Assembly: GCA_963784355.1 (NCBI GenBank)
Contig: CAWAQU010000002.1
Coordinates: 1 to 25,471 of the forward strand
Direction of reading: 5' to 3'
Length of the DNA stretch: 25,471 nt
From: an uncultured bacterium
GTDB taxonomy: Bacteria; Patescibacteriota; JACMRA01
Below, in pieces: positions 1 through 25,471 of the stretch. Numbering within the stretch: position 1 is the stretch's first letter; each line of letters begins with the position of its first letter. The notes under the pieces were generated by a model. That model saw only the letters and a list, made by a program, of their open reading frames with translations, had not been told where the DNA came from and did no database searches. A program made the translations under genes and the position numbers.

Positions 1-570
1 GCCCCACTTTTGGAAGATAAAGAAATTTATTGGGTAAAGGGTAAAGTACAACAAAGTAAAAAGGCTGCGGCTGCGGCTAAAAATAGTAAAAAGGCTGCAT
101 CAGATTCTGTAGATGTGGAAGCGGTAATTGAAGAAGAAAAAGAGGAAGGTGAAATAAGAGAGTACGATGAATTGCCCAAGTTAATTATTGATAGCTTGGT
201 AAAGTTTGAAGAAGGCCTTGTACCTTTATTTCTACATGAAGAAATTCCACTAGCACTTAATCGATTAGAAAAGATCAAAAAAATTAATTGGAAAAGGATG
301 AAAAATAATCCTAGATCTATCTTACAAAATTCTGAGCACTCTGAAAATGATGTGCAAACAGAATCCAAATTATCAGAGATAGCAACCATTTTTTTACCTA
401 AAACAATTGGACCTGAAAAACTAAAACAAATAAGAGATAGTTTTAAAAGTAGTGAATTTCCAGATTCAATCAATGTGAAAATAGAAGTTGAGACCGGTAC
501 TGGTGAAGTGAAAAAAGCTAAAGGTACTTTTTGGGTAGCTAGAGAAATTTTTGAAATGTACAGAAAATAA
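1..570 (+). CDS. dnaE: Probable DNA polymerase III alpha subunit, C-terminal fragment (5' part outside window)
   Basis: Frame is open from base 1 (APLLEDKEIYWVKGKV...PKLIIDSL), resembling the end of the DnaE OB-fold. It is followed by a C-terminal domain pattern (IFLP...LKQIRDSF...VKIEV...FWV). The annotated TTG at 10 is probably internal. Confidence 0.6.
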   Translation, partial: APLLEDKEIYWVKGKVQQSKKAAAAAKNSKKAASDSVDVEAVIEEEKEEGEIREYDELPKLIIDSLVKFEEGLVPLFLHEEIPLALNRLEKIKKINWKRMKNNPRSILQNSEHSENDVQTESKLSEIATIFLPKTIGPEKLKQIRDSFKSSEFPDSINVKIEVETGTGEVKKAKGTFWVAREIFEMYRK

Positions 571-622
571 TTTGACTTTATTCACAAGTTATTACATTTA
601 TTCTGTATTAAAACAAAAATAT

Positions 623-1495
623 ATGCTACATGACACTCATGCACACCTGGACTTATTATTGCAAAAATTAGGCTATTTACCTGATAAAAACGACTTAGAC
701 CTGGAACATGGTTCCCTTAAACACATATCAGAGTTTGAACTAGATAAAACTAGAGTGGAAGACATGGTAAAAATGCATGAGTTTATCATAAATCCCAGCG
801 TAAGTACCGATAACTTTTCAATAAATTACACACTTTTTCATAGTTTTTCACAAATATTTTTATTACTTGGTTCTCACCCTGAAATAGTAAACGAGAAGTT
901 TAGTGTAGAAAAATATTTAGATGATCAAAGGGACGTAATTGTTCAAATTGAGTCTGATCAAGCTATGTTTTCTAAATTACTAGGTATTGGAGAAGTAGGG
1001 CTAGATTACCATTACACACAAGATTCAGAAATTAAGCAGAAGCAGATTAGTCTTTTTGAAGAGCAAATTAGACTGGCACTTAAATTAAAACTACCGCTAG
1101 TCATTCACTGTAGAGAAGCTTTTGATGACTTGATAGAAGTTTTAAAAGAATATCCCAGCATCCATAATCATTTTTTAGTTCATTGTTTTACCGAAAATAC
1201 CGAGATACTGAGAAAAGTTTTAGATTTAGGAGGAAAAATTGGAGTTGGTGGGGTTGTTACATTTAAATCCGCACCTGATTTGCAGGAAGCTGTTAAATAT
1301 TGCCCTGATAGTAGCTATATGCTTGAAACTGATCTACCCTTTCTAGCACCGGTTCCTCACCGTGGGAATCTCTGTACACCTGATATGATTTCCGTAATTG
1401 CAGAAAAAGTTGCTGATTTAAAACGCCAAGAAGTAGAGCTGGTGTGGAAAAATTCACTGAAAAACATTCAAGCTTTGTTTAAAATCATTGTTTAA
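623..1495 (+). CDS. tatD: TatD family metal-dependent nuclease/hydrolase
   Basis: Motifs DTHAHL, IGEVGLDY, PLVIHCREA, VHCFT and LETDLPFLAPVPHRG. Start placed at ATG 623 (MLHDTHAH) rather than TTG 551, which overlaps the upstream gene. Confidence 0.95.
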   Translation: MLHDTHAHLDLLLQKLGYLPDKNDLDLEHGSLKHISEFELDKTRVEDMVKMHEFIINPSVSTDNFSINYTLFHSFSQIFLLLGSHPEIVNEKFSVEKYLDDQRDVIVQIESDQAMFSKLLGIGEVGLDYHYTQDSEIKQKQISLFEEQIRLALKLKLPLVIHCREAFDDLIEVLKEYPSIHNHFLVHCFTENTEILRKVLDLGGKIGVGGVVTFKSAPDLQEAVKYCPDSSYMLETDLPFLAPVPHRGNLCTPDMISVIAEKVADLKRQEVELVWKNSLKNIQALFKIIV

Positions 1496-1511
1496 CGAGA
1501 GTAAACGCAAA

Positions 1512-1898
1512 TTACAACCAGAAGGTTTGTTTTAGATAGATCAAAAAACTTGGGAAACCATAGTAAAATCCTATCGCTAAAGATACAAACGCTACTAATG
1601 ACAGTATCATAAGGAAAGTTTTACCAAATACTCCTTTTAGTGACAGGTAGAAGTTAAACAAAAACTTATCAACTAAATAAATCACCAAGGTCATCAATAT
1701 AAAAATAGTTACTCCTATTGTGGTTAAATTATACCATGCAGGTTGACTGATAAACCAATCCTTATAACCGTTTTGTACAATAAAAAATGAGGCTAAATAG
1801 CTCACAGCAGCAAGAAGAAAGCTAAAAAAAATGAATACAAAGCTCCCTCCAAGTGTTAATAGTGACAATTTTGTGCTAAAACCTGTATTTGAATTCAT
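1512..1898 (-). CDS. Hypothetical integral membrane protein (about 3 TM segments)
   Basis: 128-aa ORF with three long hydrophobic stretches; fills the gap between tatD and DUF4385. Confidence 0.75.
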   Translation of the reverse strand: MNSNTGFSTKLSLLTLGGSFVFIFFSFLLAAVSYLASFFIVQNGYKDWFISQPAWYNLTTIGVTIFILMTLVIYLVDKFLFNFYLSLKGVFGKTFLMILSLVAFVSLAIGFYYGFPSFLIYLKQTFWL

Positions 1899-1948
1899 GT
1901 ATATTATTTTGACTTAAGAAAGTATGACATCGGATAATTGGAAATTTG

Positions 1949-2455
1949 TCAATCTTTACCACCATATTTTAGTTTGTGCGTCCTCATTAAGTCTTTATAT
2001 TTTTCATTATTTTTAGCTAGAAACCATTTGTCCTTAAAAATTTGGGCTGCTTGAGCTTTTTCGCTAAATTGCCAGTCTTTTTCCTGAATATTAGGATTGT
2101 TACGGATCTCCGTTGCCAAATTTGAGTCAGTGATCTTTTGTGGATTTGTAGCATATTTTTTTCCGCTAGCATGATTTGCATATCTTCTTGCCCGTGTAAA
2201 ACCCATTTGCAAAAACTTTCTAGCCATATCAGCACCCACAAAATCATTTTTATCAAGATAAGCTAAAAACAATTCATAAATCTTTTCACTTGATTCAATT
2301 GCAATTACCACAGTTTTAAAACGCCAATAAGGCAAAATTTCTGATTTATAAGGCTCTATAAGCAATACACCTTGCTCTCCCCTTCCTACCTGATATAGTT
2401 CAGGATGTTCGCGAAAATTAATTAATTTAAAGTCTTGATCGTAATTAAAAGGCAT
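1949..2455 (-). CDS. DUF4385 family protein
   Basis: Family motifs FREHPELYQVGRGEQGVLLIEPYKSEILPYWRFKT and DFVGADMARKFLQMGFTRARRYANH. Confidence 0.9.
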   Translation of the reverse strand: MPFNYDQDFKLINFREHPELYQVGRGEQGVLLIEPYKSEILPYWRFKTVVIAIESSEKIYELFLAYLDKNDFVGADMARKFLQMGFTRARRYANHASGKKYATNPQKITDSNLATEIRNNPNIQEKDWQFSEKAQAAQIFKDKWFLAKNNEKYKDLMRTHKLKYGGKD

Positions 2456-2463
2456 TGATTTTT

Positions 2464-2492
2464 ATTCTAACAAAAACTCCCCTGAAGATCAA
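2464..2492 (-). promoter_or_regulatory. Sigma70-type promoter for DUF4385 (TTGATC-17-TAGAAT, extended TG)
   Basis: Minus strand reads TTGATC ttcaggggagtttttgt TAGAAT, then 8 nt to the ATG. Confidence 0.55.
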
Positions 2493-2500
2493 GGGAATTT
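2472..2500 (-). terminator. Intrinsic terminator downstream of the 814-aa surface protein gene
   Basis: Minus strand AUUCCCUUGA-UCU-UCAGGGGAGU (10-bp stem including G-U pairs) followed by a U run, about 25 nt after the stop codon. Confidence 0.75.
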
Positions 2501-2524
2501 AAGTTTAGAGCAAATCTTTTTCGT

Positions 2525-4969
2525 TTACAACCTATTTTTTCTAGTTTTTTTATAAAGCAATCCTGCCATGGTCAATAAACCAGTACTACCAAAAGCTAAA
2601 CCTCCACTTCTTATAGTTGACATAGTAGGAATTGGTAATTGAGGATCATTTCCGCCTGGATTAGTTGGATTGATTGGACCACCAGGTGTTAGAGGGTTTT
2701 TAACTTTCAACTTACCTTTTACTCCTGTTTGACCATTTACCGTAAGCTTAATATCTTTAACTAACTCACTAGTACCGTTGGGAAATGTTAGACCTTTAGT
2801 AGGTATCGAACAAATTAGAGTAAATCTAGTACCTTCTTTTAAATTACAAAGACCATTATCACTAGCGCCGTCTAACTGAGCAGTTACATTGCCTAAAGTA
2901 TAGCTTTGGCTACCAGGTAGGGATATAAGTTCAAAAGTACAAGTAGCTACTTCATTTAAATTTACTGATTTTGCACCATTACAATCTGTAGTATCTTTTA
3001 TTTTGTCTAAGGTCAATTGCTGATTAGTTTCGAAAACTATACTAACATTATTACTTAGTTCGGAAGTGTAGTTATTTTTAGTCGCTGTAGCCGCTATATA
3101 GTCACCTGCAACCAATCTGTTTCCAATAACACTTGATGGAATGGTGAATTTAAATAGTTCTGTAGTTATTTGTCCTTTGGCTACAGTTTGATTATTTACT
3201 GTAGTACCATAGCTACCTTGAGCTGAATTTCCGTCTGCTTGAGAGCCTTCTTTGTATTTTCCTAAAAATTCTACCGCCTCACCTCTACCACGAGTATTTT
3301 TTACATTTCCATTAGATTTAAAAATTTCAACATCACTATTTTTTGGTGCATACCCTTCCACAACCATTCCACCATTCTCTACAACTTTAACTGAGGTAAT
3401 TACAGAGAAGTTCAATTTAGGTCCGTTTTCATTAGCTTTTTCGTTTAAAGAAATATCTCCTGAAGTTAGACTGATATTGTTTTTATTTGAAGTTTTGTTA
3501 AAAGTAACAGTTTCGCTAATTGTAACTGCAGGTTTAGTGTTATTATTTAACAGTACATTTCCGCCTAAATTATCCACTATTGTATTTTTCTTAAGTATAA
3601 TTGGATTGATTTGAGTGTTTGTAAGATTGTTATTTTGAGACTCTACACTGACACCAGCCAATTTATTATTATTGATACGAGTAGATTCTATTGATAATTC
3701 TTGTACAACATCTTTATCATATGGTCTTAATACAACTCCATTTTGGTTATTGTTCTCAATTTTTCCACCTACTATTTTGCCTGATGCGATATTTACTCCA
3801 TTTTTTGCAGAATTAGTGATATTTGTATTTGTAAGATAAATATTGTTACCAGTTACACTATCGCCACTTGTATTAGAAATTGTACTGTCTTTGATATTCA
3901 TTTTTCCTTTACCGGTCTCTACTTTTGGTGCTGGACCTGATTTCCAGTATTTAGAAGGAAATGCATCCCAATTCAACTCTTTTGTACCATCTCCGGCCCA
4001 ATTTACTGCACCATGTCCATTGCCTCTATCTGGATAAATCGGAGCATTTTTGATATTGACCTTATCCAAATCTACTACTGCGCCATACCAACCAAGAAAA
4101 CAACCAGCCCATCCATTTAAATTATTTTCACATGTTGAATTGACCACTCTTCCGTTTCCTCCTTCAAAATTTACTGTTCCCCACTCATTCACCCACTTAT
4201 TTAAATCATCCTGACTAGTACCACTTGGAGGTTTTGCAACATTTAAAGGTAAGTTGCTATTTCTAAATGTAGTATTTAAAATATTAGCTGTACCGTAAAC
4301 TAAAATGTCATTTGCTCTAGAGCCTAGATTTTGTTCCATGATCACGTTATCTGTAGTTAAATCTCCTCTAACTACAATTGCCGGGTGATAGTAAGTAGTT
4401 CTGTCAGTTTTATTAGCATTTCCTGCTACATCCATTACATAACTACCTTTTACAGTTACATTTTCCAGATTCAAATTTCCTTCAGCACCTACTACAAACA
4501 TATTGAAGAAAGGGGCAACTCTTCCGCGAATATCAGTTTTTGCATCGTTGGACCTTCTTATAACTGTTTTATTGTCCTGGGCACCAACAATTTTAACATT
4601 ACCGCTGATTGTAGGAAAAGCAGTGAAAGTATCACCATAGGCTTTTGTAAGATTTAAAATACCTTCAGGTAACACAATTTTGTCAGTATCAATATCGCTA
4701 CCTGCTGTACATTCTCCTATAGCAGTATTTGTGTTGGCAGATTGAATAGCTTCAGCTAAAGTACATTTGTCATTGTTTATAAAAGGCGCTTCTTGTTCGT
4801 GCGTGTTTACTGCAATTGTATTTTCTGCAGCCGAGACAACTACATTTGTATTAGTAAAAGCAACTCCTGCTGATACCAAAACCATAAATAGGCTTAGTAC
4901 GCTTAGTGAGTTCTTGATCATATCAAATCCTACATTAGTTATTGATTGCATCTTTGGTGTACGTGACAT
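2525..4969 (-). CDS. Secreted/surface protein: signal peptide, CSLREA-like motif, right-handed beta-helix repeats, Cys-containing Ig-like domain, C-terminal anchor
   Basis: Hydrophobic N-terminus (LSVLSLFMVLVSAGVA), KCTLAEAIQSAN (CSLREA-like), Asn-rich beta-helix repeats (ITNSAKNGVNI, IENNNQNGVVL, INNNKLAGVSV), ATAT...TSELS motif. Ends in a Pro/Gly linker, IRSGG, a hydrophobic segment and KKTRKNRL. Start may be a downstream Met. Confidence 0.8.
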   Translation of the reverse strand: MSRTPKMQSITNVGFDMIKNSLSVLSLFMVLVSAGVAFTNTNVVVSAAENTIAVNTHEQEAPFINNDKCTLAEAIQSANTNTAIGECTAGSDIDTDKIVLPEGILNLTKAYGDTFTAFPTISGNVKIVGAQDNKTVIRRSNDAKTDIRGRVAPFFNMFVVGAEGNLNLENVTVKGSYVMDVAGNANKTDRTTYYHPAIVVRGDLTTDNVIMEQNLGSRANDILVYGTANILNTTFRNSNLPLNVAKPPSGTSQDDLNKWVNEWGTVNFEGGNGRVVNSTCENNLNGWAGCFLGWYGAVVDLDKVNIKNAPIYPDRGNGHGAVNWAGDGTKELNWDAFPSKYWKSGPAPKVETGKGKMNIKDSTISNTSGDSVTGNNIYLTNTNITNSAKNGVNIASGKIVGGKIENNNQNGVVLRPYDKDVVQELSIESTRINNNKLAGVSVESQNNNLTNTQINPIILKKNTIVDNLGGNVLLNNNTKPAVTISETVTFNKTSNKNNISLTSGDISLNEKANENGPKLNFSVITSVKVVENGGMVVEGYAPKNSDVEIFKSNGNVKNTRGRGEAVEFLGKYKEGSQADGNSAQGSYGTTVNNQTVAKGQITTELFKFTIPSSVIGNRLVAGDYIAATATKNNYTSELSNNVSIVFETNQQLTLDKIKDTTDCNGAKSVNLNEVATCTFELISLPGSQSYTLGNVTAQLDGASDNGLCNLKEGTRFTLICSIPTKGLTFPNGTSELVKDIKLTVNGQTGVKGKLKVKNPLTPGGPINPTNPGGNDPQLPIPTMSTIRSGGLAFGSTGLLTMAGLLYKKTRKNRL

Positions 4970-5107
4970 AAAATATGATTATAATTCGTAAAAATAAATT
5001 AAAAGAAATTTTTATTTGGAAGCAGAAAATTGACCCTACTTTTTTGCGGATTTCCTTGACTTCAATTTGGCTATTTTGTCTTGGTTTAATTTGGCTTTAT
5101 TAATTAG

Positions 5108-5135
5108 AATATAGCACAAAAAAAGCTCTTGTAAA
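5108..5135 (-). promoter_or_regulatory. Candidate promoter for the surface protein gene (TTTACA-16-TATATT, extended TG)
   Basis: Minus strand TTTACA...gTGcTATATT; implies a leader of about 130 nt. Confidence 0.4.
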
Positions 5136-5204
5136 GAACAGTACTTCTATTTTAAATATAAGATTTGGCCAGTAAACTAGCTTTAACAAAGATGGCTAAA
5201 TTTA

Positions 5205-5233
5205 TTGCCAACTATGCAAATATAGTATATAAT
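5205..5233 (+). promoter_or_regulatory. Sigma70-type promoter for lspA (TTGCCA-17-TATAAT), likely leaderless transcript
   Basis: Near-consensus boxes with a 17-nt spacer; ATG follows 7 nt after the -10 box. Confidence 0.7.
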
Positions 5234-5240
5234 TAATTAA

Positions 5241-5669
5241 ATGAGCCGCAATCTATTATCCGTTTTTCATTGGACTGTGTCTTTGTTTTTACTTGGAGTT
5301 AATTTGATCACGTCTTATATAGTTAGAACAAATGATATATTTTTTGTACCAAATTATAATCCGTTAGGTTTCCAGTTCGGCGTATTACCCTCTCTGATAT
5401 TTGTCAGTTCGATTGCTTTTGTATTATGGTATTTTAAACTACTAGCTAAATATCCTGTATTTTGCATTCTAATTCTCAGTGGTAGTTTCGCTAATTACAT
5501 AGAAAAATGGATTTTATTTGGCTCTGTCACAGATTACATCTCTATTAAAATTAGCCATTTCAATCTTGCTGATGCTCAAATAGTTGTCGGATTAATTGGA
5601 TTAAATATTTTAGTTTGGTTACCGCCATCTAATAAAAAATCAACAATTGAAGCTATTGAAATCGGTTAA
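5241..5669 (+). CDS. lspA: Signal peptidase II (lipoprotein signal peptidase), divergent
   Basis: Four hydrophobic segments; GSFANYIEK...GSVTDYI...FNLAD matches the GxxGNxxDR...GxVxDFI...FNxAD pattern with both catalytic Asp residues retained. Confidence 0.75.
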   Translation: MSRNLLSVFHWTVSLFLLGVNLITSYIVRTNDIFFVPNYNPLGFQFGVLPSLIFVSSIAFVLWYFKLLAKYPVFCILILSGSFANYIEKWILFGSVTDYISIKISHFNLADAQIVVGLIGLNILVWLPPSNKKSTIEAIEIG

Positions 5670-5737
5670 TACTAGTTGCAAAAATTTTAACTTCCTCCTA
5701 TTTTGACATTTGTAGGAAATAAGATTTAGCTCAAGGT

Positions 5738-7972
5738 GTGTCCTTGCAAGTTCTAAATGAAGCCCAACATCAACTTTTAGAAAATCTTAATCAGCGTCAG
5801 AAAGAAGCAGTTACCTCGATTTCCGGTTCCACACTAGTTATTGCAGGTGCAGGAAGTGGTAAAACAGCAGTACTTACAAGAAGAGTTGCCTATTTAATTG
5901 CTCAAGATGAGATACCCGGTAGAATTCTTTGTCTGACTTTTACCAACAAAGCTGCAGGCGAAATGAATAAAAGGGTGAGGGAAATCCTCGAAAAAGCAGG
6001 AATCCACTTGCCGTACATGCCACTTTGGAAAGAAGATTATTTACAGAATCCTTTGCTTTGTACCTTTCACTCACTAGGTGTAAAATTGTTAAGAGAATTT
6101 GGAGAAAAAATAGATTTAAAGAAAGAATTTACAATTTTGGATAGTGATGATCAAAAAAAGATTATTAAAGAAATTTTAAAAGAATTGAACGTTAATGAAA
6201 AAAATTTACAGCCTAGTTTGGCTTCTTATTTTATTTCCCAATGCAAACAGGAACTACTGACAGCCGCTGAAAGCAGAAAATTAACCAAGGAATTTTTACC
6301 CGTCTTTCACCAAGTTTATAAAAAATATGAGGAAAAGTTGAGAGCTAATCACAATGTAGATTTTGATGATTTACTACTTTTGCCTTACTTAATTGTGGCT
6401 AATCATGCTGATGTTTTAGAAATTTTAAGAGACAGATGGCATCATATAATGATTGATGAGTTTCAGGATACAAATCAAGCCCAATTTGAGCTAGTTAGAC
6501 TACTTTGCCCTAATAGTATGCTGGAAAAAGACGACCAAAGATCTTTATTTGTAGTAGGTGATGATGCACAAAGTATTTACGCTTTTCGTGGGTCAAAGAT
6601 TGAAATAATCTTGAATTTTAATGATGATTATACACAAACTAAAGAAATTGTTTTAAATCAAAACTACCGTTCGACTCAGCCTATTTTGGACCTGGCCGAA
6701 AAAGTACTGACCCATAATCCAAAGCAAAAGAAAAAAGAGCTATTTACAGAAAACCCTGAAAAAATTGATGTTTCCTACTATTTGGCAAAAAATGAAAGGG
6801 ATGAGGCAGAGTATATTATTAGACAAATTTACAGCCACTATGTGGAAAATACTGCTCCGATCCAAAATAAAGGAATTGAGCTGGAAGTTGATAGCGAAAT
6901 AAAGTTTGAGCCTGAAGATTTTTTTGACCATCCGGAAATTTTTTCCAAAAAAGAGCAACAACGTCCACAAGCCTTACCTTCAAGAGACCCTATTTCATCT
7001 ATGTTTGATGTCTATTTAGAGACTGATGATTTTCAGCCTTCAGGTATGATGAACTACAACCCTATTAGTTGGAATGTACCGTCTCACGACTGGAGTAAGT
7101 TGGACAAATTGAGAGATTGCGCCGTTTTATACAGGACCCACAGTCAAAGTAGATCGCTAGAGGAAACTTTTTTGAAACATCACCTACCCTACAGGCTTGT
7201 ATCCGGCGTAAGATTTTTGGACAGACGAGAAATTAAAGATGTACTGGCAATCCTAAGATTTTTAGCAAATGGTGCGGATAAGATCAGCCTGAGTAGATTT
7301 TTACCTTTAATTTTGGAAGGTGTAGGACCTAAAACTGTGGAAAAGATTCTGGCCTACTTAGAGGATTACGAATATCCCCTACCCGCTAGGTATCAGGAAC
7401 AAATTTTGGACTTAATGCAAAAAATGCAGTTTTCCTGGCAACAGCACGATAATCTAATTGGACTTACAAAGGATTTACTAGTAGCTACAGGTTATTTTAG
7501 ATATTTAAAGGGTGAGTACCCCAATAAAGAGGAGTTTGAAGTAAGAATGGAAAATATTGGTGAGTTGTACTCCATTATGTTTCCTTTTGATGAGGATAAA
7601 ACTACTCCATTACCTGAAAGACTTAGTAGGTTTTTAAATCAAGTCTCTTTGATGTCAGAACTCGACAACTCCAATAAAGATGACACACCTAAAATTAGTT
7701 TAATGTCTCTTCATCAAAGTAAAGGTTTGGAGTTTGAAACTGTGTTTTTAGTAGGTATTGAAGACGGGCTTTTGCCACATGCAAATAGTTTTTTTGAGGC
7801 AAATGGAATTGAAGAAGAAGTAAGACTGGCCTATGTGGGTGTAACCAGAGCTAAAAAGTATCTTCACCTTACCTCCGCAGACTCCAGAATACAATTTGGA
7901 CAAATCAAAGCAAATCCAGTGAGCCGTATATTTAGGCCATTTTTGGATACGTATTGCAAGAGAAGGAAGTAA
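5738..7972 (+). CDS. pcrA: UvrD/PcrA family SF1 ATP-dependent DNA helicase
   Basis: AGAGSGKT, LTFTNKAA, IDEFQDTN, VGDDAQSIYAFRG, QNYRST, HQSKGLEF, EEVRLAYVGVTRAK. Confidence 0.95.
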   Translation: MSLQVLNEAQHQLLENLNQRQKEAVTSISGSTLVIAGAGSGKTAVLTRRVAYLIAQDEIPGRILCLTFTNKAAGEMNKRVREILEKAGIHLPYMPLWKEDYLQNPLLCTFHSLGVKLLREFGEKIDLKKEFTILDSDDQKKIIKEILKELNVNEKNLQPSLASYFISQCKQELLTAAESRKLTKEFLPVFHQVYKKYEEKLRANHNVDFDDLLLLPYLIVANHADVLEILRDRWHHIMIDEFQDTNQAQFELVRLLCPNSMLEKDDQRSLFVVGDDAQSIYAFRGSKIEIILNFNDDYTQTKEIVLNQNYRSTQPILDLAEKVLTHNPKQKKKELFTENPEKIDVSYYLAKNERDEAEYIIRQIYSHYVENTAPIQNKGIELEVDSEIKFEPEDFFDHPEIFSKKEQQRPQALPSRDPISSMFDVYLETDDFQPSGMMNYNPISWNVPSHDWSKLDKLRDCAVLYRTHSQSRSLEETFLKHHLPYRLVSGVRFLDRREIKDVLAILRFLANGADKISLSRFLPLILEGVGPKTVEKILAYLEDYEYPLPARYQEQILDLMQKMQFSWQQHDNLIGLTKDLLVATGYFRYLKGEYPNKEEFEVRMENIGELYSIMFPFDEDKTTPLPERLSRFLNQVSLMSELDNSNKDDTPKISLMSLHQSKGLEFETVFLVGIEDGLLPHANSFFEANGIEEEVRLAYVGVTRAKKYLHLTSADSRIQFGQIKANPVSRIFRPFLDTYCKRRK

Positions 7973-8003
7973 TTTTCCTTTATCTGACTTTTAAGTTATT
8001 GAA

Positions 8004-8495
8004 TTATTTATCTGACTTTGTTTTTAAATTTTCCCTAATATCCAAAAGCATTGATTTAATTTCCTTAATTTCCTTTTCCAGGTTTTCAATTTTAGTTTGA
8101 TCTGAAATAGGTTTTTCCTCTTCATCAAAATTTTCTCCAATATCTTCTACATTTTCCTGGATATCTTCTACATCACCCTGTATTTCGCCCACGTCTTCTT
8201 GAATATCTTCTACATCTTCTTGTATTTCATCTATATCCTCTTGAATATCTTCTACATCTTCTTGCAGATCTTGAATCTTAGTAGAGCTGCGATTGACTGA
8301 TATTTGGATGAAGATGGCTAAGTATATGGCTTCTAGTGACACTGCTGTAGTTAGTAAAAGCATGATGCTATCAAAAGAAACACCAAAAATATTTAGGGCA
8401 AAAATGCCGATAAAGAAAATTGTGTGTACCAATATTGAAACTGGTGTGCCAATCCACTCTGTAACTTTGATTGTAAGTTTTTCTAGCATAGTCAT
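8004..8495 (-). CDS. DUF1003-like membrane protein with acidic coiled-coil tail
   Basis: Two TM helices (WIGTPVSILVHTIFF...LLLTTAVSLEAIYLAIFIQISVNR) followed by QEDVEDI heptads. Confidence 0.75.
   Translation of the reverse strand: MTMLEKLTIKVTEWIGTPVSILVHTIFFIGIFALNIFGVSFDSIMLLLTTAVSLEAIYLAIFIQISVNRSSTKIQDLQEDVEDIQEDIDEIQEDVEDIQEDVGEIQGDVEDIQENVEDIGENFDEEEKPISDQTKIENLEKEIKEIKSMLLDIRENLKTKSDK
8132..8266 (-). repeat. Degenerate 21-bp tandem repeat encoding about six QEDVEDI heptads
   Basis: Recurring atatcttctacatc units on the + strand; protein reads QEDVEDI QEDIDEI QEDVEDI QEDVGEI QGDVEDI QENVEDI. Confidence 0.85.
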
Positions 8496-8623
8496 GGGAT
8501 TTTTTATCTAAATTGATTGCAAAATAAGTATTAGTTTAAGCAAAGCATACATTTTAAAAATAAGCAATAGATGAAGTAATATTATTGGACATACAACTAT
8601 CAGGATTTTACTAGTAGGTAAGC

Positions 8624-8652
8624 AACAAAACAAGAAGGTAATTTAAACCTTC
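8624..8652 (-). terminator. Candidate intrinsic terminator of the VOC-Nudix-UvrA operon
   Basis: Minus strand GAAGGU-UUAAAUU-ACCUUC followed by UUGUUUUGUU. Confidence 0.5.
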
Positions 8653-8695
8653 AAATAAAAATCATGATTTGGATATCTTAAACCTGAATCTTTTA

Positions 8696-10924
8696 CTAAA
8701 GATACTCGGCAATAAGTGCTTTTTTGTTCTTTAAAAGATCACTTGGCGTACCTTCAAACATAATTTGACCACCTTTGTCACCACCTTCAGGCCCAAGATC
8801 AATGATCCAATCAGCCTGGCGAATAATATCTACATTGTGCTCAATAGTTATAACCGTATTTCCATCTTCTACTAGCTGATCAATCAATTTGTGCAGGCGA
8901 GCAATATCTGAAATATGTAGCCCGGTTGTTGGCTCATCAAGTACATAAATACTGCCTTTTTTGTGTAATTCACTTGCTAATTTAATACGTTGACATTCGC
9001 CGCCGGAAAGTGTGCTTAGGGGCTGACCAAGTGTCAGGTATTCTAGTCCGACCTGAACAAGTGCTTGTAGTTTTTGGGCAATTTCAGGCAAGTCAAAAAA
9101 TTCATTAGCTTCAGCCATAGTCAAACTAAGCACCTCGGTAATTGATTTACTGTTATATTTATAATTTAATACTTCATCTTTAAACCGCCTACCCCCACAT
9201 ACATCGCAAGGTGTTTTAGCATCATCAAGAAAGCCAAGATCAGTAGTCAAAAATCCGGCACCCTTACAATTATCACAAGCACCCTTGGAATTAAAACTAA
9301 ACAATCCGGCATCAACTTTGTTAACTTTAGCAAAAGCTTTGCGAATAACATCCATGATACCAATATAAGTGGCTGGGTTTGATCTGCTGGAAGCACCAAC
9401 TGCAGATTGATCAACTACAATGCTGTCTGGATGCTGTTTCAAAAATACTTGGTGAATCAAAGAACTTTTACCGGAACCGGAAACACCTGTAATCACAGTG
9501 AAGACTCCAGTAGGAATATCAACGGTGACATGCTGTAAATTATTAATATAAGCATCTTTAATCGGCAATTTTCCTAAAGGTTTCCTAGATACTTGCTTAA
9601 TTGATATTTGATCCTTTAAATGTCTGCCTGTTAATGTGTCAGCTTTTAACAACTCTGAGTATGCACCCTCAAAAACTACTTTACCACCATTTATACCTGC
9701 CAGCGGCCCAATATCCACAATATGATCAGCAGCCTTAATAACATCAGGGTCATGTTCTACCACAATAACCGTGTTACCCTGATCACAAAGTTTACGTAGC
9801 AATTCGTTTAAGCGATCAACGTCACGGGGGTGTAAGCCTACGCTAGGCTCATCAAAAATATACATGACATCAACCAAACTGCCATTTAAGTGCTTTACCA
9901 TTTTGACACGCTGGGACTCACCACCGGAAAGTGTATCAGTCATACGATCAAGAGTTAGGTAGCCAAGTCCAATTCCAACCAAATTAGATAGTCGCTCTAG
10001 AACTGTTTTCACTAGGGCATGATTTTCCTTATTATCAAATTTTTTAATTACCTCAAGCAACTTATCAACTTGCATGGAGCTTAGATCAGCGATATTATAG
10101 CCTTGAATTTTGCAGTCCAAAGCTTTTTGATTGAGCCGAGTACCGTGACACAAATCACACGGACCCATAGTGATTAATGGTCCGATTATTTTTTGGGTAC
10201 GTGGAGACATGTTTTTGAGATCGTTATTGATATATTTACGTACAAATTTATCTACAACACCTTCTAGCGTGAGATTTATACCTCCAACATCGACCTTAAT
10301 CGGCTTTCCATGATATAGTATTTCAAGCTCTTGCTGACTAAAATCTTTAAGTTTCTTATCCAAATCAAATAGATTAGAGTGCTGCATCGTTTTCAAAGAC
10401 CAATCACCTTGATAATCAAATAGTTTAATTGCACCTTCGTTAATTGATTTATCCATATCAAAAGCTGCCTCCATATCAAGACCCAGTTTTTGCCCAATAC
10501 CGTTACAATTTGGACACATTCCTGCAAAATCATTAAATGAAAACATGTTAGCATAACCTACATGAGGTTCACCAAAACGTGAAAATAGAAGACGCAGTGC
10601 TGTAGCAATATCCGTAACTGTACCAACAGTTGAATGTGAACCACCACCAAGTGGTTTTTGATCAACGATGATCGCCATACTCAAATTCTTAATTTCATCA
10701 GCTTCTGGTTGACTAATACGCGGCAAAAAATTGCGCACGAACATACTAAAATTTTCGTTAAGCAACCTTTGGGCTTCGGCTGCAATAGTGTCAAACACTA
10801 ATGAAGATTTACCAGAGCCAGAAACACCCGTAAAAATAGTAATTTTACGTTTAGGGATTTTCAGTGTAATATCTTTAAGGTTATTCTCACGGGCACCGCG
10901 AATTTCAATATATTCCTGAGACAT
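8696..10924 (-). CDS. Class II UvrA-like ABC ATPase (UvrA2/DrrC-type)
   Basis: Two Walker A motifs (GVSGSGKSS), two LSGGE signatures, DEPSVGLH/DEPTTGLH and CxxC pairs. At 742 aa it is shorter than canonical UvrA (about 940 aa) and appears to lack the UvrB-binding insertion. Confidence 0.9.
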   Translation of the reverse strand: MSQEYIEIRGARENNLKDITLKIPKRKITIFTGVSGSGKSSLVFDTIAAEAQRLLNENFSMFVRNFLPRISQPEADEIKNLSMAIIVDQKPLGGGSHSTVGTVTDIATALRLLFSRFGEPHVGYANMFSFNDFAGMCPNCNGIGQKLGLDMEAAFDMDKSINEGAIKLFDYQGDWSLKTMQHSNLFDLDKKLKDFSQQELEILYHGKPIKVDVGGINLTLEGVVDKFVRKYINNDLKNMSPRTQKIIGPLITMGPCDLCHGTRLNQKALDCKIQGYNIADLSSMQVDKLLEVIKKFDNKENHALVKTVLERLSNLVGIGLGYLTLDRMTDTLSGGESQRVKMVKHLNGSLVDVMYIFDEPSVGLHPRDVDRLNELLRKLCDQGNTVIVVEHDPDVIKAADHIVDIGPLAGINGGKVVFEGAYSELLKADTLTGRHLKDQISIKQVSRKPLGKLPIKDAYINNLQHVTVDIPTGVFTVITGVSGSGKSSLIHQVFLKQHPDSIVVDQSAVGASSRSNPATYIGIMDVIRKAFAKVNKVDAGLFSFNSKGACDNCKGAGFLTTDLGFLDDAKTPCDVCGGRRFKDEVLNYKYNSKSITEVLSLTMAEANEFFDLPEIAQKLQALVQVGLEYLTLGQPLSTLSGGECQRIKLASELHKKGSIYVLDEPTTGLHISDIARLHKLIDQLVEDGNTVITIEHNVDIIRQADWIIDLGPEGGDKGGQIMFEGTPSDLLKNKKALIAEYL

Positions 10925-10934
10925 AATATTTTAG

Positions 10935-11345
10935 CTAATTTATATAGTTGAGTTTTTTTAGTAAAATTACACTTGGCGGATTAAATTCATATTTAGACAA
11001 ATCAGAAATTGCTACCCATTCAAGTTTTTCATTTTTATTAATTGGTTTTTGTTCACCTTCAATTATCTCGCACATTGCGTCAATATAGACAAATCTTTTT
11101 TCTTCATTATCGTGATCAATTTTGATATCTTCATCCCACCAAAGCTTTTCAGTTATTTTGGCTGTAAAACTCCATCGTTTCTTTAATTCTTCATTCAATA
11201 AATCATTTACTGTGCCTACACCTAAAATACGTCCACCAAACAATGCCCAAGGTTCATTATACGGGTTTTTCTCCGGATCAACTCTACGAATCAAGATATT
11301 GTTTTTATCCTTAACTACTGTAATTACCATCAATACGGTTTGCAT
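10935..11345 (-). CDS. Nudix-fold protein with degenerate Nudix box
   Basis: ILIRR...PYNEPWALFGG and LEWV...L patterns typical of the Nudix fold; the box reads NEELKKRWSF instead of REUxEExGU. Confidence 0.75.
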   Translation of the reverse strand: MQTVLMVITVVKDKNNILIRRVDPEKNPYNEPWALFGGRILGVGTVNDLLNEELKKRWSFTAKITEKLWWDEDIKIDHDNEEKRFVYIDAMCEIIEGEQKPINKNEKLEWVAISDLSKYEFNPPSVILLKKLNYIN

Positions 11346-11352
11346 ATCTTAG

Positions 11353-11688
11353 CTATTTTGTTTCTTGTCTCAACCCGACAACGTTGCCATCAGCATCTTT
11401 GACCTGAGCTATCCATAAACCGCCACCCACTTCTTTAGCATCTTGCACAACTTCACCTCCAACCTCAACCATCGCCTGAAGGCTAATTTCTATATCCTCA
11501 ACATCTGTATAACTAATAGGACCGATTTTAGAATTAGGGTCCAAACCGATTTCCATATCACTAAGTTTATAACCTACATAGTAAGGACTATCAACATAAG
11601 GTTCCACACCCAAAAACTTACTGTAAAATGCTTTTGCTTTTGTTATATCCTGAACTGGATAAACTATGAGTTTAATATTTTGTACCAT
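11353..11688 (-). CDS. VOC family (glyoxalase/bleomycin-resistance-like) protein
   Basis: YPVQDITKAKAFY...DVEDIE...GGEVVQ...KDADGNVVGL. Start at ATG 11688 preferred because the fold begins there. Confidence 0.9.
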   Translation of the reverse strand: MVQNIKLIVYPVQDITKAKAFYSKFLGVEPYVDSPYYVGYKLSDMEIGLDPNSKIGPISYTDVEDIEISLQAMVEVGGEVVQDAKEVGGGLWIAQVKDADGNVVGLRQETK

Positions 11689-11888
11689 AATAATGCTATA
11701 TTTTAAGTTAATATCTATGTTACTAATTCGTGTCATATTAGGCTTGTTGTCAATTAAAATTCACCTTAGATTCAAAAAAGAGTTAATATGTTTTACTAAA
11801 CCTTAATTTTTACATATTTTTTCAGCAAACTGGAAGCTAATACTTTGACAACATCAGTATCTTTTCTGTTAGTTGTTTAATATAGCTT

Positions 11889-13367
11889 ATGAAGTACAAA
11901 CTTGAACTTGTCGTATTTTTATGTGGACTAGTGGTAATGGTGCTCGAAATGACAGGCTCCCGAATAATGGCTCCATTTGTAGGTTCATCTACCTATATTT
12001 GGACAAGCTTAATTGGAGTAATACTTACCTGCTTAAGTCTTGGTTATTATTTTGGTGGCAAATTGGCAGACAAAAACGCTAGTTACAATTTTTTATCTGT
12101 AATAATTTTACTAAGTAGCATATATATTACAATAGTTGGCATCATTCATGCACCTTTTCAAGAATTGCTTACTAGTAATATAAAAGATATACGCATATCA
12201 TCAATCATAACTAGTTTAGTATTATTTGGTGTACCAAGTATATTACTTGGAATAGTCTCGCCATATGCCGCAAAATTAAAAATTGATGATGTTGAAAACG
12301 TCGGACAAACAGTAGGCAATTTGTATGCTCTGTCCACAGCAGGCAGCATAATTGGGACATTTTTGGGTGGCTATATTTTTACTGTATATTTAGGAAGTAT
12401 TAAAACTTTATTTTTATTGGGTTTGATTTTGTTGATTGTTTCAATTCTATCAGCTGCAGGAACTATAAAACTAACGGGTAAGATTTCATCCATAATTGTT
12501 TTACTATTTCTAATTAGTTTATATTTTCTTAGCTTTCAGTCAAAAAATCAACAATTCGTAGATATAGATACTGAATATCAACGGGTTCAGATCTTCAATT
12601 TTAAGGACCTCAATACAAATAAAATTGCCGTAGGTTTAAAAACTAGTAATTTAGGCACCCAATCAGCAAGTTTCTTAGATAATAACGATTTAGTTTTTGA
12701 TTATTTAAAATTTTTTGACCTTAGTTTCCACTTTAATGATAATATTAAAAATGTTTTAATGCTTGGTGGCGGAGCTTTTACCTACCCTAAATATTGTTTG
12801 GAGACCAGGCCTGAGGTAAATATAGACGTTGTAGAAATTGATCCGGGTCTTACTAAAATCGCTAAAGAATATTTTAATTTTAAAAATAGTCCCAGGTTAA
12901 AAATTTACAACGAGGACGGCAGAGTATATATAAACCAAAACCAAAAAAAATATGACTCTATTGTAGTGGATGTATTCAAGGATTATTTTGTACCTTCGCA
13001 GATGACAACCAAAGAATTTGTAACCAAAATGCATGCTAGCCTAAATGAAAATGGAGTTGTAGCGATAAATTTAATATCTGCATTAAAAGGTGATAAAAGT
13101 GAATTTTTAGGTGCTGTATACAATACATATAAAGCTGTATTCCCGCATATTTTACTTTTTCAGATAAATTCAATAGATGCATACCTACCTCAAAATATTT
13201 TGATGATTGCTCTAAAATCAACTGATGAACCCAGATTAACAAGCCCGGATTTTGCTACAAGACAATATTTAAAACACCTCTGGAAAGAAAACTTTTCATC
13301 TGAAATTCCTGCCCTAACTGATGATTTAGCTCCAGCCGAACATTATACTCAAAAAAGCATTATTTAA
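11889..13367 (+). CDS. Fused membrane domain / spermidine synthase-like SAM-dependent transferase
   Basis: About seven TM helices (MVLEMTGSRIMAPFVGSSTYIWTSLIG, GNLYALSTAGSIIGTF), then VLMLGGGA, VEIDP, EDGR, YDSIVVDVF and LTDDLAP. Confidence 0.9.
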   Translation: MKYKLELVVFLCGLVVMVLEMTGSRIMAPFVGSSTYIWTSLIGVILTCLSLGYYFGGKLADKNASYNFLSVIILLSSIYITIVGIIHAPFQELLTSNIKDIRISSIITSLVLFGVPSILLGIVSPYAAKLKIDDVENVGQTVGNLYALSTAGSIIGTFLGGYIFTVYLGSIKTLFLLGLILLIVSILSAAGTIKLTGKISSIIVLLFLISLYFLSFQSKNQQFVDIDTEYQRVQIFNFKDLNTNKIAVGLKTSNLGTQSASFLDNNDLVFDYLKFFDLSFHFNDNIKNVLMLGGGAFTYPKYCLETRPEVNIDVVEIDPGLTKIAKEYFNFKNSPRLKIYNEDGRVYINQNQKKYDSIVVDVFKDYFVPSQMTTKEFVTKMHASLNENGVVAINLISALKGDKSEFLGAVYNTYKAVFPHILLFQINSIDAYLPQNILMIALKSTDEPRLTSPDFATRQYLKHLWKENFSSEIPALTDDLAPAEHYTQKSII

Positions 13368-13587
13368 GTACTGCAGTTTCTTTATTTCCATAAAAGATAT
13401 TTTGGTAGGACTAATAAGTGAATTACTGCAAAATATAGTGTACATTTATGCATGAAATACCGTCAATATTTAACATTTTGCTTATTATAGTGACTAAAAG
13501 TTAGGTATCTCGAAAATAAACTCTTGACAAGGTATATAAATTTTGCTGAGTTTAATTAGCGTCCATTTTTAGTGCAAATCTTATTAT

Positions 13588-14418
13588 ATGTCAGAACAAT
13601 TTAAGCAAAAAACAACAAATACAAGACAAGAGAAAGGATTAATAGCAAAAAAAATTCCATTAAACATTAAACAAATTGCTTCATTTACAACCGCAGCAAT
13701 TGTAATGTCAAATAATGCAGCTGTTATTGCAGCTGGTATCCAAAATTCTCAAAACTCTGTTCATGCTCAAACTAAAGAGACTGTTTCAAATTTAAATCCT
13801 AGTCAGAATTTAATTGCTCAATATTCAGATCCAAACGTAATCAATACTAATAAAATCGAACAAGAACAAGCAATGGTAAATGAATATGAGCAACCATTGT
13901 TACCATCAAATATAACTAATCTGATCAATCAACTTCTTGCAAAGTACGGTTACCTGAACAATTTAGATAAGAAAAGACAGATTACCGAGCTTATATTACT
14001 TATGCAACAAAGTGCAAGGTACCAATTTTGTAATGCAATGTTTAGAAAAGCTAACGGACTTCAGGAATTAGACCCAAACACTCCATATTATGCTGATCCA
14101 GAAGCATATAAATTTTTAGGTAACAGTGCACCAAAATACTTAACTCTTGTACAATTATTTCTAATTGAGTTAAGCAGAATCTACAGAATTATGGACAATA
14201 TTAGGGATCCGAAAATGGCTGATATCGCACAAAAGGCTGCTACCGAAATTTTAAGGCAAAATATACACCTTTGCAGGCAAACAAGGGAACAGAATTTAAA
14301 CCGTTTTGATCGAAATAATATACCAAAAAGAGGTGAAATAAGGCGCATATTAAATGAAATACCCAGAACACCGAAGTTGCCAATTAATAATCCAATTAGG
14401 ATAAAAGAGCAAGAATAA
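13588..14418 (+). CDS. Hypothetical protein, possibly exported
   Basis: 276-aa ORF with a basic N-terminus, an Ala-rich moderately hydrophobic stretch and a VHA-Q cleavage-like site; no family recognised. Confidence 0.7.
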   Translation: MSEQFKQKTTNTRQEKGLIAKKIPLNIKQIASFTTAAIVMSNNAAVIAAGIQNSQNSVHAQTKETVSNLNPSQNLIAQYSDPNVINTNKIEQEQAMVNEYEQPLLPSNITNLINQLLAKYGYLNNLDKKRQITELILLMQQSARYQFCNAMFRKANGLQELDPNTPYYADPEAYKFLGNSAPKYLTLVQLFLIELSRIYRIMDNIRDPKMADIAQKAATEILRQNIHLCRQTREQNLNRFDRNNIPKRGEIRRILNEIPRTPKLPINNPIRIKEQE

Positions 14419-14513
14419 TAAAAATGTGTTTTAAGCTATTTTCTAGCTAAACAACTATAGTACCGATAAGTCAACTAATAAAAGCAAAAAATTAAACTCA
14501 GGTAAAATATTGT

Positions 14514-15422
14514 TTATTTAACATTGATTGCATCATACCATTGCTTCAAATCAGTAGAAATCGTTTCATTACCTAAATTAAGTTTATGAAAATACTTTAG
14601 TATCGTTATGAGATGTGGGTAGTCAAACTCTATCTTATTTAAAATTTCAAGTGAATTAGCAATCGTAAATTGAGCCATATGAGAATTGAAACCATAGAAA
14701 GTTTTACCGTTTTTATACTCATATAGTTTCTTTTGATTTATATGCCAAGTTGGGATATCTTTTTTTAGAATTATATGTAGTATATCTGCATATGATTTTA
14801 AACTTGTTAAAACATACTTATTATATTTCCTATTGGGATCATTTAAAATAGAATTAGTGCACTCAATATCAAGTTCAAATAGATCAAAAAAGCTTAATAA
14901 GAAATCATAAGCAGGTTTTTGCATCCCTATTTCATAGAATTTGCTTTTTTTACTTAAATAGATATTTTGATAAAATTTTGTTAAACTGTCTGCAATTTTT
15001 TGATCTGCTAGCAATAAATTTTGCTTATATTCTTTTAGTGGAATTTTTACATTGTTTTTATCATGACAATACTTTATCATGTCATCCAAATATTGAATTT
15101 TATTTGTAAAGATGCTACTTAAATTATCTATTTCTTCATTACTTTCTTCTGTTTTACCGTTTGAACTGTTAAAGTGTAACATTGGAAAGTTTGATTCATA
15201 TCTTCCTTCGAGTGAATTAAAACTTATTTGTATGGCTAATCCAAAGCCATCTATCAAATTACAAATATCTGCTATTACTTCATTGTTTATCTTATCAATA
15301 TCTAAGTTTTTTAAATTAAAACGATTTTTTATTAATTCTAGTATTTGATTTGATAAGATCCCTAAATTTAATTTAGGTATTGATTTTTGAACGGGTTTTT
15401 CTAAAAAATGATTGTTAGCCAT
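14514..15422 (-). CDS. Hypothetical protein (very AT-rich)
   Basis: 302-aa ORF with a good upstream promoter; no family recognised. Confidence 0.7.
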   Translation of the reverse strand: MANNHFLEKPVQKSIPKLNLGILSNQILELIKNRFNLKNLDIDKINNEVIADICNLIDGFGLAIQISFNSLEGRYESNFPMLHFNSSNGKTEESNEEIDNLSSIFTNKIQYLDDMIKYCHDKNNVKIPLKEYKQNLLLADQKIADSLTKFYQNIYLSKKSKFYEIGMQKPAYDFLLSFFDLFELDIECTNSILNDPNRKYNKYVLTSLKSYADILHIILKKDIPTWHINQKKLYEYKNGKTFYGFNSHMAQFTIANSLEILNKIEFDYPHLITILKYFHKLNLGNETISTDLKQWYDAINVK

Positions 15423-15450
15423 ATTTTGATGATTTTTAACTATACTTTAA

Positions 15451-15479
15451 ATTATACCACAGATTCGCATTTTAATCAA
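15451..15479 (-). promoter_or_regulatory. Sigma70-type promoter (TTGATT-17-TATAAT, extended TG) for the 302-aa ORF
   Basis: Minus strand TTGATT aaaatgcgaatctgtgg TATAAT. Confidence 0.7.
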
Positions 15480-15629
15480 TTGTAGGTAACCTGAGCAGTT
15501 ATATAGTACAAGATATTGTTTTACAATTTTATAATTTCTTATTTACAAAGCTTTGATATAATACCTATTTTTAAACAAATGGTATTCAAGCAACAATTTA
15601 ATTCATGCAAAAAAGTCAATAATTTTAAT

Positions 15630-15659
15630 TTGACAAAAAGGTGGACAAGCAGCTAATTT
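15630..15659 (+). promoter_or_regulatory. Candidate ilvE promoter (TTGACA-18-TAATTT)
   Basis: Perfect -35 box, TAnnnT -10 box, 21 nt before the ATG. Confidence 0.5.
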
Positions 15660-15680
15660 AAGCCATCAGAACTTTGTTTT

Positions 15681-16592
15681 ATGTATACCTTTTTACCCTA
15701 CGCTTATTTAGAGGGGAAATTTCTACCTTTTAAAGATGCCAATATTTCTATTGCAACTCATGCCCTACACTACGGTACGGGAGCTTTTGGAGGATTAAGA
15801 GCCATACCAAATCCTGAAAATGAAAGGCAAATTTTACTATTTAGACTCGATAATCATGCAAAAAGATTGAGTAATAGTGCCAAACTTTTGCATTGGAATA
15901 TTAGTCCTGAGGAAATTAGAGACAAGATTATTGAGTTTATAAAAATCAACAAGCCTCAAGTTTCTTCATATCTTAGACCACTTATCTATACTTCCGATTT
16001 AGGTGTATCTCCCAGATTACATGAAATTGAGAAAAACTTTCTTATCTACGGCCTTGAACTTGGTGATTATTTGCCGGTTGAAGGCATAAAATGCCGGTTT
16101 AGCTCATGGTATAGACAGGAAGATCGCTCCTTGCCACTGCGCGGAAAAATTACCGGAGCCTACATTACCTCCTCTCTAGCCAAAACAGAAGCAGTAGAGT
16201 CGGGATTTGATGAGGCTATCATGTTTAATTCCCGAGGAAAAGTCTCAGAAGCCAGTGGCATGAATATTTTCATAGTTAGAGACGGTAAATTGATCACACC
16301 CGATGTAACACAAGATATCTTGGAAGGAATTACTCGAGATAGTGTGATTACCATAGCCAAGGATATGGGTATTGAAGTAATCGAACGAGAAGTAGATAGG
16401 TCAGAAATTTTAATTGCAGATGAAGTCTTTTTTACTGGTACGGCAGCTAAAGTAACTCCTGTAAATCAAGTAGAAAGTACAATGTTACCAAAAAATAGGC
16501 CAATTACGGAGAAATTAAAGCAGAAAATAACGGAAATTGTGGAAAATAGAAGTACTGATTATAAAGATTGGGTAACGGTTGTTGAGATTTAA
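15681..16592 (+). CDS. ilvE: Branched-chain amino acid aminotransferase (PLP fold IV)
   Basis: HALHYGTGAFGGLR, RGKITGAY (PLP lysine), EASGMNIF, LEGITR, EVFFTGTAA. Confidence 0.95.
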   Translation: MYTFLPYAYLEGKFLPFKDANISIATHALHYGTGAFGGLRAIPNPENERQILLFRLDNHAKRLSNSAKLLHWNISPEEIRDKIIEFIKINKPQVSSYLRPLIYTSDLGVSPRLHEIEKNFLIYGLELGDYLPVEGIKCRFSSWYRQEDRSLPLRGKITGAYITSSLAKTEAVESGFDEAIMFNSRGKVSEASGMNIFIVRDGKLITPDVTQDILEGITRDSVITIAKDMGIEVIEREVDRSEILIADEVFFTGTAAKVTPVNQVESTMLPKNRPITEKLKQKITEIVENRSTDYKDWVTVVEI

Positions 16593-16661
16593 AATTGGAT
16601 TTGTGTTAGTAGGATATAAATTTAGCTAATCTGCACAAATTATCTCCACATTGAAAAGCAT

Positions 16662-16691
16662 ACTTGACCTATGTCGAATATTATGTTAAGA
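16662..16691. other. dif/cer-like imperfect palindrome (alternatively a promoter)
   Basis: ACTTGACCTAT-GTCGAATA-TTATGTTAAGA; the right arm matches the XerD arm TTATGTTAAAT at 9 of 11 positions. Confidence 0.3.
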
Positions 16692-16742
16692 GTTTATGTG
16701 CAAACTTTAGTTTTTTAGGGTATTTCTATTTTAAAGTGGGCC

Positions 16743-16946
16743 TTGATTGTTTATTTCAATTTTGCAGATGGTAGCGGACAAATTCTTGAAATGGGATTAA
16801 CCAATCAATCTTGCCAACAAGCACTAGTGCAACTCAAGGAAATAGTATCTCAACATGTAGATTTTCGGGGAGCAAAATGCCTCCCCTACCGAGGTCTACA
16901 AAGCCTAGAACAATTACAACAACAAGTAGGAGGTAAAGGTCACTAA
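16743..16946 (+). CDS. Small hypothetical protein (67 aa or slightly longer; start uncertain)
   Basis: Frame is open from 16719 (GISILKWALIVYFNFADG...C...C...); possible starts TTG 16743 or ATT 16728; followed by a terminator. Confidence 0.5.
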   Translation: MIVYFNFADGSGQILEMGLTNQSCQQALVQLKEIVSQHVDFRGAKCLPYRGLQSLEQLQQQVGGKGH

Positions 16947-17017
16947 ATGACTTTTTCCTAAGTTTCAAGAGGATCGGTTGAGCTATTTTCTTGCTCCTGG
17001 TCCTTATTTATCATCAG

Positions 17018-17046
17018 TTCCACCCTAAAGGTGGAGTTTTTGTTTT
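17018..17046 (+). terminator. Intrinsic terminator, possibly bidirectional, between the small ORF and pepP
   Basis: UUCCACC-CUAAA-GGUGGAG followed by UUUUUGUUUU. Confidence 0.8.
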
Positions 17047-17073
17047 AATTTGTTCATTTAAAGAAAACCTAAT

Positions 17074-18468
17074 TTACTTCTCTATACCCTCAGTCAGCAC
17101 TTCAACGCCGTGATCTGTAATTGCAATATCATCTTCAATTCTTACTCCCAAACCTCTTAATTCAGCTGGTATAGTCTCATCATTGGCATCAAAATACAAT
17201 CCCGGTTCTACTGTAAATACCATACCCGATTTTAATTGCAGAGGTTGGCCTTGAGTATCTCTATAATCTCCCGCATCATGGACATCTAGACCAAGCCAGT
17301 GAGAAGTGCCATGCATATAATACTTTTTGTAATCAGATTTTTTAAGATTTTCTTCCAAAGTTCCCTCAAGTAAATTTAGATTGATCAAACCTTCACACAA
17401 TACTTTTACTGCCAATTCATGCAAACTCTGTAGAGTTAAAATTTTATCTTGAACCTCTACTACTCCACCACCGTTATTTAAATCTACTTTATTTTTGCTT
17501 CCAAATACTTTTATAAGCTCCTCAATTACCGCCTGATTGGCTTTCAAAACCAGGTTGTAAATTTCCTGTTGCACGCCACTCATTTCAGTACCGGTAACAA
17601 AAGTACGAGTCACATCACTAGCATAGTAATTGTATTCACAACCTGCATCTATCAATAAAAACTTATTATTTTTAAGTAAATTATTATTTTTGGTATAGTG
17701 CAGAATAGTAGCATTTTTTCCTCCGGCTACAATTGGTGGATAAGACCAGGTCAAGCCATTTTGCTTATATGTATTTAGTATTTCGGCCTCTATCTGGTAT
17801 TCGTAGGTTTCAGGGTAATTAATTGAATCCAAAAAAGGTTGAGCAATTACCTGTTTTTCTCCAAACCAACCTTCTAAATTTTCTTTGATTTTACTAAAAG
17901 CCAAGGTATTTATTCTAGCTGCCTGCCTCATTTGCTCCAGTTCCCAAGGTGATTTTATAATTCTTAATTTTTTAAGTAGACTACTTTTTTTACTTACACC
18001 CGTATCACTGCCACTTTCCCCTACCAAATCCATTATCTTTTTTCTTAGATTCACAAAATTATCTCCTTGATAATCAAAATAAACTTGACTCGTACCCTTT
18101 AAAATATCACTTAATTTCTGTAAAAGTTCTTCAAAGTTACATACTTCATTTGCTCCCGATATTTCTAACATCTTATCAAGTCCCAATCTTTCACCAGTCC
18201 AGGTTTCTTTAAGCTTGTCCTTGGTTTGCCCGAAAATAATCGTTTTTACCGTATCATACTGGCTCTTTACAATTACTAAAGCGCTGTTTTCCTCGTCAAT
18301 TCCTGTGAGATACCAAAAATCAGAATTTTGTCTAAAAGGGTATTCAACATCACTATTTCTTTTTTGTACTTCGCCTGATAACACAATAAATACAGAATTT
18401 GGCTCCATTAGGTTTACCAATTTTACCCTGCGTTTTTCTATTTCATCAAGTGGAACAAAGTTCTGCAT
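17074..18468 (-). CDS. pepP: Xaa-Pro aminopeptidase (aminopeptidase P, M24B)
   Basis: FRQNSDFWYLTG, ILHY, LIDAGCE..YASDVTRT, HGTSHWLGLDVHD, TVEPGLY, GVRIEDD. Confidence 0.95.
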   Translation of the reverse strand: MQNFVPLDEIEKRRVKLVNLMEPNSVFIVLSGEVQKRNSDVEYPFRQNSDFWYLTGIDEENSALVIVKSQYDTVKTIIFGQTKDKLKETWTGERLGLDKMLEISGANEVCNFEELLQKLSDILKGTSQVYFDYQGDNFVNLRKKIMDLVGESGSDTGVSKKSSLLKKLRIIKSPWELEQMRQAARINTLAFSKIKENLEGWFGEKQVIAQPFLDSINYPETYEYQIEAEILNTYKQNGLTWSYPPIVAGGKNATILHYTKNNNLLKNNKFLLIDAGCEYNYYASDVTRTFVTGTEMSGVQQEIYNLVLKANQAVIEELIKVFGSKNKVDLNNGGGVVEVQDKILTLQSLHELAVKVLCEGLINLNLLEGTLEENLKKSDYKKYYMHGTSHWLGLDVHDAGDYRDTQGQPLQLKSGMVFTVEPGLYFDANDETIPAELRGLGVRIEDDIAITDHGVEVLTEGIEK

Positions 18469-18471
18469 ATT

Positions 18472-19278
18472 TTATGTTTTAAAGCTAATTTTTAATTGCT
18501 GTTTTTTTGTAACTAACAGGTTAGTATAGCATACAATACGATTTTTGTCATCTGCTTTTTGGCTGTTTACAATTTCTATAGTGGCCACTTGAGGATTTTC
18601 CAAGTTAGCAATATTGACTTCGTATAATCCATTTGGAGGCAATAGCTTGGTTTTATCTTCAATGTCCAGATCAATTGTACTATTTTCAATATTTACTACA
18701 CGAGCTTCTAGAAAATAGTTGTAACCTAAAAGCTGATTTACGTTCTCTATATTACCTATTCCAACTTGCTCGCGTATCAAACTGGAACTCACCGGATAAT
18801 TGTGGAAATCTTGCCTTAAAACTGGAATTACTTCAAAATCAAGCTCCCGGGACATTTTGTATAATAGCTCTATATTCCCTTTTCTGTCTTTTCCGAAGTT
18901 AAAATCACCGCCAACTAAAATCTTTTTTAAATTGAACCTTGATTTGCAAAAAACCACAAACTCTTCTGCCGTAAGTTTAGAAATTTTTTCAAAGGGCAAA
19001 ATGATTAAATAATCAGGATTTAAGTTACCTAAAAGCTCTATTTTCTCTTGCAAAGTTGTTAAAACCTTTACACTGCCGGGCTGAAAATACTCCCTAGGGT
19101 GAATATCAAAAGTCACTACCAAGCTTTTTAAACAACTGCTTTTGGCCTCATTTATAATTTTTTCAATTAGGTACTTATGTCCCTGATGCACTCCATCAAA
19201 ATTTCCTATAGTAATTATACTACCTTCAAAAGCAAAGTTTCGGTCTGATAAGATATCTAGATTTTTAATCGTCTGCAT
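18472..19278 (-). CDS. ribF: FAD synthetase (FMN adenylyltransferase) with degenerate riboflavin kinase domain
   Basis: TIGNFDGVHQGH, VTFDIHP, VGGDFNFGKDRKG and VSSSLIRE are intact; the C-terminal part is short and lacks GxxxGRxxGFPTAN. Confidence 0.85.
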   Translation of the reverse strand: MQTIKNLDILSDRNFAFEGSIITIGNFDGVHQGHKYLIEKIINEAKSSCLKSLVVTFDIHPREYFQPGSVKVLTTLQEKIELLGNLNPDYLIILPFEKISKLTAEEFVVFCKSRFNLKKILVGGDFNFGKDRKGNIELLYKMSRELDFEVIPVLRQDFHNYPVSSSLIREQVGIGNIENVNQLLGYNYFLEARVVNIENSTIDLDIEDKTKLLPPNGLYEVNIANLENPQVATIEIVNSQKADDKNRIVCYTNLLVTKKQQLKISFKT

Positions 19279-19282
19279 TTAG

Positions 19283-19876
19283 CTAAATTTTTTCCCAATA
19301 CGCACCATCAGCACTAGTTGGACCGGCAGGCTCCCCGGATAAACACACTTCACAAACCGGAAATATTTCTCCCTCTGCAAAAGTAGCAATATAGCCACAA
19401 TCAACACAGAGATAATCCCCCGTTTCAGGCACTATTTGCCCCCATTTATATAGATCTTTTTCGTTTGGATCAGGATTTACATAGTTATCAGCAAAGTCGG
19501 ACACTACCTGAACCCACTCATACTCATGCTCAGGATTCTCTTTGTGGATTAAATATTTTAGATTATCATTTTCCTTCTTAAATAAAATTAGGTACTCCTG
19601 TAATTTGGATTTGGATTTTAAAAATTCTGCTTGATTTAAAATTTCACGATCTACATCTAGGATATAATCACTATTTGTAACTCCATCTGTAGCATTTGTA
19701 GTCAGGAAAAGGATTTTAATATTTTTCGCCTTGAGTTCATCAACGCGCTTGTTTAGTTCAGCCTCAACTTTGGGAAAAAGTTTGCTGGAAGGCTCCAGAA
19801 CAAAAACTGCGATCAATTCTTCTGATATATTAGAGAGCTTAAAATCAGCATTATTTGATAAATAACTCAAGGCCAT
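19283..19876 (-). CDS. Hypothetical protein with C-terminal zinc ribbon (CxxC...CxxC) and possible thioredoxin-fold N-terminus
   Basis: GQIVPETGDYLCVDCG...GEIFPVCEVC...W; first gene of a probable operon with ribF and pepP (3-4 nt gaps). Confidence 0.75.
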   Translation of the reverse strand: MALSYLSNNADFKLSNISEELIAVFVLEPSSKLFPKVEAELNKRVDELKAKNIKILFLTTNATDGVTNSDYILDVDREILNQAEFLKSKSKLQEYLILFKKENDNLKYLIHKENPEHEYEWVQVVSDFADNYVNPDPNEKDLYKWGQIVPETGDYLCVDCGYIATFAEGEIFPVCEVCLSGEPAGPTSADGAYWEKI

Positions 19877-19885
19877 ACATTAATA

Positions 19886-19914
19886 ATTATACTCAACTCA
19901 GGAATTTATGTCAA
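19886..19914 (-). promoter_or_regulatory. Perfect consensus sigma70 promoter (TTGACA-17-TATAAT) for the zinc-ribbon/ribF/pepP operon
   Basis: Minus strand TTGACA taaattcctgagttgag TATAAT, 9 nt before the ATG. Confidence 0.85.
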
Positions 19915-19961
19915 TTTGGGACTCATCTACCCGATTGATTTATAATTAGTTGTACACTAAA

Positions 19962-19991
19962 TTGACAATTAAAATTTTAAAAGTATATTTT
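19962..19991 (+). promoter_or_regulatory. Candidate cupin promoter (TTGACA-16-TATATT or -18-TATTTT)
   Basis: Perfect -35 box, divergent from the promoter at 19886-19914. Confidence 0.55.
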
Positions 19992-20014
19992 GAATTATTT
20001 AATTTAAACAGTAT

Positions 20015-20359
20015 ATGCAGATATTTCCTAGAAAATCTAAAAAGGTCCCAAACAGCTATTATTTTGGTGAATATAATGACTTTCCGATAGCGCCAATGAG
20101 TGTGTCTTTGGCAGAATTTGATTTTACATATCAAAAAGAACATCCTTACTATCACACAGATACACAAAAAATATTCATTACTTTAGAAGGCAAAGGGGTA
20201 CTAAATGTAAATGGCCAATCTGTTATAATGGAACCTGAAGCTATGATTCATTTGGAGCCTGGAGATATTCATTTTGTAGAAAAAATATCAGATGCTCCAC
20301 TAAAATTTGTAGCAATTACCTCAGCTAAAATTAATGATAAGGTTGTAATTAAAGACTAA
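20015..20359 (+). CDS. Cupin domain protein
   Basis: HPYYH...FITLEGKG.L.VNG...IHLEPGDIH cupin motifs. Confidence 0.85.
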   Translation: MQIFPRKSKKVPNSYYFGEYNDFPIAPMSVSLAEFDFTYQKEHPYYHTDTQKIFITLEGKGVLNVNGQSVIMEPEAMIHLEPGDIHFVEKISDAPLKFVAITSAKINDKVVIKD

Positions 20360-20455
20360 AGCAGTTTAATCAGAGCGTCAAAATAAACTTCGATAATAAA
20401 AAATTATTTGCAAACTAGTACAATCTCGACATTTGCACAAATATTGCAAAAAGGG

Positions 20456-21541
20456 CTATTTCTTGAATGTTTTGGCTAAGTTGATGATGTTATTAGTTAA
20501 GCTAGCTTTGAGTGGTTGTAAATGCAAATCCAAAGGCCCTAGGAAGCTCCTATAATCGCCCCTGTATCCTTCCTTAAATTTACCAAAACCTTTTTCTGAA
20601 TCATAGCCACCAAGATCGTAAAATTTTAGATTTTCATAAACACATTGAGCTATCGCTATCAAATGAATTAAATACTGACCGTAATTTTCAAAAGAAAAAG
20701 CTGTATTTCCTCCATACAAATAAGTCAGGGTATCTGGTGACACAATTCCTAGCCACACGCATTGAGGCTTGTTAAATTCATCTTTTAGAATAATAATTCG
20801 GCTAAAGTTGGATTTAAAAATACTGTACGTATATTCCCTAGTATTGATTGCAAAATTTTGACGTTTACTGGTATGGGTGTAGACCTCCCAAAAATGATTA
20901 AAGTTTTCTTCAGATTTTGTAGTAGCAATTTTCCAACCTTTTTCCAGACTTTTTTTAGTATATCTACGTATATTTTCATTGGTTATTTTCCAAAAATCCT
21001 TACTGTCTTGAAAGAAATTTTTTAGTGATTCTGAGTTTTCGAGCTTTTCTGCTGTAACATTTAATCTTAAAATAGAACTAAGATCCAAAGTAGAAGTATG
21101 CAAATATTGAATAGTTTTATAGGATTTTGTGACTTTTAACTTATTTTTTAGAACGGTTGAATGAGAAATAAAATGTTTAAAATCGTCTAGATTATGCAAG
21201 TTAAGCAGTCTACCGGCTTCATCTTCAAGATCAACCTTAATAAAAGCCGAATTTTGCTGATTCCCAAGAGCAATCAATTTCTCTAAAAATTCCTCAAAAA
21301 GTGATTTTACTTCTTCTGGTGAAATATCTGAATTTAATTTAAAAAATGGACCTTTGGGTAAATACAAAAAGTTTTGTTTGAAGTGCCAAGGATATTGATA
21401 AACTATACCTTTTAGTAAATTTTCTGACTTAGAATCCTTCACCTCAAGAACAAAAAAGTTGTGACCTGCAAGATTAGCGTTTACCCAGTTTTTTGCCCAG
21501 TCTTCTGTTTGAATAAAGTATTTGGGATATTTGAGAATCAT
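20456..21541 (-). CDS. FemABX family peptidoglycan aminoacyl-tRNA transferase
   Basis: FIQTEDWA, YLPKGP, FIKVD, IRRYTKKS, YLYGG, YDLGG, FKEGY.G. Confidence 0.85.
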   Translation of the reverse strand: MILKYPKYFIQTEDWAKNWVNANLAGHNFFVLEVKDSKSENLLKGIVYQYPWHFKQNFLYLPKGPFFKLNSDISPEEVKSLFEEFLEKLIALGNQQNSAFIKVDLEDEAGRLLNLHNLDDFKHFISHSTVLKNKLKVTKSYKTIQYLHTSTLDLSSILRLNVTAEKLENSESLKNFFQDSKDFWKITNENIRRYTKKSLEKGWKIATTKSEENFNHFWEVYTHTSKRQNFAINTREYTYSIFKSNFSRIIILKDEFNKPQCVWLGIVSPDTLTYLYGGNTAFSFENYGQYLIHLIAIAQCVYENLKFYDLGGYDSEKGFGKFKEGYRGDYRSFLGPLDLHLQPLKASLTNNIINLAKTFKK

Positions 21542-21589
21542 ATTGAATTACTTGACTAGGATCTAAATTTTGTAAAGAAATAAGTAATT

Positions 21590-23050
21590 ATGGCCTATTA
21601 TCCTGTAATCGGTATCGAAACCCATGTACAATTAAATACTAAAACAAAGCTGTTTTGTAGCTGCTTAAATGAATATGCTCCTGATGAACCAAATAAAAAT
21701 ATTTGTCCGTTTTGTACAGGTCAACCTGGTGCTTTACCCGCTCTAAATAAAGAAGCTGTTAAAAAAGCTATTAAATTTGGTGTAGCTATAAATGGAACTA
21801 TTCCTGAAAAAACACGATGGGATCGCAAAAACTATTTTTACCCTGACCTTCCTGCCGGTTACCAAATTAGCCAGTACGATAACCCTATTATTGAGCAAGG
21901 TCGAGTGGATTTTTATATTGAAGACAAAAATAATGGCCAGTTTAAACCCTGTTCAGTAGCTTTGACAAGAGCTCATTTAGAGGCAGATGCAGGAAAATTA
22001 ATGCATGCAGGTGGTAAAACCTACGTGGATTTTAATCGCTCAGGAGCGCCTTTAATTGAAATTGTAACTGATCCCGTTGTGAAAGATAGTGCTGAAGCAA
22101 TGGCTTATGTAGCTGAATTACAGCTTTTGGTTAGAAAAATTGGTATTTCAGATGCAGACATGGAAAAAGGGCAAATGCGTTTTGATTGCAACCTTTCGCT
22201 GCAAACTGAAGAAGAACACGCGGCAGGTAGATTACCTAAGTACAAAGTAGAAGTCAAAAATATTAATTCCATTCGAGCCATTGGTAGAGCTGTGGAATTT
22301 GAAATCAAGCGACAAACTGAGCTATTAAACAATGGACAAATACCTTCCCAAGAAACTAGAGGATGGAGGGATGATTTAAACAAGTCCGAAAGCCAGAGAA
22401 GTAAAGAAGAAGCTCAAGATTACAGATACTTCCCGGAACCGGATCTTAGAATTTTAGAAATTAAATCTGAAGATATTCCTAGTATCAATGATCTACCGGA
22501 ATTACCACAAGTGCAAAGGCAAAGGTATTTAGAATTAGGGCTAAATCTGCAAACCGTAAATACTTTTGTAAATAAAGAAGTTGTGGGTCACTTTTTTGAC
22601 GAGATTTTGCAACAAGTAGAAAATAAAGACCTGATAAGGGCAGTTGCTAATATAATTACAGTCAATCTTTTAGCACTTTCTGAAAAACAAAATAAACCAA
22701 TTCAAGAGCTAATATCCAAAGAAAATTTACTAGTTTTAAGTCAACTGCTTTCAGAGAAAAAAATTAATAACCAAGGCCTAAGCAAATCTACAGAAATTTT
22801 AGCAAACGATTTCCAAGCAAATGCACAAGAAGTAGTTGAAACAAATGGACTTATTCAGGAAAATGATGATTCAGCTTTAGAGGAATTTGTAAATACTGTG
22901 ATTGAAAAAAATCCTGCCCAAGTTGAGCAGTATAAATCAGGTAAAGTTCAGATTTTAGATTATTTAGTAGGGCAATCTATGAAAGAATCAAGAGGTAAAG
23001 GAAATCCCCAGAAATTTAGAGATATATTTATTAAAAAATTGACTAACTAG
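21590..23050 (+). CDS. gatB: Asp/Glu-tRNA amidotransferase subunit B
   Basis: IGIETHVQL, GQPGALP, RKNYFYPDLP.GYQISQ, DFNRSGAPLIEIVT, EVKNINS, DYRYFPEPDL. Confidence 0.97.
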   Translation: MAYYPVIGIETHVQLNTKTKLFCSCLNEYAPDEPNKNICPFCTGQPGALPALNKEAVKKAIKFGVAINGTIPEKTRWDRKNYFYPDLPAGYQISQYDNPIIEQGRVDFYIEDKNNGQFKPCSVALTRAHLEADAGKLMHAGGKTYVDFNRSGAPLIEIVTDPVVKDSAEAMAYVAELQLLVRKIGISDADMEKGQMRFDCNLSLQTEEEHAAGRLPKYKVEVKNINSIRAIGRAVEFEIKRQTELLNNGQIPSQETRGWRDDLNKSESQRSKEEAQDYRYFPEPDLRILEIKSEDIPSINDLPELPQVQRQRYLELGLNLQTVNTFVNKEVVGHFFDEILQQVENKDLIRAVANIITVNLLALSEKQNKPIQELISKENLLVLSQLLSEKKINNQGLSKSTEILANDFQANAQEVVETNGLIQENDDSALEEFVNTVIEKNPAQVEQYKSGKVQILDYLVGQSMKESRGKGNPQKFRDIFIKKLTN

Positions 23051-23073
23051 TAATTGTAACTCAATTTAAGTAT

Positions 23074-24151
23074 ATGTCGTTTAAAAGAGATATGGAAGAC
23101 TTTCTGCTATACTGCGAATTAACCAAGCAATATTCAGGGAATACAGTCAGAAATTACCGAAATACTTTGGAGCGATTTCAAGAGTTTTTAGATATTAAAA
23201 GAATTGAAAGGACTCAAGACATTGATTTAGACATAGTCAATAACTATAGACAGCATCTAAATAAACTAACTACAATTAGAAAAGATAAAATGAGTTTGCG
23301 AGCTCAAAGCTATCAAATAGTGGTTTTAAGAAGTTTTTTAAAATTCATGATCAAACATGGAACTGTTGTTCTAAGCCCAGATAAATTAGAATTACCCAAA
23401 GTAAGAATGCAACGTATCGAGTATTTGACTGATGTAGAGGTGCAGAGGCTAATCAATTCTATTTTAAATGATACCAATAAAATTCCCGAGGTACAAAAAA
23501 AGCGCAATCAAGCTATAGTACTAGCAATGTTTGGCTCGGGCCTTAGACTTTCAGAAATGCTTTCATTGAGAAAAGCTGAAGTTGGTGCAGTACCTTTTTT
23601 GGATGAAGAAAATGATGATGTACAAGAAACCAATCTTTCCGCTCAAGAGTTTATTGATCAAAATTCTAAATCTACCGAACAAAACGATATTACAGAAGAT
23701 GAAATTCAACCGTTATTAATCAAGGGTAAAGGTGAAAAATATAGAACTACATTTCTAGCACCGGCTGCCAAAGAAGCAATAGATGAGTATTTAAAATTAA
23801 GAGGAGAGGACAAAATCCTTCTTGTTTATCTCGATTAGCAAAAATAGGCCGAAAGATTCAAAAAATTCTAAACCGTTGACCCCCAGAATGGTACAGATGA
23901 TTTTGCAAAATTATGCTAGGAGGCTTGGTATTTATAGAGCGTCTTTGCCCCACACACTTAGACATAGCTTTGCCACTAAAATCTTGTCTGAGGGTGGCGA
24001 TTTACGCTCTGTGCAGACTCTTTTAGGTCACTCAAATTTAGCTACCACTCAAATTTATACCCACATTACAAACTTGCAAATTAAAGATTTACACAATCGG
24101 GTTTTTGGTAAAAAAGATCAGGATGAAAACGAGAATAATCAGGCCAAGTAG
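23074..24151 (+). CDS. XerC/XerD-family tyrosine recombinase, split by an apparent frameshift near 23812-23821
   Basis: N-terminal SAM-like domain (YSGNTVRNY), GSGLRLSE and KGKGEK in the first frame; [15 protein letters not shown] and TTQIYTH in the second frame. All catalytic residues are present. Confidence 0.9.
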
Positions 24152-24202
24152 TCTGCTTTTGTGAATTTTGATGAGTTACACAGTCTTATGAATGACAAGG
24201 GG

Positions 24203-24230
24203 TTGACTATAATTTAAATTAGTCTATAAC
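24203..24230 (+). promoter_or_regulatory. Candidate pyk promoter (TTGACT-16-TATAAC) with a palindromic spacer
   Basis: Spacer contains TAATTTAAATTA; ATG follows at 24239. Confidence 0.45.
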
Positions 24231-24238
24231 TAAAGCAT

Positions 24239-25471
24239 ATGTTTATGCGTAGCACTAAAAATTTTATGTACAATTGGTCCAAAAACAGCTGAACCTGAAG
24301 CTTTAAAAAATTTAATCCTAGGTGGCATGAATGTTGCTAGGTTAAATATGTCACATGGCACCCATGAATGGCATGGTGGCACAGCCAGAGCCGTAAGAAG
24401 GATAAGCGAAGAGTTAAATAACCCGTAGCAATCATGCTCGATACAAAAGGTCCTGAAATTAGAAGTGGTGATTTAACAGAACCCCTACCCTTACAAAAAG
24501 GTGATAAGTTAATTTTTACAATAAAACAAGAAGCTTCATACCCTAAAGGCACTACAAGTGTTAACTACGAAGGGTTTATTTCAGATGTTAGCGTAGGAGA
24601 TGTGATTTTAGTTGATAGCGGAATGATGAATTTAAAAATTTTAGAAAAGACCGATACCGATGTAATTACTTGATGTTCTTGACGGTGGTACTTTAACTTC
24701 CAGAAGACATTTAAATATTCGAGGTAAAAGTGCTACTTTGCCTGCAATCACAGATAAAGATTGGCAAGATATTGACTTTGCAATCGCCGAAAAATTTGAC
24801 TTTATCGCCCTATCTTTTGCAAATGATGCTAAAACTATCAATGATTTGAGAAAATACTTAACTGATAAAAATTCAAATATACTAATAGTACCAAAAATTG
24901 AAAGTACAAATGCTGTAAAAAATATTGATGAAATTATAGAAGCCAGCGATGGTATAATGGTAGCTAGAGGAGATTTGGGTGCTGAATTACCAATTGAAGA
25001 AGTGCCAATCATTCAAAAAGAGGTAGTTGAAAAGTCCAGAAAAGCTGGTAAACCTGTAATAGTAGCCACCCAACTTTTGGAATCGATGATGGTTAATCCT
25101 ACTCCAACTAGAGCTGAGGTAACTGATATTTTTAATGCGGTAATGCAAAAAACTGATGCAATTATGATGTCAGGAGAAACAGCAAATGGAAATTATCCAT
25201 TAAAAGCGCTTGAAGTGATGCAAACTGTAGCAATCAGAGCTGAGCAAAAATTAGCTGAAAAGAAAATAGTTAAGCACACTGAAACAGACTCGTCACCAAA
25301 ACAGGAAATAGCTGTTGGAGCATGTATATTAGCTAATAATCTTAATGCAAAAGCAATTGTTGTATTTACTAAAAAAGGCGATACTGCTGCTTCAGTTTCA
25401 AAATTGAGACCGCATTCACCAATCATTGCATTCACCAATTCTAGTGAAACTAAAAATAAATTAAATCTATA
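24239..25471 (+). CDS. pyk: Pyruvate kinase, runs off the window end; three apparent single-base frameshifts
   Basis: Joined reading: [68 protein letters not shown]. Frame breaks near 24257-24261, 24420-24422 and 24670-24671. Start at 24239 or 24245. Confidence 0.93.

Follow-up and report, generated by a model that had tools for sequence, protein, structure and literature searches.

The 341-nt stretch between ilvE and pepP (16706-17046 of the 25,471-nt DNA analysed here, the window) is probably not one large new RNA but a composite, consisting of an orphan small gene, two locus-specific hairpins and one copy of a multi-copy terminator module (Table 1). The module is a previously undescribed two-hairpin terminator element of ~80 nt that recurs, in this group of small-genome bacteria, behind many genes unrelated to one another. 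In the arrangement that we propose, the 67-codon open reading frame (ORF) at 16743-16946, most likely a true small-protein gene, would be co-transcribed with ilvE or expressed from a promoter that was not recognised. Its final third and its stop codon would lie within the two locus-specific hairpins in the RNA, and 21 nt past the stop the transcript would enter the lineage-specific module, which is predicted to work as RNA of the + strand and to end the transcript. Through its additional hairpin and its conserved unpaired bases, the module would probably also protect the 3' end or mark it for a lineage-specific factor.

Table 1. Features of the ilvE-pepP interval and its flanking genes
Feature	Coordinates	Strand	Basis and remarks
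ilvE (class IV aminotransferase)	15681-16592	+	Upstream gene; Pfam Aminotran_4, E 1.6e-46
Spacer, no recognisable feature	16593-16742	+	Fold z near zero; no consensus promoter on + strand
Orphan small ORF (putative gene), 67 codons from TTG	16743-16946	+	Codon-position periodicity
Hairpin 2	16856-16900	+	Inside the 3' third of the ORF; local structure 16856-16901, -19.9 kcal/mol
Hairpin 3	16927-16961	+	Weaker, -10.8 kcal/mol; within the 16905-17012 segment
Two-hairpin terminator module	16968-17048	+	Covariance models R1/R2; terminator scan
Accessory hairpin A (hairpin 4 of the initial annotation)	16969-17005	+	Local structure 16969-17006, -16.8 kcal/mol
pepP (Xaa-Pro aminopeptidase)	17074-18468	-	Convergent; Pfam Peptidase_M24 and AMP_N

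RNA structure is confined to the 3' part of the interval

The initial annotation had described hairpins tiling almost the full interval. The terminator and each of the five hairpins that it listed are present where it had placed them, but the fold signal is uneven across the interval, and the tiling therefore holds only for the 3' 200 nt and not for the 5' 145 nt, which fold no better than shuffled sequence. The whole 341 nt gave z -2.67 on the + strand (1 of 100 shuffles as good) and -0.44 on the - strand, with the + strand signal confined to the 3' part: the segment 16706-16850, containing the first claimed hairpin pair, gave z +0.66 (220 of 300 shuffles as good), and 16850-16905 and 16905-17012 gave -4.18 and -2.55, respectively, each matched by 0 of 300 shuffles. 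For the combined 16850-17046 (197 nt), z was -4.36 on the + strand (0/300) and -1.60 on the - strand; with the terminator excluded (16850-17012), the values were -3.73 (1/300) and -0.58. By regression-approximated z, 16850-17046 ranks first among 1,012 windows of the 25-kb contig and lies below every one of 2,589 random genome windows. The spacer upstream, 16593-16742, gave -0.63 (+) and -0.54 (-). The proposal of a new structured RNA survives for the ~80 nt formed by hairpin 4 and the terminator (16968-17048) and falls for the ~350 nt as a whole. The impression of a GC-rich region was likewise correct relative to the immediate flanks (0.385-0.415 versus 0.30-0.35) and the contig (0.335), although the middle of ilvE, at 0.44, is not exceeded.

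No match to a known RNA family was found, in agreement with the earlier view that signatures of tmRNA and other such families are lacking. Rfam release 15 yielded no matches over the whole window at the gathering score; in E-value mode, 16550-17120 gave chance-level matches only, the best being RefA1 (17.9 bits versus a gathering score of 94). Seven other copies of the module had no Rfam match, ARAGORN predicted no tRNA or tmRNA genes in 16400-17300, and a search of literature listings returned nothing on such a motif.

A probable small-protein gene with two locus-specific hairpins

The embedded ORF exists as first described, and the loop region of hairpin 3 holds its TAA stop codon (16944-16946). 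Its frame is open from 16719 (75 codons), with an alternative ATG at 16791 (51 codons), and it is probably a real small-protein gene. Of 2,000 dinucleotide-shuffled versions of the spacer, 17.7% contained an open frame of at least 75 codons. The GC content at codon positions 1, 2 and 3 is 0.60, 0.33 and 0.25, and the GC1-GC3 difference of 0.347 was matched by none of 600 shuffled open frames; the periodicity extends into the unstructured 5' half (0.49, 0.31 and 0.27). The ORF resembles the genes of this genome in composition and codon usage, with a mean ln RSCU of 0.087, compared with 0.122 for ilvE and 0.174 for pepP. The Markov coding score is borderline: it falls in the top 5.3% of shuffled ORFs, yet at the 5th percentile of real gene pieces, and is also attained by some shadow ORFs (11%) and mixed intergenic ORFs (38%). 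The start is uncertain, given that a T at position -1 precedes 71% of 621 genes and is absent at both the TTG (16743) and the ATG (16791). Shine-Dalgarno sites precede 5.5% of these 621 genes versus a background of 7.8%, so that this genome barely uses them.

The deduced product (67 aa) is polar, with many Q, G, K and E residues. AlphaFold predicted a beta-beta-alpha-beta(-alpha) arrangement, with a mean pLDDT over five models of 60.8 versus 62.6 for one antisense control ORF; for the best models, the pLDDT was 74.9 (pTM 0.55) versus 63.8 (pTM 0.35). In these predictions, the model confidence does not discriminate the ORF from the antisense control. The only homologue among 1.84 billion representatives and 5.8 billion clusters was the ORF itself, and none was found in 25 family genomes, viral contigs or Pfam. 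A search of the ESM Atlas returned a best score of 0.86, under the lead level of 0.9, and Foldseek comparison of the model with the PDB and BFVD gave no match with E≤0.001; the top hit in the PDB, a chain of the phage T4 Dmd antitoxin (E 0.63), was taken as chance.

We found no terminator between ilvE and the ORF, the sole terminator-like site in 16300-17300 being that at 17016. A promoter scan identified no consensus promoter on the + strand and no promoter-like site on the - strand inside the region. The ORF shares the frame of ilvE, but read-through from ilvE was rejected as its origin because four stop codons of all three kinds intervene. The ilvE gene is 68-70% identical to cyanobacterial genes versus 57-62% within the family, which suggests that the neighbourhood may have been transferred.

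Structures as stable as hairpin 2 have a frequency of about 1.04 per 10 kb on each strand, and this hairpin is made of rare GC-rich codons (CGG, CTC, CCC and CGA, RSCU 0.1-0.4). The 5' arm of hairpin 3 contains AGGAGG; a masked ribosome-binding site is improbable there, since Shine-Dalgarno sites are barely used in this genome. Hairpin 2 had no homologue elsewhere, and neither hairpin is conserved in 40 relatives or elsewhere in its own genome. A weakly similar hairpin start precedes a module copy on another contig, C3 (19780, - strand).

Searches for homologues and paralogues of the interval, as the initial annotation had proposed, had a divided outcome: the terminator part has matches, and the ORF and the two upstream hairpins were found nowhere else. 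In the comparison with the DNA of 40 relatives, the match was limited to the terminator part, and nhmmer and blastn searches of the genome itself likewise matched that part alone, apart from one weak match. Phage and plasmid collections gave no match to the region, and nothing similar was present downstream of ilvE at four cyanobacterial-like and four other loci or in five family genomes. A pepP search of metagenome contigs for closer relatives reached a best identity of only 52%. The ORF and its two hairpins might be a small inserted element, as the initial annotation had also proposed; in the nearest genome available for an empty-site comparison, pepP is 48% identical. The region was rejected as a MITE, as no terminal inverted repeats surround it. 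An integron attC site, with the core GTTRRRY, was considered as well and rejected by eye: GUUGAGC fits this core, but the partner arm is not its complement.

A multi-copy two-hairpin module with a predicted terminator

The module begins 21 nt after the stop of the ORF, a spacing also seen at other copies, and 375 nt from the stop of ilvE; its 3' end lies 25 nt from the pepP stop. Hairpin A carries a UU bulge and a GAGC/GCUC inner stem (core G-UU-GAGC...GCUCC) and is followed by the linker UCAU (17011-17014), which is invariant across copies. The terminator (17016-17046) has a stem of nine pairs (17016-17024/17030-17038) closed by the loop CUAAA (17025-17029); the stem is followed by TTTGTTTTAA, with a tail of the form U5GU2-4 ending at 17046. 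The apex CC-CUAAA-GG and the tail UUUUUGU are conserved in sequence among the copies. All 49 aligned copies retain the stem-loop followed by a U-run that typifies intrinsic terminators, and their U-UUUUGU tail is invariant; from this hairpin and U-tract and the location after genes we infer that the module acts in termination.

A covariance model built from the window's copy alone (R1) had full-length matches in 17 of 26 family genomes (E≤1), with scores of 41-50 bits for six copies in the congener G001. With the rebuilt model (R2, E≤0.001), the module was detected in 12 of the 26 family genomes and 9 of 18 genera, with 5 copies in this genome (G000), 21 in G001, 8 in G008 and 4 each in G018 and G022. 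In a sample of 151 genomes of the phylum, matches with E <1e-4 occurred only in the family (G000, G008 and G013) and in a sister family (G025, 3 copies).

Pairing in the module is maintained by covariation. The copies were chosen and aligned by a structure-aware model, which inflates the pairing and GU counts; with this bias, 91.5% of cells in the 49 copies were paired, versus 62.2% after shuffling and 39-46% with the partners slid, and GU+UG cells outnumbered AC+CA cells 87 to 12 (of 957), which points to the + strand as the RNA strand. Double compensatory changes occurred at 21 of 22 pairs, with 275 double-change cells observed versus 88.8 expected, a number reached in none of 500 shuffles. 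Comparison of the window's copy with a G001 copy by eye revealed five double compensatory changes in hairpin A. A structure-blind alignment of 16 of the 49 copies (MAFFT and RNAalifold) recovered the terminator helix, in which all six pairs were compensated, and did not recover hairpin A. Alignment-free folding of the hairpin-A segments of 41 copies gave a mean z of -3.99, with 35 segments at or below -2 and 3 above -1; the other 8 of the 49 copies, having no hairpin-A segment of at least 30 nt, fell outside this analysis.

The module occupies a consistent position. For 40 of the 49 copies, an open frame of 50 or more codons on the same strand ends no more than 120 nt upstream (median 38 nt). 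Only 4 copies lie at least 325 nt from the nearest such frame, which speaks for the reality of the small ORF, the ilvE stop being 375 nt away; at the copy on contig C3 (13651-13712) this distance is 506 nt. The genes upstream are mostly small, unrelated hypotheticals, and tandem paralogues among them each own a copy. Many G001 copies (alignment A6) share, by eye, a near-identical outer stem, as after recent amplification, and unpaired positions of the module are conserved across genera. The CTAAA loop occurs in only 6 of 189 crude terminator-like hairpins of this genome (~3%), which indicates that the module is not its general terminator.

Relation to known elements

The module shares with intrinsic terminators a GC-containing stem-loop directly before a U-tract, on the coding strand at the 3' end of genes. 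To our knowledge, ordinary intrinsic terminators are not conserved in sequence, whereas the module keeps its CUAAA loop, closing CC/GG, U5GU tail, upstream UCAU and a second, bulged hairpin, across genera in which pepP is only 39-48% identical. The REP/BIME elements of enterobacteria and similar repeats (Correia, BOX and RUP) are multi-copy, extragenic and hairpin-forming, lie in most cases shortly after a gene or between two converging ones, and are considered to stabilise the upstream mRNA or to terminate transcription. The module resembles REP/BIME in consisting of multi-copy, extragenic imperfect palindromes (5, 21 and 8 copies in G000, G001 and G008) with signs of amplification in G001. 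In contrast to REP/BIME, its stems covary and are not conserved in sequence between genomes, it has a built-in U-tract terminator and a strict orientation to the upstream gene, and its copy number is low (5-21 per genome). Unlike REP elements with RAYT, it has no accompanying Y1 transposase (PF01797) in G000 (81% complete) or G001 (88% complete), and only broken copies are present in G008. With 3'-UTR-derived small RNAs (sRNAs) the module has in common hairpins joined to an mRNA terminator and conserved unpaired nucleotides that could bind a partner; it differs from them in having no known processing site, promoter or target, and from trans-acting sRNAs in its occurrence after dozens of unrelated genes, which would be unusual for that class.

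Alternative explanations

The strongest structure in the interval could potentially be read as an RNA gene in its own right, with 16850-17046 forming a stand-alone or 3'-UTR-derived sRNA, the frame untranslated, and the other copies representing paralogous 3' domains of sRNAs whose UCAU and CUAAA act in trans. The first rank of this segment for structure, both in the contig and among the sampled genome windows and on the + strand only, fits such an sRNA, as do the rare codons of hairpin 2, the absence of homologues and of a good start context for the ORF, the retention of unpaired positions across genera and the C3 copy (13651-13712) whose nearest upstream frame is 506 nt away. We nevertheless regard it as unlikely, because the codon periodicity (0 of 600 shuffles) reaches the unstructured 5' half, the + strand scan gave no promoter-like site, conservation of hairpins 2 and 3 is lacking elsewhere, and most copies (40 of 49) come after an open frame, with a median distance of 38 nt, as expected of a 3'-UTR element. 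A selfish origin appears improbable too. Here, the module would be a REP- or MITE-like repeat that spreads or is homogenised, and the ORF with hairpins 2 and 3 would be the decaying remnant of a cassette, brought in with the module or with ilvE and devoid of present function. The outer stem shared by many G001 copies, the position of copies behind small, unrelated hypotheticals, among them tandem paralogues that each have a copy, the uniqueness of the region's body to this genome and the cyanobacterial-like ilvE (68-70% versus 57-62% identity), with its possible transfer of the neighbourhood, are all compatible with this origin. Across genera, however, the stems differ and the pairing is kept by double changes, which indicates that selection has acted on the RNA structure and that copying alone does not account for the pattern. 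Further arguments against a selfish repeat are the orientation bias of the copies with respect to genes, the GU:AC ratio (87:12) and the lack of a RAYT-type Y1 transposase in G000 and in the 21-copy G001, of terminal inverted repeats, and of similarity to phages, plasmids or the DNA downstream of cyanobacterial ilvE.

The initial annotation had further suggested a translationally locked mRNA like those of type I toxin systems. Such a locus would have a locked message encoding a small toxic peptide, together with an antisense RNA. A small ORF within a structured RNA, the AGGAGG buried in hairpin 3 and a hydrophobic 40-codon frame at 16991-17113 would accord with a locus of this type, but we consider it highly implausible. 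There is no excess structure around the possible ORF starts (z +0.66), Shine-Dalgarno sites are hardly used in this genome, and the 67-aa product, polar by composition, modelled as beta-beta-alpha-beta and without a Pfam match, does not look like a hydrophobic peptide. The - strand has neither a structure signal (z -0.44 and -0.58) nor a promoter-like site inside the region, and the 40-codon frame passes through the terminator into pepP. The composite of a small gene, two locus-specific hairpins and a module copy is the reading that we favour.

Implications

The conservation of the loop, tail and flanking bases across genera whose proteins are 39-48% identical suggests that the module has a dedicated protein or RNA partner, which generic intrinsic terminators do not require. 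In a more speculative and rather doubtful extension, the module would be more than a terminator: its invariant unpaired bases (UCAU, CUAAA and the UU bulge by GAGC/GCUC) might be the site of a lineage-specific RNA-binding or processing factor and mark, in this order of small-genome bacteria, a pool of small accessory genes that evolve fast and are exchangeable (49-330 aa, most of them orphans). If so, the module would represent a new kind of 3'-end "cassette tag" that joins termination, stabilisation and perhaps mobility, and the 67-aa orphan would be one such cassette, inserted beside a cyanobacterial-like ilvE.

A vaguely defined hairpin-rich spacer has thus become a defined, searchable RNA motif, with a covariance model and 49 copies, from an uncultivated small-genome bacterial lineage in which non-coding elements are almost unknown. 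Moreover, the preferential location of the module after small orphan genes provides independent support for such genes being real, including the 67-codon ORF, and the module may help to annotate small proteins in these genomes.

Results

Folding of the ilvE-pepP spacer

The studied region lies within a 481-nt spacer (16593-17073) between the convergent genes ilvE and pepP of a bacterial genome, G000 (1.14 Mb, 33% GC, estimated completeness 81%, 13 contigs, the window being contig C2). The initial annotation had described 341 nt of this spacer, 16706-17046, as almost fully tiled by hairpins, and these hairpins were recovered at their reported positions in the sequence, the MFE fold and a local-structure scan; a terminator scan placed the proposed terminator at 17016-17046. 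Against shuffled sequences, the whole region is unusually stable on the + strand (z -2.67; -0.44 on the - strand), with the signal restricted to its 3' part; the first pairing of the initial annotation (16743-16749 with 16802-16808) is present as an 80% complementary repeat, with no excess stability.

Features of the ilvE-pepP locus and folding of spacer segments
Feature	Positions	Strand	Details
ilvE	15681-16592	+	Aminotran_4 (Pfam)
Small ORF	open from 16719 (75 codons)	+	stop TAA 16944-16946; candidate starts TTG 16743 (67 codons) and ATG 16791 (51 codons)
Hairpin 2	16856-16900	+	
Hairpin 3	16927-16961	+	over the small ORF stop
Terminator module	16968-17048	+	hairpin A (16969-17005), UCAU linker, CUAAA-looped terminator, U-rich tail
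pepP	17074-18468	-	Peptidase_M24 and AMP_N (Pfam)
Fold segment	16706-16850	both	+ z +0.66, 220/300 shuffles at least as stable; - z -0.37
Fold segment	16850-16905	both	+ z -4.18, 0/300 shuffles at least as stable; - z -1.72
Fold segment	16905-17012	both	+ z -2.55, 0/300 shuffles at least as stable; - z -0.07
Fold segment	16850-17046	both	+ z -4.36, 0/300 shuffles at least as stable; - z -1.60
Fold segment	16850-17012	both	+ z -3.73, 1/300 shuffles at least as stable; - z -0.58

Because the segments were picked post hoc, folding was calibrated against the genome, where 70 random 197-nt windows gave a mean z of 0.03 (sd 1.15, minimum -4.13). With an approximate z, for which the shuffled mean and sd were obtained by regression (128 training windows, R2 0.97), 16851-17047 (+) ranked first among 1,012 windows of the contig, at -5.0 to -5.4 versus a minimum of -4.73 in 2,589 random genome windows. 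By itself, a stable local hairpin is not unusual, with 5.8 structures at or below -16 kcal/mol, and 1.04 at or below -19.9 kcal/mol, per 10 kb per strand; what is exceptional is the composition-corrected score. Low approximate z was also seen in overlapping 197-nt windows at 14600-15450 (+) (-3.85, -3.74, -3.11 and -2.87), antisense to a 302-aa ORF (14514-15422; no Pfam family, coding score 0.057 per nt), in a region whose extreme composition (23-27% GC) may make the regression less reliable.

A recurrent two-hairpin module ending in a predicted terminator

Relatives of the spacer are confined to its 3' end. BLAST retrieved terminator-like matches at three other G000 loci, in the congeneric genome G001 and in the relatives G007 and G008, a motif scan yielded five copies sharing the CTAAA loop, and the aligned copies share a module of about 65-80 nt with more than one hairpin. 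The G001 copy has the architecture of hairpin A, the fourth hairpin of the initial annotation, with different outer and inner stem sequences; five double compensatory changes separate it from the window copy (counted by eye), and the UU bulge, U-rich loop, UAUCAU linker and CUAAA-looped terminator are retained.

A covariance model built from the window's copy alone (R1) gave full-length matches in 17 of the 26 family genomes at E<=1. When the model was rebuilt from 43 aligned R1 matches (R2), the module was found at E<=0.001 in at least 12 of these genomes and at least 9 of 18 genera; as 150 first-look candidates were scored per genome, copy numbers are lower bounds, with at least 21 in G001, 8 in G008, 5 in G000, 4 each in G018 and G022, 3 in G006, and 2 each in G013 and G020. 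Among 151 genomes sampled from the phylum (0.7-1.6 Mb for the members listed), E-values, which are rough owing to a shortened calibration, fell below 1e-4 only in the family (G000, G008 and G013) and its sister family, represented by G025 with three copies (best E 5.8e-7). A fourth family genome, G016, followed at 1.5e-4, and six other genomes had one marginal match each (3e-4 to 7e-4). Sampling of the lineage is thin: pepP is only 48% identical in the same-genus representative and 52% in the best metagenome contig. No Rfam family, the comparison proposed in the initial annotation, matched the window's copy or seven others, and the literature listings searched contained nothing on such a motif.

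In an alignment of 49 copies, 91.5% of 957 base-pair cells can pair, compared with 62.2% after shuffling and 39-46% with slid partners; both sides change at 21 of 22 pairs, and double changes occupy 275 cells versus 88.8 expected (0/500 shuffles), all figures being biased towards structure since a structure-aware model chose and aligned the copies. GU and UG, a count subject to the same bias, outnumber AC and CA by 87 to 12, in line with an RNA read from this strand. Two checks did not rely on this alignment. MAFFT with RNAalifold, applied to 16 of the 49 copies, recovered the terminator helix, in which each of the 6 pairs is compensated, and did not recover hairpin A, the loop of which varies in length. 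Folded singly, the hairpin-A segments, which reach 30 nt or more in 41 copies, have in these a mean z of -3.99 (<=-2 in 35, above -1 in 3); eight of the 49 copies consist of the terminator half only. Conserved unpaired or apical positions comprise the uCAU linker, the CC-CUAAA-GG apex and the U-UUUUGU tail, to which the G000, G001 and G013 copies add G-UUG-A-GC...GCUCC.

Of the 49 copies, 40 are preceded on the same strand by an open frame of 50 codons or more that ends within 120 nt (median 38 nt), and in 31 a converging frame also lies no more than 120 nt from the 3' end, both counts being approximate as this criterion admits spurious frames. Most genes preceding a copy encode small hypothetical proteins (49-330 aa) unrelated to one another, with three pairs of paralogues as the exception. 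At one G001 locus (L148), copies at 1501-1580 and 2143-2223 each follow one member of a tandem pair of small paralogues (34% identical); at another (L178), copies at 1501-1579 (+) and 1586-1662 (-) stand back to back, convergent and 6 nt apart. The module is not the general terminator of G000, as its CTAAA loop, although the commonest, is carried by just 6 of 189 crude terminator-like hairpins.

Two further arrangements were observed. On contig C33 of G007 (locus L004, about 1440-1530), a terminator half with the CUAAA loop directly follows ...GGTTCGAGTCC...CCACCA, which by eye looks like the 3' end of a tRNA gene. On contig C3 of G000, inverted copies at 13651-13712 (+) (L176) and 19757-19841 (-) (L165) flank about 6 kb containing an ORF with a Walker-A-like motif, KGGVGKTT (by eye); the 13651 copy lies 506 nt downstream of the closest open frame (>=50 codons) on its strand.

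The small ORF upstream of the module

No close relatives of the small ORF, hairpin 2 or hairpin 3 exist. The ORF has no homologue in Pfam, the 25 family genomes or 5.8 billion clusters and no match in viral contigs, its sole match among 1.84 billion representatives being a Q-rich repeat protein (E 1.2e-4); fold and language-model searches with its product found no significant relative. Against a gene, 17.7% of 2,000 dinucleotide-shuffled spacers contain an open frame as long, and the Markov coding score, at +5.0 bits or 0.022 per nt, falls only at the 5th percentile of real gene pieces; 11% of 1,409 shadow ORFs and 38% of 337 mixed intergenic ORFs score as high. In favour of one, GC is 0.60, 0.33 and 0.25 at codon positions 1, 2 and 3, a GC1-GC3 difference (0.347) not attained by any of 600 shuffled open frames 65 codons or longer (mean 0.018, sd 0.075), among which the ORF's Markov score would rank in the top 5.3%. 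The periodicity persists in the unstructured 5' half (0.49/0.31/0.27), and mean ln RSCU (0.087) is near that of ilvE (0.122). The rare codons CGG, CTC, CCC and CGA are concentrated in hairpin 2, as expected if RNA structure were superimposed on a coding sequence.

The missing Shine-Dalgarno site is no argument against the ORF, since only 5.5% of 621 long G000 ORFs have such a tetramer upstream, versus 7.8% background; this scarcity exists despite a CCUCC in the 16S tail, and T occupies position -1 before the ATG in 71% of these ORFs, an unusual start-codon context. For the same reason, a four-codon mini-frame in hairpin 3 (16928-16961; AGGAGG, then 13 nt later ATG ACT TTT TCC TAA) is probably meaningless. 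Single-sequence AlphaFold modelled the product as beta-beta-alpha-beta-alpha (best pLDDT 74.9, pTM 0.55; mean of five models 60.8), which, next to a single 61-aa antisense control ORF (63.8, 0.35; mean 62.6), we do not count as evidence. The ORF stop lies 21 nt before the module and that of ilvE 375 nt, and only 4 of the 49 copies are separated from the nearest same-strand open frame (>=50 codons) by 325 nt or more; this position favours the ORF being, or recently having been, a gene.

ilvE itself is 68-70% identical to the ilvE of cyanobacteria (a Pleurocapsa sp. record and two MAGs) and of one MAG labelled only 'uncultured bacterium', compared with only 57-62% to its counterparts in the family, where 6 of 25 genomes have it; the next best named match is a Patescibacteria group MAG (42%). 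These identities suggest a transfer between this lineage and cyanobacteria.

Discussion

The 3' end of the spacer holds a strand-specific, conserved and covarying two-hairpin RNA element with a canonical hairpin and U-tract end, a type of element placed just 3' of genes. It would work like an intrinsic terminator with an added stabiliser hairpin and is distributed like REP/BIME-type extragenic repeats, and a REP-like spread within G001 is possible. However, it differs from these repeats in having no cognate transposase and in its stems, which covary between genomes instead of staying identical, and we do not place it among them. No Y1 transposase was found in G000 or G001. G008 has three Y1 transposase (PF01797) matches (L212, L213 and L214), each with an in-frame stop, apparently decayed IS200/IS605-type genes. 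The suggestion that the region is a translationally locked type I toxin mRNA was rejected, given the lack of 5' structure, a genome without Shine-Dalgarno use and a polar product.

Scans detected neither a promoter nor an intervening terminator for the + strand unit. This unit, which may span both ilvE and the small ORF or just the latter, would be terminated by the module. Hairpin A and the two locus-specific upstream hairpins probably shield the 3' end from exonucleases. We file the element as a lineage-specific, sequence-constrained terminator module, in which the conservation of unpaired bases would imply a specific partner.
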